A program made the position numbers and the translations under genes. A DNA stretch of 64,000 nucleotides, taken from IMG/VR virus record IMGVR_UViG_3300009788_000009, positions 3,934 to 67,933 of that record. One strand, 5' to 3'. Positions 1-64,000 of this stretch are shown piece by piece. The stretch comes from a virus. The notes below the pieces were generated by a model, which was not told the DNA's origin, did not search any database, and saw only the letters and a program-made list of their open reading frames with translations. Numbering within the stretch: the stretch's first letter is position 1; every line of letters starts with the position of its first letter.

Positions 1-723
1 GCCTCATTAATTTCTGATATAACTGTAAGACATAAATTTGAAGACTGTCAAGATATACCAGCTAACTTTGTAACTGAATACGATATTGAGTTATCACCTA
101 AGTTACGTAAAGCATATGATCAAATGAAAAAGACAGCTATACTAGAAATACAAAAAGGTGTACAATATGTAACCGCCGTAAATGCAGCAGCCTTAATGAC
201 TAAACTAATGCAACTAGCTTCTGGAGTTGTATATGATGAAGCACGAAACTCAGTTCATGTAGATAATACACGAATAGATTTACTATGTGATTTAATAGAA
301 CAACGTGCTCATTCTATTGTATTCTTTCAATGGAAACATCAGAGAGATGCTATAATACTATCACTTAAGAAACGTAAAATAACATATGGATTAATAGATG
401 GTTCTATAACACCTAAAACCTTGAAACAAAATGTAGACAAATTTCAAAAGGGTATGTATAGAATAATACTAGCACAACCACAAGCAGCAGCACATGGGTT
501 AACTTTAATCAAAGGTACATCTACTATATGGACTGGACCTACCTGGAACTTAGAACATTACCTACAAGGTAATAGAAGAATTTATAGAGCTGGTCAAACT
601 AAACGTACAGAAACAGTCATGATCAAAGCAAAAGATACTGTTGACATGGCTGTATATCAAAAACTTATGACCAAAGATAAGAAACAAATGAATCTACTTA
701 ACATGCTAAAGGATTTACAATAA
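1..723 (+). CDS. SNF2/SF2-type helicase, C-terminal part (5' truncated by window edge)
   Basis: Frame is open from base 1; helicase C motifs KLMQLASG, AAAHGLTL and QGNRRIYRAGQ. Confidence 0.85.
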   Translation, partial: ASLISDITVRHKFEDCQDIPANFVTEYDIELSPKLRKAYDQMKKTAILEIQKGVQYVTAVNAAALMTKLMQLASGVVYDEARNSVHVDNTRIDLLCDLIEQRAHSIVFFQWKHQRDAIILSLKKRKITYGLIDGSITPKTLKQNVDKFQKGMYRIILAQPQAAAHGLTLIKGTSTIWTGPTWNLEHYLQGNRRIYRAGQTKRTETVMIKAKDTVDMAVYQKLMTKDKKQMNLLNMLKDLQ

Positions 724-1109
724 TGGCACGAGGTGACATAGACATTTTTGATAAGTTCTGTAAAGACCTTATAAATAAAGATGCTAAGATAGATTTTCTA
801 GGCGGTACTGTTTATGACGATAAAACTGGTGAATTAATAGCGAGCTTTGATATGGGAAAACCAATTAAATTAGAACAACCTGATAAATCATATGAAAATG
901 GACCTTGGATAGATCATATAAGACCAAAAACCGGCGCAAATGGCTTTGAGAAATGTTACGTATGTCCTTGTTGTATGACTATTGGCGATGTATGTTTTAA
1001 TGGTGATATTTGTAAATTTTGTGGTGATAAAGATAAACGCCGTACCGTAGCTAAATGGGTATGGGATATTTGGTTAATTAAAGGACATTGGGAGCCAACT
1101 AATGCATAA
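723..1109 (+). CDS. Hypothetical Zn-ribbon protein
   Basis: CPCC...CKFC pattern; TAATG overlap with the helicase stop. Confidence 0.6.
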   Translation: MARGDIDIFDKFCKDLINKDAKIDFLGGTVYDDKTGELIASFDMGKPIKLEQPDKSYENGPWIDHIRPKTGANGFEKCYVCPCCMTIGDVCFNGDICKFCGDKDKRRTVAKWVWDIWLIKGHWEPTNA

Positions 1110-2946
1110 CCCATTAAAGTTAGACTATCTAGTAACACTAGATTGGGAAACATACCATGACTCTTCTTATTCACTTAGAAATTTAACTTATATTGAATAT
1201 ATAAGAAGTCCACTTTTTAAAGCTCATGGAGTGAGTATACAAATTAATGATAGTAAACCTATATGGTACTCAACTAAGTTAACCATAGAAAAAGCATTAT
1301 TTGATATACCGTGGAATAAAGCGGGTTTAATAGGTCATAACCTACACTTTGATGGTTCTGTATTAGCCTTTAGATATGATATAATACCTAAAACATACAT
1401 AGATACCATATCTATGGCTCGTGGTGCATTACCAACAATTAAAAGCTATGCATTGAAATACTTAGCTGACTACCTTAATCTAGGTATTAAAGACTCAACT
1501 GCATTAGTAGAAATTAAAGGGGTACGTGATCCTACTAAAGAGAACCTTAAAAAGTTAGGCATATATTGTTGTGATGATGTAACACTAGCTTGGAAATTAT
1601 ATAATACACTTGCTAAATATATACCAATTAATGAATATAAATTAATGGATATAACAACTAAGATGCAAACTGAACCCAAACTAATGTTAGATAAACCTGC
1701 CCTAGTAACACTCGTAGAAAGTAAATTACAAGAAAGAGAAGACGTATTATCAGATGCAGAAGTAACTATATCAGAAGTAAGAAGTTCAGCAAAACTTGGA
1801 GAAAAGTTTAGGGGATTAGGTATAGAACCCCCAACTAAAACAAGTCCTGCAACAGGTAAACAAACCTATGCTTTTGCTAAGACTGACTTAGGTATGCAAA
1901 AATTATTGAATGACCCTAATATAAAAGTCGCTAAATTAGCAAAAGCAAGACTAACCTGTATGTCAAGTTTAGATATTAAACGAGCTGAACGGTTTATATC
2001 TATACATGATTGTAATAATGGTGTAGTACCTGTACCACTTAACTATTATGGTGCTCACACAGGTAGATGGTCTGGTGGAGATAAAATCAATTTCCAAAAC
2101 CTATCTAAGAAATCAGGTTTAAGACATTGTATAATAGCACCCCCAGGCTATTTAATATTAGCAGCAGATCAATCACAAATTGAAGCTAGAATTACAGCTT
2201 GGCTTGCAGATCATATAAGACTACTACGTGACTTTAAACTTAAAGATGAAGGTATTAGCCCATATGATGTTTATGAAATTATGTCTTCTCATATATATCC
2301 TGGTACACCTATTGATCAAATAGATGAAGACCAAAGATTCATTGGTAAGATGTGTATACTAGGATTAGGATATGGAATGGGACATGTAACTTTACACACT
2401 CAATTAAATCAAATCTTAGGAGCTGGTTCAGTAAAAGAATTTGAAGCTAAACAATGGGTAGATATTTACAGAGATCTAAATAAACCAATAGTAGATCTTT
2501 GGGATGATATGTCAGAAGTACTACTTAACATGGTACATGGGAGAGATGGTACACTTAAAGTAATAGCTTATGATCAAAGCTCTGTTCATCTACCTAATGG
2601 AATGTTTTTACAATACCCATTTTTAACACAAGTTCCTAATAAATGGGGTGGAATAGGATATGAATATACATACAAAGACAAACCACAAAATATATATGGT
2701 GGTAGATTAACTGAAAATATAGTACAAGCATTAGCAAGAATAAAAATAGCAGAAGATATGATAAAGATTAGTAACCACTATCAGATATCAACAATGTCAC
2801 ATGATGAAATAATATGTGTAATAAGAAAATCAGAAATAGATGAAGCTAAAGAAATCATAACAGAGGTTATGAGTACACCCCCAGAATGGGGTTTAGATAT
2901 ACCTCTAGCATTGGAGATAAAGATAGATGATAAATACATCAAATGA
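1102..2946 (+). CDS. Family A DNA polymerase with 3'-5' exonuclease domain
   Basis: Exo motifs LDWET, GHNLHFD, YCCDD; HTGRWSG; motif A AADQSQIEAR, motif B RFIGKMCILGLGYG, motif C HDE. Confidence 0.95.
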   Translation: MHNPLKLDYLVTLDWETYHDSSYSLRNLTYIEYIRSPLFKAHGVSIQINDSKPIWYSTKLTIEKALFDIPWNKAGLIGHNLHFDGSVLAFRYDIIPKTYIDTISMARGALPTIKSYALKYLADYLNLGIKDSTALVEIKGVRDPTKENLKKLGIYCCDDVTLAWKLYNTLAKYIPINEYKLMDITTKMQTEPKLMLDKPALVTLVESKLQEREDVLSDAEVTISEVRSSAKLGEKFRGLGIEPPTKTSPATGKQTYAFAKTDLGMQKLLNDPNIKVAKLAKARLTCMSSLDIKRAERFISIHDCNNGVVPVPLNYYGAHTGRWSGGDKINFQNLSKKSGLRHCIIAPPGYLILAADQSQIEARITAWLADHIRLLRDFKLKDEGISPYDVYEIMSSHIYPGTPIDQIDEDQRFIGKMCILGLGYGMGHVTLHTQLNQILGAGSVKEFEAKQWVDIYRDLNKPIVDLWDDMSEVLLNMVHGRDGTLKVIAYDQSSVHLPNGMFLQYPFLTQVPNKWGGIGYEYTYKDKPQNIYGGRLTENIVQALARIKIAEDMIKISNHYQISTMSHDEIICVIRKSEIDEAKEIITEVMSTPPEWGLDIPLALEIKIDDKYIK

Positions 2947-3334
2947 AATATCGCTAAGTGAATTACCATTAGGTGCAAAGATTGACCTACTACTTGAAAC
3001 TAGATCAAAAAGATTAGAAAAAGCAAAGGAGGTTCAGAATCTTAAGACAAATGAGACAGAAATAACAAAAGATATTATGAGTTCTCTACAAGAGTTGGGT
3101 ATGACAAGTGGCAAAGGTAAAGAAGCCACCTTTTCATACTCAGAACATACAGTACCGAAACTCGTTGACTTTAAAGCAATTAAAGAGTATATTATGGAGA
3201 CAGGAAACCTTCAATTATTCGAAAAAAGAATATCAGCTCCAGCCTATAGGGAGCTTTTTGGATTGGAAGGTAACATACCTGGCATAGAACCTTATACCTT
3301 TGATAAACCAAGTATTACAAGGAGCAAAAAGTAA
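2927..3334 (+). CDS. Conserved-looking phage replication-module protein (coiled-coil N-terminus)
   Basis: Overlaps polymerase end; typical position in PolA replication cassettes; function unknown. Confidence 0.6.
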   Translation: MINTSNEISLSELPLGAKIDLLLETRSKRLEKAKEVQNLKTNETEITKDIMSSLQELGMTSGKGKEATFSYSEHTVPKLVDFKAIKEYIMETGNLQLFEKRISAPAYRELFGLEGNIPGIEPYTFDKPSITRSKK

Positions 3335-4011
3335 TGGCTAAAGATCTAATGAATCCCGCCGAACTTCTCAAGCAACAACTAGCAGAGACTAACGAGCGTA
3401 TCAATACGGGTGATTCCATTCGTATTCAATCAGACGGTAAAGAATATACTACACCAGACGGAGCCAAAGGCCAAGAGTTAGACGTAGTGATTATAGACTT
3501 CGCTATGTATAACGCTTACTATGATCGTCCATATGTAGCTAATGATCCTAAACCGGCTGCTTGTGTAGCAATTGCACAACGTAAGTCAGACCTATTACCT
3601 ATTGAAGAATCCCCCGTACCACAAAATGACGACTGTAAATCATGTCCTCAGAATCAGTGGAAATCAGCAGGTGGTGGAAGCAAAGGTAAAGCATGTAAGA
3701 ATACTCGACTATTAGCAGTAGTACCTGTAGCTGATATAGCTGAAGCTGATATTTGGTTATTCTCTGTACCACCTAGTTCTACCAGTAAGTATGATGACTA
3801 TGTACAAGACTTAGCTACAGAAGAAAGCTTATCACCCCTGTTTGTTCACACTACTATCAAACAGGACAAGAAGCTAACTTATTCAGCACCTAGATTCGAA
3901 TCTCAACAAGCATTAGGTAAAGATGATGTAGCTAAAGCTATTGGCAGGATGCAGGAAGCAAAGAACCTGATTATGGCTAAACCTGATTTATCAGAATATA
4001 AAGCACCATAA
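3334..4011 (+). CDS. Putative ssDNA-binding/annealing protein
   Basis: C..CPQNQW.S...KGKACKN.R.LAV motif seen in phage replication modules; function inferred from context. Confidence 0.55.
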   Translation: MAKDLMNPAELLKQQLAETNERINTGDSIRIQSDGKEYTTPDGAKGQELDVVIIDFAMYNAYYDRPYVANDPKPAACVAIAQRKSDLLPIEESPVPQNDDCKSCPQNQWKSAGGGSKGKACKNTRLLAVVPVADIAEADIWLFSVPPSSTSKYDDYVQDLATEESLSPLFVHTTIKQDKKLTYSAPRFESQQALGKDDVAKAIGRMQEAKNLIMAKPDLSEYKAP

Positions 4012-4190
4012 TGGGTAAAGAAAGAGATAAGAGTCACGTATTAACTATACAACCTAGTAACACAAGTAAAGATAATATTTCAACAGATGTTGCTATTGAA
4101 GCATTAGTTGAACAACGATCTAGACTAAGAGTGTTACTAGCTCAAATTGATGGTGACTTAGTATCTCTAGGATATATAGAAAATGAGTAA
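4011..4190 (+). CDS. Small hypothetical protein (59 aa, not in ORF track)
   Basis: ATG overlaps previous TAA; reads MGKERDKSHV...YIENE and fills the gap to the next gene. Confidence 0.55.
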   Translation: MGKERDKSHVLTIQPSNTSKDNISTDVAIEALVEQRSRLRVLLAQIDGDLVSLGYIENE

Positions 4191-4590
4191 ACCTGAAACT
4201 CAGTTTATAAAGTCTGTTCATTATCATCTACCAGTTCCCACGATATTACACAGGGAAAAGATGCATAATATTTATAGATCGGGTACGTTTGATTGTTGGT
4301 ACTCAGGTAATTTAGATGATTTGTGGGTTGAATATAAATTTAATCCTAACTTTCCTATTCAAGATAGATTCATTCTACCTACCTTATCGGATAATCAGAA
4401 ACGATGGGGTGCGAATCGTTATAAAGAAGGTAGAAATATTATCGTTATAGTTGGATATCCTCAAGGGGGTGTGATATACTATAATCCAGAAGAATGGGAA
4501 CATAAAGGAATAGATATATCTGAAATTACTAATCGTCTAATGTCAAGAAAAGAACTAGCTACTTATATAACAGGACGAACTTTACAATGA
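4183..4590 (+). CDS. PD-(D/E)xK nuclease (VRR-NUC / Holliday junction resolvase-like)
   Basis: ETQF...GTFDCW...WVEYK...LSDNQKRW pattern. Confidence 0.75.
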   Translation: MSKPETQFIKSVHYHLPVPTILHREKMHNIYRSGTFDCWYSGNLDDLWVEYKFNPNFPIQDRFILPTLSDNQKRWGANRYKEGRNIIVIVGYPQGGVIYYNPEEWEHKGIDISEITNRLMSRKELATYITGRTLQ

Positions 4591-4745
4591 CTTTTAGTTC
4601 TAATCTTTATAAATATATGCGGTTAGCAACCGCAACACATCAGCTTTTAGTGGCCGGAGCTACATTGTTTTTCACAGTACGTATGGTCATTGAGTGGGAT
4701 AAACCTTCCCAAATACGTACCTTTCCAAAGCGTAAAAGGAGCTAA
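4587..4745 (+). CDS. Small hypothetical protein with hydrophobic segment (52 aa, not in ORF track)
   Basis: ATGA overlap with nuclease stop; MTFSSNLYKY...KRKRS. Confidence 0.4.
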   Translation: MTFSSNLYKYMRLATATHQLLVAGATLFFTVRMVIEWDKPSQIRTFPKRKRS

Positions 4746-4750
4746 GTAAA

Positions 4751-5143
4751 ATGGCTAAGAACGAAGCAGCTACACCCGCTACACCAGCAGTACCGGCAAA
4801 TGCATCAAACCGCCCTGGTACTATGGCACTTAATATCTCAGATGAGGATTACAACGCATTACCCCAAGAACTTCGGGATCAGATCAGCAAGTCACCAGCC
4901 CCCAAAGATTCTATTGGGTATTACTTTGATCGCATGGTAAATGGATTGAAGGACAAAGAGGAAGAAACTGACCGACAGTTTAACGTCAAAGATGTTCTCT
5001 TGTGGTGCTTTCAGCAATCTGATAATAAGGTGTTCAAGATTCAATCTGTAAGAACTGTCCTTAAGAAGAGGTTACTAGAAGGACAGATCGTTGAAGCCAC
5101 TGGAACTAGTGGCAGAGACAAGGTATATCAAGTAGTAGTTTGA
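4751..5143 (+). CDS. Hypothetical protein, possible winged-helix DNA-binding C-terminus
   Basis: Strong AAGGAG RBS; C-terminal helix-helix-hairpin pattern SVRTVLKKRLLEGQIVE...KVYQV. Confidence 0.6.
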   Translation: MAKNEAATPATPAVPANASNRPGTMALNISDEDYNALPQELRDQISKSPAPKDSIGYYFDRMVNGLKDKEEETDRQFNVKDVLLWCFQQSDNKVFKIQSVRTVLKKRLLEGQIVEATGTSGRDKVYQVVV

Positions 5144-5154
5144 CGGTAGCAGTT

Positions 5155-5194
5155 AACCCCTATAGCCACAATTGGCTATAGGGGTTTTTCTTTT
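5155..5194 (+). terminator. Rho-independent terminator ending replication operon
   Basis: Stem AACCCCTATAGCCA/TGGCTATAGGGGTT followed by T-rich tract. Confidence 0.85.
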
Positions 5195-5221
5195 GTTCCG
5201 ACATACTGTATAATATGGTAC

Positions 5222-5557
5222 ATGAGTCTAGGAACATATCAACGAAGACACCCACCTATGATAGCTAAGTTAATCGTATGGGCTTATGACCACGGTTACG
5301 AACTTACATGGGGAGATGCTTTTAGAGACCCCCGTGTACATGGTGGATTAGGCGAGAAGGTTGCTTATGGGCATAAGAATAGTGCTCATAAGAACCGTTT
5401 AGCTATAGACTTTAATTTATTTAAAGACGGTGAATATTTAACCAGCACCGAAGACCATAGACCACTAGGAGAGTTTTGGGAATCTATAGGTGGAACATGG
5501 GGGGGCCATTTTGCAGACGGTAATCACTATAGTATGGAATACAATGGTGTTAAATGA
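5222..5557 (+). CDS. Endolysin, M15-family Zn peptidase
   Basis: SAH...LAIDF and WGG.F.DGNH zinc-peptidase motifs; first gene of lysis cassette. Confidence 0.9.
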   Translation: MSLGTYQRRHPPMIAKLIVWAYDHGYELTWGDAFRDPRVHGGLGEKVAYGHKNSAHKNRLAIDFNLFKDGEYLTSTEDHRPLGEFWESIGGTWGGHFADGNHYSMEYNGVK

Positions 5558-5802
5558 CTGCCTTTGGTGTATGGATAGAACGGCTATTTAATGAGCATAA
5601 ACTTGTACGTAGAACATTAGTAGCCTGGGCTGTATACGAAATACATCGTATAATCAGCCATATGATAAAGATCATAACTGAAGTAACAACCCCCGTTGCA
5701 TCAGTAATAGGAGCCATTATAGGAATACTATCAACTGTGTTAGTATTCTACATTAAGTCGCGGGAGTTAGATAAAAATGGCTCTAACAGCACTAGTTCTT
5801 AA
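5554..5802 (+). CDS. Putative holin
   Basis: 82 aa with hydrophobic helices, between endolysin and spanins. Confidence 0.6.
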   Translation: MTAFGVWIERLFNEHKLVRRTLVAWAVYEIHRIISHMIKIITEVTTPVASVIGAIIGILSTVLVFYIKSRELDKNGSNSTSS

Positions 5803-6238
5803 AGCTGGTCTAAAAACAGCAGGTGGTTTCCTATTTGCTAAATGGAAGATGATAGCAATAGGATTGCTTGTAACTGTTATATTTAGTGGTGTTCTTAAAG
5901 TATATGGAGTATTCAAAGATCGTGATGCTCTGTTAGAAGAACGAGAAGGTAAGATTACCAGACTCGTAAAGGAAAACACCGAGGCAGAAATAGCTAAACA
6001 AACTGCTGAAGAAACCATACGTAAAATGGTTGATGATAACATTCGTATAGATAAGATATACGATGAGATCGTAGACCTTCAAACTCAAATTGGTATCAAA
6101 TTCGAAGAACAAACTAAGATCTTCGAAGATCATGATTTCACCAAACTATCTAATGCAAAACCTGGCTTAATAATCAAACCTATCAATGCTAAAACTAAGG
6201 AGCGTCTTAATGAACTTGAAGACTCTTTTAATCAGTAG
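5777..6238 (+). CDS. i-spanin (Rz-like)
   Basis: N-terminal transmembrane segment then long coiled coil; overlaps a lipoprotein gene. Confidence 0.75.
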   Translation: MALTALVLKAGLKTAGGFLFAKWKMIAIGLLVTVIFSGVLKVYGVFKDRDALLEEREGKITRLVKENTEAEIAKQTAEETIRKMVDDNIRIDKIYDEIVDLQTQIGIKFEEQTKIFEDHDFTKLSNAKPGLIIKPINAKTKERLNELEDSFNQ

Positions 6239-6545
6239 TTTGTGCGTAGGGTTAGTTGGTTGTGCTTCTACTAGAGAGCCAGTTCCTTTACCCCCTAAGC
6301 CTCTATTGGTAACAAAGTATATATACCCCGACTGTGACACTCCACCTAAACGAACCCATATAAAACTTAGAAATTTATATTGGGATTGGATGAAAGATGT
6401 AGATGGAGATACAGTGTATTTTTTAACCCCTAAAGGTTATGAAGATGCTTCTTATAATACTTCGCTAACAATATTGGGAGTTGATGAGTTAAAAGCAGAA
6501 ATAGCCTACTATCTTAAATGTATAGAGGCTCCTAAAGATGAATGA
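6210..6545 (+). CDS. o-spanin (Rz1-like lipoprotein)
   Basis: AAGGAG before ATG 6210; signal peptide with lipobox LVGC, Pro-rich segment. Confidence 0.75.
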   Translation: MNLKTLLISSLCVGLVGCASTREPVPLPPKPLLVTKYIYPDCDTPPKRTHIKLRNLYWDWMKDVDGDTVYFLTPKGYEDASYNTSLTILGVDELKAEIAYYLKCIEAPKDE

Positions 6546-6936
6546 TAATACAGATCGTAGAGTTGATAAACTGGAAGGAGATTTAACAACTTTAACAGAC
6601 AGAGTAATTAGTTTAAGTGATTTAGCAGTTCAAACTAATACGAATGTTGAAACACTCATTAACCAAATGGATGGTGTGTTTAAAAGAACACAACCTAAAC
6701 CAACTAATTGGAGTGTTGTAATAGCTGGACTCTCTTTAATGGCATTGGTAGGTACTTTAACTTTATCACCTGTATATAAAGAAATACAAGAACAAAAAGA
6801 TTTTAATATAATTACAATGCGTCATTTAGAAAGTGATGCTAAACAAATGGGTAGAACAGAAGCTAATTTAGAATGGTTAAAAAGAATGGAAGATCGAAGC
6901 TTTAGAACTAACCATATGATTAAGGATAAAGATTAA
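6538..6936 (+). CDS. Hypothetical membrane protein (coiled coil + one TM helix)
   Basis: Hydrophobic WSVVIAGLSLMALVGTLTL. Confidence 0.6.
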   Translation: MNDNTDRRVDKLEGDLTTLTDRVISLSDLAVQTNTNVETLINQMDGVFKRTQPKPTNWSVVIAGLSLMALVGTLTLSPVYKEIQEQKDFNIITMRHLESDAKQMGRTEANLEWLKRMEDRSFRTNHMIKDKD

Positions 6937-7115
6937 TGGCTGTATGTATACCTTGTGCAATTAAAAACAATACAACAGGAACTATACCTAGAGATAAACC
7001 AAATCATCATATAATAGGTTGGATTGGTAGATGCTATAAATGTAACAAAGAAACAATGGTATATAGCAACCAAGAAATGGGGGTTAACCCACAACTTAAG
7101 AAAAGAAGCACTTAA
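6936..7115 (+). CDS. Small Zn-finger-like protein (59 aa, not in ORF track)
   Basis: TAATG overlap; CIPC...CYKC. Confidence 0.45.
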   Translation: MAVCIPCAIKNNTTGTIPRDKPNHHIIGWIGRCYKCNKETMVYSNQEMGVNPQLKKRST

Positions 7116-7212
7116 ACTATAAAACTTTGCTTTTGTGCTTGAAATAGAGAGGGCTACTGCTCTGCTAGTATACGTAGATTCAAATTTTACCCTGTCCTGA
7201 CAAGGTGTTATT

Positions 7213-7554
7213 ATGAAAAATTACTGGAAGGAACTACCGATCTACGGCAAGTGGTTAGCTGGTGTTGTAGCTGGTCTAGGAGCCGCAGGAACCATTATTA
7301 CAGGGGTCGTGATAGGCATTGGCTGGTTCCATACTCAAGCAGAGGCAGACGAACTAGAGCAGCGGGTGTATCAGTTCATGGCAGATGAAAAGAAAGCCGA
7401 CCGTATGCAGCGTAACCGTAAAGATTTAGCTAAGTTACAACGTGATCTGATAGGACAAAGATATACTACCCAGGGAGAAAAGTCTTTTATAGAAGGTGAG
7501 ATAAGACGTTTACAAGCTGTTTTACTTTGTGACGAAGCGGGGATATGTCCTTGA
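7213..7554 (+). CDS. Hypothetical membrane protein
   Basis: AAGGTG RBS; N-terminal TM helix, coiled-coil tail. Confidence 0.6.
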   Translation: MKNYWKELPIYGKWLAGVVAGLGAAGTIITGVVIGIGWFHTQAEADELEQRVYQFMADEKKADRMQRNRKDLAKLQRDLIGQRYTTQGEKSFIEGEIRRLQAVLLCDEAGICP

Positions 7555-7719
7555 TACATAAATCAACGAATAGTGTTAAGAAGATTATAAAGAACGTAAG
7601 AGAGTGCAAAGGTTGTAACAAACGTAGAGTCGCACTTAAAAGATTGCTACGTAAACAATCACCTAGAGGAATAGGTGTTAACTAGCTCAAAATATTAGAG
7701 CATAACTTAGGAGAAATAC

Positions 7720-8238
7720 ATGAGTACTCAAACCATTTTAGATAGTTTATATGCAAAAATGGGTAGATTTGCACCAGGGCAAAGAACCGCTATGCGACAA
7801 CTAGTTACAGATCTATATGCTACAAAGACTATTGTAGATGCGGATACTGTAACACTTGCTGCTATTGCTGGCGATGCAGCACCGGACGCAGTTGTACCGA
7901 CTGTAGGTGGTGGTACTACTGGTCTAATCCCCGCTAATGCACAATTTATTGATGTAACTTCTGCTGACGCAACACATCAAATTAGTCTACCTGCTGCTAC
8001 TATAGGTAAGACAATTAGGGGGTTCGTTGGTACTAACGGTTGTGAGGTTATTTCAGTTGTAGCTGCTGATAAGATCAATAATGTCGTTGTTGGAGCAACA
8101 AATGAAGCCGCACTTCCAGCATCTACATTCTTTGTATTTACATATACTATTGCCAATAACTGGATTTTAACTACTTATAGTCTGTTAGGCGAAGTTAATG
8201 TTGATGGTACTACACCAGTAGTTCCTGATATACTATAA
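7720..8238 (+). CDS. Hypothetical, probably virion-associated beta-rich protein
   Basis: AGGAG RBS; Ala/Thr/Val/Gly-rich; ISLPAATIGKTI resembles fibre-domain motifs. Confidence 0.55.
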   Translation: MSTQTILDSLYAKMGRFAPGQRTAMRQLVTDLYATKTIVDADTVTLAAIAGDAAPDAVVPTVGGGTTGLIPANAQFIDVTSADATHQISLPAATIGKTIRGFVGTNGCEVISVVAADKINNVVVGATNEAALPASTFFVFTYTIANNWILTTYSLLGEVNVDGTTPVVPDIL

Positions 8239-8248
8239 TATAGACCTT

Positions 8249-8274
8249 AGCCCCCTTAATTGGGGGCTTTTTTT
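8249..8274 (+). terminator. Terminator at convergence of + lysis block and - virion operon
   Basis: AGCCCCC-ttaatt-GGGGGCT followed by a T run. Confidence 0.8.
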
Positions 8275-8480
8275 ATAAGTCTACATTTCAAACTTTCATT
8301 TACCCATCTTTCAGCATAGTCCTCAGTACCCTTTTTTGGAGTACCTAGTAAAGTATACCCTGTAAAACTAATGCCACAAAGGGGATACCCATAAGGATAT
8401 GCTTTAGCATCATCTTTAAGATATTCATTCAATACGGCAGCTTCCGTAGAGTTCCTTACTATAATGGCATGTTGATACAT
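8256..8480 (-). CDS. Hypothetical protein
   Basis: Translationally coupled to 8480-9199. Confidence 0.5.
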   Translation of the reverse strand: MYQHAIIVRNSTEAAVLNEYLKDDAKAYPYGYPLCGISFTGYTLLGTPKKGTEDYAERWVNESLKCRLIKKAPN

Positions 8481-9199
8481 TATCTTCTCGGACCTACACT
8501 TGGTGCTTTACCACCACGTTCAGCGTTCTTCTTTGCCCACTTTGCACTATGCTTCATTCTACGTATAATCTTAGGTGCGAGTTCTTGAGCAAACTCTTCT
8601 AGCCAATCTGGATCAGTAGGCCGACCAAAGTGACCGCGTGATAACGTCCTATGATTAGGGACAACATCGCCGTTTACTTCTGGATTACGTACCCACAAAG
8701 ACCCACCATCTTCACCTTTTAAGAAGTGCATATCGTTAGTCTTTGTCCAGCTTAATTCACCAGTTTCCTTATTCATATAAGGTTCGTTCATATCACGAAA
8801 CTGTGAAATCATGACACCACCACCACTAACAATTGCCGTAGCAAAATCACGACCCATGTTAGCCCACAATTGGCGTAACACCCCTGGACCATATTCACGA
8901 CCAGGAATAATGAAGCAGTAATGTTGAGCAGTATTCAATGCTACTCGTTGTTCATACTCATTACCGGCTTCCATTTTACGTCTATGTGCTTCCACATCTT
9001 CGATCATTACACCACCTTTATCATTGTGGTCGCTAAACCCATTATCGTCATACTCAATAGCAGGTGGATCATTTACTGCATCGCCAAGCATGTCACTGAC
9101 TACTGTTGTACCTACTAATACTGTACCGGAGACAATCTCCAAAGCAATTAGTTCATCTAGTGCATCAATAAGCTGATCTTTTGTAAAGTTTTCAAACAT
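8480..9199 (-). CDS. Hypothetical protein
   Basis: AGGAG RBS; 239 aa ORF; upstream TATAAT on minus strand near 9224-9229. Confidence 0.65.
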   Translation of the reverse strand: MFENFTKDQLIDALDELIALEIVSGTVLVGTTVVSDMLGDAVNDPPAIEYDDNGFSDHNDKGGVMIEDVEAHRRKMEAGNEYEQRVALNTAQHYCFIIPGREYGPGVLRQLWANMGRDFATAIVSGGGVMISQFRDMNEPYMNKETGELSWTKTNDMHFLKGEDGGSLWVRNPEVNGDVVPNHRTLSRGHFGRPTDPDWLEEFAQELAPKIIRRMKHSAKWAKKNAERGGKAPSVGPRR

Positions 9200-9342
9200 A
9201 TCTTTCTCCTGTTGTTAAAACAAATTATACTTCCTTTGTATCTTTCCTAAATATATTCAGCCACACCCATCGTTTTTCTATGAGGTAACTTATACATACT
9301 AAAAAAACTAATATTTCTGTAAAAATGCTCATATATAGCTCC

Positions 9343-12300
9343 TTAATCTATCCAAGTTTTAGTTAACGCAAATCCAGGGGTTAGTCTAAACAAACCTTTA
9401 CTTAACCCCGAATCAATAAAGGTGTCTGCCGAATCAAATGTAGGGCCTAATAACGAAGTTCCAGGGTACTCATCAAACCTAGTATCCTGTAGTATGTCAA
9501 ATCCAAAAGTTCCTATACCAAACATTGAGCTTCTTTGTACAGCTCTTAATACAGTCTGACTAAACGATAATTGTTCATAGAAAGCACTAGGGGCAATTAT
9601 ATTTTTAGCGAAGTCAGAAGCTAACATAACAGGTATCATACCTATAAAAGGTATAAGGGTTGCATTTCTAAAGCCATTTTCTGCAACGCTTTTAGCAACT
9701 CTTTTATAGAATACATTATGGAAGGTAAAAGTAAATTGTTTTAAATGCCACATTAGCAAGAATCGTGGGTCTGAACCCCAGGCCGGTCTATGTGCAGAAG
9801 AAGGACGTAGTACAGTTGAATCTACAAACTTAAATATAGCTTCCTGTACTTTCCTATTATTCTCAATATCAAGTAGTCCATCTGGAGTAAAGCTTAAGTC
9901 ACTCTTTTTAAGACCAATATCATTAAGCTTTTTAGCATTGTCGCTATGATCCGTTAAGTACGATATAGCCGATCGCATAGCACTTACTCGCATACCTTTA
10001 GTCCACCCCTCTAGTCCATTGAGTAAGAAGAACTTTTGGTTAATCTTTCGGAGGAAGGGGCTATCAATTAGCTCATTATAAGTATCTCCAATACGATCAT
10101 ACAACATTTGGCCGTCATTAATACCTAATATTTCGGCCATATTAAAATCAGGATCATTGGAAGGATTAGTTATTCCTATAATACCTGTTTTAAATGCCCT
10201 CCATGCATCTGACATTTTACCTGTACGTAAAGGTATACCCATAACATCAACAACAGAAGCAAAGAGAGCAAGGGGCAGAATGGCTAGGTTTTGCACAGTA
10301 AGGATACCACCTTGTATCTTGCGTAGTTGAGGACTCATATTATATGATAACGTACCTAGCAAAGCTGGTATAGTACGTGATCTTATAAACTCAACTTGTT
10401 CCCTACTAAGCCCTTTAACTTTAGCAATTTCTAGAGCTTGATCTATCTTAATACCGTTATGACCAAGGTGTCTAGTCATTTCAGCTCTATGAGTTGCTTG
10501 TCTTATAAAAGCATAAAAAACCTGCAATGGATCAGAGTTCTCATACTGACTTAATTCAGAGCGATTAGCCGGTGTAATTGTATCGAGTAATCCACTATAT
10601 AGTTCTTCACCTTTAGGGGGTCTACCTAGATCAAATTTAGTATCGCTGAAATCTATAGAACCATCATTCCAAAGTACAGCCGCTAATACCTCTTCAGCTT
10701 GTTCATCAGATAACCCTACTTTTCTGAGCTTATTTACAAAGCCTGTTCTATCCTTAGTTACAACACCTACGTTAAATACAAGGGGAGGTCTACGATTACG
10801 TTTAGTAATAGATACCGTTTCTCGTTTACCATTTAGAACCTGCACTTTAGCTTCTTCTAGATAGTTATAAATCTTAGTGTTTAAATCACGTATAGCTCTA
10901 CCAGCTTTAGTAGTAACTTTACCATCCCTTAATTCTTGAAACCCTGCTTCTAGTTCATTATTAGTATACTTATCTGCAATCTGAGATAGTGCTGTATTAA
11001 ACTGGCCTTGCATCATTCTTCTAGAAGGCAGAAAACCTATAGTGCTTTTTCTATCATTAGTCTCTTGGACTTGTATAGCATCTGCCAGAGCTTGCAATTC
11101 AGGTACTCTAGTTTCCCTAAGTACGTCAGTGGAACCTTTAATAACTTTCTTGCCTAAAGTAGTAAGCTCATTACTAACAGCTCTTAGAGCGTTATCAAAT
11201 GTACGGGTTTCTATTCTGTATACAGTACGTACATCGCTAATGGTCTTAAGATCACCAGTTTGGAAGGCAGTCATTATATGCTCACCAAATTGATGTGAGA
11301 GAGTAATACCTATTATATTAAGAAAGCTAGTTACAATCTTCCTAAACCAGTTTAAAGCTGTATCAGAGACTTGTAGATCACCGTTAGCCCTCATTTGATA
11401 AGCAACAGCTATAGCATAATCTGGATCAGTTTCTAATAAGGTTTGTTGCTCTTTCGTGAGCTTATACTTATCAGTTGTCATAAGCTCTCTCATCTTAACG
11501 AGAACACGACGATTACCGTGTATAGTTCTATGTAAGTCACGCCTTGCTCTCTGTGACTCATCACTAAAATCGAGGTTCTTTATATAAGCGAAAAATGTAT
11601 CTCTAGCTTCTAAAGAACCAAAATCACTAAGACCTGTTATAGCAGCTTCTAATTCTTGTTGGTTTCTAGCTAATACTTCTTTAAGGTCTTTTAATATATT
11701 CTTAATTTCTTCTTTACTAGGTGCATCAGCTAGTTTGTCATTAGCTTCTTTTACTACATCATTACCACCCCAAGTTCTAGCGCGTTGCGCAGCTTGCTGA
11801 CCATCTAACGAATCACCTGGGTTCTCTATTAGGTCTTCTATTCTACCTTGTTCATCGTTATAGTCTGCTACAGCCCTTTCATACTGACCCTGCTTACGAG
11901 CTAAGAGGCGAACATTAGTAGGGGAGAACATACGAGGGTCAGACTTCCATCTAGCATATCCCTGTGTGTCCATAAACTCCGCAAACTCCGCAAGAGGTAT
12001 TTTAGAGTCGGAAGATAAGTATATATCAGCACTATTTTTAAGTAGGTTGTTAAAATAACTTGTTCTGTTTACACTACCACCTGTAATATTAGCTATATCA
12101 CCTATCATCAAATAAGCTATATCACTAGCTTCTATGTCTTTCAGAAGCACACCAACAGATAATAGAGGTGAGGCTTTACCACGCTTCTGGAATTTACCTT
12201 TAGCGTCTTTAGGAGGTACTTTATTACTATCAGTTAAAAAGACCCTGAAATTCTTACGTACATTCTGCTCTGAAAGATTACCTTTACCAAGAGGGAACTT

Positions 12301-15300
12301 AGCATCAAGAAGTTGCTTAAGTTTTGTAATACCTGGAGGTATACGTTTTTCACTGAGGGGTCTAACCTTATCTCTAATAGTATCTTGCTTGGTAGGTTTA
12401 GCAGGTTTAGTAATCCTGTCTATAGTCTTCTGTTCTTTCTTACCAGGTTCACGATCTCTACCCTGGGTATCTACCCTAGCAGGATCAAAAGTAGTTTCTT
12501 GCTCTATAGGTTGTTCTTGTTGTTCTTTTGCAGAGAACTTAAACCCACCTTCGGGGGAGTCATCTAAAGCAGTCTCTAATTTCTCATCAGCAGCAGCTTT
12601 CGCATCAACAAGTTTATCCCTTATACCCTGTAGAGCCTTTTTCTTACGGAATAGTTTAGAAGAGAATGACCTAGCTTCTCCTACTGTATCAAACTTAGTT
12701 CTGTCAGACGTATGAAATTCAAATACTTCCTTCTTAAGACTTGTTTTATTAAATTTGCCAGCAACTCTATTCTTAATAGTTGTTGTATCGGCATTATACC
12801 CTCTTATTCTACGATCTAAACCTTCTATAGTTTCATCTAGTTGATCCAGAAATTCTATAGCACTTGTAACAGAACCTTTAGGAGCTGATTTATCAGATAA
12901 TTCTTTAGCAGATTTACTATTAAGTACATCTAACTCTGATTGCAACTTAGTAACTTGCTTACGCGCTTTGTCTCTACCAGCTAAACCTTGTCTATCTGTT
13001 TCTGCATCTAGTTTACGCTGCTTCTTTGTGGCGGCTTTCTTTTTAGTAGGTTTAAATTTAAACTCTTCAGACTGTTTAATAACTTTAAGTCTATCGCGTA
13101 AAGATTGGCGTTCTTCTCTAATCTCTTCTGGAGTAGTTCGTGTATCAGAACTCCTACGAACTACCGCAAGTATATTATCAACAGCTCTTACATTACCTTT
13201 ACCTTGTAAACCTTTTTTAATACCCCCAGGTATATTATCAGTCAGTCTCTCAAAAGCTTCTAATACAAATTGAGATACTTTACTTAGGTTATCACCTTGT
13301 AACCTACCTGTCTTATCAAAACTTTTAAACTCTTCTAAAGCTTGAACCTTAGCATCTTCATTGAATTGAGCAGGTAATATATCCTCTGGCTTCTTTTTGC
13401 CAACTTCCTTACGAAAATTAAGCTCCCTTGTTACAGCAGGGTCAGCAGCTTTCTGGAAGGCTGCATTAATAGGAACATCTGGAATACCAAGTTTAGGATC
13501 GCCAACTTCCTTACCTGAACTATCTCTATTCCTAACTTCAAAAGGGATTATTGGACCAACTACTTGCCCTTTTTTATTAATACTTTTAGGGTCGAGAAAG
13601 CCAACAACACCTGTACTACTGAATAGAGCACTAATACCCTCTTGAAGTAACCTTCTACTATTAAGATCATCCCGCGTACTACTAGATACAAAAGCGTTAG
13701 TACCACTACGAGCTTTTGCCCCTATAGTTTGGACTATAGATTGAGCTACAAATCCATCTACTTGTTTTTTACCTTCTCTACCCGTATTAATAGCAGCAGG
13801 ATGGATTTCAAATTCACCAGCTTCATTTTTAATAAGGGGGAATAGCCTTCCCGCCTCTGTAGCTTCACGAGTTTTTTGGCCAGATTGACGACGATTAAGC
13901 CTACTAAAATCTCTTAAGTCAGTTTCAGTAAGATTTAGATCTTCACTAGGTGATATAGATTTAACAGCCCCTTTAGAATAGTTATTCTTCAAGTGAGAAA
14001 GCACAGCTCTTGGGCCACCTTCATTTTCAGCTACGTCTAGAACATCGTCTAGTTGTTCAATGCGAGTAGCAAGGGAAGCACGTACTTCTTCTTGCGTAAA
14101 AGGAGTACCCTCTGTAGAGTCTATACCCTTCTCAGCTAATACTGCTTTGGGGTCTTGCCTATTTACATCAAATCTATCTTGCAAGTCTTCCCTTAACAGT
14201 TTAGCGTATTCTATAGGATCGAAGTTATTACGAGATATAAAATCTGTTATAGGTTCAATATCAGCCTGTGGGTTCTTGTCTAGTTCAGCTTGTAAAGTAT
14301 CTACTTCCCAAGGAGCATTATTAAACGCTGGTCTAAAAATAGTAGAAGTTTCACTCTTAGAAGTGCGGGGAGCTTGATCTTCAATAGCAAATATATCAGT
14401 TACATCTTGAGCCTTAAGACCAACCTTAAGATTAGATGGATCACCTTGTTGACCAGGTTGTATAGTGTCTACGTCACTATTACCACCATCTATAACTAGA
14501 TCACCCTCACGGAACTCTATATTGGACTCGCTTGTTTCGGGGGAATCAACTATATCTACAGAGCTACTATCTTGAGCATTAGCATCTACAAATACATCAA
14601 ACATACTATCAATCGCTTCTAGAGCATCGTTTTGTTCGAAACCAGGGAATAGAACTCTAGCAGCAAATTCTCTATTAGTACTAAATTGTTCGTCTGTAAT
14701 ATTGGGATTGTCAATAGTTATAGCAAGTATGGCAGCGGCTTGTATTCTATTACGAAGTTCAACATCTTGTATTTTAGCAAGTTGCCTACCTTCCAAAGCT
14801 TGCGCTACATTAGTAATATTATTATCTTTAAGTCCTTGAGTAACATCAGGTAAGAAGGTCGAGAACACATCTACGTCATCACCACTAGTACCAAAGATAA
14901 ATTCATTAGTTGCTATACGCTGGTTTTGTATATTTCTAGAACTTAAGCTCCCTCTCTCTTTATTCTTAGATCCAGAGAAAGCGTTGTCGATAATACCTTT
15001 GGCTCCACCTCTCTGTGAAACGATAGTACCCAATCCCTCCAGTGTTCTTCCTGCAACGTGTCCTTGTATGCCACCGGCAATACCTGCGAACAGTGCGTCA
15101 AGATAGTCGCTAGTGTCGGCTGAGTTTGTTCTGTTTGGATTTTGTAAGTCAAATAATATCTCCTCAAGAGCTAGTTGGGTTGTTTCCGTTATACCCTCAC
15201 CGCCTATATTTCTAACGGCAGCTCCTCTGTTAACTTTAAGTAAATCATCAGGAGTAATACTTCTGTTAAGACTCCCACCAAGTTTTCTGCCAACCCCTGC

Positions 15301-16044
15301 ACCTATAGCGGTTGGGATAATACTTTCAACAGCAAGAGAAATAGCAGTAGTTAAATTAGCTGATCTCTGACGTTGTTCTACTGGTTGTGCTGCAATAACA
15401 GGATCGGCTTGTTGTTGAGCAACAATACCGCCACGAACATCACCTTCTAATGCGGCAGCAGTTGTAACACCAGCACCTACAGCCTCAGCCCTACGTTGTA
15501 AAGTAGGGAGTTTACCTAGTAGGGGTTTTACTAATCTACCACCTACACCACCTAATGTACCAGCAGCTATAGATAGAAGTACAGATGGAGTAGCCTGTCC
15601 AAAATATGAAGCTATCAAGTTACCTGCATCACTTAAAGAACCATCTACATCTTTAAGAGAACTAATTGGAGGAGCAGCTTCCGCAGCTCTGCCAAACAAT
15701 ATATTAGCTTGACTTTCTAAGAAAGCTTGAGCCTGTAGATCACCACGTAATTCTGCCTTACGAGCACGAACCATGAAATCATTAGCATCACTATTTAGCC
15801 TTGTTGATTGTATAGAACGAGTAAAAGATTCAACGAGACTTAAAGACTCACGTTTAGGACGGGGTAAAGGTTGACCATCTGTTACAGGTCTTTCAGTAGG
15901 TGGTTCTACTATAGCAAGGTTATTACTAGGCTTAGGCGTAGCTGTACGTTCAAGATTAGGAGCATCCGTTTCTTGACGTATCTCTAATATATTAGGAGCC
16001 GTTGCTGGAAGCGGCGAATCCTCTGATCGTTCTAACTGAGCCAT
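9343..16044 (-). CDS. Giant (2233 aa) putative internal virion/ejection protein
   Basis: Last large gene of podovirus-type virion operon; Gly/Ala hydrophobic helices near N-terminus; no catalytic motif recognised. Confidence 0.7.
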   Translation of the reverse strand: MAQLERSEDSPLPATAPNILEIRQETDAPNLERTATPKPSNNLAIVEPPTERPVTDGQPLPRPKRESLSLVESFTRSIQSTRLNSDANDFMVRARKAELRGDLQAQAFLESQANILFGRAAEAAPPISSLKDVDGSLSDAGNLIASYFGQATPSVLLSIAAGTLGGVGGRLVKPLLGKLPTLQRRAEAVGAGVTTAAALEGDVRGGIVAQQQADPVIAAQPVEQRQRSANLTTAISLAVESIIPTAIGAGVGRKLGGSLNRSITPDDLLKVNRGAAVRNIGGEGITETTQLALEEILFDLQNPNRTNSADTSDYLDALFAGIAGGIQGHVAGRTLEGLGTIVSQRGGAKGIIDNAFSGSKNKERGSLSSRNIQNQRIATNEFIFGTSGDDVDVFSTFLPDVTQGLKDNNITNVAQALEGRQLAKIQDVELRNRIQAAAILAITIDNPNITDEQFSTNREFAARVLFPGFEQNDALEAIDSMFDVFVDANAQDSSSVDIVDSPETSESNIEFREGDLVIDGGNSDVDTIQPGQQGDPSNLKVGLKAQDVTDIFAIEDQAPRTSKSETSTIFRPAFNNAPWEVDTLQAELDKNPQADIEPITDFISRNNFDPIEYAKLLREDLQDRFDVNRQDPKAVLAEKGIDSTEGTPFTQEEVRASLATRIEQLDDVLDVAENEGGPRAVLSHLKNNYSKGAVKSISPSEDLNLTETDLRDFSRLNRRQSGQKTREATEAGRLFPLIKNEAGEFEIHPAAINTGREGKKQVDGFVAQSIVQTIGAKARSGTNAFVSSSTRDDLNSRRLLQEGISALFSSTGVVGFLDPKSINKKGQVVGPIIPFEVRNRDSSGKEVGDPKLGIPDVPINAAFQKAADPAVTRELNFRKEVGKKKPEDILPAQFNEDAKVQALEEFKSFDKTGRLQGDNLSKVSQFVLEAFERLTDNIPGGIKKGLQGKGNVRAVDNILAVVRRSSDTRTTPEEIREERQSLRDRLKVIKQSEEFKFKPTKKKAATKKQRKLDAETDRQGLAGRDKARKQVTKLQSELDVLNSKSAKELSDKSAPKGSVTSAIEFLDQLDETIEGLDRRIRGYNADTTTIKNRVAGKFNKTSLKKEVFEFHTSDRTKFDTVGEARSFSSKLFRKKKALQGIRDKLVDAKAAADEKLETALDDSPEGGFKFSAKEQQEQPIEQETTFDPARVDTQGRDREPGKKEQKTIDRITKPAKPTKQDTIRDKVRPLSEKRIPPGITKLKQLLDAKFPLGKGNLSEQNVRKNFRVFLTDSNKVPPKDAKGKFQKRGKASPLLSVGVLLKDIEASDIAYLMIGDIANITGGSVNRTSYFNNLLKNSADIYLSSDSKIPLAEFAEFMDTQGYARWKSDPRMFSPTNVRLLARKQGQYERAVADYNDEQGRIEDLIENPGDSLDGQQAAQRARTWGGNDVVKEANDKLADAPSKEEIKNILKDLKEVLARNQQELEAAITGLSDFGSLEARDTFFAYIKNLDFSDESQRARRDLHRTIHGNRRVLVKMRELMTTDKYKLTKEQQTLLETDPDYAIAVAYQMRANGDLQVSDTALNWFRKIVTSFLNIIGITLSHQFGEHIMTAFQTGDLKTISDVRTVYRIETRTFDNALRAVSNELTTLGKKVIKGSTDVLRETRVPELQALADAIQVQETNDRKSTIGFLPSRRMMQGQFNTALSQIADKYTNNELEAGFQELRDGKVTTKAGRAIRDLNTKIYNYLEEAKVQVLNGKRETVSITKRNRRPPLVFNVGVVTKDRTGFVNKLRKVGLSDEQAEEVLAAVLWNDGSIDFSDTKFDLGRPPKGEELYSGLLDTITPANRSELSQYENSDPLQVFYAFIRQATHRAEMTRHLGHNGIKIDQALEIAKVKGLSREQVEFIRSRTIPALLGTLSYNMSPQLRKIQGGILTVQNLAILPLALFASVVDVMGIPLRTGKMSDAWRAFKTGIIGITNPSNDPDFNMAEILGINDGQMLYDRIGDTYNELIDSPFLRKINQKFFLLNGLEGWTKGMRVSAMRSAISYLTDHSDNAKKLNDIGLKKSDLSFTPDGLLDIENNRKVQEAIFKFVDSTVLRPSSAHRPAWGSDPRFLLMWHLKQFTFTFHNVFYKRVAKSVAENGFRNATLIPFIGMIPVMLASDFAKNIIAPSAFYEQLSFSQTVLRAVQRSSMFGIGTFGFDILQDTRFDEYPGTSLLGPTFDSADTFIDSGLSKGLFRLTPGFALTKTWID

Positions 16045-16047
16045 AAA

Positions 16048-18420
16048 TTACTGCGTAGCTTGTCTAGTTAAATCAACAACACTTGATTCACTAAAACCTT
16101 GCCCCTGACCAAAGCCCATAAACTCACCTAACGTAAGAGTTCTACCACCCGTAATCTTTATGAAGTTAGTTCTTAACTCATTTCTAGAAAACTCACTACG
16201 AGCAGCTTCACCTAAGTTTGTAATAGTATCAACAAAACTTCTATTTCCAGTTACAGTTATACCAGGGACATTATTAGTAAGTACTTGTTGAGCCATTTGT
16301 TCAAAAGGTTGAGTGAATAGATTTGGGTCTACAGATAATTCAGCGTCTATAATCTCTTGTCTGAAATCTGCTACAAAGGCAGACCGCCGTCTAACTTGAT
16401 TTTGAGCTTGCTTATTTAGTTGAGGAAAATTAAGAGGCCTTAGTTCATTAAAAGTATTAAAGAACTGTGACCTACTTGGATTAGGATTCCCTTCTGCATC
16501 ATCAGGGAAACTTTCATCTAAAAATTGTATGGTATCTTGTCTAGCATCACCTGATAAATCACGTAGGAACTCTCTTTCATCTTGGTTTGCACCTATAACT
16601 GCGGTAGCAGCATCAAGTCGATTCCTTTCAGCAAAGGTTTCAGTACGAGCTAAGTTAGCATCTACAGCAGCAGCGGATATATCATTACGATCAGCTTCTA
16701 AGACCGGACCAGTGGTATCAAAATCTTCTGCTTTAAATGCATCTCTACCTTGCTGCAATATATTAGCAGCGGCAATAGTGTTTCGATTAAGCGCAGCACT
16801 AGCAGCACCCTGCTCATTTTTATTACCTCTTTTAAGTAAGTTTCTTAGATGCGGATTAGCTCTCTCTATACTAGCACGGGCGCGAGTAAGCAATCCTTTT
16901 TGATTACTTCTCGCATGTCTTTGTTGTCTCCTAAAGTCAGTTCTACGTGACCTAAGTTCCTTGCATATACTTTTAGTAAAAGAACTAGTACCAGGAAATT
17001 GACCTATATTGTCCTGAGAAGCCGAGGCTACAAAACCACCTTTAAGATTAGGAACAGCACTACCAGTACCAAGATCAACCTTCTCAAAACCTAAACCGCC
17101 TTCTTGGTTAAACTCTACTGTACCATCCGCCCCCACTTTTTTAAATATAGGAGTCGGACCCCTTTCAAGTTCAGGAGTGCCTACACCAGGTAATTCTATA
17201 CCACCAGCACCGTCTGGTCTACCCTCTGATCTAGCAGTTTCATTTATACCCTGTGGGGTAGGTAATCCAGAAATACTCCTAGTACCATTAGGTAATAAAG
17301 CACCATTAGCATTACTTGAGCTAGTAGCATCAGGTATAGCATTACGTTTATCAAGTAAAGCCTGTTGTTCAGCACTAGGTAAAACATTATCAACATTTAG
17401 GTTATTTTCAGCAGCGAATTTATTAGCAGCACCAGAATTAAAGTTTGCTTTAAGAAATTCAAATCTTTCTAATAGAGCAGCTTGATCAACACCATCACCA
17501 ACTTCAGCAACAGCGGCTTCACGTAAATTTGTTTCAGCAGGTATAGCAGATGGTGGTTTAACACCAAAGTCTAAAGCAAGGTTTTTATCTGCTTCTGTAA
17601 GTTGGTTAAAGTCGAATTGTTCGTTGCTAATTAATTCAGTTAGACGAGCTGCATCATCACGTACTTGTGTACGAGCAAGTCTTAAACTACGTTCAGAAGC
17701 ATTAGGACCAGCTAACCTAGCAGTAGCCTTTTCAATACCGGCTTGCCTAGCAAGTGTAGCGTCTTCAAGAGATTGTGGTGCACCAAACGAAAAGTCATTA
17801 ATCTCAAGACCACGTTTATCATCACCACTAAAGAAGTTCTGAAAAGCCGCTGCACCAGAACGTAGATTTTCATTTATGTTAAGTTCGGGTACAAACGGTA
17901 GAGATTCAAGACTTCTACTAAGCACATCAGGATCAGCACCTACTACACGAGGCGCAAGACCAGCAAACTCTTGGAAATTGAAATCTTGGTCTTGTGATTC
18001 AGTTTTATTAGTAAAGGCATCAATAGCACCAAATACACCCACTGCTGCACCACCCTTTTTAATCTTCCTTCCTTTAGGTTTATCAGTCTTTGTATCTGGG
18101 ACACCAGTTGTAGTTTTACCACCCCCACCGCTACCACTAACATTAGTAGGTTTTGAAGGAGTACCTTTAGGAGCTGAACCAGAAGGAGTACTAGGTGCTG
18201 GTTTACCTGTAGTCCTTCCTTCGGCAGCTAACCTAGCATCTCTACTGGCTCTAAAACGTTCCCTAAAATTTTGAGGGGAACTAGCTGTATTAGCAGGTTT
18301 ATTAGCCCTCTCTAAAGTAGCACGTTCATTAGCAAAGGTTTTTTTCTGTCTTTCAAGACTATCCTTAACCTGTTTATCAAACTTCTGCTTTTCATTAAGT
18401 ACTTTCTTTTTTCTAGCCAT
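16048..18420 (-). CDS. Putative ejection/internal virion protein (790 aa)
   Basis: Position before giant protein; basic low-complexity N-terminus, Ala/Gly/Gln-rich helical body. Confidence 0.6.
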   Translation of the reverse strand: MARKKKVLNEKQKFDKQVKDSLERQKKTFANERATLERANKPANTASSPQNFRERFRASRDARLAAEGRTTGKPAPSTPSGSAPKGTPSKPTNVSGSGGGGKTTTGVPDTKTDKPKGRKIKKGGAAVGVFGAIDAFTNKTESQDQDFNFQEFAGLAPRVVGADPDVLSRSLESLPFVPELNINENLRSGAAAFQNFFSGDDKRGLEINDFSFGAPQSLEDATLARQAGIEKATARLAGPNASERSLRLARTQVRDDAARLTELISNEQFDFNQLTEADKNLALDFGVKPPSAIPAETNLREAAVAEVGDGVDQAALLERFEFLKANFNSGAANKFAAENNLNVDNVLPSAEQQALLDKRNAIPDATSSSNANGALLPNGTRSISGLPTPQGINETARSEGRPDGAGGIELPGVGTPELERGPTPIFKKVGADGTVEFNQEGGLGFEKVDLGTGSAVPNLKGGFVASASQDNIGQFPGTSSFTKSICKELRSRRTDFRRQQRHARSNQKGLLTRARASIERANPHLRNLLKRGNKNEQGAASAALNRNTIAAANILQQGRDAFKAEDFDTTGPVLEADRNDISAAAVDANLARTETFAERNRLDAATAVIGANQDEREFLRDLSGDARQDTIQFLDESFPDDAEGNPNPSRSQFFNTFNELRPLNFPQLNKQAQNQVRRRSAFVADFRQEIIDAELSVDPNLFTQPFEQMAQQVLTNNVPGITVTGNRSFVDTITNLGEAARSEFSRNELRTNFIKITGGRTLTLGEFMGFGQGQGFSESSVVDLTRQATQ

Positions 18421-18430
18421 GATTCACCTA

Positions 18431-20467
18431 TTAAGTTGGGCAACCTACTACAATCTCTGAGTCAGAAGTCCAGCTACCACTTGAAGAGTTAGAAGTGCTA
18501 CAGGCTGTAGAATCTGATTGACCTACAGATTCCGAGAATCCAATTGACTCACTACCATTAGCACTAACATTAGCACCACCATTAACCGTAGCACCAAGAT
18601 GCATAGCTGCAAGAGAGCCTGCGGTTATAGTTGAAGCTATATCACCGGAAGCAGATAAAGCTCCTAGTGCTACTCTAGCCTGTTGAGTTAGAGCTTCTAT
18701 CTGTGTTCTAAACTTAGAAACTTGTGCTTCAAAGAAAGCAATATTGGTTCGATTAGCTGCATCCCAAGCTGCAACCACAACTCTATTCTCGCTCTCTATG
18801 ATACCACCATCAGCTATAAATTTCTGAGTATCGGCTGAGAACCCCGTAACATCAGCTTGAATACGTTTTAATTGAATATCTGCTCCAGCTATATTACCTT
18901 GCAACTCAGCAAGATAGGTTTGAATAACAGCTTCAATTTTACTTACTTCGCCGCGTAAAGCAGCTACTTCGGCAGTAACGCCAGAACTAAGACCTTCGAT
19001 CTCTGCTGCATAGGCTCTTGCTTCACTCTCAATGATCGTTGCTTTAGCCGCTTCGCCTCTGACTTGTGCTTCAAAAGCGTCGAACTTAAGTTTCTCTGCT
19101 CCAATTTCTGCTGCATATGCTTCTACCTTTGATCTAAAGGCTTGTATCTCTACCGCATATATTTCTGCCCGTATACCTGTAGCACGAACTTGTGCTTCAA
19201 ATATATCGACAAAGACTTTACGCGCTTCAATTTGAGCTACAAAAGCATCTATAAGAACTTTATTAGTTTCTGCCTTTACTCGTTCAGCATCTATTAGAGC
19301 TTTAAAAATATCAACTTCTGCTAAAGCTGCTCTTACCTGAGTTTCGAACACTGTTGCTCGTATTTCAACTTCACGCATACGAGCATTAAATACTGTTACT
19401 TGTAAGTTATATAGTTCTATTTGAGAGGTTAAATCAAGACGTTTAACTTCAAATAAACGTTCTACGGCAGCTAAATGAAGTCTAACAAATACTTCTTCCG
19501 CTGCTATACCTTGCTGAACAGCTAACCTCATATTAGCTAACTCTTCATCAAAGATCTTTATCATAACTTCACGACTAAGACCAAGCTTCTTTAAAAGACC
19601 CTCTTCCCTTATGTTATCAATTCGCTCCACCAAAACTCCAGGGGGAGAAGAGTAACCACGGGAGGCCATTTCTTCAACAGCTTGAGAGACAGCTTGTTTA
19701 ATTAGTTTATCTTCTCTATCTCTTGATCTATCTACAATACCTTGTTCAACTGCGATATCAATTGCTAAACCACCTGCTAACATATCTCTTATTTTAGCAA
19801 TTGATTCATTAATAATTACCTCAGTATAAACAGGTTCTTGCCAATCTATTAAAGTACCTATAATAGGATCATTAACAGTTGGAAACTGAGGATCAAATGT
19901 TGGTATAGTCACCCCTGCAAACTCTGGAGTAGTAATTTCAGCCAGTTGTGGTTCTAGTGGAAAAGTAATAGGTTCTAGAACGGGGAACACAAGCACAGGT
20001 GCGGCAGGGGGTAAACCTGGCGATGTTATCTCGTTCCTAATTGGAGCAGAAGGAATAGATAGTCCATCTATACTAGCTTGAAACGTAGGTATGTTAGGAG
20101 CTACAACAGTAGGTAAGTCACCAACCGTAGGAGGTGGAGGCACTACGAAGTCTTCAATAGTACCAAAGTCAGTCCTAATGAAAATTGGTCTACTAGGATC
20201 AAAGGGTATAGCTGGATCAATAACTGGTAGTATATCTATATTAGGTATCTCAAAAGTAATATCTTTGAGACTATCTATAGTACCAATAGCAAGATTATAT
20301 GGATTACCCGCTACAGCGGGGTCTACCAAGTTACGATTTTTAAGGATTTGTTGGGTAACAAATCCGCTATCTGGATTAGCAAGGCTGTTAACTATAGCTG
20401 ACGCAGTTGTGAAGGGATTACCACTAAACTGTCCAGGGTCAGTAACCGTAGAAAACTCTCTCGGCAT
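18431..20467 (-). CDS. Virion protein with Pro-rich N-terminus and long coiled coil (678 aa)
   Basis: Repeating A.FEAQV.A heptads; location in virion operon. Confidence 0.65.
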   Translation of the reverse strand: MPREFSTVTDPGQFSGNPFTTASAIVNSLANPDSGFVTQQILKNRNLVDPAVAGNPYNLAIGTIDSLKDITFEIPNIDILPVIDPAIPFDPSRPIFIRTDFGTIEDFVVPPPPTVGDLPTVVAPNIPTFQASIDGLSIPSAPIRNEITSPGLPPAAPVLVFPVLEPITFPLEPQLAEITTPEFAGVTIPTFDPQFPTVNDPIIGTLIDWQEPVYTEVIINESIAKIRDMLAGGLAIDIAVEQGIVDRSRDREDKLIKQAVSQAVEEMASRGYSSPPGVLVERIDNIREEGLLKKLGLSREVMIKIFDEELANMRLAVQQGIAAEEVFVRLHLAAVERLFEVKRLDLTSQIELYNLQVTVFNARMREVEIRATVFETQVRAALAEVDIFKALIDAERVKAETNKVLIDAFVAQIEARKVFVDIFEAQVRATGIRAEIYAVEIQAFRSKVEAYAAEIGAEKLKFDAFEAQVRGEAAKATIIESEARAYAAEIEGLSSGVTAEVAALRGEVSKIEAVIQTYLAELQGNIAGADIQLKRIQADVTGFSADTQKFIADGGIIESENRVVVAAWDAANRTNIAFFEAQVSKFRTQIEALTQQARVALGALSASGDIASTITAGSLAAMHLGATVNGGANVSANGSESIGFSESVGQSDSTACSTSNSSSGSWTSDSEIVVGCPT

Positions 20468-20469
20468 GA

Positions 20470-21876
20470 TTACAGTCTCCTTTTACTAGTTATAGTATTC
20501 AAACCTATTTCGAATACCTTAAAAGCGGCTCCTTCTAAGTTACGAACTTCCGTCCTCCAGTACCTAGATACAAGACCTCTACCAACCTTCATCCTATTGT
20601 TACGGGGGGCAGTTGAGTCCCTTTCCTGTATAGGGTAATTATACACTGTTTTGGGTCCATCGTAAGTCTCAATTGCACTTTCGAGCATCCCACCTGTATG
20701 CGAGAGGTATAGATCAGATGCCCTTTTTCTAAGTGGGCTTCCAAAATCTTCAAAACCACCTTTAGCAAATGCGTTTATTTGCCTTCCATTATCTGTGTCT
20801 CCTATTAACTCGTATATACCAGCAGAAGATACAGCGAAAACTCTGCCATTATGTTCTGCAAGACTGTTAAAATCAAAATTAGTATACGGAGCTATAGAAT
20901 CTGTTTCAGGGTTCATAACCCAAGCAATAGCTCCAAAATCAGGAGACCATAGTATACTACCCATCTCTATAGTTGAGACTAATACAAGATTATAAACTGA
21001 ACCTTTAAAAGAAAGAACTTCATTAAACTGCATAGTAGAAGCTAGTTCTTCCTTGACCGTAGCTGACAATACCTGTACATCAGTCAGTGTAAGCGAGTCT
21101 GTAAGTAACTCTATTTGAGTACGTAGGTCTATTGTCGAAGATGAGAATAAACCTGTGCTGACAAGTAACTCGGCCAATCCTAATGCTTGACTATCTCTCA
21201 TGTTAAAACTACTAACCAATTCTGCATTACTATCAAGCGAACCAGTGAGTATATCATTTATATTAAAGTTAGATACTAAATTAGCTATGGTAGCAAGCTC
21301 TTGTGTATCTGACATATTAAACGCATCTACTAAAAGAGCAATTATAACTACACTCTGAGTATCGGTTATACTAAGAGTAGTTTTTAAATTGGTCGTTTGG
21401 TCAATAGAACCAAAACTATCTACTAGGTTAATTATAGAAGTAAGAAAAGCCGTAGTTGAAAGCTCCTGTGTATCACTCATATTAAACGAATCAGAAAGAG
21501 GAACCGGAGTCCATATTACTGATAGGAAGTCAGTTATAGAGAATGAGTTATCAATTAAACTTAGTTCTGTACCAAGAGTAATAGGAGTGTTAATCTGCAT
21601 AGTGGTTTGTAACTCAGTAGTTTGACCAATAGACCCAAAGGTATCAACCATATTAAAAGAAGTCTCTACTATTTGATCATATTTAACAGCAGCAAAACTG
21701 GTAGCTATTAAAACAATTTCTACAGTAGATCCTACTATTCTACGTCCGTTAACTCCAGCAGCATTTTCAGTTATAAGAATCGACTCTGTAGTACAAACAA
21801 CTTCTCTAGTTCTATTAATAACAGCATTGTTTTCTGTTAGTGTGGTAACTTCTGTTGTACCCGTAACTGTAACCAT
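20470..21876 (-). CDS. Repeat-containing virion/tail protein (468 aa)
   Basis: N-terminal copies of the 22-aa TTEV.TLTEN repeat, then L.DSFNMSDTQEL-type repeats and a globular C-terminal domain. Confidence 0.65.
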   Translation of the reverse strand: MVTVTGTTEVTTLTENNAVINRTREVVCTTESILITENAAGVNGRRIVGSTVEIVLIATSFAAVKYDQIVETSFNMVDTFGSIGQTTELQTTMQINTPITLGTELSLIDNSFSITDFLSVIWTPVPLSDSFNMSDTQELSTTAFLTSIINLVDSFGSIDQTTNLKTTLSITDTQSVVIIALLVDAFNMSDTQELATIANLVSNFNINDILTGSLDSNAELVSSFNMRDSQALGLAELLVSTGLFSSSTIDLRTQIELLTDSLTLTDVQVLSATVKEELASTMQFNEVLSFKGSVYNLVLVSTIEMGSILWSPDFGAIAWVMNPETDSIAPYTNFDFNSLAEHNGRVFAVSSAGIYELIGDTDNGRQINAFAKGGFEDFGSPLRKRASDLYLSHTGGMLESAIETYDGPKTVYNYPIQERDSTAPRNNRMKVGRGLVSRYWRTEVRNLEGAAFKVFEIGLNTITSKRRL

Positions 21877-21880
21877 AATA

Positions 21881-24800
21881 TTACTCCGAATTAACCCCTA
21901 CAAAAGTTGTTAGTTTAAGACGTTCATCATCACCACCTGTATCAGCTACTATAGGATGAACACCCTGAGATATAATATCAAAGAATCCTACGCCTTTAAT
22001 ATTAAAAGCATCTAGATTAGAATATAATATAGCAGGTTTACCTATCACTGCATGTTGTATAAAAATACCATGTACTGTCATATGATTACGCCAAAGCTCT
22101 ATATCACTATCATCTAATAAATCTAATGTATCATTTGTAGACCAATTATAATTAACTAAATTAGGAGGTACTATAAACGAAGCATCGTCTGTACCTTCTA
22201 TGTCCCTCTCTTCAAAGTTAATTTTGGGAAACGTATCACAAAGAAAGAAAGACCTAATTTTAATAAATGGGTTCCAATCATTATAATGATTAGTCTCTAA
22301 AACGTTCCAATGAGCTGCGTCTATTTCCACATCTTCACTAACTGTAACAGAAGGTTGACCAAAGATAGACCTACTAGGAGTAGGTAAAGTAATAGGTAAA
22401 GGAGTATCAGATAAAAAGTTAACCTTTTGACAATTTATAAATTCAATACTAGATACAGATGCACCTATATCATGCCATAACAACCCTGGACCACCAAAGC
22501 CTACACCAATACCAGGATGCGGAGAACTTTTAGATACTTGTGAAAACCCATCAGTCCATATATTAGATTCATTCCAACTACTAAATAACTTAGTACCATT
22601 AACATGTGTAAAGTGGTTAACTCTATCATGCCAATTTTCACATTGTCCTATGTCACCAGTAAATACATCATGGGGGTGATTATACTGAGGGTCAATATTA
22701 TTAGACCACGTTAATATACTTGTAGGACGACCCCCTGGAGATTGTTCTTGAGTTCTTATAAAAAGTTGAGGCCATTCCATTGGTAGATGCCCCCAATAAC
22801 TATTTTGTGGATCAATAACACCATCTATATCATCAGGAGGGAACATAAAAAAGTTAGAGGGGTTACTATGCTTTAATGCACGATAAGGCATAGGACTTGG
22901 ATCATATACAAAACCAGGGAAGATTAAATGAGCACTTTCATTTAGAGCTATTTCTTCACGAACTGCATTAGCTTTATCACCAGATATCCAAAAACTAGTT
23001 TTCCATGTACCCCAACCTGTATCAATTTTATTATTAGAATAATAAGATACAAGACCGTCTTTAGTAGGTGATCTTATACCACCATTACCAGAAGCACTAG
23101 CAATAGGTCCGAATCGTCTAGGCATGTATTCCTCTTCAAAATACATATATGCTGATCTATTATGGGGAGGTATAGTAAACCTAGTATTAAGTTCTGGAAA
23201 ATCTACACACCAAAAAGATGATACTTGAAATTCAATGTAAAATAATTGATACAAAGAAAATACATGATTACCAGCAACAGGATTAGGAGCGTGAGTATAT
23301 GGAACATCAATAAGAAGTTGAGAAGCACCAAAACCAGCTATACCACTACCATTACTAAAAGTAGTATTGGGTGCACTAATTTCAAGGCTATTTATAGAGT
23401 TCCACCTAAGCTCTTTAAAAGTCCTAGTAAATCTATTTCTATCATAGTCGGTTTGAGAAGTAGCTCTAACATGTGCGTAATGAATTATAGGTAATTCATT
23501 TGGATTCCAATGTCGTTTACCAATACTAGTTGATCCAGTTTTAGGTATTTGTATGCCTATATTAAAACTAGCATATTGAGGATCAAAATCTGCTCTAGGT
23601 TGAGAGTTAGTATAATACGTATCTTCTAAATCATTAAATTTCTTAGTATAAAACTTTATCTCTTCCCAAGCACCGTTGATATAACCTACCCACACGACAC
23701 ACTCAGTTTCATCGGGAACATCATCTACGATTTCAAGCCATTTAGCAATAGTAGTTGATATACCCAAAGAAGTAAAACTATCGGTCTCCTGTTGATAGAT
23801 ATTCAGAAGTAAGTCTAAAGCAACTCCACGACCGAAGAAACCTGAACCTGGAGATATATAACTTAATACAGGAGGTGCTAAGTTTAATTGAGGTTGGTCT
23901 ATTTCTTGCTTAAACCCACTAACAACTAAAGTAGGACCTTGTAATAAGTTAATAGAAGCAGAACCAACAGTGTTAACTATATTAATTGTTAACTGAAAAT
24001 AACCTATGTCTTTAAAATTAACATCGTCGTTATGAAATTTGAAAGCTGTAAGTCTACCTTCTGTACCATCTTCATTCATAGCCCAACAGTAAGTTTCACC
24101 TAGTTCTAACCAGTCATCTGTGAGGGCTATACCATATGCTTGCGGAGTCATTAATTCAATAATAGTACCATCAATTATACCATCGAGAATTCCTTGCCTA
24201 GAAGAAGGGAAGGATTCTCCACTAGGTAATCCACCTAGTTCTCTAATAACTTCTGATACAGGCCAATCTTTTTCAGGAGAAGATTCAAATTGAGCTTCGT
24301 TTAGATAACGTAATGGCATAGCTACAACGCCATTAATTAAACTAGTTTCTACTAACCATAGTTTATCATTACTTGCTTTAGTTATATGATGTGAACGAGT
24401 AAATCTATTGTCATATAAAACTTGAAAACCATTAACTTCAACCGATGTAAGGTAGGCTCCATCACGTAGATCTTTAACAAAACTTCCATATTGAATATTA
24501 GAAGTGAGATTAAAGTTACCATATCCTAATATAGTTGAAACTGCTTTAGCCATTAATCCAGTATAAGCACAAGGTCTAACTGAGTTATATTGAGACACCT
24601 TTGCATTAACAGGGGGGAACCCAAGATGATTAGCATACCAATCTAATCTTTGAGGGGGAGTTTCAACGGATTTTTCAATTACTAATCTTGATACATTCTG
24701 ATAGTCTAGATCAGGATCAAAGTCATTAGGATTAGTTTTCCTACACCATACAGTTGGGTTAAACTCAAATAGATGTGGAAATGTGGGATTGCCTTCTCCA

Positions 24801-25135
24801 TCTAGTATTTCAGGTATCCACCCTTCATATACAAATCCACTATATATAGAACGGGATATACTAACTTTAGCTTCTTCTTTAATTACTTCCTTACGTGTAA
24901 CTTTAGTAGGGACATGAGGGGAAGCAAAGATATTAACTATCTCTATACCTCCCCTCACAAGCTTAATAATTATATAACTATCTTCGTCCATTTTAATGAT
25001 ACGTTGATAATCATCAACGCCCATACGTTTAGCAAGAACTTTAGTTCTGTCTAATTCCGCATGGGCGCGTCTAAGCATACCCTCGGCACGTTCCTTATCA
25101 CCTTCCAAGCGTATATAAGGACGACCCTTTCTCAT
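21881..25135 (-). CDS. Large virion/tail protein (1084 aa)
   Basis: Long ORF in virion operon; aromatic-rich, beta-type C-terminal two thirds. Confidence 0.65.
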   Translation of the reverse strand: MRKGRPYIRLEGDKERAEGMLRRAHAELDRTKVLAKRMGVDDYQRIIKMDEDSYIIIKLVRGGIEIVNIFASPHVPTKVTRKEVIKEEAKVSISRSIYSGFVYEGWIPEILDGEGNPTFPHLFEFNPTVWCRKTNPNDFDPDLDYQNVSRLVIEKSVETPPQRLDWYANHLGFPPVNAKVSQYNSVRPCAYTGLMAKAVSTILGYGNFNLTSNIQYGSFVKDLRDGAYLTSVEVNGFQVLYDNRFTRSHHITKASNDKLWLVETSLINGVVAMPLRYLNEAQFESSPEKDWPVSEVIRELGGLPSGESFPSSRQGILDGIIDGTIIELMTPQAYGIALTDDWLELGETYCWAMNEDGTEGRLTAFKFHNDDVNFKDIGYFQLTINIVNTVGSASINLLQGPTLVVSGFKQEIDQPQLNLAPPVLSYISPGSGFFGRGVALDLLLNIYQQETDSFTSLGISTTIAKWLEIVDDVPDETECVVWVGYINGAWEEIKFYTKKFNDLEDTYYTNSQPRADFDPQYASFNIGIQIPKTGSTSIGKRHWNPNELPIIHYAHVRATSQTDYDRNRFTRTFKELRWNSINSLEISAPNTTFSNGSGIAGFGASQLLIDVPYTHAPNPVAGNHVFSLYQLFYIEFQVSSFWCVDFPELNTRFTIPPHNRSAYMYFEEEYMPRRFGPIASASGNGGIRSPTKDGLVSYYSNNKIDTGWGTWKTSFWISGDKANAVREEIALNESAHLIFPGFVYDPSPMPYRALKHSNPSNFFMFPPDDIDGVIDPQNSYWGHLPMEWPQLFIRTQEQSPGGRPTSILTWSNNIDPQYNHPHDVFTGDIGQCENWHDRVNHFTHVNGTKLFSSWNESNIWTDGFSQVSKSSPHPGIGVGFGGPGLLWHDIGASVSSIEFINCQKVNFLSDTPLPITLPTPSRSIFGQPSVTVSEDVEIDAAHWNVLETNHYNDWNPFIKIRSFFLCDTFPKINFEERDIEGTDDASFIVPPNLVNYNWSTNDTLDLLDDSDIELWRNHMTVHGIFIQHAVIGKPAILYSNLDAFNIKGVGFFDIISQGVHPIVADTGGDDERLKLTTFVGVNSE

Positions 25136-25737
25136 TACACTGCATCAACATCAATCTTATACTTAACATTAAATGTGTCCGTATCAGAGAGATTTCTTTG
25201 AGCAGGGAACCGACCCGCCGATAAAAGAGAGCCTGTAACAGCACCCTTAGTATTAACAGAGAGTAAAGCAGCTCCATTAACAGCAAGAGAAGAAGCTGTT
25301 ACAATTGTAAACGCAGCAGGAACCGCGCCATTGATAATCTCGGTGTTAACCGTATCAATAGCATCAGGAGTCCATGTAACGCGAGTAGCTTCTGAATACC
25401 CTTCCGAACCACTAGTAATTTCACCAGCAGTAGCAGTAAAAAGAGCAGCAGTAACAGAAGCAGTTGGAGTATAAGCATTAGCATACAAAGCCATAAACCA
25501 AGCTGCAATTTGCGTTCCATTAGCAGCTACAACATCGAGAACATGATTCAACCCTTCATCAGGGATGATATTATGACTCTCTACCCACTCATCATCATTG
25601 AGTGAGGTAGCGTATATACCTTGCATATGGGCGTTCATTGAAGGGAAGAGAATACCAGACTCGGTACGCTCATATTTATGATTAGCAACATTCCGGCGAA
25701 ATTCGCGGGAGTGCTTAATCAGATCTTTATTAAACAT
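25135..25737 (-). CDS. Small beta-sandwich tail/fibre structural protein (200 aa)
   Basis: GLNHVLD...ALYANAYTPTA...GY...R.TW...GSLLSAGRF pattern typical of small phage tail proteins. Confidence 0.65.
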   Translation of the reverse strand: MFNKDLIKHSREFRRNVANHKYERTESGILFPSMNAHMQGIYATSLNDDEWVESHNIIPDEGLNHVLDVVAANGTQIAAWFMALYANAYTPTASVTAALFTATAGEITSGSEGYSEATRVTWTPDAIDTVNTEIINGAVPAAFTIVTASSLAVNGAALLSVNTKGAVTGSLLSAGRFPAQRNLSDTDTFNVKYKIDVDAV

Positions 25738-25748
25738 AACTAAGTCTC

Positions 25749-26990
25749 CTACATAATAGACGAATCAATGGCAATGTTTGTACCACTAGATTCGTTGGAT
25801 TGTACCGGAGTTACTAACTGTCTTTTACCTTCGTAAGTAAAAGCAGTTGAACACCCCTGCACGTAATTAGGTAATTTCACTTGATCTTTGTGCAGTGAAA
25901 CTACCTCACCTGTTGGTAAGCCAACTTGATAACCTAAACGACTTAACCAAACGACTACACGATCATATATATTAAAATCCTCACTCATAAAGTGCCCTGG
26001 TATGACCGCGCTTGTTCCAAAGATAGCACGTTCTGGCGAAGAGTCTACTATAACAAATTCAGCAGGTTCTTTGCCTTGATAAAAACGTACTCCTGTATTA
26101 TCTGATACATATATACCTGCTTCAATAGATTCCATCATATATGGATAACCAATAATAGGTATAAAGTGAGTTGCGGGATTATAAAGATGTGGTCTAAACG
26201 CACTTGAGTAACTAATATGATTTTTATCGGCTACATATAGTCTTGCGCCATGACTACGAATAGTTAATCCATAAGGCAGAGGTTTAAGATGTAGGGTTTC
26301 TGCCTGTCTTTCTTGTCGATGATCATCTATAATATAAGTAGCTACATTAGCAGTAAATTCATCAGCCTGATATAACTCTTCTCCATCAGCAGTAGTCATA
26401 TAAATGCGCCATTTGTGATCAGATACTATAGCAAACATACTACCAATTATACCACCACCATTAGGAAGCTCTACTGTCTGTATAGGTCCAGTACCAGACT
26501 CTTCCCCAAATTCATCAACAATAGTATAAGTTATACCATAAGTACCTGGGTGTAGAGTACCATTACTTGAAGCCGCAAAGGACGGACTTATAGAAGGTAA
26601 AGAAAGGCCAATATCTCTTACAACGGCTTCATTAGTTCTAAACATACCAGATGATCCACGGTTAACAAAGTATAAATTATCATTATACTCTGTAAAAGAT
26701 GTTAAAGAACTATCATTCATAGATACTATTGGTGTTAGAGAAAAAGTTTCAGGGTCCAGTATATTTATAACATTTTTCTGGCAAATAAGCAACCATCCAC
26801 GCTTTGAACTATAGGAACTATGGTATCCTGAACCTGGTACACGTAGAGTATAACCTGGCCTCCTCTCAAAGTTACCATCTCTATCAATAAGGATATTCTG
26901 TGCATCTCTAACAGTACCTTCTATTAAAGAGGTTTCATCAGATAACTGATCTATACCTTTAATAGGCTTTTGAAATTGTATAACTGTCAT
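25749..26990 (-). CDS. Tail structural protein (nozzle/stabiliser-like)
   Basis: N-terminal GID...RDAQNILIDRDG.FERRPGY motif typical of podovirus tail-tube/stabilisation proteins. Confidence 0.6.
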   Translation of the reverse strand: MTVIQFQKPIKGIDQLSDETSLIEGTVRDAQNILIDRDGNFERRPGYTLRVPGSGYHSSYSSKRGWLLICQKNVINILDPETFSLTPIVSMNDSSLTSFTEYNDNLYFVNRGSSGMFRTNEAVVRDIGLSLPSISPSFAASSNGTLHPGTYGITYTIVDEFGEESGTGPIQTVELPNGGGIIGSMFAIVSDHKWRIYMTTADGEELYQADEFTANVATYIIDDHRQERQAETLHLKPLPYGLTIRSHGARLYVADKNHISYSSAFRPHLYNPATHFIPIIGYPYMMESIEAGIYVSDNTGVRFYQGKEPAEFVIVDSSPERAIFGTSAVIPGHFMSEDFNIYDRVVVWLSRLGYQVGLPTGEVVSLHKDQVKLPNYVQGCSTAFTYEGKRQLVTPVQSNESSGTNIAIDSSIM

Positions 26991-27087
26991 ATCATTCTCC
27001 TAAATAAGTGCCGAGACTGCCTGGAAGGAGCCACCAACAGGCAGCCTCGACGTGCCGGGAATTAGCCCCTTCCCGACCTGGGGTATC

Positions 27088-29334
27088 TTAACTATGTTGA
27101 TCGCCAGATATAAACCTTCTCCAATAAGTAATTTTAACACCTACTAGACCTGCATCTGCGGGATACGTATCAGCACCATCTGTTGCTTGTCTATTAAATT
27201 GCATTATTCCTAAACCATCAATTGTATCATATCCTGAGAATCCACTACCTGAAGTTTTAGCTGTTAAGTGTAGTTTATCAGTAGCCGCTAGTGCTGCATC
27301 GGTAATATCAAAATTAGCAGATACAGAAGACATAATATCACCATCTTCTACTCCCCTATCTCTAGAAGACCAGACTACATTCCCCGAACTTGCATCAGCA
27401 GCTATCCAATAGAACTGTAGTTCTAAGAAATCATAGAACCAAAAATCATAATTTAGGGGCATATTAGTTACCCAATATATTTTTTCTTCTGTATCTTTAT
27501 CAAACCATGATACGGGTAAAACTACTTTTTCACTACCCCCACCAAATTCTACAATAGATATTGCAGATGAAGGACTTGTAACAGGGAGATACATATCTGT
27601 TACAGGTACAAAAAGAGAGTGTTCTCCAGACCCGTTATATGGATCACCATCCATAGGGAACCAGTTAGTCCATACATCATAATCATCAAGAGGATCATTA
27701 CCAGTAGTAGCAAAGTGATCTTGTACACAAACAAATAAACCACTATACTTTCGTCCTAGCCTTCCAGAAGATTCTTGTTCGAAGGTAAATGAAACAACAT
27801 CACCTACTACGTATTTGTCTTGATCACCTGTACCAGCAGAAGTCCATGCCCCACGCCATTGTAAATTACCAGAAAAAGGTACAAAGTCTGAATCCCAATT
27901 AGTACCTGTACGTGGATAGTTAGTACCAGTATTGTGTAGGTTATTAGATGGAGCAAATGCTCTATATAAACCTCCATCACTACCTGTTATAAACTGATCT
28001 ACTTCAATATCTACTGTAGTAGGTGAAGTAGGTACTGCTACCCATCCCCCACCACCACCAGCTTCATCTTGCCAACTAACATCAAAGTCAGTTGCACTAA
28101 GTTTCTTTAAAACTTGATCTAAAGTACCACCAGCGGGGACACCAGCAGCACCTTGTATACCCTGTATACCCTGTATACCTTGAATACCCTGTATACCTTG
28201 TTCAGCTAATACATCCCAAAAACTAGTCCATGCAACACCTATTTTAGGTTCGTCATTTACAGTAGAGGTATGTGCTAATCTTACTATAAAAGAATCACCA
28301 TTATGTTCTAAGGCATCATTAAGTGCATATACCGTAGCTACTTGCCAAGGTGCTGATATCCAATTTATATCTAATCCATCTGCACCAGTGTTACCAATAG
28401 GCCCTTGTATACCTTGAATACCCTGATCACCCTGTATACCTTGAATACCCTGATCACCATCTAAACCTGTAGCACCTGGGACACCTTGAATACCTTGTAT
28501 TCCCTGATCTCCTGTTAACCCTATTACTCCTTGTATACCTTGTATACCTTGAAGACCAATATCCCCTTGTATACCTTGAGCACCATCAAGACCATCAGTA
28601 CCAGTGAGACCAGTTAAACCTATCGGACCTTGTATACCTTGTGCGCCAGTGTCACCAGTTAGACCAGTATCACCTTGAATACCCTGGATACCCTGAATAC
28701 CTTGATCACCAGTTAGACCAGTATCGCCAGTTAGACCTATGTTACCTTGTATACCTTGAAGACCTGTATCTCCTTGCAATCCCTGTGGACCTGGTATTCC
28801 CTGAATACCTTGATCACCTTGGATACCTGTTGCTCCATCAGCACCAGCAGGGCCAGTTAATCCTGTATTCCCGGTATCACCTTTAAGACCTTGTATACCA
28901 TCAGCCCCCGCTACACCTTGAACACCTTGAATACCTTGGATACCTTGATCACCTGTAAGTCCAATAGGTCCAATAGTTCCTTGTATACCTTGTATACCTT
29001 GATCACCTTGTATACCAGTTAATCCAATACTACCTTGTATACCTTGTATACCTTGATCACCTTTGGGACCAACGGCAGTAGGAGCAACAGCATCAGTAAG
29101 CACAACAATACGATCTTCAACAGAACGTACTAGCCCCCATCCCCTAAGACCCATAGTTCCAACTACTGAAACATCGAGAGCTACAAGCCCCTGTGTCTCT
29201 GAAATATAGATACCTTGTATTTCATCATTCTTAATAACTATAAATTCATTGCCTTTTACAGACAATACCTGTTCCTCCCTTTGTTTAACAAGGGTGCTGA
29301 ACTCAGCTTTATCTTTTACTATTCGTCCCGCCAT
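27088..29334 (-). CDS. Collagen-like fibre with carbohydrate-binding-like modules
   Basis: Roughly 75 Gly-X-Y triplets (mostly GIQ); W..ATVYALNDALEHNG and W...YVVGDVV motifs resemble CBM5/12 modules. Confidence 0.85.
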   Translation of the reverse strand: MAGRIVKDKAEFSTLVKQREEQVLSVKGNEFIVIKNDEIQGIYISETQGLVALDVSVVGTMGLRGWGLVRSVEDRIVVLTDAVAPTAVGPKGDQGIQGIQGSIGLTGIQGDQGIQGIQGTIGPIGLTGDQGIQGIQGVQGVAGADGIQGLKGDTGNTGLTGPAGADGATGIQGDQGIQGIPGPQGLQGDTGLQGIQGNIGLTGDTGLTGDQGIQGIQGIQGDTGLTGDTGAQGIQGPIGLTGLTGTDGLDGAQGIQGDIGLQGIQGIQGVIGLTGDQGIQGIQGVPGATGLDGDQGIQGIQGDQGIQGIQGPIGNTGADGLDINWISAPWQVATVYALNDALEHNGDSFIVRLAHTSTVNDEPKIGVAWTSFWDVLAEQGIQGIQGIQGIQGIQGAAGVPAGGTLDQVLKKLSATDFDVSWQDEAGGGGGWVAVPTSPTTVDIEVDQFITGSDGGLYRAFAPSNNLHNTGTNYPRTGTNWDSDFVPFSGNLQWRGAWTSAGTGDQDKYVVGDVVSFTFEQESSGRLGRKYSGLFVCVQDHFATTGNDPLDDYDVWTNWFPMDGDPYNGSGEHSLFVPVTDMYLPVTSPSSAISIVEFGGGSEKVVLPVSWFDKDTEEKIYWVTNMPLNYDFWFYDFLELQFYWIAADASSGNVVWSSRDRGVEDGDIMSSVSANFDITDAALAATDKLHLTAKTSGSGFSGYDTIDGLGIMQFNRQATDGADTYPADAGLVGVKITYWRRFISGDQHS

Positions 29335-32300
29335 AATATTATATATTCATCGTTAGGTCTTAAATAAGTTAAAGAGAAACCTAGTACTGGTTTACCAACA
29401 ATACCAAACTTTACAGAAGCATTTTGCGTAGTTAAAACTATCTCTTTAAATGGAGCTATCATTGTTCTATTTGCCTTAATAGAAGCAGTAACTTCTATTA
29501 AAGAGATAACTTCTGTTATACTCGCAACTACTCTATCTATCTTAATAGTAGCAGCATTTTCAGTAATAGTTATTACTTCTGTTATACCTGTTACATTTAG
29601 TCCTTGGTTAAGAGTAACATTTGCTACATTTTCAGTTAGTACTATTACTTCAGTTGTACATTGGATACTTCTGGTTCTATTAATGTTTGCGACTGTTTCG
29701 ACGACTGTGACAACTTCGGTTGTACCTGACACCCCACGGCTAGTAAGAACTGATCCATTTGTTTCTGCGAGATTGATAATCTCTGTACTGGTAAGTATAT
29801 TTCTCGATCTGTTGATTGAGGCATTGTTTTCTCCAATAGTTATAACTTCTGTAGTACTAACTACATTTCTCGGTATACCAACTGAAGCTACATTCTCAGT
29901 AAGAGTTATTATTTCAGTAGTACCTGTTACTACTCTATTAAAATTAACGTCTGCTATATTTTCTGTAAGAGTAATTACTTCGGTAGAAGCTTGGACATTC
30001 CTAGTCCTATTAATAGCAGATGCATTTTCAATTATGGCAGTAATTTCTACTGTAGAAGTTACGATACGAGTTTCATTTACACCCGCTGGTATCTCAGTTA
30101 AAACAATAGATTCTGTTAAAGCTTGTACACTTAGAGTACGGTTTAAAGAAGCATTATTTTCAACAAGTATTATTACTTCAGTTAAACAGTTAACTCCACG
30201 TTGGCGATTAACAGTAGAATTAGTTTCAGTTAAAGTAATAACTTCCGTAGTACAAATAACTTCTCTAGTTCTATTAACTATAGAAGCATTTTCTATAAGA
30301 GTTACTACTTCTGTAGTTCCTGTTACTATTAAATTAGTACCTAATTCAACAACTGCTACATTCTCAGTTAAAGTAATTACCTCAGTAGCACAGTTAACTC
30401 CACGTTGTTTATTAATAACGGATGCAGTTTCAGTAACCGCAATTATCTCGGTATCTGTTGAAACACTTAGTGCTGCATTAACTGTCGCTGCATTTTCAGC
30501 TAAAGTTATTACTTCAGTAGTACATATAACTCCACGAGTACGATTTAAAGCAGCATTATTTTCAGTTAATACTACTACTTCTGTAGAACCTATTACTACT
30601 TTGCCAAATTGAACTATGGAAGTATTTTCAGTAAGAGTAATTACTTCAGTAGTGCAATTAACATTCCTAGTACGATTTAAAGAGGCTACATTTTCTACAA
30701 TGGCTGTAATTTCTACAGTAGAAGTAACAATACGTGTTTCATTAATACCAGCAGGAATAGTGCTAATAGTAATTACTTCTGTAATACCTGTTACAAGGCG
30801 ATCTCTTATAACAGTAGAAAGATTTTCAGTAATAGTTACTACTTCGGTAGATCCAGTTACTATCCTGGGGAATACTATAGTAGCAAGAGTTTCAGTAAGA
30901 GTTACTACTTCCGTAGTACAGGATACTTTCCTGGTACTATTAACCGTGGCAGTAGATTCAATGAGAGTTATTATTTCTGTAACGGCGATTACTGAGCGCG
31001 TTCTATTGATAGAAGCATTGGATTCAGTAACCGTAAGAGCTTCTGTAGCACTTAAAGCAATACGTTCAGTATTAGTTATAGCAGGTGTTTCAGCTAAAGT
31101 AATTACTTCAGTATTACCAAGTACATTACGAGTACGATTAACAACACTAGGTACTTCGGCAACCGTAACTACCTCAGTTGTACAAGTAACTCCACGAGTG
31201 CGCTTAACCGTAGCTGAATTTGTCGTAATTGTTATTGCTTCTATAGTACCTGTAACATTACGATTAATTTCAGCATGAGTATGCCAACCATCCCAACTAT
31301 GATTTGTATCATCATCCCAAGTAAAGTTTTCACTATCCCATGACCACATAGTTCCAGTCATAGGAGCCTGGTTTTCTGTAATCTCTATTACTTCAATAGA
31401 ACAAGTAAAGCTACGATTACGAGTTATAGTAGCCTGATTTTCTGTAAGGGTTACAACCTCTGTTGAACCATCAACATGTCTGGCAGGTTGTTTATCAACC
31501 GTAGAAGTTGTTTCAGTAAGTGTTATTACTTCTGTAGTACAATTAACACCACGTTGGCGGTTAATTACTGAATCAGTAGTTTCAGTAATTAATATAGATT
31601 CAGGAGAACCAGTAGAAACTCTATCCCTAGTAACTGTACCTATAGGTTCATTAATAGTAACTGCTTCGGTAGTACCTGTTACATCTCTTGGAATTGGGAC
31701 TTCTTTAATCTCTAAAATGAAGCCCGAAGCACCATCATTAGCACTAACCGATATAACAGGTGCACCTAATGAACCTACTGTAGCTTTACCTTGTGTACCA
31801 AAAACACCAGATACATCATTAATACCAGTACCACTTGTATCTTCGCCTGCTTCTGACCAAGATCCACCAGGAGCACCAAATGGAGCACCGTCACCACCAT
31901 CAAAGGCTAATCCATAAAGGGCTAAAGAGTTAGATAATGTAGTAGCTACATTAGGTAATGTATGTGAATTACCATTACCGCTATCATAAGTAAAATCAGA
32001 AGCACCGAAAGGATTATCTGTATTAGCTCCACTGATACGTACATACCAACCGAGCATTTCATCTAAACTGGCAGCATCAATCTGTATATTACCTTCACCG
32101 CCAACTGCCTTCTTCCAAAATACACCTATATGGGCATCTGAATTACCACCACCAACTTCGTCGTGTTTTGCCCATCCAGAAGCAGCAGTAGAGAACTCAG
32201 CACCAGTAGCGTTATCATCACTACATACAATAATTAAAAGGAGATCATCGGCTACTATACCAGTAGGAGCCGTAAGTGTAAGATTACTTACAGCATTACC

Positions 32301-32348
32301 ACTACTATTAGTGGGAACCCATCCAGTTTCTAGTACAGGAATAGCCAT
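29319..32348 (-). CDS. Fibre protein with about 33 tandem 22-aa repeats (1009 aa)
   Basis: N-terminal beta-sandwich-like domain (~215 aa), then repeats of consensus R.V..TTEVITLTEN.A.(I/V)NRT. Confidence 0.8.
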   Translation of the reverse strand: MAIPVLETGWVPTNSSGNAVSNLTLTAPTGIVADDLLLIIVCSDDNATGAEFSTAASGWAKHDEVGGGNSDAHIGVFWKKAVGGEGNIQIDAASLDEMLGWYVRISGANTDNPFGASDFTYDSGNGNSHTLPNVATTLSNSLALYGLAFDGGDGAPFGAPGGSWSEAGEDTSGTGINDVSGVFGTQGKATVGSLGAPVISVSANDGASGFILEIKEVPIPRDVTGTTEAVTINEPIGTVTRDRVSTGSPESILITETTDSVINRQRGVNCTTEVITLTETTSTVDKQPARHVDGSTEVVTLTENQATITRNRSFTCSIEVIEITENQAPMTGTMWSWDSENFTWDDDTNHSWDGWHTHAEINRNVTGTIEAITITTNSATVKRTRGVTCTTEVVTVAEVPSVVNRTRNVLGNTEVITLAETPAITNTERIALSATEALTVTESNASINRTRSVIAVTEIITLIESTATVNSTRKVSCTTEVVTLTETLATIVFPRIVTGSTEVVTITENLSTVIRDRLVTGITEVITISTIPAGINETRIVTSTVEITAIVENVASLNRTRNVNCTTEVITLTENTSIVQFGKVVIGSTEVVVLTENNAALNRTRGVICTTEVITLAENAATVNAALSVSTDTEIIAVTETASVINKQRGVNCATEVITLTENVAVVELGTNLIVTGTTEVVTLIENASIVNRTREVICTTEVITLTETNSTVNRQRGVNCLTEVIILVENNASLNRTLSVQALTESIVLTEIPAGVNETRIVTSTVEITAIIENASAINRTRNVQASTEVITLTENIADVNFNRVVTGTTEIITLTENVASVGIPRNVVSTTEVITIGENNASINRSRNILTSTEIINLAETNGSVLTSRGVSGTTEVVTVVETVANINRTRSIQCTTEVIVLTENVANVTLNQGLNVTGITEVITITENAATIKIDRVVASITEVISLIEVTASIKANRTMIAPFKEIVLTTQNASVKFGIVGKPVLGFSLTYLRPNDEYIILWRDE

Positions 32349-32357
32349 AAATTACGG

Positions 32358-32723
32358 CTAGTTCATATCAGTTTCAGCAAGATCTTGTGCTGCTATAACT
32401 GATATATTTAGAGCTGGTATTAATGACTCTCTTTCATTACGTCCTGCAACCTCACGTATCATAGTACGTAAGAACTTATCAATAGTTCCAACGATCAATG
32501 CAGCTTTTTCTTCATTAGTTGGATCACGCGCAAGATTATAAGGAAATGGCCCTGGATCAGTAGGGTTTTCAGGGGGTGGTTCAGTTATTACATCAAACCA
32601 TCCACTTAAATCATAAGGGTCTTGTTCGACGATAGCATCAGCAATAGAGATTAATTGCGGATTGGTTAACGTGCGCCCTATGATTGTTTCGATGATAAGT
32701 GTTGCGTCTGTAATTGCTGTCAT
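32358..32723 (-). CDS. Hypothetical protein (fibre module)
   Basis: ORF in operon with GAGG RBS. Confidence 0.6.
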   Translation of the reverse strand: MTAITDATLIIETIIGRTLTNPQLISIADAIVEQDPYDLSGWFDVITEPPPENPTDPGPFPYNLARDPTNEEKAALIVGTIDKFLRTMIREVAGRNERESLIPALNISVIAAQDLAETDMN

Positions 32724-32727
32724 GTTT

Positions 32728-33297
32728 TTAACCTCTGTTTGTTACTAATCCTCTACGCTTTCTGTATATAAGTCTGAATGAAAACCAACTACCAAAGTCT
32801 GAATCTGTATCTGGATAATTGCTTGGCCAGGACACATCTGGTGATTCATTTAATCCAGTTGTTTCAAATCTACCTCTCGCCGTTTGGAAATCACCAGCAT
32901 TTCCACTATCAGTTTCAGTCCGATAATCTGCACCTCCTGCGTCGTCTGCTTTGGTACACACCCAAATTGGCGTGTTATCAGCTATCAAAACGGGTGGTCC
33001 TGAAACAAATACATCAACCCACGCAAAAGCTCCTGTTGGATGTATTATTTTCCCAAAATCATAAAGTAATGTGGCACCCGCACCATCAGCAGGACCAAGA
33101 CTCAACGATCCTCCCTGATACACCGCTACCCTACTTTCTACTGGCGGTGAACCCCCATCATCGAAGCAATAAATTGAAGCACCATGTAAATAATGGCCCC
33201 CACCCTCAGCAAATAGACCACCCATCGCAACATTACCCAGATGAAGGGGAGTATCAGCAATTGCCGATGAACCCCATTCTTGAGTCGCAGCAACCAT
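32728..33297 (-). CDS. Hypothetical beta-rich fibre-associated protein
   Basis: TGATG coupling with upstream fibre gene. Confidence 0.6.
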   Translation of the reverse strand: MVAATQEWGSSAIADTPLHLGNVAMGGLFAEGGGHYLHGASIYCFDDGGSPPVESRVAVYQGGSLSLGPADGAGATLLYDFGKIIHPTGAFAWVDVFVSGPPVLIADNTPIWVCTKADDAGGADYRTETDSGNAGDFQTARGRFETTGLNESPDVSWPSNYPDTDSDFGSWFSFRLIYRKRRGLVTNRG

Positions 33298-34409
33298 CAG
33301 TCGTAAGTCCCTATTGGTGATATATGAAGTTCCTCAACATTTCCAGACACAGCAGTAATTTCTACCCATATAAACGAATCAGCAGGAATCGTTGCGTCAC
33401 TAATAGCGGTTATATCAGAACCACTTGAAACACTTGTAATTGTGTTCGTATCAATAATATTTCCAGCGCCATTTCTAACAGTAGAATGACGGATGGTACA
33501 AGTAACAGATGGACTTGTATCCCCCACCAGAACAAAGCGAATCTCTGACAGAGTAATTGCTGCGTTAACGAAGGCAATAGTTATATCGTCTGTATTGGTT
33601 GGAAACTCCACTGATAAAGAAGCAGTGAACTTAGTAGCGGGGCTAACATCAGCACCGTCAGCAACATTAAGCATAGTTAAAACTTGTGCTTTAGTTAGTG
33701 CTTCAGGAGTACCAGCACCACTAACCCTACCAATAATCCTTTCATCGGTCAGACTTGCCATTTTTGCAAGAGTGATTGCCGCATTACCGATATTGTTAGT
33801 AACTAAAGACCCGAAAGCAAGGTTGCCAGAACCAGATCGTCTTAGTACTCCATCAACACCACAAACAAGCGAACCATAATCACCTGCTCCAGAACCGACT
33901 TTTGCAATGATATCAAAACCAACGCCATTCAATAACTCTGTGAAAGTAATAGTGTCCGGACGAATAGAACCAAACACGACCATATTCCACCGAAGATCAT
34001 CAGCTCTTGGTGTAATAATAGCGAGTGTTCCCGGCGGGATAGGAACAGCAACACCAGCACCTTGATTGGCATCCGTAATGTAGATTTCATCCGTTCCGTC
34101 TGGATCAATATTAACATCTTGACCGGGATCGGTATTCCAGACCCAAATATCACTGAGAGTAGTTGCTGATTTTGTAAATGTTGCAGGCAGGGTATGAGTA
34201 ATACCAGCGTGAATTTGGGATAGGATACGATCACCCAAAACAAGCGTCTTACCAGTGTTGTTAAACTCCCAGTGCCGACCCTGCAATTGCTCAATAGCAG
34301 CCTTGATATTATCAAGGCTGGTTTGTAGCTTTACACCACCAGCACGACCTTTATCACCAAGACCATCACCAGCACTGCTAAGATTGATATCATCAATCGT
34401 AACGGTCAT
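33297..34409 (-). CDS. Tail-fibre-like protein (370 aa)
   Basis: N-terminal GDGLGDKGRAGGVK fibre motif; AITLAKMA and IIGRVSGAGTPEALT fibre-shaft motifs. Confidence 0.7.
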   Translation of the reverse strand: MTVTIDDINLSSAGDGLGDKGRAGGVKLQTSLDNIKAAIEQLQGRHWEFNNTGKTLVLGDRILSQIHAGITHTLPATFTKSATTLSDIWVWNTDPGQDVNIDPDGTDEIYITDANQGAGVAVPIPPGTLAIITPRADDLRWNMVVFGSIRPDTITFTELLNGVGFDIIAKVGSGAGDYGSLVCGVDGVLRRSGSGNLAFGSLVTNNIGNAAITLAKMASLTDERIIGRVSGAGTPEALTKAQVLTMLNVADGADVSPATKFTASLSVEFPTNTDDITIAFVNAAITLSEIRFVLVGDTSPSVTCTIRHSTVRNGAGNIIDTNTITSVSSGSDITAISDATIPADSFIWVEITAVSGNVEELHISPIGTYD

Positions 34410-34421
34410 TGTTAACTAACC

Positions 34422-34886
34422 TTACGCTTGGTTAACTGTAGCGAACGGTGTACCCCAAGTAATCGTAAGATCACCAGTTGTCGCATCAAACACGCCGCCG
34501 AGGTCAACATAACCTATAGCATCCTTATTAGTGGCTGTATCATCATAGATGATACCCCAAAAACAAGTAGTAGGATTACCTGCATTCTGTGACCATGTTG
34601 CTGGATCACCGAAATCAAGATCTAACGTACCAGCGTTAAGAACAGCACTTGGAGTAGCCAATGTCTGCCCACCAGCAGGGAAGTTGCCACCAGTCTGTTC
34701 ATTAGCAGCTAGATTCGTTGTACCACCAGCACCCCAAGTTGGATCAGCCGTTGTAGTGGCTGGAACAATTGTATTATCTACAATCGCACATTTGAGTACG
34801 TTAGGAGTAGCACCGAAATCAAAGATACCACTGTCAAATACTTTCTCTAGGAAAGCGTCAAATACTACTACATCACCTTGTGCCAT
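34422..34886 (-). CDS. Small structural protein (154 aa)
   Basis: AGGAG RBS; LKCAIV...GGQTLA...WGIIYDD...IGYVDLG...GDLTITW pattern. Confidence 0.65.
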   Translation of the reverse strand: MAQGDVVVFDAFLEKVFDSGIFDFGATPNVLKCAIVDNTIVPATTTADPTWGAGGTTNLAANEQTGGNFPAGGQTLATPSAVLNAGTLDLDFGDPATWSQNAGNPTTCFWGIIYDDTATNKDAIGYVDLGGVFDATTGDLTITWGTPFATVNQA

Positions 34887-34903
34887 ATCGTAATTCTCCT
34901 GTA

Positions 34904-35503
34904 TTAACGAGTTACTTCTTTATGAAGCCGTATACTTCCTTCTGCTATACGTGTTTTATCGCCATTACCAAGAACATCTATCAGCTCTAAATCATAGACA
35001 GCATTATCGAAGTTAAAAGCTGCTGTATCAACAGCAGAAATATGAAGTTTAACACCCCCATCAGTGGGGGAAAAAGTTATATCACCACCAATACTAGTTA
35101 AAGTATGTATAATAGCAGCGTTAGTACGAGTAGATCTAATCTGCATTTCAGCAGTATAACCAGTTAGATCAGTTGGAGCATAATGAGTAACTGAACCTGT
35201 GTTCACTACCCATATTTGGTTATTCGTTGAGATATTTACACTGAAGTTATTAGCGTCAATCCAGGTTGCTATAAAAGACTTTTTACCTGAATTAAGTTCT
35301 GTAGCTCCCTTAACACCATGTATAAAGACTGGAGTAGTGGATATACTGGGTAATTGATGCCCCGTTACTTGTATAAGTGTAGGACAACCTATAACAACGG
35401 CTTCAATAGCCTGGCACAATAATCCACTGCCATACCAATTTATAGTACGTCTAAAAGTAGCACCTTGGATAATAGGTAAGTCTATTCGAGGTACATCAGA
35501 CAT
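34904..35503 (-). CDS. Structural protein with baseplate-upper/Ig-like domain
   Basis: I.QGATF...DLTGYTAEMQIR...AVYDLEL...RIAEG motif set with an inserted domain. Confidence 0.6.
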   Translation of the reverse strand: MSDVPRIDLPIIQGATFRRTINWYGSGLLCQAIEAVVIGCPTLIQVTGHQLPSISTTPVFIHGVKGATELNSGKKSFIATWIDANNFSVNISTNNQIWVVNTGSVTHYAPTDLTGYTAEMQIRSTRTNAAIIHTLTSIGGDITFSPTDGGVKLHISAVDTAAFNFDNAVYDLELIDVLGNGDKTRIAEGSIRLHKEVTR

Positions 35504-36201
35504 TAAATGCCTCCATATCCACTAGCACTTGAAGACCTATGCTTCTTCTTTAAATCCCTAGAATCAACTTCCTTCATTTCAGCGAGGAAAGCTGCTCTGG
35601 ATATTGCAGACTTATCTGGATCAAATGTTTCAGCATCTTGGTGAGCATAAGCTCTATACATAACCCAATCCAATAAAGTAAGTCTATCTGGTTTAGGTAC
35701 ACCCTCTATATCCGTATTACCTTCGTTGACTTCTTTTAAAGGATATCTGTCAATTATAAGTAGTAAACTACCATCAATAACAGGTATATTAATCAAGCGA
35801 AGCCTATCTTCTTCCATGCCTGTTATAGCACTAAATACAGTACCAGTAGCGTTAGGATATCGAGAGATAGATAAGAAAGTGTTATAGTCTGCACTTTCTT
35901 GTTGAGAACTTGAGTTTTCGAATGTATCCCAATCAAGTAGACGTAGTTTACTCTTAGTTGTATTGTCATACACCGATAGTATTTTTAATACCTTTTCATC
36001 TAATATAACCCAGGGGTCATTAGCAGTATACTCAAGTAGAGTTAACTCAGAGGTATGATCCCTAATTGCTTTACCCTTCTCACAGTACTTATTAATAGCA
36101 TCATTAAGATATACATAGAAAATATCATCTGTCCAAAAGTATGACTTGGCTACATCATCAGCCATAGTCCTAAAGACTTCTAATAGGTCACATGCGTTCA
36201 T
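35503..36201 (-). CDS. Head-tail adaptor protein
   Basis: YFWTD...YLNDA and LLDWVMYRAY..QDAE motifs of podovirus adaptors. Confidence 0.7.
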   Translation of the reverse strand: MNACDLLEVFRTMADDVAKSYFWTDDIFYVYLNDAINKYCEKGKAIRDHTSELTLLEYTANDPWVILDEKVLKILSVYDNTTKSKLRLLDWDTFENSSSQQESADYNTFLSISRYPNATGTVFSAITGMEEDRLRLINIPVIDGSLLLIIDRYPLKEVNEGNTDIEGVPKPDRLTLLDWVMYRAYAHQDAETFDPDKSAISRAAFLAEMKEVDSRDLKKKHRSSSASGYGGI

Positions 36202-36620
36202 TAGTCACCTGTAACAACTTCGGGAACATTCTCTTGTTTAGCTAAACCAAATGCTTCAACAACCTCAGTCTTTTGTACCTTATAACCAAGTAACTCTGTA
36301 ACTCGTTGTATGTTAGGAGTACCAGTACCAGTCCATTCACTACGTTCATTACGTGCTATCATTTCCTTAACTACAACCGTTATTTCTTCCAGGCGTTCAT
36401 CAGGATCAGCAGGACCGCGATTAGGTACTACAGGTGAAGGCTCAGATAAATCAGGTGTTTTACCTTCTGACATTGTAGCACCCATACCAATAGCAGATTT
36501 AACAAGTTGTGGGGGTACACCTATTGGCACTCCAGGTTCAAACGCAATTGACTGACCACTTATATGACGTAATGTAGCCCTTCTGTCCAAAACCATTTTA
36601 CTACTCATACGATTTCTCAT
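36201..36620 (-). CDS. Hypothetical head-module protein
   Basis: AAGGAG RBS; WTGTGTPN motif; position after capsid genes. Confidence 0.6.
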   Translation of the reverse strand: MRNRMSSKMVLDRRATLRHISGQSIAFEPGVPIGVPPQLVKSAIGMGATMSEGKTPDLSEPSPVVPNRGPADPDERLEEITVVVKEMIARNERSEWTGTGTPNIQRVTELLGYKVQKTEVVEAFGLAKQENVPEVVTGD

Positions 36621-36644
36621 TTCTTGGCTCCTTTAAATTAGGTC

Positions 36645-36662
36645 GAGGGACCGAAGTCCCTC
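36645..36662 (-). terminator. cUUCGg hairpin after capsid genes (weak terminator or RNA stabiliser)
   Basis: Minus strand GAGGGAC-TTCG-GTCCCTC; lacks a clear U tract. Confidence 0.45.
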
Positions 36663-36668
36663 TAAGTT

Positions 36669-37082
36669 TTAGTACGGTTGGTTTTCATTAGCGCGGCCAA
36701 ACATAATGTAGGCAACACCAAGACGAAGCTTACCTAAAGAGTTATCGTCAGTACCATAAGTAGGTGTAACAATTACCGAAACACCATCACCTGTATCAGT
36801 GAATAGTCCAGCGGCAAACTCAATAGCAGGATTAGTAACCGAAGCTAAAGCCTGAGCTGTTTCAAACAATGCTGCTGTACCGACAATACCGATATTAGCA
36901 ACAGCGGAAGTGCTATCATTAAAAGCCTCAGTTACATCAGAGAAGCCCCCAACGATTATTGCACTGGCAGGAAGATCAAGAACCTCAGTAGCTATACCAT
37001 CTGGAAGGTCTGAGAACAGAACTTCCTGGTAAGCCCATAAAGTATATTGACGACCGTGGTCTTTTAAAGTATCAATAGGCAT
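36669..37082 (-). CDS. Putative capsid decoration/minor head protein
   Basis: Directly after MCP; LPASAIIVGG...VTEAFN jelly-roll-like motif. Confidence 0.65.
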   Translation of the reverse strand: MPIDTLKDHGRQYTLWAYQEVLFSDLPDGIATEVLDLPASAIIVGGFSDVTEAFNDSTSAVANIGIVGTAALFETAQALASVTNPAIEFAAGLFTDTGDGVSVIVTPTYGTDDNSLGKLRLGVAYIMFGRANENQPY

Positions 37083-37093
37083 AGTGTATCTCC

Positions 37094-38209
37094 TTATTCC
37101 TGTGAAACGTAGGTTGAGAGAACACCAAAATCTTCTACCACACCTGTATAGATGCTGTGGAACTTAGGCTTAAGCAGCCCAAAGATTTTGCCCACTGAGA
37201 TGCCCTGCTGGTTCTCATAATCGAATCCTTCTTCAACCCAATATGGATTGCCGATATCAGCGATACCAAGAGCCTGTGCACCACAGAACAAGACCTGACA
37301 ACCTTCTACAGTATTACCTGCACCCCACTGGTCTACACCAGAGGTCGCACCACGGCTATTAAATACATGCCGGTGCTCATGAATGTACATGTTGTCTACC
37401 TTAACTGTGTTGCCAGCAAACAAAGGATTACTTGTATTGCTACGGACACCTGCTTCACGAACGTTCTGCATGTAGGTTGGATCAAGCTTCAACCTAGCAG
37501 CAGCGGTAGGCGTAAAGAACACATGGTAAGTTTCTTCTCCACCTTCTCTTACACCGCGCATGTAAGTTTCCTTAGCAAATGCCTTCAATTGAATCAGCAT
37601 TTCCCAAGAAGGTCTATCAGTTGCGGTTACTGCACCCGTAGTACCACCTGGGGTTAGTACATCAGTCGTACCATTCCATTGTAGTACACGATTAGCAGAA
37701 GGAACTGCTACGTCAGCCCCAAACTCCAAGAAGGGCAAATCGGAACCCACACGAGCCGTACCATTGTTATTCATCGTAAAGGACACCCCTGACATAGCCA
37801 AGAATGACATTTGATCAATACGATCACCTAACCAGTATGATAAAACATCGCGGGAGTTGTTGCGGAAAGTAACAACAGATTTCTGGTCAGCCATACGACC
37901 TTCATGTCTGTTAGCGTGTCTAAGCTGATCAATGCGGATCACTTGGTCATATGACTTCATCGCCTCTTCGTTACCCTCTAGGGTACGATCTCCTGCGATA
38001 CCATCACCTTCCAAATCTGCTACGAGAGTGAGAACAGCCCTAGCACCCTTATCTGTCTTAGTCAATTCATCTACGTGGTGAATTATGCTATTTGCATCCT
38101 TCCCCATGAACCGACTTACAAAGGCTTGATTTCGAGCTGCTTTCCATAGATCCCTTGACCAGATAGTTAACTCTTCGTCTGTAAGACGAGCAAAGTTTGT
38201 TTGAGCCAT
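37094..38209 (-). CDS. Major capsid protein (DUF4043 / N4-gp56-like)
   Basis: LEGNEEAM...IRIDQLRHA and LFCGAQALG...EEGFDYEN motifs; follows scaffold. Confidence 0.9.
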   Translation of the reverse strand: MAQTNFARLTDEELTIWSRDLWKAARNQAFVSRFMGKDANSIIHHVDELTKTDKGARAVLTLVADLEGDGIAGDRTLEGNEEAMKSYDQVIRIDQLRHANRHEGRMADQKSVVTFRNNSRDVLSYWLGDRIDQMSFLAMSGVSFTMNNNGTARVGSDLPFLEFGADVAVPSANRVLQWNGTTDVLTPGGTTGAVTATDRPSWEMLIQLKAFAKETYMRGVREGGEETYHVFFTPTAAARLKLDPTYMQNVREAGVRSNTSNPLFAGNTVKVDNMYIHEHRHVFNSRGATSGVDQWGAGNTVEGCQVLFCGAQALGIADIGNPYWVEEGFDYENQQGISVGKIFGLLKPKFHSIYTGVVEDFGVLSTYVSQE

Positions 38210-38369
38210 AACTACCTCAATTAGTCAATTTAAACGTGTCTATCTCCTTTACCGTTTAACGCTTGGATCAGCGGGAACACCTGTTTTTAGAGGGGGTGGC
38301 CTCTGCGGGGTTGACGCACCCCGCAACGATGGGTCCAATTCTACAGGAATCCAAGGGGGTTGTCACCCC

Positions 38370-39296
38370 CTAACGGACTCCTAAATGATGTTCTTCTACA
38401 ACATCACCACGCAACTGCTGTTTAATCTTGTCGTCTAACTTATCAAATTGTTCAGTGGTTAACCTATTTATATCAATACCAAATTTGTTGTTATTGATTG
38501 CATCAGCGGCAGCACCAACATCTGAAACATCGGCGGGTTGTCTGGATAAAGCATCAGTTAAACTCTTCTTTGAATCGTCCTTACGTTTAGTCGTTGTTTC
38601 CTTTACCTTCTTAGTATCAGGTTTTAATATATACTTAGCAGCAGTATTAAGAGCATCTGTTTGAGAGTAACCTGCAACAATATAAGCTTCCCTCATATTA
38701 AACACTTCGGTAACTACTTCTTGATCAAAATCATCGGAGGTCTTATCAAGGGCAGGATAATCCTTCTGTAACGTAGCTAATAGAGTATCATATTTTATAT
38801 CATCAGCAGACATAGCTCTAGTAGAAGATTCAGACTCAGCTTGTCTTGTATCATCAATAGTAACTTCTAATGTGTTCATTTCAGCTAGTAATGACTGAGC
38901 TTTGTCTTTATCATTATCAAAGATAGCTGCTTGCCACTCACCACGCTTGATATTTAGTTCATCACGTAGTTCCTGTACAGTTGGTAATTTATCATCGGCT
39001 GGTGCAGTAACTTGCTGGCGTAGTTTATTACGCTCATCAATAACCGTATTAAGACGAGATATAGGAACCATCTGCTCCTTATCATCTTTCTTATCGTCTT
39101 TCTTATCATCAGCTTTCTTATCATCTTTCTTGTCGTCTTCTTTAGCATCTTTCTTGATGATATCTTTAACCAAAGCTTCTAGACCTTCGTCAGTGTACTT
39201 TCCATCCTCCCCTGTCTCTCCAGGTTTGGCATCACTCTTATCATCGACTTTTTTATCGTCGTCTTTAACGTCATCTTTCTTGTCATCTTTAGGCAT
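38370..39296 (-). CDS. Capsid scaffolding protein
   Basis: Lys/Asp-rich N-terminus, MVPISRLNTVIDERN motif, C-terminal helix; between portal and MCP. Confidence 0.8.
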   Translation of the reverse strand: MPKDDKKDDVKDDDKKVDDKSDAKPGETGEDGKYTDEGLEALVKDIIKKDAKEDDKKDDKKADDKKDDKKDDKEQMVPISRLNTVIDERNKLRQQVTAPADDKLPTVQELRDELNIKRGEWQAAIFDNDKDKAQSLLAEMNTLEVTIDDTRQAESESSTRAMSADDIKYDTLLATLQKDYPALDKTSDDFDQEVVTEVFNMREAYIVAGYSQTDALNTAAKYILKPDTKKVKETTTKRKDDSKKSLTDALSRQPADVSDVGAAADAINNNKFGIDINRLTTEQFDKLDDKIKQQLRGDVVEEHHLGVR

Positions 39297-39299
39297 TAC

Positions 39300-39548
39300 T
39301 TAGGCTCCTATCTTATTTTCATCAAGTTTATGATCACCACACCAATCGTTATCAAAGATAGCTGGATACCCATTCATAGTAGGTGCGCGTCTACGACAGC
39401 GACCAAGACTAGGTTTAGGTGCTGGTCTATCTTCATTAGCTTTTAGTGTATTTTCATGTATAGGTTTAAGATCAGGTACTTTAAGCACTGACCACATACA
39501 TGTAGAACAAGTCATTCCTTTACTTCTATGTTTCCACGGATCAGTCAT
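39300..39548 (-). CDS. Small Cys-rich protein
   Basis: CSTC...CRRRAP...DWCGDH metal-binding pattern. Confidence 0.65.
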   Translation of the reverse strand: MTDPWKHRSKGMTCSTCMWSVLKVPDLKPIHENTLKANEDRPAPKPSLGRCRRRAPTMNGYPAIFDNDWCGDHKLDENKIGA

Positions 39549-39760
39549 TCCTTTGGCTCCTTAGTTACACTTTTAACAGCCCACATAGCGGCTGATTCTA
39601 ACTCAGTACAGGCAATAGCTGTACAACGCGGGTCTTTACCCTCGTCCAGTACATAGTCTATAAGTAGAGCTGCAAGCTCCTTTATATGATCTACTTGGGT
39701 ATGACCCCCAGGGTTAAACGATATTCCTACTCTATATTGACCTTCAGTTAATTTAGGCAT
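39545..39760 (-). CDS. Acb2/Tad1-like helical-hairpin protein (candidate anti-defence nucleotide sponge)
   Basis: GQYRVGISFNPGG...IKELAALLID...RCTAIACTELESAAMWAVKSVT resembles the Acb2/Tad1 hairpin signature; recognised by eye. Confidence 0.6.
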   Translation of the reverse strand: MPKLTEGQYRVGISFNPGGHTQVDHIKELAALLIDYVLDEGKDPRCTAIACTELESAAMWAVKSVTKEPKE

Positions 39761-41831
39761 TAGCGGCGGCTCCTTGGGTGGGTGTTGGTTTAAGCGATGC
39801 AGTTAAGCGTATTTCACGCATCTTTTGTACATGGGTTAATATCTGTGCTCTACGGTCGTTCTCAGCTTCAATAGCCATTTTATAACCTTCGAGCTTCATT
39901 TCCATCATTGTTTCAGGACTAATGTCTGACTTATCCTCGATAGCTGCTTGCTGTGCCTCGATACTCTCCTTTCCAGCGCGGATAGATTTAAGGTTAGCTT
40001 CTGCATCTTTGTCCTTTGCTTCTGCTTCCTTAAGAAGGAGGTCTGCAACAGAGGTTCGTCTACCAAGTTCTTCCTCGAATTGGATTTGTTCATCAGACTT
40101 ATTACCATTCATAACGGCAAGTATTTCATTCTTATTACGTAGTTTGCTAGTCTCAATAATAACGCTATCTGGAAGCTCTACTCCTACCTCTGTTCTCAAG
40201 CGTACTGCTTGATCGAATTGAGTATCTTCAAAGTTATCACGTTCTGGCTCACTAGTAACAACAACGGAATATTCGCCTATAGTTAAATCACGCACAATAC
40301 TGCCTGTTGGCGAGACTTCATTGACCACTACTTGCTCATCCTGAGCACCTAGTCCAGCACCAGTTATGTTGATTAGGCGTGGCTCCGTATAATAACGCTG
40401 CACAATATCCAGCGTTCTTTCAGCGAGCATAGTATCCGATCTATTCAAGTTATCTAAAACAGGAGCTAGATTAGTACTACCTCTCGCCTGGTTAAACTTT
40501 ACAGCTTTAGCGGCAACATCTTCACGGGCGAACCCTGTCTGGTAATCAGACACACCGGATATGTTTTTTATATCTTCCTCAGCTTTAAAACTTATCCTAT
40601 CAAGTCCAGTAGGGATTTGGTTAGGTGTAATCTTCTCCAAACCCTCCATTCTTTCAACAACAGCTACAAACCCTGTTTCAGCACCTTGTGTTCTAAGGTC
40701 TTCATCATCCATGTTTTTCATGTTACCTTGTTCAACCTTCCAACCACTGTTAGCAGTTGTATTAAGTACATGAAGTTCTTGAGAACGAGATTTGTTAAGT
40801 AATTCTTGGGGACCAATCAGGTTTTCTACAATACCTATTGTTTTGCCCCTTCTAAAATGAGGGAAGTATGGTACTACAGTGAAGTGCTTATATGGAGATA
40901 CTTTGTCATGCATAGTTACATCACCAGCAGTAACAGACCATTGCACTCTAAACCCCTTCTTCTTAATAGTACCTAATGCAGGGTTTTCTTCTAGAAACCT
41001 AACAATCCTTTCTCTTTTCCATGTTGGAGGTATTTCTCTCATATCACCTTTAGTAATATCTACAAAGTACTCAAGTACAGCTAATTCCTTAAACTGCCTA
41101 TCAAAGATACGTACTTTACGCATCTCGTTACCCATAAAGTCTCTATTATATCCAGGGCGACCTAACTTCATAGGATCAGTACTGTTACCAAACCTATCAG
41201 TTTGCCAATCTCCACCATCCATAAAGTCATATGGGCTATAATCGTCTGGTTTACCCTCTAACTCCTTTCTTACCTTAACACCATATAGCAACTCTATATT
41301 ATCAAGAGTTAACCACCTTGATATCATAACATCTGACCAATCCTTCATATCATACTGAGAAGCATCAGGATCAAGTAATACGGAGGTAGGAGGCAAGCAG
41401 GTTATACGTGCTTCACCCATAAGTGAATCATCAAAATCGAGTCTTACGTTATAGAATCCCCGACCTGTTATAATACCATCTAAGTAGACATTTGTCCTAG
41501 TCCAGGGTAGACGGTTATTATGACTAATCTGCATAAACACTTTAGTAAGTGCATCAGCAATCTCAGCAGTACCTTCTTTAGCAGGTCTATATGCTACCGC
41601 ACTACGATTGAACAACTGTTCGCCAATTACGTTAGATATGGTATTGAGGATTTTATTAACAGTTATTGCAGGTCTTCTAGATGCAGCCAACTTAGCTAGG
41701 TCTGCTTTGTCCCATTGTATACCGGCAAAGAAGTCTTCACACTTACGAGCCTTATCTATGAAGTCTGTATGACCCTCATCGCGCATATACGTATAGCGAT
41801 ATGCTGCTTCTCTTGCTACATCAGTTGTCAT
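39753..41831 (-). CDS. Portal protein (P22-like)
   Basis: FFAGIQW...RRPAITVNKI, GRGF, GIVENLIGPQ..LNK motifs; follows TerL. Confidence 0.9.
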   Translation of the reverse strand: MTTDVAREAAYRYTYMRDEGHTDFIDKARKCEDFFAGIQWDKADLAKLAASRRPAITVNKILNTISNVIGEQLFNRSAVAYRPAKEGTAEIADALTKVFMQISHNNRLPWTRTNVYLDGIITGRGFYNVRLDFDDSLMGEARITCLPPTSVLLDPDASQYDMKDWSDVMISRWLTLDNIELLYGVKVRKELEGKPDDYSPYDFMDGGDWQTDRFGNSTDPMKLGRPGYNRDFMGNEMRKVRIFDRQFKELAVLEYFVDITKGDMREIPPTWKRERIVRFLEENPALGTIKKKGFRVQWSVTAGDVTMHDKVSPYKHFTVVPYFPHFRRGKTIGIVENLIGPQELLNKSRSQELHVLNTTANSGWKVEQGNMKNMDDEDLRTQGAETGFVAVVERMEGLEKITPNQIPTGLDRISFKAEEDIKNISGVSDYQTGFAREDVAAKAVKFNQARGSTNLAPVLDNLNRSDTMLAERTLDIVQRYYTEPRLINITGAGLGAQDEQVVVNEVSPTGSIVRDLTIGEYSVVVTSEPERDNFEDTQFDQAVRLRTEVGVELPDSVIIETSKLRNKNEILAVMNGNKSDEQIQFEEELGRRTSVADLLLKEAEAKDKDAEANLKSIRAGKESIEAQQAAIEDKSDISPETMMEMKLEGYKMAIEAENDRRAQILTHVQKMREIRLTASLKPTPTQGAAANA

Positions 41832-41899
41832 ACAGGAGTATCTCCAATGTTATTCAGCTCCTATCGGGGGTTGCAACCACGTATCTATAATAGCAGATT

Positions 41900-43525
41900 T
41901 TATGCGCTCATGAAAGAGCCACGACCATCTGAAACGGCAATGTGGTCTTTTAACCTATCTTTAATAAGCTTATGCTTTCTATCTGCTCTGCGTATAGGTA
42001 CTACTTGTTTATGTTTTGCAACCATAGGAGCTTTAGTTAATCCTACTCTTACATTCCATGCTAAGGCATCTACAAAATCATCATGAGCACCGGCTGGAAA
42101 CTGTAGTAACTCTTTACGTGCTGCATTGAACCAAGTAGCACCTTGAGGGAAATATATCAACCCCTTCTCCATGCGCCCTTGTAATGGCCTAGCACGTACA
42201 GCTTTGTCACTAAGTGGTTTAAGCTCTGTAACTCTCTTACTTAAATCCCTCTCATTACACTCTAGTTCATAACTATCTTGCAGAGCTTTCCATATCTGAC
42301 CATCCTCAACACCTACAGTATATGATCCAGCTAAATGAGACCATCTTTCTGCCGTATCACACATGTTACGTACTATCTCAAACGTCTTACCTCTAAACCT
42401 CTTAACCTCACATATGTACTGTCTACGACTCTCATCCATCATAGTTGTTACACCAACAGTCCAGTCATTGTGCTGTTTAATACCTATAGCAAAGTCCCAG
42501 GTTGTTATAATAGTTCTACCAACGGGATCAGGTAATGTATTTGCAATGAGTATCTGATCTTCTGTAAAGTAGCTTCCAGTATCAGGTACAGGACTTTGCT
42601 GATACAAAGCATTCCATATACGTTCTGGCTGTACTGAGCGTATACGTTCTAATTCAGTTATTGAGTATCTCTCAGGGTGTAGTGCTTCACCCGGCTTACG
42701 GAGTAGTTCTAATCCAAGATCTATTGCATCCTCTATCTCATCCGATTCCCTTATTATCTCCCTTGTATCTACATCTCTGTATTCAAACTCCTCAGCTATA
42801 GCAGGATAACGTATTACCTCGTAAGTATCTCCTTTGAGATCCTCCATATGCTGAAGTAACCTACCAGCTAAATCATCAAAGTGCCACCATGTCTGAATGA
42901 TCAATACACCGCCACCAGGAGCGAGTCTGGAATACGCAGTAGAAAAGAACCACTGTTCCAGCTTCTCCCTTATGGTGAAACTATCTGCTTCTTCCATATT
43001 CTTAATAGGATCATCTACGATCAAGATATGGGCACCCTTACCAACTATAGGACCACCTACACCAGCTACGGTTAATCCACCTCGTTGTGTAGTCTTCCAA
43101 GATTCAGCAGCAGAGTTCTTCTTGTTAAGTCGTGAATCAGGGAATACCTGCTGGTATAACTTATCATTTAACTGATCCCTTACTTGACGACTAAACTCTA
43201 ACGGCAAATCGAGGTTATAGCCAATGTTCATTACTTCTAAGTGGGGATACTGACCTAATGCCCATGCAGGGAACCTCACCGAAGATATCTCACTCTTACC
43301 ACCACGCGGAGGAACCAATAGCATGAGCCTTGGTGACTCTCCAGCGATAACAGCAACTAAGAACCTTTCGAGCCTCTCACAGATATCTGCATGTACCCAT
43401 CCAGGTAAGTAGTGGGGATGAGATGACTTGATATAGTGCAGTAGATCACGCTTCATCGCCTCACGATGCGCGAGTTCTCGTACAATGCGTTTTTTGACTA
43501 CATTATCAATGTGAAGGGAGGTCAC
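41900..43525 (-). CDS. Terminase large subunit
   Basis: Walker A PPRGGKS, Walker B LIVDDP, nuclease motifs WDFA and HDDFVDA. Confidence 0.95.
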   Translation of the reverse strand: MTSLHIDNVVKKRIVRELAHREAMKRDLLHYIKSSHPHYLPGWVHADICERLERFLVAVIAGESPRLMLLVPPRGGKSEISSVRFPAWALGQYPHLEVMNIGYNLDLPLEFSRQVRDQLNDKLYQQVFPDSRLNKKNSAAESWKTTQRGGLTVAGVGGPIVGKGAHILIVDDPIKNMEEADSFTIREKLEQWFFSTAYSRLAPGGGVLIIQTWWHFDDLAGRLLQHMEDLKGDTYEVIRYPAIAEEFEYRDVDTREIIRESDEIEDAIDLGLELLRKPGEALHPERYSITELERIRSVQPERIWNALYQQSPVPDTGSYFTEDQILIANTLPDPVGRTIITTWDFAIGIKQHNDWTVGVTTMMDESRRQYICEVKRFRGKTFEIVRNMCDTAERWSHLAGSYTVGVEDGQIWKALQDSYELECNERDLSKRVTELKPLSDKAVRARPLQGRMEKGLIYFPQGATWFNAARKELLQFPAGAHDDFVDALAWNVRVGLTKAPMVAKHKQVVPIRRADRKHKLIKDRLKDHIAVSDGRGSFMSA

Positions 43526-44015
43526 TTAACTCGCCTTCAATAATGTCGTTAGAAACTAGCTTAAGTAGGTCTTCGGTAGAAGCATCTTCAAGAGCTTCGG
43601 GAGTAGTGATTGAAATCTTGACTTCTTTCTTCTCAGTATAAGCTCCTATTAACTTGCCTATCTCACGCCAACCAGCAATCATCCCTAGTGCATTGTCAGT
43701 AGCCCTCGATACGTCGATTGCATCTAACATACCCTGTTGAACATCGGCTATGGTGAGGTCCAGAGCTTTGCTGTACTCCTGTTGCATTATAGTTATGGCA
43801 CTAACTACGTTGGGATTACGCATAAGTATAGTAGCGTGATTACCTGTTGAATAACCTGCTTGTACGGCAGCGGCAGACATAGACAGCCCTGTAACCATGA
43901 CCCCCAATACAAAAGCCCTCTGTCGTGTCGTAAGGAGGGTTAAAGCATTGTGTACGGCGGGAGCCTGGAACTGATCTGAAATGGCGTTCTGTTTGACTGT
44001 AGCCAGCTTATTCAT
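43506..44015 (-). CDS. Terminase small subunit
   Basis: LTTRQRAFV...AAVQAGYS...LMRNPNV HTH motif; directly upstream of TerL. Confidence 0.85.
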   Translation of the reverse strand: MNKLATVKQNAISDQFQAPAVHNALTLLTTRQRAFVLGVMVTGLSMSAAAVQAGYSTGNHATILMRNPNVVSAITIMQQEYSKALDLTIADVQQGMLDAIDVSRATDNALGMIAGWREIGKLIGAYTEKKEVKISITTPEALEDASTEDLLKLVSNDIIEGELSDLPSH

Positions 44016-44021
44016 GACTCC

Positions 44022-44051
44022 ATTATATACCCCCTATATATAAGGAGTAAA
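44022..44051 (-). promoter_or_regulatory. Putative sigma70-type promoter of the virion operon
   Basis: Minus strand TTTACT-N18-TATAAT, 6 nt before the TerS ATG. Confidence 0.5.
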
Positions 44052-44217
44052 GAAATCTAGCTGAAAAGGGCTAAATAGTCGGTTAAGTTATAAAAAAAAT
44101 TTCGTGAGATATGTATAAAGAACGTGCGCTCCTCTCCCCCCTCCCTTCGGGATGGTAAGGGGGTGGGTTCGGATTCGGATTCCCTGTATTGAATAGGGGG
44201 TCAACAAGGAGTAACAC

Positions 44218-44562
44218 ATGAGACTACTACTTATTGTAGTTATGTTGTGTTTAGTAGCTCCAGTAGTACAAGCTGAAGTAATAAACGGCTTGGTAGTAAG
44301 AGTTGTAGACAGCGACACCTATTATGTTAAGACAACTGATGGTCGTCGGCTTAAGGTAAGACTAGCACTAGTACAGTGTGCCGAAGCAGGCACAATCAAA
44401 GGTGATAGTCTCACTCAACTCATGACTACACTACTCCTTAACCAACATGTCACCTTAGACATACATGGTCTAGGATACTACAAGAGACACATAGCACACG
44501 TATACTACCTCGATACTGACGTTAACCAATTCCTTCTAGATAACCACTGTCCACCATACTAG
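44218..44562 (+). CDS. Thermonuclease (SNase) family protein with signal peptide
   Basis: VVRVVDSDT, KVRL..V..AE, YKRHIAHV, DVN..LL motifs; hydrophobic N-terminus ending VQA; AAGGAG RBS. Confidence 0.8.
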   Translation: MRLLLIVVMLCLVAPVVQAEVINGLVVRVVDSDTYYVKTTDGRRLKVRLALVQCAEAGTIKGDSLTQLMTTLLLNQHVTLDIHGLGYYKRHIAHVYYLDTDVNQFLLDNHCPPY

Positions 44563-44571
44563 TAAGGTTAT

Positions 44572-44696
44572 ACATATGATACCCCACTATCAAGGGGTAC
44601 ATATTACCACTCTCCATCACCTAAGAGGATATGCGAAGATAGACATGTGATACCCCACTATCAAGGGGTACACATTACCACTCTACATCACCTAAG
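44572..44696. repeat. Two 54-bp direct repeats (44572-44625, 44643-44696) with internal inverted repeat TACCCC-N8-GGGGTA
   Basis: 51/54 identical, 17 bp apart. Confidence 0.9.
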
Positions 44697-44769
44697 GAGT
44701 ACACGCTTATAGCCTAGTCAGAGTAGGCTATTGGGGTAATACTACTGTTACCTGTAACTGGAGGCTATT

Positions 44770-45129
44770 ATGTTAAGTATAGTTAAGTTAGTACGTGATC
44801 GTTTCTTTGTTGATGGTGTTGCACTTGTTGGACGGTGCGATGACATCACTAAGGAGAGTCATAGGGTTCATGAGTTGGAAGTGGAGGCAAAGAACGCTCG
44901 CCACCACCTGACTACTGATGCTACCAATGTGTTGCATGATATGGTTGTCAACATGCTTGATATAACTAAGGCTGATAATACACACACAGTCAATAGGATA
45001 CCAGCTATCAAGTTGTATCGTATCATTACCAACTGTGGTCTCAAAGAAGCCAAGGATATGATTGAAGAACAGTTCATTGAACTTGGTCTGTACTGGTATC
45101 GTCCTCATGATGATGATATCCCGTTCTAG
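44770..45129 (+). CDS. Ribosomal L7/L12 C-terminal-domain protein with SSB-like DDDIPF tail
   Basis: NRIPAIKLYRIITNCGLKEAKDMIE matches the L7/L12 CTD motif K...IK..R..TGLGLKEAKD.VE; ends HDDDIPF. Confidence 0.8.
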   Translation: MLSIVKLVRDRFFVDGVALVGRCDDITKESHRVHELEVEAKNARHHLTTDATNVLHDMVVNMLDITKADNTHTVNRIPAIKLYRIITNCGLKEAKDMIEEQFIELGLYWYRPHDDDIPF

Positions 45130-45197
45130 GGTTTAATACCCTCCTAACCTAGCTTGCTAGGTTAGTGGGGCAATTGCGCTCGCAAAGGAGTTCTATC

Positions 45198-45371
45198 ATG
45201 GAACTAGCAACACATGTAGACCGAGAGGGCTACAAGCATATCGAAACAACAGTTGATCAGTACTCTAGTATTGATGAGCTGTACGAGGATCATAGTATTA
45301 GTATGATCATTGACTTCGATCAGCGTGTAGACGAAGGTGGATTTGAGTTCTTCCACATCAAAGCGTTATGA
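45198..45371 (+). CDS. Small acidic early protein
   Basis: AAGGAG RBS before ATG 45198. Confidence 0.6.
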   Translation: MELATHVDREGYKHIETTVDQYSSIDELYEDHSISMIIDFDQRVDEGGFEFFHIKAL

Positions 45372-45595
45372 AGTATATAACGTTGGCATTGGGTATCTTA
45401 ATGATACTCATAGGTTGGAGGGCGTGTACCTACACGCCTATCCACCTTACATCACACACCATTAGCAACGGTGAACAGTTCACATGCATCTATGAAACAA
45501 AGGATGACTTTGAACAGGCCCAAATGGATGGCATATTCAGGGGGGATATGTTCTATGTTAACGAAGACGGTACTAAGGAGGTACTAAGTAAATGA
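45368..45595 (+). CDS. Small early membrane-anchored protein
   Basis: N-terminal hydrophobic segment; ATGA overlap. Confidence 0.55.
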   Translation: MKYITLALGILMILIGWRACTYTPIHLTSHTISNGEQFTCIYETKDDFEQAQMDGIFRGDMFYVNEDGTKEVLSK

Positions 45596-45822
45596 GTAAA
45601 CTTAAAGCGAAAGAAACCAAGGTATGTAGAGAGTATGTTAACACTTACTACCCCGATAGACGAGGGTATCTAGGTACATGCTACTACCTGGTATGGGCAC
45701 TAACCTCTAAAGGTTGGTTCTATCTTAACACCAAGTTCCTCAATCCTGCTCATGCAGCAAAGATGGAGGCTAAGATACTTGGTAGTAAGATCAACACTAC
45801 TAACTGGAGTACATTTATATGA
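45592..45822 (+). CDS. Small early hypothetical protein
   Basis: AAGGAGG RBS. Confidence 0.6.
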   Translation: MSKLKAKETKVCREYVNTYYPDRRGYLGTCYYLVWALTSKGWFYLNTKFLNPAHAAKMEAKILGSKINTTNWSTFI

Positions 45823-45972
45823 TGGAAGTATTCAGGTTAGAGATGGATCAAAACACCGATGAAGTTAAACTCATACGAGAGTATACGTATGATCAAGAGT
45901 GGATTGATAAACAGGATGAGCATAATGATTACGTTATGCTTGATATTATTAGCCCTATAAGTCATAAGGATA

Positions 45973-46371
45973 TTGATTATGAAAGACGAAGCAGGTAATT
46001 GCAACCTCTGTGACAATGGTCTACGTGAGTGTAGCTGTTGTCGGGAGTGTGGCGAAGGATACAGCATGGAACACACTACTAGAGATAACGATGGTAAGTG
46101 TTTCAGTTGTTCATTCTGGCATCAACGTTGGTGTAGGCATAAAGCCAACCCTGATACCTCGTTTATTGTTAAGGGTACTGCATACATGGTGTGTGCAGAA
46201 CCCGAAGAAGGTAAGCGGCCCATCTTCCAAGGATTTGGTGGATCTAAGTTCGATATCTACCCTCATTCTGGAGGACACATTGTATCTCACAATGTATGGT
46301 GTCAAGGAGATGTTCCTGATAGGTTCAAGGATCGTCTTCCTAATAACGCTGCTTTTATCAAACCTGACTAG
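45973..46371 (+). CDS. Cys-rich early protein
   Basis: Several CxxC pairs; CFSCSFW, GFGGSKF and SHNVWCQG motifs. Confidence 0.65.
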   Translation: MIMKDEAGNCNLCDNGLRECSCCRECGEGYSMEHTTRDNDGKCFSCSFWHQRWCRHKANPDTSFIVKGTAYMVCAEPEEGKRPIFQGFGGSKFDIYPHSGGHIVSHNVWCQGDVPDRFKDRLPNNAAFIKPD

Positions 46372-46448
46372 CGATTAGGACACGCTACTAGTCACTTCAA
46401 CAGAGGTGGCTAGTGGGGTAATCCTGCCCGAATAACTTAGAGGTTATT

Positions 46449-46622
46449 ATGAAAGTTACAATAGATGTAGATAAGATCGTCGCTAAGGGTTCTGAACTTA
46501 GTGTACGTGGATTCCGTGGTGTGAAAGCTGTTGCACCATCGGTTAAAACCAAGGCTGTCTCATTCAAAGATCGAATGAAGGCTGCTGTTAATGCAGGCGT
46601 TAAGGCTGCAAAGGAGGCTTGA
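46449..46622 (+). CDS. Small basic early protein (57 aa, not in ORF track)
   Basis: AGGAGG RBS; MKVTIDVDKI...AAKEA. Confidence 0.6.
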   Translation: MKVTIDVDKIVAKGSELSVRGFRGVKAVAPSVKTKAVSFKDRMKAAVNAGVKAAKEA

Positions 46623-46799
46623 TGGAAGTAGTAAGTAAAATAGTATTCACACTGATACTTGGTGTGTGCTATGTTGTTGGAGCTGTCATTATATATTCAT
46701 TGACAGTGTATCTCATGCTCAAGTATAGGAGATCATACGTTGAGTGTAAACACGCTGCTAACATGTGGGCGTTCATCAAGGCTACAGGAGGTTAGCCAA

Positions 46800-47096
46800 A
46801 TGGTAATTGAATCTGGAGTCATAATATTCATTGGACTCCTCTTTATATTCGTTAAGTTTCCCAGGCATTGGGTACTTATCGGATTAGGTTATGCTCTCTG
46901 GATAGATCTCGGAGCTGCACTCGCAGCATACGTTCTACACTGGGGCACATTCACAGGTACTATGGCAGCAGCAGTAGCAGGTCTCATGACCTCTGCAATG
47001 ACTACTATAGGTCGCAGGTGGATGGGGTTCACGTTCTATAACCCTGACGCTGGAGAATGGCAGTATAAAAGAGGTTTAAGGAACCTATATAAGTAA
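46800..47096 (+). CDS. Early multi-TM membrane protein
   Basis: AGGAGG RBS before ATG 46800; LHWGTFTGTMAAAVAGL hydrophobic motif. Confidence 0.65.
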   Translation: MVIESGVIIFIGLLFIFVKFPRHWVLIGLGYALWIDLGAALAAYVLHWGTFTGTMAAAVAGLMTSAMTTIGRRWMGFTFYNPDAGEWQYKRGLRNLYK

Positions 47097-47107
47097 TACT
47101 GTCACTT

Positions 47108-47137
47108 GTGGGGCCTCGAAAGAGGCCCTACTTTTTT
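47108..47137 (+). terminator. Rho-independent terminator
   Basis: GGGCCTC-GAAA-GAGGCCC then T6. Confidence 0.85.
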
Positions 47138-47318
47138 GGCTACGTAATGGTCACTAAAGTAACCACACTCGCGCTACGCGCTTCGTTCTCCTCGCTTCGC
47201 TCGTCGTAAGTGGAAAACCTCGCGCTACGCGACTTCGGTTCTCCACATTGTCTCCGACGGGGGCTAGGTATTAGGTGCATATGTTGTATATGTAATGTAA
47301 CTTAACTGGAGATAGATA

Positions 47319-47987
47319 ATGACTGATTTAAATAGCGAACTACATGATTGGGGAACACGTATCGAGGAAGAGTGGGCTACTGACCTAGATCCTGAACGTC
47401 TAGCATTTCTTAGAAATAAGATACTGTACAAGGGTCTAGAGACAGCAGCAAAATCGTTCCTCTATTACCTTGATGCACCAGCATACAGGGACACAACGTT
47501 GGCACAGTCTATAGAATATAGGCAGTTTAGTAACTACTTCATGGACGATAGGACAGACTTCGAGAAGATAGCTACTAGTATATGCAACTGGATACTACCC
47601 CCAGAGGATGAAACACAGATGCCTAAGAAACCTGAATGGTATACCGATGAAGAGTGGGAAGCAGGGCAACAAGCCGCAAGCCATGATGAAGCAGGTAATC
47701 TGATCAGGCCGAAGGTTGAGGGGTTCATAACAGGTGCGTTCTATGAAAAGCCTTGTGTTTATCCCTCAGAGTATGATGGTGACAACGCACGTAGAATAGT
47801 AAGAGCATGTATGCAGAGTGTACTTACTAAGACAACGTTTGACAACAACAAATGTCTACGAGGTCTTGCAAGAGCTAACACAGCAAGATCAGTAGGTTGG
47901 TGGACAAACCAAGGATACAGTGCAAAGCAAGCGCATGAAGCAACAGTGAAGTTCGTAGACCATCATCAGCTTCATTGGGACAAATAA
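47319..47987 (+). CDS. Early hypothetical protein (222 aa)
   Basis: GGAG RBS, long ORF. Confidence 0.7.
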   Translation: MTDLNSELHDWGTRIEEEWATDLDPERLAFLRNKILYKGLETAAKSFLYYLDAPAYRDTTLAQSIEYRQFSNYFMDDRTDFEKIATSICNWILPPEDETQMPKKPEWYTDEEWEAGQQAASHDEAGNLIRPKVEGFITGAFYEKPCVYPSEYDGDNARRIVRACMQSVLTKTTFDNNKCLRGLARANTARSVGWWTNQGYSAKQAHEATVKFVDHHQLHWDK

Positions 47988-48014
47988 CCTCTAAGTAAGT
48001 AGTAAGTAAGGGTA

Positions 48015-48044
48015 GGGCAGTAGCGATACTGTCCCGCCTTTTTT
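48015..48044 (+). terminator. Rho-independent terminator
   Basis: GGGCAGTA-GCGA-TACTGTCC then T6. Confidence 0.75.
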
Positions 48045-48110
48045 AATAGCTACGTAATATAAGAAGTATATATAGTATGTATTAAGTAAACAAAAGAAGA
48101 GGTAAAGTAG

Positions 48111-48263
48111 ATGAAGATAACGATTGAAATTGGTCCTAACAGAATTACCAGGTTCTTTAGTCGTGTTCGCAACAGTATGATTGGAGCAGGACACGGCTTG
48201 AAGAAAGGGTGGAAAGAGTACAAACCACCATCGAAGCCTAGTAGGGTAGCAAAAGCTGCCTGA
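48111..48263 (+). CDS. Small basic early protein (50 aa, not in ORF track)
   Basis: GAGG RBS; MKITIEIG...RVAKAA. Confidence 0.55.
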   Translation: MKITIEIGPNRITRFFSRVRNSMIGAGHGLKKGWKEYKPPSKPSRVAKAA

Positions 48264-48289
48264 TAGGTATTACCTAAGCAAAGAGGAAA

Positions 48290-48817
48290 ATGAAGATGAA
48301 TGAGCAAATCAACAAGAGAGCAATTGAAACAGCGCAGAAGAGATTACGTGGATCATTTGGATTCAGAGCAGCAGAAAGCGTAGTTAATGGATTCAATGCG
48401 ACTGAGAACCTCACGGTATACAAAGCACACGAAGGTACGAAGGACGAACTACCCCGTTTGCTTGACTTGGCTATCGAACGTACCAAGCCCCAAGTAACGG
48501 CAGAAGACTACGCCAAACGCATGGGTGGTGATGTTGGTGAGGCAAAGGCAATCCTTGATGAACAGGTAGAGGAACACAAGACGTTAGTTAGTGAACGTCC
48601 CAAGCTTCTCAAACGTCTGGAAACACAGTTCAAGGATGCTCCCTCAAAGTATACAGAGTTGTCACAGTACGCTAATGACAACTACCAGAGGGTACTAAAA
48701 GCCTTGGCTCACGATGCACGTAGACAGTACATTCGTACAGGTCGGGAAGACTGGGCGAAGGCAGTAGAAGCAGCAGTAAATCCGCTGTTAATGGCAGTTG
48801 TAAAACTGGCTGCATAG
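48290..48817 (+). CDS. Early helical hypothetical protein ending in LAA
   Basis: GAGG RBS; followed by strong hairpin 48838-48867. Confidence 0.7.
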   Translation: MKMNEQINKRAIETAQKRLRGSFGFRAAESVVNGFNATENLTVYKAHEGTKDELPRLLDLAIERTKPQVTAEDYAKRMGGDVGEAKAILDEQVEEHKTLVSERPKLLKRLETQFKDAPSKYTELSQYANDNYQRVLKALAHDARRQYIRTGREDWAKAVEAAVNPLLMAVVKLAA

Positions 48818-48893
48818 CAGTAAGATAAGCAGTAACAAGGGATGGAGGTCACTAGGTCTCCATCCCTACCAGCTCCAAACCAGGGACAATGAA

Positions 48894-49226
48894 GTGTACA
48901 AGTGGCTACTAAAAAAGGTTAATACTCTTAGGTCTACACGACTCATAAGGGACACACCAGGGGAGGGTATAAACCCTATGGATCTCCACACCATCGCTCA
49001 ACTCGTAGTAGTCTATAATATACAAGATGGTAGTAATGAAGAACGACTAGTATGTAGTGCAAGAAGTAAAACAATATTCACTGATAATGTAAATGACTTA
49101 ACTAAAACCCTTCTAAATACTGCATCACAAATGCTAGTTGATAATCATAATTTAGCATATGTCTACACCTCGATCTTAAGTAACATGTTACATGTACCTA
49201 CCGAACTACGAGAAAAGCCCAATTGA
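48894..49226 (+). CDS. Hypothetical protein (start uncertain)
   Basis: ORF track; a possible internal start follows GGAGG. Confidence 0.45.
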   Translation: MYKWLLKKVNTLRSTRLIRDTPGEGINPMDLHTIAQLVVVYNIQDGSNEERLVCSARSKTIFTDNVNDLTKTLLNTASQMLVDNHNLAYVYTSILSNMLHVPTELREKPN

Positions 49227-49274
49227 GAGTTCGTGACAACAATCGTAATGTAACCATAAAAGGCTACCGTTTTG

Positions 49275-49570
49275 ACCCCTGACTCAAAAAAAGTGAGACA
49301 AACGAGTCTTTTGAGTCATTTGTCTCAGCAAAGTAAGACAGAATTTGTTATACTAAACAAGTACTTAAACCCATTGTCTTAAAAAACTTACTTTTAACCC
49401 TACTCCCTATAGAATCATACTATTTTGTTACATATAGCCACTATCATAGATAAATATCTTAGTTCAAATATAATAAGTGAGTCTTTTAAGACAAAAGGCT
49501 TAAGCTCTTGATTTCATGGGGGTATTCTGTCTCAGTAAGGTGAGACAAACGACTCAGTTGTCTCGAAACT
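49275..49570. repeat. Cluster of short direct/inverted repeats around an AT-rich core (origin-like)
   Basis: Multiple TGAGAC/GTCTCA, TAAGAC/GTCTTA and GAGTC/GACTC units; GTGAGACAAACGA(G/C)TC twice. Confidence 0.65.
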
Positions 49571-49732
49571 CTTAACGTAGGAGATAAGTGTGCTGAAAAA
49601 GAGTCATAAAGAAGGTCAGAAATATCTCCGAAGAGATTGGAAGATAGATAAGAAACATAAGAACAATCCAAACAAAGGTTATATACCTAGTCATAAACGT
49701 GAGGGATTCGATGAGTCCAAGGTAATCAAACT

Positions 49733-49948
49733 ATGAATAGTAAAATAACAGTCATAAATGATTTAGTAAAACGATTAAGACAACTTGCAGGACCACACTC
49801 TACAGAACATGAAGCCGCAGAAAAAATTAATGAACTAGTAGCAGTTATTACCGGAATGACACACTGGCTTGAAGCAAACCAACCTAACGTGTTCAGCCGT
49901 GGAATTTGGGATGCAATTAATGACGCTAAAACAGCACTAAAGGAATAA
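49733..49948 (+). CDS. Hypothetical protein
   Basis: AAGG RBS; first gene after origin-like region. Confidence 0.55.
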   Translation: MNSKITVINDLVKRLRQLAGPHSTEHEAAEKINELVAVITGMTHWLEANQPNVFSRGIWDAINDAKTALKE

Positions 49949-49950
49949 CT

Positions 49951-50154
49951 ATGAATAACCATATAACAGAAATAATGCCTACTGATATGCCTCAATGGAT
50001 GTGGGATGCAATTGACGAAGGTTTATTAGCTCGTCGATGTATGGAACGAGTTGAAAAACTAGAAGAAGAATCAATAAAACTTAGTACCTATAGATTTGCT
50101 ATAATATTTGCCTATATACTAGGTATAATTACTGGAGTGGTAATATGGGTTTAA
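49951..50154 (+). CDS. Hypothetical protein with C-terminal TM helix
   Basis: AAGGA RBS; hydrophobic C-terminus. Confidence 0.55.
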   Translation: MNNHITEIMPTDMPQWMWDAIDEGLLARRCMERVEKLEEESIKLSTYRFAIIFAYILGIITGVVIWV

Positions 50155-50765
50155 ACAAAGATCAACATACATTCATAGCCTATACACGAAAACATTTTGA
50201 ACGTCTTGGTGATAAATATGGTATAGAAGCACCCTGGAGAGAGGTTAAGATATTTCACTATGGAGCCTACCCTAATTGTGCAGTATATGTAGAAGGTGAC
50301 AAAGAACAACCCACAATTATACCTATCTTCCACCTATTTAAAGCACCATATAACATCAAAGATAATGATATAACTCCCTCATTACTTAAAGCGTTCTTCG
50401 CTGAGGATCAACCAATAGAGGTAAAGAAAATGGCTGTAAAGAGTATAGGTCAATTGGCCTTTGAAGTATTCCACGATAGCTTAGGTGTACCATGTGATTG
50501 GGAAACATTACCCACACCTAACCAAATAGCTTGGAATGAAACAGCAACAGTTGTACGTTATGCACATCATTTAATTGACCGTCCTATAACTGTTGAAACT
50601 GTAATCAAGATACCATGTGAACATGATTACCAAAGGATATCAAGTGATCCTATGGATGGTAGTGTACGTTGTACAAAATGTCACGATGAAATGCTTGGTG
50701 GCAGAGTAGTTGAAGAAACAGTAGATGGTGGAGGTATCAAAGTAACTGGTGCAGGAACAGGGTAA
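50145..50765 (+). CDS. Hypothetical protein with C-terminal Zn-ribbon motif
   Basis: CEH...CTKC; GGAG RBS. Confidence 0.55.
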   Translation: MGLNKDQHTFIAYTRKHFERLGDKYGIEAPWREVKIFHYGAYPNCAVYVEGDKEQPTIIPIFHLFKAPYNIKDNDITPSLLKAFFAEDQPIEVKKMAVKSIGQLAFEVFHDSLGVPCDWETLPTPNQIAWNETATVVRYAHHLIDRPITVETVIKIPCEHDYQRISSDPMDGSVRCTKCHDEMLGGRVVEETVDGGGIKVTGAGTG

Positions 50766-51082
50766 TGATACAAATTAGTAAATATGCCTTCTGGCGTTAT
50801 TTTAATATGTATAAAAAACTTAAAGAAATAGGCTATATAACTCATCCAAGTTGGGGCTGTAGTAAAGAGTTCTCGGATGGATGGAAAGCTTGTCGTGAAC
50901 AAATAGACGAGATATTAAACTAACCAAGCCTTTAAACTATGTGGAGGATTAAGCCGATGATTTATTAATTTAATATTATAAACTTAATTAACTATATGAG
51001 ATAGGGGCTTAACAAGCCTACAAAGACAATCAAAGAAACAGGAGGGGGTAGTACTGCCCCCTCCGCCTCCGAGGATATAAGT

Positions 51083-51337
51083 ATGGGCGACATGGGTGAA
51101 CTGTTCAATGCATGGGGTAAACTTAAAAAGGAAAAGAAAGCTAACAATCGAGCTAGTTCACCTAATATACTTAAAGAGAATGGTATATCGTTCACCTCAC
51201 ATAACTTAGGGGCGCACCTCATAGTCAAACATAACAACTTTGTTGTAGACTTCTGGCCTGGTACTGGTAAGTATAATGTACGTGGAAGTCCTAAATATAA
51301 ACGAGGGGTATATAACTTACTAAGGGATATAAAATGA
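51083..51337 (+). CDS. Conserved-looking small phage protein
   Basis: MGDMGE...AHLIV...VDFWPGTGK motif. Confidence 0.7.
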   Translation: MGDMGELFNAWGKLKKEKKANNRASSPNILKENGISFTSHNLGAHLIVKHNNFVVDFWPGTGKYNVRGSPKYKRGVYNLLRDIK

Positions 51338-51588
51338 GCTATACCAACCTTTCAACCACTATAAGAACATCACAAAAAAGACGACAATGCGTATGGTGTG
51401 GTGAGTCTATACAAAAAGGATCTAAATATACCACCCATGTTTATATGTATGATAGTGATTTTATGTATGACTCTATGCATAATGAATGTAACAAAGCATC
51501 TATTAAAGTTGGTGAAATAGAAGGAGAGTTCTCCTTTAACCTGGGTGACTATTCTAGAGGATCAACTAAACCAAGATGGGAAGAATAA
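51334..51588 (+). CDS. Small Zn-binding protein
   Basis: CVWCGESI.KG...HNEC. Confidence 0.65.
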   Translation: MSYTNLSTTIRTSQKRRQCVWCGESIQKGSKYTTHVYMYDSDFMYDSMHNECNKASIKVGEIEGEFSFNLGDYSRGSTKPRWEE

Positions 51589-51672
51589 GTATGGAACTAG
51601 CAACTAAACTCATGGCTATTACACAACTAGTATGCCTATGGGTCATATATAAAACTGCAATGCAGATAAAGG

Positions 51673-51975
51673 ATGCAAAAGATGAATACAAAGACATTTA
51701 TAAAGATATGGGTTAGTATCATACTTTTTATGGTACTATGGGGTATCTCTATACTCATTCGTTATCCTTTAGATATGGTAATTGACCACCTTAATCCAGT
51801 GGCTATGGTAGCAGGATTATTCATGGGCATTGTTGTTAGCGCACTGTTCGCACTAATAAAAATTGGGACAGATGTGCTAGTGAGGGTTAAAGCTATGCAC
51901 AACGAGATACAATGTCGAGAGTTTTGGGTAAAAGGATTCAATCAATATATAAAGGATACCACTAATGAGCGATAG
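51673..51975 (+). CDS. Two-TM membrane protein
   Basis: Two hydrophobic helices. Confidence 0.55.
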   Translation: MQKMNTKTFIKIWVSIILFMVLWGISILIRYPLDMVIDHLNPVAMVAGLFMGIVVSALFALIKIGTDVLVRVKAMHNEIQCREFWVKGFNQYIKDTTNER

Positions 51976-52159
51976 TGACCGCATTGCTAAATTAGAGAAG
52001 GAACTAATACAAACTCGAAGAGGATTGCAACAAGTATGTAAGCATCATATTGTTCCCGATGCTGACAATGTTAAAGGTAATAAATGCTATGGTGTTTGTA
52101 GATATTGTGGTTATATAAATTACCTTGTTTCTTATAACGTGTACGACAAAAAGGAGTAA
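51965..52159 (+). CDS. Small Zn-ribbon protein
   Basis: CKH...CRYC. Confidence 0.55.
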   Translation: MSDSDRIAKLEKELIQTRRGLQQVCKHHIVPDADNVKGNKCYGVCRYCGYINYLVSYNVYDKKE

Positions 52160-52162
52160 CCA

Positions 52163-52333
52163 ATGAACTACATGTACTATCAATCTAACGAGGATAACCT
52201 TTGGTACTGGAGGTTAGTAGCTAGAAACGGAGAGACTATAGCTAGTGGTCAAGGCTATAGATCAAAACAAGGTGTACTTAAAGGCATCAAAGCTGTTAAG
52301 CGTGGTGTGTTTGCTAAAGTTATACCTGTTTAG
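52163..52333 (+). CDS. DUF1508/YegP-family protein (56 aa, not in ORF track)
   Basis: WYWRLVARNGETIASGQGYRSKQGVLKGIKAVK is the YegP signature; AAGGAG RBS. Confidence 0.8.
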   Translation: MNYMYYQSNEDNLWYWRLVARNGETIASGQGYRSKQGVLKGIKAVKRGVFAKVIPV

Positions 52334-52722
52334 TGTTAAATCTAATACCTAAAGAAATAAAAGGGGAAGCATATTATTATAGATATGAAGATCATTCTTC
52401 TAGCTATAATTTAAGAACATCGTTATATAGATTTAGAGTAGTTAAAACTACACTACGTGGAGTATGGATAAAACTCTCTTATGGTGAGAAAGATAGGTTT
52501 ATACTTAATAACGCTCGTAAACGTTATGCATATCCCACTAAAGAATTAGCCTGGGAGTCATTCAAAATACGTAAAGCCTGGCGCGTTATGCATCTTGAAT
52601 CACAATTAAATTATGCAAGACAAATTGGATCAGCAGTAGTAAACATAAAGGAGCCACCAAATGACCACAAAGATTACGGACTATACATTAGACTTAGAGA
52701 CGATGGGGACGACATCTACTAG
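52333..52722 (+). CDS. Hypothetical phage protein
   Basis: VVKTT..GVWI...KRYAYPTKELAWESF motif. Confidence 0.65.
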   Translation: MLNLIPKEIKGEAYYYRYEDHSSSYNLRTSLYRFRVVKTTLRGVWIKLSYGEKDRFILNNARKRYAYPTKELAWESFKIRKAWRVMHLESQLNYARQIGSAVVNIKEPPNDHKDYGLYIRLRDDGDDIY

Positions 52723-53218
52723 TGTTATAGCCTCCATAGGTGCAGTAGCGTTCGATAGAAACTGGGAATCATTTGATAAAGACTCATGTGCAGCGTTCTA
52801 TGTAAATGTAGATATACAAGACTGTTTAAATCGTGGTCTTACTGTTGATGGTAACACACTTCAATGGTGGATGTGCCAATCTGAAGAAGCACGTTTAGCA
52901 CTATTTACACCTAAACCTGTAACGTTACATACTGGGTTAGATAAACTTGCTAAATGGGTTAAAGACATAGGTGGACGTAATATACCTTGTTGGACACATG
53001 CTACCTTCGACGCACCTATCTTAGGATATGCAGCAACTAAATGTGGTAAGAACCTACATAATATAACATCATTCAAATGCCAAAGAGATATACGTACATT
53101 AAATGAATTAAAAAGATTCTATAAAGTTGAAAGAAAAGGAGTACATCATAACGCTCTAGGTGATGCGCTCTTTCAGGCTGAATACATCTGGGGCTTACTA
53201 AACAACAAAGGAAACTAA
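52661..53218 (+). CDS. DEDDh 3'-5' exonuclease (exoribonuclease-like)
   Basis: LDLETMG, TFD, RDIRT and HHNALGDA motifs. Confidence 0.85.
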   Translation: MTTKITDYTLDLETMGTTSTSVIASIGAVAFDRNWESFDKDSCAAFYVNVDIQDCLNRGLTVDGNTLQWWMCQSEEARLALFTPKPVTLHTGLDKLAKWVKDIGGRNIPCWTHATFDAPILGYAATKCGKNLHNITSFKCQRDIRTLNELKRFYKVERKGVHHNALGDALFQAEYIWGLLNNKGN

Positions 53219-53222
53219 GTCA

Positions 53223-53402
53223 ATGAAGCTGTTTGAAATTGCAATTGTCCAGAAAGCTGAGGATGGTGAACATATCCTCAAACTTGATCACACTCAATTC
53301 CTGGCAAAAAGTGAGGTTGAGGCACGTACTGAGGCAGCACGTTTGATTCCTACTGGTATCTCATCAAATGATGTTAAGATTTATGTCCGACCTTTTGTCT
53401 AG
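53223..53402 (+). CDS. Small protein ending VRPFV (59 aa, not in ORF track); candidate frameshift donor
   Basis: AAGGA RBS; MKLFEIAIVQK...KIYVRPFV. Confidence 0.7.
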   Translation: MKLFEIAIVQKAEDGEHILKLDHTQFLAKSEVEARTEAARLIPTGISSNDVKIYVRPFV

Positions 53403-53437
53403 GGGTTGCTGATTGGGGTAGTATATTAGCAGCCCAT

Positions 53438-53809
53438 ATGAGAAATTTTGAAGGTTCTTCATGGACTGATCAATTAGACGCATGTTCCTATGCTGTAACC
53501 ATCGAACAAGTTAGAAAAGAAATGCATGAAAAAGGTGGTATGCTATACAATAATGAAAACGAGTGGAGTAATTCAGATAAAAAGATCTTAAAATCAAGGC
53601 AAATTAAAAGTACTTTAACAGGTAGGTTCCATACCAAAGCAGGACAATTCTGGACAAAAGATGATGAAAAATGTCTAAAAGTAATGTTTCAAAATGGTAA
53701 GTCACGACATAACATTGCTAAACGTCTACAACGTACCCTTGGTGCAATTGAAGCAAGACTAATGAAACTTGAACTTATAGACAATCCACATAAACAAAAA
53801 AGGTATTAA
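53438..53809 (+). CDS. Myb/SANT-like HTH protein (possibly C-terminal part of a frameshift fusion)
   Basis: WTKDDEKCLKVMF..G.S...IAKRLQRTLGAIEARL; no clear RBS before ATG. Confidence 0.7.
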   Translation: MRNFEGSSWTDQLDACSYAVTIEQVRKEMHEKGGMLYNNENEWSNSDKKILKSRQIKSTLTGRFHTKAGQFWTKDDEKCLKVMFQNGKSRHNIAKRLQRTLGAIEARLMKLELIDNPHKQKRY

Positions 53810-53829
53810 AGAAGGAAGTCGCTTTGCCA

Positions 53830-54239
53830 AGTTACAGACTGACTGAGATAACAAGCTAACTTGGGAGTAAAGTACTGCTCAAAAAAGACTTAGGAAAGCT
53901 TGGAAGTAAGCTATTCAACTTAGACATTCAAAGAACAGTTGACAATTGAGCCTGCCCTTTATGGCAAACAGATTAGGTCTGTTGGCTCACAAGTAGAGTC
54001 GAGAAGTCAACCGGCGTATGGAGTCCGTTCTACTGCTCCTTAAGTAGTTATGGTGTTCTGCTTAACCTTTTTACGACACGATTCTAATAAAGTGGATAGT
54101 AACTTTAAAGGCAACTAAAAACACCTAAATCAATAGGCGTAGCAGTTATGGGACTCCTGCAAGTACAAGTGAATGTGTCAGGCCGGTAAGAACGGTGAGG
54201 CTTCTGGAGTGGAGTATCTCCACACAAACAGATGTAACT
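53830..54239 (+). ncRNA. Large structured non-coding RNA, ROOL-like candidate (~410 nt)
   Basis: No ORF in the track across a 556-bp gap; closing stem AGTTACA/TGTAACT plus about ten internal 5-7 bp complementary pairs, some crossing. Confidence 0.7.
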
Positions 54240-54262
54240 CTCAAAATTATTTAGATAGTGTA

Positions 54263-54280
54263 GCGAACTATTCGCCTTTT
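54263..54280 (+). terminator. Weak terminator-like hairpin after the ncRNA
   Basis: GCGAA-cta-TTCGC then CTTTT. Confidence 0.35.
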
Positions 54281-54365
54281 AATTGAGTAGGTGGACCTCC
54301 TGAAAAGTCCCCCTCCCTACCCACCTGCTCTATCATGATAATGGGGAGGGGGGCACTTAAAGGAA

Positions 54366-54836
54366 ATGGAAATGGAAATTGATACTACTCTTAAACCTAT
54401 AGCTATGATAGATGGAGCCAATCCTACAGAAGTTATGTACTTTGGCACTGTCATGGAAGCTCAAGACTTCGTTGAAAAAGCTTCTAGTGATAGCGACACC
54501 ATAACCAGAGCACATATCTATAGTTTATACTCTGTAGGTGAACCTGTACGATCCTTTGGATGGAAATTACAGACTGATACAGCTACTAATTTACGAGAAA
54601 CAGGTAAAGTTAAACCTGCTCGTAAAGGTGGATGGACAGTAAGAGAAGAAGATTTACTAAGAGCAGCCGTTAAAGATGGACTTGGTAATTCTGCTATTGC
54701 TAAACAACTTCATAGAAGTGTGGGTTCTGTATACCAAAAATCTGTTAAACTTGGTATTAAAGGTGGTGAAAAAAAACCTAGAACAGCTAGACAACAAATT
54801 GAAGACTTAAAGAACAAACCTAAAAATATATGGTGA
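54366..54836 (+). CDS. Myb/SANT-like HTH protein
   Basis: WTVREEDLLRAAVKDG....IAKQLHRSVGSVYQKSVKLGI; AAGGA RBS. Confidence 0.7.
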   Translation: MEMEIDTTLKPIAMIDGANPTEVMYFGTVMEAQDFVEKASSDSDTITRAHIYSLYSVGEPVRSFGWKLQTDTATNLRETGKVKPARKGGWTVREEDLLRAAVKDGLGNSAIAKQLHRSVGSVYQKSVKLGIKGGEKKPRTARQQIEDLKNKPKNIW

Positions 54837-55234
54837 GGCATACAAGTATGGAAAATGAAGTTGGTTTTGAATCTACTTTAGTTGGTAAAGTAATAACCAA
54901 TATAATAGGTAAAGAAGGTGATCATGAAATGACCTTCACAACAAATCGAGGGGATAGATATCAACTATATCACATAGTCAATTGTTGTAATAGTGTTGTC
55001 CTAGAAGATATATGTGGTGATCTAGATGATCTACTAAATTCTCCTATTGTAGAAGCACAAGAAGTAACTAACCAAGATGATGACCCAATGGAAGAACCAG
55101 AATCATATGATTCACATACCTGGACCTTCTATAAATTAGCCACTATAAAGGGTTGGGTAACTCTAAGATGGTTAGGAACCTCTAATGGTTACTACTCAGA
55201 AAATGTTGGCTTCCAAAAATTACCAACTGGCTGA
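54830..55234 (+). CDS. Conserved-looking phage protein
   Basis: CC..V.LEDICGDLDDL, WTFYKLAT.KG.VTLRW.G.SNGYYSE motifs; true start may be the second Met. Confidence 0.7.
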   Translation: MVRHTSMENEVGFESTLVGKVITNIIGKEGDHEMTFTTNRGDRYQLYHIVNCCNSVVLEDICGDLDDLLNSPIVEAQEVTNQDDDPMEEPESYDSHTWTFYKLATIKGWVTLRWLGTSNGYYSENVGFQKLPTG

Positions 55235-55430
55235 GGAATCCTAGACACAGGAATCTTAGACTCAGACTTAGTAGAAGCCTCAGTTTTCATGCAAGGGCAT
55301 TCCCCAACAAACGCTTTAGGACGTTCTAAAGGAACCCTTCGATTACACATTATGCAAAATACGGTTTTCATAGGTGTAGTATACTACTATATATCGCCAC
55401 CCGCAACAGAAACTAACTAAGGTATCTAAA

Positions 55431-55709
55431 ATGCAATATTGTGTTATTTCTATAAATGCCAAAATGCAAGTGATTGCTTTTGGCCCCTTCGGTAAGCTAG
55501 TCACTGCTAAAACCTTCAAACGAAAACTAGCTGTTAAATTCCCTCATCCAACTCATATAGTACTCAACTTTCAAGACCCTTCTGAAATACGTAAGATTAG
55601 ACTTGATGAAGAAGAATGTAAACACTTAGGAGCAATACTTACAAGGGATAGAGTTTCAGGACAAAATAAACCTTATTGTAATACTTGTGAAAGATTCGTT
55701 GAAAAATAA
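55431..55709 (+). CDS. Hypothetical protein
   Basis: AAGG RBS; C-terminal CKH...CNTC. Confidence 0.55.
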   Translation: MQYCVISINAKMQVIAFGPFGKLVTAKTFKRKLAVKFPHPTHIVLNFQDPSEIRKIRLDEEECKHLGAILTRDRVSGQNKPYCNTCERFVEK

Positions 55710-55887
55710 TGGACATAAAATATATGGTTTATATCGTAATGATGTAGGACTATGGTTTGCTGGATTTGATAAAACAACTCTAGATCCATTATTTAGTAGT
55801 TCTAAAATAGTTACCTTTAACTCTTTAATAAAAGCAGAAGCTCAATCTTATTTATTATGGCTGAAAGAGAAGCATACAAAATTATGA
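55687..55887 (+). CDS. Hypothetical protein
   Basis: ORF tiling in operon; start uncertain. Confidence 0.4.
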   Translation: MKDSLKNNGHKIYGLYRNDVGLWFAGFDKTTLDPLFSSSKIVTFNSLIKAEAQSYLLWLKEKHTKL

Positions 55888-56016
55888 TTAAACTATTCGA
55901 AAACGATGATATAAGTTTTTGGAAAGTTAAACACATAGCAAATGCCCTAAAAAAAGAGGGCTTCCCCGCTACAGCAAAGTTCATTAGTGAAGTAGCAACC
56001 CTTATGGAGGATAAAT

Positions 56017-56271
56017 ATGTCTGATGATGATTTTAAAGTAGCTAAAGATTATAAAATACTGGTGTTAACACATACTTTCCCTGGATACTATGGTAGAGCT
56101 GATACAATCAGAGAAGCTAAAAAGAATTGTCTAAGTGAAGTAGGTGATAAATCTAAGTATAAAGATCTTTGTATTGCCTTCCTTGCTCACAAAGACGTTG
56201 AAGTAACAGGTATGGGAGCTTGGCGTAGACCAGCTAATATACCCGATCCAGTTAGACTAGGTAAAGTATAA
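56017..56271 (+). CDS. Hypothetical protein
   Basis: GGAGG RBS. Confidence 0.6.
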   Translation: MSDDDFKVAKDYKILVLTHTFPGYYGRADTIREAKKNCLSEVGDKSKYKDLCIAFLAHKDVEVTGMGAWRRPANIPDPVRLGKV

Positions 56272-56504
56272 TGAATGAAGCAAACGAACATCGTAAATTC
56301 AAAGAACTATTTAATACTAATATAACTTTCAGAGATAACCTATTATCAGGTATCACTAAAAGTTATAGAATAGATATAATAGCTTTAGATGAATGGTTAA
56401 TACATACACATGGTTATTGTATAGAAGAACATGGCTCTACTAAAGATTTTATTACTGATTACTTCAGTAAGGAAGCGGCAGAATTTGTCAAACAAAGACT
56501 ATGA
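56271..56504 (+). CDS. Hypothetical protein
   Basis: TAATG coupling. Confidence 0.6.
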   Translation: MNEANEHRKFKELFNTNITFRDNLLSGITKSYRIDIIALDEWLIHTHGYCIEEHGSTKDFITDYFSKEAAEFVKQRL

Positions 56505-56692
56505 GACATATACTCATTGTAAAAAAGAATGAAACAACTGATAAATGGATGTGGAAATTCATACGTCTATCTAAACCAAACTTAGTTCTATGCCAAAGTC
56601 TTGTAAAATATCATACAGCAGAAAACGCACACGGACACTTCTTTGAAATCGCACAAGAAATCAGTGACTTCATTAACCAAAAAGAAAGGTAG
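56501..56692 (+). CDS. Divergent DUF1508/YegP-like protein
   Basis: KWMWKFI...NLVLCQS..KY.T.ENA pattern. Confidence 0.45.
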   Translation: MRHILIVKKNETTDKWMWKFIRLSKPNLVLCQSLVKYHTAENAHGHFFEIAQEISDFINQKER

Positions 56693-57050
56693 GGCCATAC
56701 GTGGTCATAAAGCTTCTCTTATTATAATAAATGATCCTTATATGCCTATAAAGAAAGCCACTCAAAGTCAACAAGCACAAAAAACAGCCCTTAAACTATT
56801 TGCTCAAGGTTATAGACCACTTAAAAATACTGCTTTCCCTCGAATTGGTATGTTTAACTATGGTAAAATACGTAAGAGATTTTCTATTATTACCCCTCTT
56901 GTACTTAATCAATGTGCTGGAGTACATGCTTACACTATAGATCGTAAAGATGTACCAAATGATGTGTATTATTCATTAATTAGATTAAGTAATAATGCCA
57001 CTATTAAAACTTATAAAATATTATGTGATCAAATAAATGAAATATCGTAG
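56643..57050 (+). CDS. Hypothetical protein containing the repeated AL.L..GY module
   Basis: KTALKLFAQGYRP; start uncertain. Confidence 0.5.
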   Translation: MKSHKKSVTSLTKKKGRAIRGHKASLIIINDPYMPIKKATQSQQAQKTALKLFAQGYRPLKNTAFPRIGMFNYGKIRKRFSIITPLVLNQCAGVHAYTIDRKDVPNDVYYSLIRLSNNATIKTYKILCDQINEIS

Positions 57051-57243
57051 AGGGCAAGTACGCAAAGAAAATAGAGGTTATGCAGTTAAAATATACACCT
57101 GTATACTAACTCAAGATAATGAAAAAGTAGCTAAACTATATGCTGATACTCCAGAAAAATGTAGTAAATTAGCTCATGGAATAATGGCATATCTAAAACT
57201 ATTAGAAAAACAGGAAAAAAGACGTGAATCATCAAGTATATAG
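57037..57243 (+). CDS. Hypothetical protein
   Basis: ORF tiling in operon. Confidence 0.5.
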   Translation: MKYRRGQVRKENRGYAVKIYTCILTQDNEKVAKLYADTPEKCSKLAHGIMAYLKLLEKQEKRRESSSI

Positions 57244-57460
57244 ATATCTTATATTTCCAAGTGGTCAAAAATGGACTTGGGAATTATATGCCCCCAATGG
57301 TATCGTAGTATGTCGCTCATGTAGAACATTTAAATTCGCTTGTGAAGCTAAAAAGAGTGTTCGAAACATGATTGAAATGATACGAACTAAAGCGGTACAA
57401 ATAATTGAAGAATCAAAGCCGAAAACAACATGTGATTCAAACGGCTATAAGACTGTATAA
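57224..57460 (+). CDS. DUF1508/YegP-like protein
   Basis: KWTWELYAPNGIVVCRS..TF....EAKKSV pattern. Confidence 0.6.
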   Translation: MNHQVYRYLIFPSGQKWTWELYAPNGIVVCRSCRTFKFACEAKKSVRNMIEMIRTKAVQIIEESKPKTTCDSNGYKTV

Positions 57461-57632
57461 ATTAGGTTGGAGAGCAAATGATAAACCTAATGAACTAATC
57501 TTAAAAAGATCAAATTTTACAGATGAACAATCTATACATTATAAAAGTTATACTGAAATAAAGTTTGCTACTAAAAAACTATACAAACTCATGGTAAACT
57601 ATGAAAGAACATCCAATAAAACTAGCAGCTAG
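57405..57632 (+). CDS. Micro-protein family member (HVIQTAIRLYKLGW)
   Basis: Shared N-terminal motif with neighbours. Confidence 0.55.
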   Translation: MKNQSRKQHVIQTAIRLYKLGWRANDKPNELILKRSNFTDEQSIHYKSYTEIKFATKKLYKLMVNYERTSNKTSS

Positions 57633-57810
57633 ATTATATAAAGAGGGGTATAGAATAGGTGATGTTGGGTTTGTAGTACATGAAACCCATGCTAAAAAGT
57701 TTATTCTTGTTAAACCTTCTGGAACTACAACTACAATAAACTATCAAACCTATGCTCTTCTACGAACCATGACAAATAATGATGGAAAATCCAATAAAAC
57801 TAGCTGCTAG
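57601..57810 (+). CDS. Micro-protein family member (HPIKLAARLYKEGY)
   Basis: Shares a 34-bp near-identical segment with the next gene. Confidence 0.65.
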   Translation: MKEHPIKLAARLYKEGYRIGDVGFVVHETHAKKFILVKPSGTTTTINYQTYALLRTMTNNDGKSNKTSC

Positions 57811-57985
57811 ATTATATAAAGAAAGTTGTTATGTAAAAACTATTCATTTAGACGATCCACCACATAAAATTAGTCATGTAGCTATGAATGTAAGTGATAG
57901 AGATGGTTATAAATTCATATCTAAAGAAGTTTTTGACTTAGTATTAAGGATGCAAACAAATGAGAAAGAAGATACTGGAAGATGA
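57779..57985 (+). CDS. Micro-protein family member (NPIKLAARLYKESC)
   Basis: Shares a 34-bp near-identical segment with the previous gene. Confidence 0.65.
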   Translation: MMENPIKLAARLYKESCYVKTIHLDDPPHKISHVAMNVSDRDGYKFISKEVFDLVLRMQTNEKEDTGR

Positions 57986-58238
57986 AATAGGTTTATATAT
58001 AAATCTTTACGGAGCTTTCACTATACGTCCTATGATAAAATCTAATCTATTTGAGAATGAAAAAGTAGTAATAAAAATAGATGAAAAAACTGATCCATTT
58101 ATCTACGTGTACAAACTAAAAGGAAATATAAAGGAATGGTGGGTACACTGTGGCTTCAATAATACCGCTGATAAGGCTATTCAATATGAATTAGTTAAAA
58201 CTCTGTATATAAAACAGTTCTTGCAACTAAGAACTTAA
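57960..58238 (+). CDS. Hypothetical protein
   Basis: AAGGA RBS; ORF tiling. Confidence 0.55.
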   Translation: MRKKILEDEIGLYINLYGAFTIRPMIKSNLFENEKVVIKIDEKTDPFIYVYKLKGNIKEWWVHCGFNNTADKAIQYELVKTLYIKQFLQLRT

Positions 58239-58249
58239 TATGATATTCT
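58221..58249 (+). promoter_or_regulatory. Putative sigma70 promoter for primase-helicase
   Basis: TTGCAA-N17-TATTCT with TGn extension, 40 nt before ATG. Confidence 0.5.
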
Positions 58250-58288
58250 AGTTGTCTCGTTATATCCAACTCTTTAAGGACGCAACCG

Positions 58289-60640
58289 ATGGAGTTAACT
58301 TTCCTAGAGGCTAAAGAACCTCTAACAAAGTATATATCAAGCACCGATGTTAAACCATACCCACATGCCAAATTCCTGACTTCATATGAAGAAAGCGTAA
58401 CTACACCCTTTCAGTTATTCGATGCTATAAAAGATCATGCCAGTCTTGATCATGCTCTACTAAAAGGTTCCCTCGTTCGAAATATTCGTAACGAAAGCCG
58501 AGCAGGGTTAACAAATACTCAAGAAGCTACTAAATGGCTATGCCTTGATATAGATGGACTAGAGGGGTTTTCTGTAAAACAGTTAGTCCACCAATTAGGT
58601 TTTGAAGACATATCACATACTATACAATACTCTGCTACTAGTGGTTTATTCAAAAATACCTCCTTAAAAGTACATCTATTCTTCTTACTCGAAGACGAGA
58701 TATCCCCTGACTTCATGCATGACTGGTTAACCTGGCTAAATTTCCAATTCTTTAAATCTCATATTAAACTTAATCCTGCCGGTACTACTCTACATTATCC
58801 TGTTGATCCTACATTATGTCAAAATTCTAGGCTCATATTCATTGCTCCACCTAATTTTGAAAACGATAATCTTGATCCATATTCAGGATCACGCATATCA
58901 TTACAAAAGTGTGAAGAGGATTATTTAGCTATACCAGATGTAACTATATTACCTACTCGTACTAAACTACAAAATGAAGCTAAAACTTTAATTAAAAAAC
59001 TACGTAAAGCAGAGGGTTTACCAGAAACAAAAACCCCTAAATTCGTAACATCATCATTAGGACTAGAAATTTGCTCTAATCCAGAATCAGCCCGCGTAAC
59101 AGGTGTTAAAGAAAATGGAGGGTTTGTATATCTTAATATAAACGGGGGCGATAGTTGGGGCTACTATCATAAGGACAATAATTATAAATATATATATAAC
59201 TTCAAAGGAGAGCCTGTATATCCTACAGAGAAATTCCTACCTGATTACTGGCGTACTGAGGCTATACCTAAACAATCAGTTAAAACTCCTGCACCAGATG
59301 GTTTATATTACTTTGGCTTTCAAGATGAAGCTACTAGTAAACTATGGTATGGTAGTTGGAACCCCACTTCATTAGCTATGAAGTTAACTAACGCAGGTGC
59401 TAATGAAACCTCAGTACGAAGATTCCTTAAACATAATAATAAAGAGATTGATATGTTACCAGTATGGAATCTTGTCTATGATCCTACACCTTCTGCAACC
59501 ATAGGTATAGATACTAAAATCGGATATGTAAATTCTTACCAACCTGCTTCTATACCTGCAATGAGAAGTACACATAAAAAGAGAGGACTACCTAAATCAA
59601 TAACTATATTCTTAGATCATGTTGTTAACTATGATAAAGAAGTTGCAAACCACTTTTTAAATTGGGTTGCATACGTTGTTCAGTTTCGAACAAGAGCTAA
59701 TACTTCTTGGTTAATGTTTGGAACACAAGGAACCGGGAAAGGTGTTCTGTTCTCTAACATTTTGCGTCCCTTAGTTGGGGAGCAGAACGCTTCTCTCGTC
59801 ACTATACAAAACGTAGCAGAGAAATTTACAGATACAACAGATGATAAAATTCTTGTTATGGTAGACGAAGTAAGTCGTAACGAGTTTAACCATAACAAAG
59901 GGCTAATGAATCGTATCAAAGCAATGGTAACAGATGATAAAACTATATCACGTAAGTTTTCATGCCCACCTATACCAGTGAATAATCACTGTAATTTTAT
60001 ATTTACTTCTAATGAAATTATACCAATGGATATACCAGTCAATGATAGAAGGTTCAATGTAGCACCACCACAAAGAGAACCAATAAAAAATATAATGACT
60101 GTGAAAGAACTTGATCAATTAGTTAATAAACAAATACCAATTGATCTACCTGAAATATATACATACTTCCTTAAATATAAGGTAGATGAATACCAGGCTA
60201 GAACATGTATAGAAAATCCAACCAAAGCTGCATTATCATCGGCTTCTGTAACTGCCACAGCAGACTTCTTTGATAGATTCCGTAGAGGCGATACCACAAT
60301 GGTATTAGATGAATACGAAACATTTAAAGATAAAGATAACTGGGCTTCTATTATGAGTCGTAGTTTACAAATGAATAAACAAACTATTGAAGAGTTTAAT
60401 GAGTTGGTAAAGAAATACTTTATACCTGCTCATAAGGAGCGTGATAAATCAGGGAAGATTATACACTTTGTCTTAGATAGAGACGAAGTAGCATTACTAA
60501 CGAAGTGTATGTTAGGTGTTAATGAGAATAAAAGCCCACATCATTTTAAAGCCTGGACTGCACAATACAACATAGCATATGATCAATTTAGGTGTCAAAT
60601 AAATAATGGACGTAAAAGAGGAATTAAATTCGGGGGCTAA
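58289..60640 (+). CDS. Primase-helicase (N-terminal primase domain + SF3/D5-like NTPase)
   Basis: CLDIDG and KVHLFF primase motifs; Walker A GTQGTGKG, Walker B VMVDE, FTSN, DRRF. Confidence 0.85.
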   Translation: MELTFLEAKEPLTKYISSTDVKPYPHAKFLTSYEESVTTPFQLFDAIKDHASLDHALLKGSLVRNIRNESRAGLTNTQEATKWLCLDIDGLEGFSVKQLVHQLGFEDISHTIQYSATSGLFKNTSLKVHLFFLLEDEISPDFMHDWLTWLNFQFFKSHIKLNPAGTTLHYPVDPTLCQNSRLIFIAPPNFENDNLDPYSGSRISLQKCEEDYLAIPDVTILPTRTKLQNEAKTLIKKLRKAEGLPETKTPKFVTSSLGLEICSNPESARVTGVKENGGFVYLNINGGDSWGYYHKDNNYKYIYNFKGEPVYPTEKFLPDYWRTEAIPKQSVKTPAPDGLYYFGFQDEATSKLWYGSWNPTSLAMKLTNAGANETSVRRFLKHNNKEIDMLPVWNLVYDPTPSATIGIDTKIGYVNSYQPASIPAMRSTHKKRGLPKSITIFLDHVVNYDKEVANHFLNWVAYVVQFRTRANTSWLMFGTQGTGKGVLFSNILRPLVGEQNASLVTIQNVAEKFTDTTDDKILVMVDEVSRNEFNHNKGLMNRIKAMVTDDKTISRKFSCPPIPVNNHCNFIFTSNEIIPMDIPVNDRRFNVAPPQREPIKNIMTVKELDQLVNKQIPIDLPEIYTYFLKYKVDEYQARTCIENPTKAALSSASVTATADFFDRFRRGDTTMVLDEYETFKDKDNWASIMSRSLQMNKQTIEEFNELVKKYFIPAHKERDKSGKIIHFVLDRDEVALLTKCMLGVNENKSPHHFKAWTAQYNIAYDQFRCQINNGRKRGIKFGG

Positions 60641-60926
60641 GATAACTAGCCTATCAATGTCAGTAGAAAATTGGGGGGAAAAAGAAGGACAGTATAACGG
60701 TACTATTAAATTCAAAGTTGGCGAAGATACATTAGAAATGAAAGTCAATCATGAATTTTGTAAAATACTTCTAACTAATTCTTACAAACTTCTCAAAGGC
60801 ATAATTCAAACTAGTGGTATACAAATAATCAAGGATATACTTGATACTAAGTCTCCTATATCAAAATCTAAGAAGGAATTAGAAAATGAAGGATCATCCA
60901 ATAAAGATAGCAACAAAACTTCATAA
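60606..60926 (+). CDS. Hypothetical protein
   Basis: AGGTG RBS; overlaps primase end. Confidence 0.5.
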   Translation: MDVKEELNSGAKITSLSMSVENWGEKEGQYNGTIKFKVGEDTLEMKVNHEFCKILLTNSYKLLKGIIQTSGIQIIKDILDTKSPISKSKKELENEGSSNKDSNKTS

Positions 60927-61065
60927 CAATGGATATAAAGTAAAGAATATGGCAGCCGTACTTACTTTTGAAAGGGAAGGTATGGAAGTAGATATAATTG
61001 CTCCTGAATCAGATGCACAAGTAGTCAGATTACTAAATAATATTGATAAGAATGGCAAAACATAG
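60886..61065 (+). CDS. Micro-protein family member (59 aa, HPIKIATKLHNNGY; not in ORF track)
   Basis: AAGGA RBS; shared motif. Confidence 0.6.
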   Translation: MKDHPIKIATKLHNNGYKVKNMAAVLTFEREGMEVDIIAPESDAQVVRLLNNIDKNGKT

Positions 61066-61258
61066 TATACAATTAGCCCTTAAATATGCAAAGAATTGGA
61101 GACATACAGGGTATGCAATAGTAGTATGTGAAGACCCAGTTAAACATTGCTATAAATATAGAAACGGAAAAAGAAGTGTTTTCGTATCAGAAAAAATACA
61201 TAAATTAACCCAGAGATTAAAGAATGAATCCCTTACAAGAAGCACTACAACTACATAA
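61043..61258 (+). CDS. Micro-protein family member (HSIQLALKYAKNW)
   Basis: Shared motif. Confidence 0.5.
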   Translation: MIRMAKHSIQLALKYAKNWRHTGYAIVVCEDPVKHCYKYRNGKRSVFVSEKIHKLTQRLKNESLTRSTTTT

Positions 61259-61409
61259 AAAAGGATATAGAACATTTATACGGGGTACTGTATGGTGGCT
61301 AGTTAAAAAAGATAATAAAACTAAATATGTTAGTTTACCTGTTTATAGATTAATGAAGAACTTACAAACTGGAATCTATGAAACCCAAAGAGATAGTAAG
61401 ACTATATAA
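61224..61409 (+). CDS. Micro-protein family member (NPLQEALQLHKKGY)
   Basis: Shared motif. Confidence 0.55.
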   Translation: MNPLQEALQLHKKGYRTFIRGTVWWLVKKDNKTKYVSLPVYRLMKNLQTGIYETQRDSKTI

Positions 61410-61788
61410 AATACTATGTGTACAATGTAGATACAATTGGGTATATAATAATAAAGCACCAGATTGTAATATATGTGAAAACAAAAGGTTTTATGAAGAA
61501 GAATTATTTAGTTTACATACATTAAATATAAAAATATATGAAGATTTTGAAACTGATACATTTCATTTAAATATCTTACATAGACGATACTTCAATAAAA
61601 AACATGCTAAATCTAGAGCATTATTAATATTCACTAGTAAACTACCTGCTAAGAAGGAACTATTCGATACATTCATACACAGATCTGATTTCATATTTGG
61701 TAGGTTCTTTACAGCCGAACGTTTCATAGGAACATCAATAGCAAAATATGACTTATTCAGTACTTGGCTCTATATCTTTACCCTCTAA
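61378..61788 (+). CDS. Zn-ribbon hypothetical protein
   Basis: CVQC...CNICENKR. Confidence 0.55.
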   Translation: MKPKEIVRLYKILCVQCRYNWVYNNKAPDCNICENKRFYEEELFSLHTLNIKIYEDFETDTFHLNILHRRYFNKKHAKSRALLIFTSKLPAKKELFDTFIHRSDFIFGRFFTAERFIGTSIAKYDLFSTWLYIFTL

Positions 61789-62191
61789 AATAACATTTTT
61801 TTGTCCTATGTGCGTAAACGATAAAGGTGTAATCAATAAGACCTTTGGTGAATACGAAGTAGTAACATGTACTGAGTGTGAGAATAAAAGAATAATAGCC
61901 CCTCACCATCCTATAAGAACGCTTACAGAAAACTATTGTGTACCTGATATTAAACTATGGAATTTCCATGAGGATAACAGAATTAAACCTGGTACATACT
62001 ATACATTACTACTTAGCAATGCAGAAGTGCAAGGAGGAATTAGCCCAGAATTTATAGAAATGAATGAACTAGTTAACACAGCCCGATTTTTAAAAGATCG
62101 GTTCTTTTTCGGTACTAAGTTAACTCAAGAACTATATCAAAGTGCCGAACTCTTTATTACTGAAATTGCATGGATACCTAGAAATGAGTAG
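61748..62191 (+). CDS. Zn-ribbon hypothetical protein, likely paralog of 61378-61788
   Basis: CPMC...CTECENKR; similar C-terminal RFF/RF motifs. Confidence 0.55.
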   Translation: MTYSVLGSISLPSKITFFCPMCVNDKGVINKTFGEYEVVTCTECENKRIIAPHHPIRTLTENYCVPDIKLWNFHEDNRIKPGTYYTLLLSNAEVQGGISPEFIEMNELVNTARFLKDRFFFGTKLTQELYQSAELFITEIAWIPRNE

Positions 62192-63221
62192 ACAAAACGT
62201 CGTAGAGATTACACCATTAAAGTTAGCCTCTCAGCTAGAGTATGCCCATAAGATTAATATCCCCGTAATGATGCATGGTAGTCCATCTACATCTAAATCG
62301 AAATCAATTGAGCAGATGTGTAAAAGACTTGGATTGGAACTACTTGATATCAGATTATCACAAAGGGAGTTTGTAGATCTCAGAGGTATACCTACAGTAG
62401 TAGATAAATTCACCGAGTTTAACCCTCCTGCTGAACTACCTAAACAAGGATGCCCACCTACCGTCATATTTCTTGACGAGATTAACCAAGCCGACCGAAG
62501 TACTCAAGCGGCAAGCTATCAACTGCTAAATGATCGAAAACTGGGCGAATATAACCTACCTGATAACGTATGGATATGTGCGGCTGGTAACTATCTAACA
62601 GATAGAGCTATCGTAAATCGTATGGGAAGCGCTCTTAATAATCGTGTAATGCATCTATATGTATTGATGGATGTAGATGAATGGGCAACATGGGCATTAA
62701 ATAACAAGATACATACCTCTGTAATTGCTTTTATTAGGTTCTCTCCACAACACCTAGCTGAGATGCAATCGACACAAGATGGAGTACAAAGCAGGCTTAA
62801 AAACGCAGATGCTTTTGCTTCTTCACGTACATGGGAATTTGTATCTAAACTTATGTATGCAACAGATGCTAAGATTAATAGAGTATGGCCTCTTGTAGCA
62901 GGTTGTGTAGGAATATCAGCAGGAACACAGTTTAAAGCATATATAGATTACTACAAAGATTTACCTGATTTAAATGATGTGATTAAGAACCCTACTACAG
63001 CTCGTATACCAGACTCAAGACAAGCATTACTAGCAGTATCTATTGGATTGTCTGCCAGAATTACTGAAGATACATTCGGTAATATACTAGAATACATGAA
63101 ACGTGCTCCTCTTGAGTATACAACTGCTATGGTTAATGATGCACTTAAAGTTAATGATGATCTACTTGATTATCCTGAAATTGCAGTTTGGATTCAAACA
63201 AATGCGGAGATACTTGGTTAA
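62184..63221 (+). CDS. MoxR-like AAA+ ATPase
   Basis: MHGSPSTSKS (degenerate Walker A), DIRLSQ, IFLDEINQA, AAGN, ALNNR, SSRTWE. Confidence 0.85.
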   Translation: MSRQNVVEITPLKLASQLEYAHKINIPVMMHGSPSTSKSKSIEQMCKRLGLELLDIRLSQREFVDLRGIPTVVDKFTEFNPPAELPKQGCPPTVIFLDEINQADRSTQAASYQLLNDRKLGEYNLPDNVWICAAGNYLTDRAIVNRMGSALNNRVMHLYVLMDVDEWATWALNNKIHTSVIAFIRFSPQHLAEMQSTQDGVQSRLKNADAFASSRTWEFVSKLMYATDAKINRVWPLVAGCVGISAGTQFKAYIDYYKDLPDLNDVIKNPTTARIPDSRQALLAVSIGLSARITEDTFGNILEYMKRAPLEYTTAMVNDALKVNDDLLDYPEIAVWIQTNAEILG

Positions 63222-64000
63222 TGTTAGTTAAAAATTCAGACGCTTTACGCCATGAAATTAATACTTATCTACGTAATGAATATATTAATAGTATTAAAAA
63301 TGAAACTGATTCCTTACAAAATAATCAACTAAATATACATCTTAATGCTATGGATCATATAATACGATATTACTTAACAGATTGTATATATCAATTTCAA
63401 GCTCTTGCAAGTGCAATTAAAAATCACCCTGTTCTTCCACTTGTAGAAGAAGCAACTTTAGCGCTTGTTAATGATGTTAACGATGAAACAATATTTGTAG
63501 CTGTTGGTACTACACCTTCAATAGAGGACTTAAAACGTCCTACAAATGAAAATTATACTTATCCATTAAAAGAACCAGGATTTATACCTACAGATAGATT
63601 AATTTCGTATATAGGAAATAACATGGCTATTACCTATAAAAAAGATGATAGTAATCAAAGTAGGTTAATAATACGTACTAACATCGAATTAATAGACCCT
63701 GAAAAATATTCACAAAGTGAGGTATATATACTAAGTCCAATAATAGAACAATTAAAGAAAATATGGATTGAGTATAATCATTATAAAAATATACATAGTT
63801 ATTTTCAAACTCTATTCAATGAACTACCATCATTAAATCAGATGTACAAAGCTTGTCCTACAATTCTTAATTATATAGGTTCTAAAACAACTGAAAAATT
63901 ATTCGCTACAATTAAAGAACGTAACATGGAAAAATTAAATGAGTTAAAACCTACAGGTGAAGTATCTGTAGCCCTTGGTCGTAATAAACTACGAGGTAAA
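63221..64000 (+). CDS. Hypothetical protein, 3' truncated (possibly Nmad5-like)
   Basis: Open from ATG 63221 to window end; LPSLNQMYKACPTILNY resembles Nmad5 C-terminal motif. Confidence 0.55.
   Translation, partial: MLVKNSDALRHEINTYLRNEYINSIKNETDSLQNNQLNIHLNAMDHIIRYYLTDCIYQFQALASAIKNHPVLPLVEEATLALVNDVNDETIFVAVGTTPSIEDLKRPTNENYTYPLKEPGFIPTDRLISYIGNNMAITYKKDDSNQSRLIIRTNIELIDPEKYSQSEVYILSPIIEQLKKIWIEYNHYKNIHSYFQTLFNELPSLNQMYKACPTILNYIGSKTTEKLFATIKERNMEKLNELKPTGEVSVALGRNKLRGK

Follow-up and report, generated by a model that had tools for sequence, protein, structure and literature searches.

An orphan, partly conserved non-coding element in a compact 68-kb phage, possibly a structured intercistronic or leader RNA

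We analysed a 64,000-nt window (64 kb) of a 67,933-bp phage record. Judged by its proteins, this compact, 68-kb phage is a distant relative of Pseudomonas phage KPP25: identities to Pseudomonas phages of the KPP25 group are 57.6% for the major capsid protein and 33.8% for the primase. The Gram-negative host proposed in an earlier sequence-only reading of the locus is plausible by this kinship alone. The largest non-coding stretch within the phage genome (547–556 nt) lies in the window between two co-oriented genes, and the following features were placed in and around it.

53438-53809, plus strand: upstream gene, 123 aa, with a C-terminal helix-turn-helix-like domain
53810-54365, no strand assigned: ORF-free gap between the two plus-strand genes
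53830-54239, plus strand: 410-nt 'domain' of complementary words put forward by the sequence-only reading
53938-54011, plus strand: candidate junction domain, GTTGAC/GTCAAC around TGAGCC/GGCTCA, TGCC/GGCA and AACAGA/TCTGTT
53963-54016, plus strand: conserved block, 54 nt with 5 differences, ungapped, against a 151-nt contig of sequencing run X1
54017-54160, plus strand: long irregular hairpin, formed by GGAGTCC/GGACTCC, ACTGCT/AGCAGT and GGTGTT/AACACC
54020-54039, plus strand: alternative local hairpin with GGAG/CTCC arms and the word CCGTTCTAC (54025-54033) in its loop
54263-54285, plus strand: terminator-like hairpin, 5 bp with a 3-nt loop, then CTTTTAATT
54285-54294/54321-54330 and 54307-54319/54342-54354, plus strand: interleaved helices, which either exclude one another or form an H-type pseudoknot
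54366-54836, plus strand: downstream gene, 156 aa, with a C-terminal domain as in the 123-aa gene

The two flanking proteins are paralogous (28% identity over 53 aa, E 1e-6) and both match PHROG 323, 'transcriptional regulator, D5-like' (E 2.9e-5 for the 123-aa and 4.2e-7 for the 156-aa protein); a search of the 123-aa protein against Pfam returned no family. Between the genes there is no ORF of at least 50 aa, 547 nt are uncovered, and the G+C content is 0.43 (0.395–0.435 in the gap against 0.31–0.375 in the flanks). The second-largest internal gap in the window measures 259 nt, the other inter-operon gaps span 160–259 nt, and the annotated gaps in the replication region of KPP25 are all at most about 141 nt. 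The 67,933-bp record contains the gap sequence once. This sequence is present in one sequencing run, X1, which is a DNA run and perhaps the sample of origin; there is no RNA run among the holders listed, a fact with no bearing on expression.

The gap is truly non-coding. Each of its six frames contains 9–15 stops, a density at the level of random sequence, and since every frame carries all three stop kinds no single stop reassignment would open it; recoding was ruled out on this ground. A tblastn comparison of the gap with 2645 translated ORFs, drawn from this phage and from 23 related loci, gave no match, the best E being 0.003 on a tiny database. No tRNA or tmRNA occurs in the 64-kb window (ARAGORN was used for tmRNA). 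Iterons, repeats and repeated operator words in the gap do not exceed chance. It contains no plus-strand promoter-like site, with site counts at or below shuffle expectation, and a comparison of nine intergenic gaps yielded no convincing promoter-like word common to them.

The sequence-only reading had taken the 410-nt domain for either a minimal ROOL variant or a new large RNA class. In the 64-kb window none of the Rfam 15 covariance models reached its gathering score. With permissive filters and a limit of E ≤ 10, positions 53600-54500 returned no ROOL, GOLLD, OLE, raiA, RNase P, tmRNA, group I or tRNA. The matches obtained there, Chlorobi-1 (17.3 bits, cut-off 50) and two microRNA models, are junk and all three sit on the hairpin at 54270-54366; none falls within 53810-54269. 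The ROOL model RF03087 (574 positions, cut-off 99.1 bits) scored three first-look candidates in the complete record (67,933 bp) and yielded no match at E ≤ 10; 14 control genomes likewise gave nothing, and hence the comparison has no positive control. The group II intron domain model RF01998 gave no match. The gap matches no known RNA family, and its identification as a ROOL RNA is rejected as far as the covariance model can test.

The complementary words themselves are present. All nine helices that had been placed by position are exact reverse complements (9/9), and the short words TGAGCC/GGCTCA, TGCC/GGCA, AACAGA/TCTGTT, AGCTT/AAGCT and GTGGAG/CTCCAC, as well as the segments AACAAGC, CAACCGGCGTATG and TACGACA, are all found in the sequence. 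To set this against chance we counted exact reverse-complement k-mer pairs in 53830-54239, with 500 dinucleotide shuffles and 311 windows of the same genome as controls. At k=5 there were 112 pairs against 99.8 ± 11.8 in the shuffles; at k=6 there were 32 against 26.3 ± 6.4, a count reached by 100 of 500 shuffles and by 100 of 311 genome windows; at k=7 there were 4 against 6.8 ± 3.3 (reached by 420 of 500 shuffles); and at k=8 there were none against 1.8. The number of complementary words in this interval is at chance level. The large multi-pseudoknot architecture built from them has no support beyond their presence, its crossing helices being chance-level words.

The folding of the gap is also unremarkable. 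On the plus strand the 556-nt gap folds at −160.8 kcal/mol (z −2.21) and on the minus strand z is −1.99, with 3 of 100 shuffles equally good in each case; the 281-nt core at 53920-54200 has z −1.55 (12 of 200 shuffles equally good). Among the phage's own 400-nt windows, regressed on G+C, 53830-54229 ranks 48 of 318 on the plus strand and 223 of 318 on the minus strand. Sub-pieces trimmed to helix ends reach z of about −3 on both strands, with boundaries set post hoc after folding. These comprise the long hairpin at 54017-54160 (MFE −38.9 kcal/mol, z −3.17 on the plus and −3.06 on the minus strand) and the junction domain at 53938-54011 (z −2.84 and −2.99, respectively). Because both strands fold equally well, folding decides neither the strand nor between RNA and DNA.

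Helix probabilities were taken from the Boltzmann ensemble of the gap, a method that cannot score pseudoknots. Several helices are well populated: GGAGTCC/GGACTCC at about 1.0, ACTGCT/AGCAGT at 0.98 and GGTGTT/AACACC at 0.77, which together give the long hairpin probabilities of 0.77–1.0; AACAGA/TCTGTT at 1.0; the two small hairpins AGCTT/AAGCT and GTGGAG/CTCCAC at 0.99; ACATTCA/TGAATGT at 0.8; and GTTGAC/GTCAAC at 0.72. ACCGGC/GCCGGT reaches 0.16, and AGTTACA/TGTAACT, which had been taken to close the whole domain, 0.02. The two crossing helices score 0, pseudoknots being beyond the reach of the method. Within the proposed three-way junction AACAGA/TCTGTT reaches 1.0 and the junction helices about 0.3; the arrangement comes to −20.2 kcal/mol, and the MFE, −23.1, belongs to another fold. 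Folded without crossings, the 281-nt core shows 2 branch points.

Searches for homologues covered several collections. With blastn against 50,697 phage records there was no match, either for the gap in distant mode or for 8 kb by megablast; blastn and nhmmer against 21 and then 55 loci found nothing; and BLAST over five whole related virus records returned just a 14-nt match (E 0.37). A single-sequence covariance model, R1 (281 positions, 76 pairs), recovered only itself over 46 sources (325,275 bases) and had no matches over five whole records including KPP25 and phiA008. Synteny was followed by way of the neighbouring DUF7448 gene, which gave 20 IMG/VR loci (at most 52% identity) and 32 metagenome loci (at most 58%), and by way of the exonuclease, which gave one locus (43%); the 156-aa, 123-aa and primase proteins had no relative in IMG/VR. 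None of the DUF7448 or exonuclease loci has a similar gap, the gaps there being tRNA arrays or AT-rich repeat regions. An exact 19-mer word matched one viral and two genome sequences, which is chance, with identity ending at 19–21 nt; the one of the three that was checked, L058, lies inside ORFs, and there was no model match at any site. A three-word gapped pattern had one match, which looks coding and carries no significant model match. Across all collections searched, the sole homologue is the 151-nt contig.

This contig comes from X1, the only run with this phage, and has a depth of 2.4; its 30+30 letters flanking the block are visible and the five differing positions within the block are not displayed. 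It is about 91% identical over 53963-54016 and otherwise diverged, and that block is the sole piece of the compared 2301-nt stretch that a second sequence matches at 85% or more. Beyond the block the contig, read by eye, retains ATTCAAA, AGTTGAC and CCGTTCTAC, with indels of 4, 4 and 1 nt in between. None of these is a multiple of three, and shared words parted by frame-breaking indels argue for constraint at the nucleotide level. The TGCC/GGCA hairpin with its 6-nt loop in the window appears by eye as GCC-GAAA-GGC in the relative. The arms around CCGTTCTAC are GGAG/CTCC in the window and GCCAG/CTGGC in the relative, a difference that can be read, by eye and after the fact, as two G-C to C-G swaps; in the window this local hairpin (54020-54039) is weak (−3.4 kcal/mol), has an ensemble probability of 0 and competes with the long hairpin. 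Taken at sequence level, the comparison points to nucleotide-level constraint on part of the gap, and the partial conservation appears incompatible with coding.

Towards the downstream gene the gap ends in a further set of predicted structures. The stem of the terminator-like hairpin, at 54263-54275, has 3 G-C pairs in its 5 bp and is weak (−4.2 kcal/mol); two terminator-like sites were found against 1.8 expected, and the hairpin is far weaker than the clear canonical intrinsic terminator of the phage at about 47108-47138. No terminator was found between the upstream stop at 53809 and position 54263. The interleaved helices that follow have −16.2 kcal/mol for the first and −25.7 kcal/mol for the second, which spans a G-rich tract 12–23 nt upstream of the ATG at 54366. 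The region 54285-54354 contains a perfect inverted repeat of 9 nt, and its z is merely −1.56.

Our tentative reading, at somewhat less than even probability, is that the gap is a conserved non-coding orphan and probably gives a structured RNA of the intercistronic or leader type. In this proposal a structured RNA of about 450–550 nt would be selectively maintained in a compact 68-kb phage. It would be transcribed together with the plus-strand array of early and replication genes, as suggested by the lack of a terminator between 53809 and 54263, and would most likely act as RNA. A core (about 53920-54200) would bear the conserved block and the conserved loop word, and a 3' control module would consist of the weak terminator at 54263-54285 followed by the interleaved helices at 54285-54354, which could mask the G-rich tract where ribosomes would bind for the downstream regulator gene. 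The element would control the extent to which transcription and translation continue from the upstream into the downstream gene block. We infer all three of these: that the gap is transcribed, that its fold matters and that it regulates. In favour of an RNA are a long non-coding gap kept in a packed genome, G+C above that of the flanks, the conserved block, several well-populated ensemble helices, the 3' helices and the terminator-like hairpin. Weighing against it are folding that is not exceptional, words at chance level, a weak terminator and no plus-strand promoter-like site, together with a comparison that consists of one low-depth 151-nt contig and a 'compensatory' reading made by eye and post hoc.

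The new large RNA class that the sequence-only reading had offered as its alternative may exist, the gap being non-coding and partly conserved; the thermodynamic evidence for it is weak. Its more specific form is doubtful in our estimate: the gap would be the founding member of a class of structured phage RNAs of ~400–470 nt, found in at least two distinct phages of a subsurface community, with a core better conserved than the flanking protein genes and a conserved loop word, CCGUUCUAC, whose pairing to the distal AGAACGG (54189-54195) would be a tertiary or kissing contact.

An unlikely reading places the function in the DNA. The gap would be a regulatory spacer at a transcription-unit boundary, with operators for the flanking paralogous regulators and a promoter unseen by the sigma-70 scan; the conserved patches would be binding sites and the RNA fold incidental. 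The PHROG 323 regulator domain of both flanking proteins fits this, as do the alike folding of the two strands, the background level of folding and complementary-word counts, and the conserved short words at variable spacing, which also suit binding sites. AGTTGACA holds a −35-like TTGACA; however, read by eye it lacks a −10 partner, and the scan has no plus-strand site. Similarly, CCCCCTCCCT stands upstream of two plus-strand gene starts, at 44137 and 54309, but gets 4 matches in 8 of 100 shuffles. Some 550 nt is also long for such a spacer beside the other inter-operon gaps, and 54 nt conserved at about 91% is more than one expects of a binding site; the G+C content is higher, not lower, than in the flanks, and iterons and repeated operator words are lacking, unlike at 49290-49565. 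Less probable still, indeed improbable, is that the gap is what remains, decayed and now functionless, of a gene or genes or of an insert since lost, such as a tRNA array or small accessory gene. In relatives the DUF7448 gene lies within tRNA arrays, from which it follows that this neighbourhood gains and loses non-coding cargo, and the random-like stop density and lack of a family match are as a remnant would have them. Against this, there is no tRNA trace (no tRNA-model match at E ≤ 10 in 53600-54500), 0 of the 2645 translated ORFs match the gap, and a diverged relative retains the block at about 91% while the neighbouring coding DNA is unmatched at 85% or more. Phage genomes of fixed packaging size shed useless DNA fast, and a remnant would be expected to be lost quickly.

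A small protein gene is very improbable. The candidates are a 34-codon ORF with a TTG start at 53939-54043, which spans the block, and a 37-codon ATG ORF at 54173-54286. In the window the frame that contains the block runs for 39 codons without a stop and, read by eye, the 114 letters seen in the relative are open as well; yet an open run of 38 codons has by estimate a chance of about 1 in 7 per frame, neither start is preceded by a Shine-Dalgarno-like word, and in the relative the TTG and the block are in different frames, the three indels shifting the frame of the words on either side (read by eye). To a compact ROOL RNA we assign a probability close to negligible: the phage setting and the ROOL-like words listed by the sequence-only reading speak for it, and nothing more. 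According to PMC5737381, ROOL RNAs have a mean length of 581 nt, six multistem junctions, three pseudoknots and 10 highly conserved nucleotides, compared with a 410-nt domain, or a 556-nt gap when the 3' hairpin module is included, and 2 branch points. ROOL and GOLLD occur in phages, often close to tRNAs, according to PMC5737381 and bioRxiv 10.1101/2024.12.08.627333; of this setting the present element shares the phage and not the tRNA proximity. It resembles ROOL as a large non-coding phage region with several predicted helices and no assigned function, and differs in being shorter, with far fewer junctions, no nearby tRNAs, no demonstrated pseudoknots and no covariation support, in addition to the null result with RF03087.

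As a large phage-borne RNA candidate the element is also comparable to GOLLD, OLE, raiA and HEARO, from which the empty Rfam-wide scan sets it apart; it shows no sign of multimer-forming loops. The reported GOLLD and ROOL neighbourhoods are akin to the tRNA arrays that hold the DUF7448 gene in relatives of this phage. The islands beside DUF7448 genes at three such loci (L009, L040 and L043) are likewise plus-strand and non-coding, in a similar gene neighbourhood; however, they are tRNA arrays (20 tRNA matches in L009 and 14 each in L040 and L043), whereas this phage has no tRNA, and they show no sequence or covariance-model similarity to the gap.

In phages and bacteria, read-through can be governed by structured RNAs such as attenuators and cis-acting antitermination RNAs, HK022 put being an example of the latter. 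The element resembles such leader and intercistronic RNAs in lying between two co-oriented gene blocks and in having a terminator-like hairpin followed by competing helices over the ribosome-binding tract of the next gene; it is much longer and has no family match, and the competing-helix reading is thermodynamic only. Should the element prove to be a functional RNA, a phage lineage with none described, whose nearest cultured kin are KPP25-group Pseudomonas phages, would gain a large non-coding RNA, and this RNA would lie outside the Bacillota-centred world of ROOL and GOLLD. At present it stands as a modest lead from one phage and one partial relative, alongside a useful negative, in that a striking list of pairings and a resemblance to ROOL fell to controls. 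A replication origin in the gap was rejected, its repeats being at chance; the stretch at 49290-49565, which unlike the gap carries repeats, is the better origin candidate.

The element lies in an ORF-free gap (53810-54365) between two plus-strand genes, in single copy in a source record of 67,933 bp that has direct terminal repeats, is rated 100% complete and contributes its bases 3934-67933 to the window. The closest kin in culture belong to the KPP25 group of Pseudomonas phages (57.6% identity in the major head protein, 33.8% in the primase/helicase-like protein). This kinship agrees with the element having been placed in a Gram-negative phage but, being distant, suggests such a host rather than establishing it. 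The gene neighbourhood is as follows.

About 8480-44015, minus strand: structural genes, including the large terminase, the major head protein and a 2233-aa virion protein
From 44218, plus strand: dense array of small early and replication genes
52661-53218: Rv2179c-like 3'-5' exoribonuclease gene, near the gap
53438-53809, plus strand: upstream flanking gene, 123 aa, weak match to PHROG 323 'transcriptional regulator, D5-like'
54366-54836, plus strand: downstream flanking gene, 156 aa, weak match to the same PHROG 323
54830-55234: DUF7448 protein gene, near the gap

Neither flanking protein matches a Pfam family. The two genes are paralogues: a helix-turn-helix-like domain of 53 residues, perhaps Myb/SANT-like, is common to the C-termini of their products (28% identity, E 1e-6).

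The gap is non-coding. Each of its six frames contains 9-15 stops, and all three stop kinds occur in every frame, so that reassigning one stop cannot open it; a comparison with 2645 translated ORFs of this phage and of 23 related loci gave no match, and we consider a small peptide gene here very improbable. It is also the largest internal stretch of its kind: 547 nt lack an ORF of at least 50 aa, the second-largest such stretch measures 259 nt, and in the annotated replication region of KPP25 gaps do not exceed about 141 nt. The G+C content is 0.395-0.435 across the gap and 0.31-0.375 in the flanking genes.

The sequence-only reading had described 53830-54239 as a large multi-pseudoknot RNA. 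Its letters were confirmed, since all nine helices for which it gave coordinates are exact reverse complements in place and every short word that it quoted is present. Exact reverse-complement k-mer pairs were then counted against 500 dinucleotide shuffles and 311 same-genome windows. The stretch has 32 pairs of 6-mers (shuffle mean 26.3), 4 of 7-mers (6.8) and no 8-mers (1.8); these counts do not exceed the controls, and any sequence of 410 nt would be expected to contain complementary words of this sort. For the 556-nt gap the folding energy is -160.8 kcal/mol on the plus strand (z -2.21) and -149.7 kcal/mol on the minus strand (z -1.99), each equalled or bettered by 3 of 100 shuffles, and for the 281-nt core (53920-54200) z is -1.55, with 12 of 200 shuffles as good or better. 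Among the phage's own 400-nt windows, regressed on G+C, 53830-54229 ranks 48th of 318 on the plus strand and 223rd on the minus strand. On either strand z comes close to -3 for the pieces 53938-54011 and 54017-54160, whose boundaries at helix ends were picked after folding. Individual helices differ widely in ensemble probability: about 1.0 for GGAGTCC/GGACTCC, 1.0 for AACAGA/TCTGTT, 0.98 for ACTGCT/AGCAGT, 0.8 for ACATTCA/TGAATGT, 0.77 for GGTGTT/AACACC and 0.72 for GTTGAC/GTCAAC, with ACCGGC/GCCGGT at 0.16 and the proposed three-way junction at about 0.3 (-20.2 against -23.1 kcal/mol for the MFE). With word counts at chance, a domain-closing helix at 0.02 and a folding energy unremarkable for this genome, an exceptional multi-pseudoknot fold was not borne out.

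Resemblance to a compact ROOL RNA fared no better. The ROOL model RF03087 (574 positions, cut-off 99.1 bits) gave no match at E<=10 in the full record; the 14 control genomes were likewise without ROOL and so provide no positive control. The Rfam scan that had been proposed as a check returned no Rfam 15 family at gathering score in the entire 64 kb. With permissive filters (E<=10) over 53600-54500 there were three matches, all far below threshold on a hairpin at 54270-54366: Chlorobi-1 (17.3 bits against a cut-off of 50) and two microRNA models. ARAGORN found neither tRNA nor tmRNA. ROOL RNAs average 581 nt with six multistem junctions, three pseudoknots and ten highly conserved nucleotides (PMC5737381), and in phages and prophages they are often near tRNAs (PMC5737381; bioRxiv 10.1101/2024.12.08.627333). 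Those of these features that could be put to the test, length and proximity to tRNAs, do not fit the gap and, with RF03087 silent, assignment to ROOL is almost certainly wrong. The pairing list and the ROOL resemblance thus both fail their controls, and the lead that remains is decent but thin.

The one informative comparison for relatives was with the contigs of X1, the only sequencing run in which the phage occurs (DNA, maybe from the source sample). A near-identical contig of 6536 nt shows 4 differences in 2301 nt, all in the flanking genes; their absence from the gap says little because about one would be expected there. A second contig (151 nt, depth 2.4) aligns without gaps to 53963-54016, differing at 5 positions, and diverges from the window on both sides of this block. 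Elsewhere in the 2301 nt there is no match at >=85%, so the block is either kept at least as well as the neighbouring coding DNA or travels independently. The flanks were compared by eye and after the fact, over 30 visible letters per side, the five differing positions of the block not being displayed. ATTCAAA and AGTTGAC are kept upstream and CCGTTCTAC downstream, with 4 fewer nucleotides between the first two, 4 fewer from AGTTGAC to the block and 1 fewer from the block to CCGTTCTAC. These changes are not multiples of three and therefore shift the shared words in frame relative to the block. The window's hairpin TGCC-(6 nt)-GGCA reads GCC-GAAA-GGC in the relative, also by eye. Around the conserved CCGTTCTAC the possible arms are GGAG/CTCC in the window and GCCAG/CTGGC in the relative, which would correspond to G-C replaced by C-G at two pairs while the loop word stays the same. 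In the window this local hairpin has an ensemble probability of 0 (-3.4 kcal/mol, against -24.7 kcal/mol jointly for three long-range helices), the ensemble being dominated by the long hairpin with which it competes. Patchy conservation of nucleotides, indels that break the frame and co-changing arms are the pattern of a functional non-coding element and would favour RNA, under the heavy caveats of one low-depth contig and 60 visible flanking letters.

The first plus-strand terminator-like site after the stop at 53809 is a weak one within the gap. Strong canonical terminators are used elsewhere in the phage, and one of these shows that the host RNA polymerase reads such signals.

About 47108-47138: textbook intrinsic terminator downstream of the ORF that ends at 47096 (G+C-rich stem of 10 bp with a GAAA loop, then a U run)
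54263-54275, plus strand: weak terminator-like hairpin, 5-bp stem then CTTTTAATT, -4.2 kcal/mol
54285-54294/54321-54330: interleaved helix 1 in the last 80 nt of the gap, -16.2 kcal/mol
54307-54319/54342-54354: interleaved helix 2 in the last 80 nt of the gap, -25.7 kcal/mol

No sigma-70-like promoter was called on the plus strand inside the gap, and a 3-kb scan gave 6 promoter-like sites against 8.6 +/- 3.6 in shuffles. The two predicted helices would be either mutually exclusive or an H-type pseudoknot. Helix 2 covers a G-rich tract that lies shortly before the ATG at 54366; z for this helix is only -1.56 because C-runs and G-runs also pair in shuffles. The word CCCCCTCCCT has exactly two plus-strand copies (44137-44146 and 54309-54318), both following an intergenic gap, 50-80 nt upstream of a plus-strand gene start and beside a G-run able to pair with it. 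Allowing one mismatch gives 4 matches against 1.45 expected, a number reached by 8 of 100 shuffles.

Our preferred reading, held tentatively and at somewhat less than even chances, is a maintained non-coding element that acts as RNA. Its non-coding nature, length, composition, partial conservation and helices rest on direct observation, and from there we infer its transcription, the relevance of its fold and a regulatory role: it would be transcribed together with the plus-strand array, with a structured core around 53920-54200 and a 3' module made up of the weak terminator and of competing helices that lie over the ribosome-binding tract, and would meter expression of the downstream block, whose first gene is a regulator. 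A less probable account is a DNA-level regulatory spacer serving the two flanking regulators, which are paralogues. The gap has no repeats beyond chance and no convincing words common to it and eight other intergenic gaps, whereas the ORF-free 49290-49565 abounds in them (nested inverted repeats of 42 and 39 nt, recurring TGAGACAAA/GAGTC words) and would serve better as a candidate operator cluster or replication origin; it is also the strongest minus-strand folding outlier in the genome scan (z -4.2). A remnant without function, which would have to accommodate the partly conserved block, is improbable. Structured intergenic RNAs are already known from phages and, if real, the RNA element preferred here would add a new member to this kind, orphan so far and without a family. 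That it represents a new class of 400-470-nt phage RNA, common to at least two phages of one community, is conceivable though unlikely.

The phage itself is close to being an orphan. Searches of 50,697 phage records at the DNA level gave no match, and the two flanking proteins and the primase have no close IMG/VR relative. DUF7448 relatives were found at 20 IMG/VR loci (at most 52% identity) and 32 metagenome loci (at most 58%), and the exonuclease at one locus (43%). At the relatives' loci blastn and nhmmer found no gap-like sequence. Nothing gap-like was returned by R1, a covariance model of the single core sequence, over 46 sources and five whole records, or by BLAST over five whole records; exact-word scans gave chance matches only.

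In several relatives (L009-L012, L040-L043) the DUF7448 gene is embedded in a large array of tRNAs, with 20 tRNA-model matches in 8.3 kb at L009 and 14 ARAGORN genes each at L040 and L043. Upstream of the L009 tRNAs, about 650 nt (2790-3450) have no ORF of at least 60 aa, tRNA, Rfam match or R1 match; they carry repeated 'catatag...ctatatg' hairpins and could represent either a further unclassified non-coding RNA of a phage or a group of processing signals. At L025, the closest DUF7448 relative (58% identity), the gene is preceded by 850 nt of AT-rich ORF-free DNA (1-852, G+C 0.25) with iterated 'tttagaatcaataactta' and 'tatttgcaag' words, which has the look of a regulatory region or an origin and is not related to the present element.

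Within the window, four of the five most negative GC-corrected plus-strand folding energies (z -2.7 to -4.0) fall at 45030-46430, inside small early ORFs and with no long repeats to explain them. Just upstream of the early plus-strand array, two direct repeats of roughly 70 nt contain perfect copies of a 25-nt word (44577-44601 and 44648-44672) that has no match in any shuffle. Each copy forms a hairpin with a 6-bp G+C-rich stem and an 8-nt loop; these could act as early promoters specific to the phage or as processing sites, and presumably resemble the hairpin promoters of N4-like phages.
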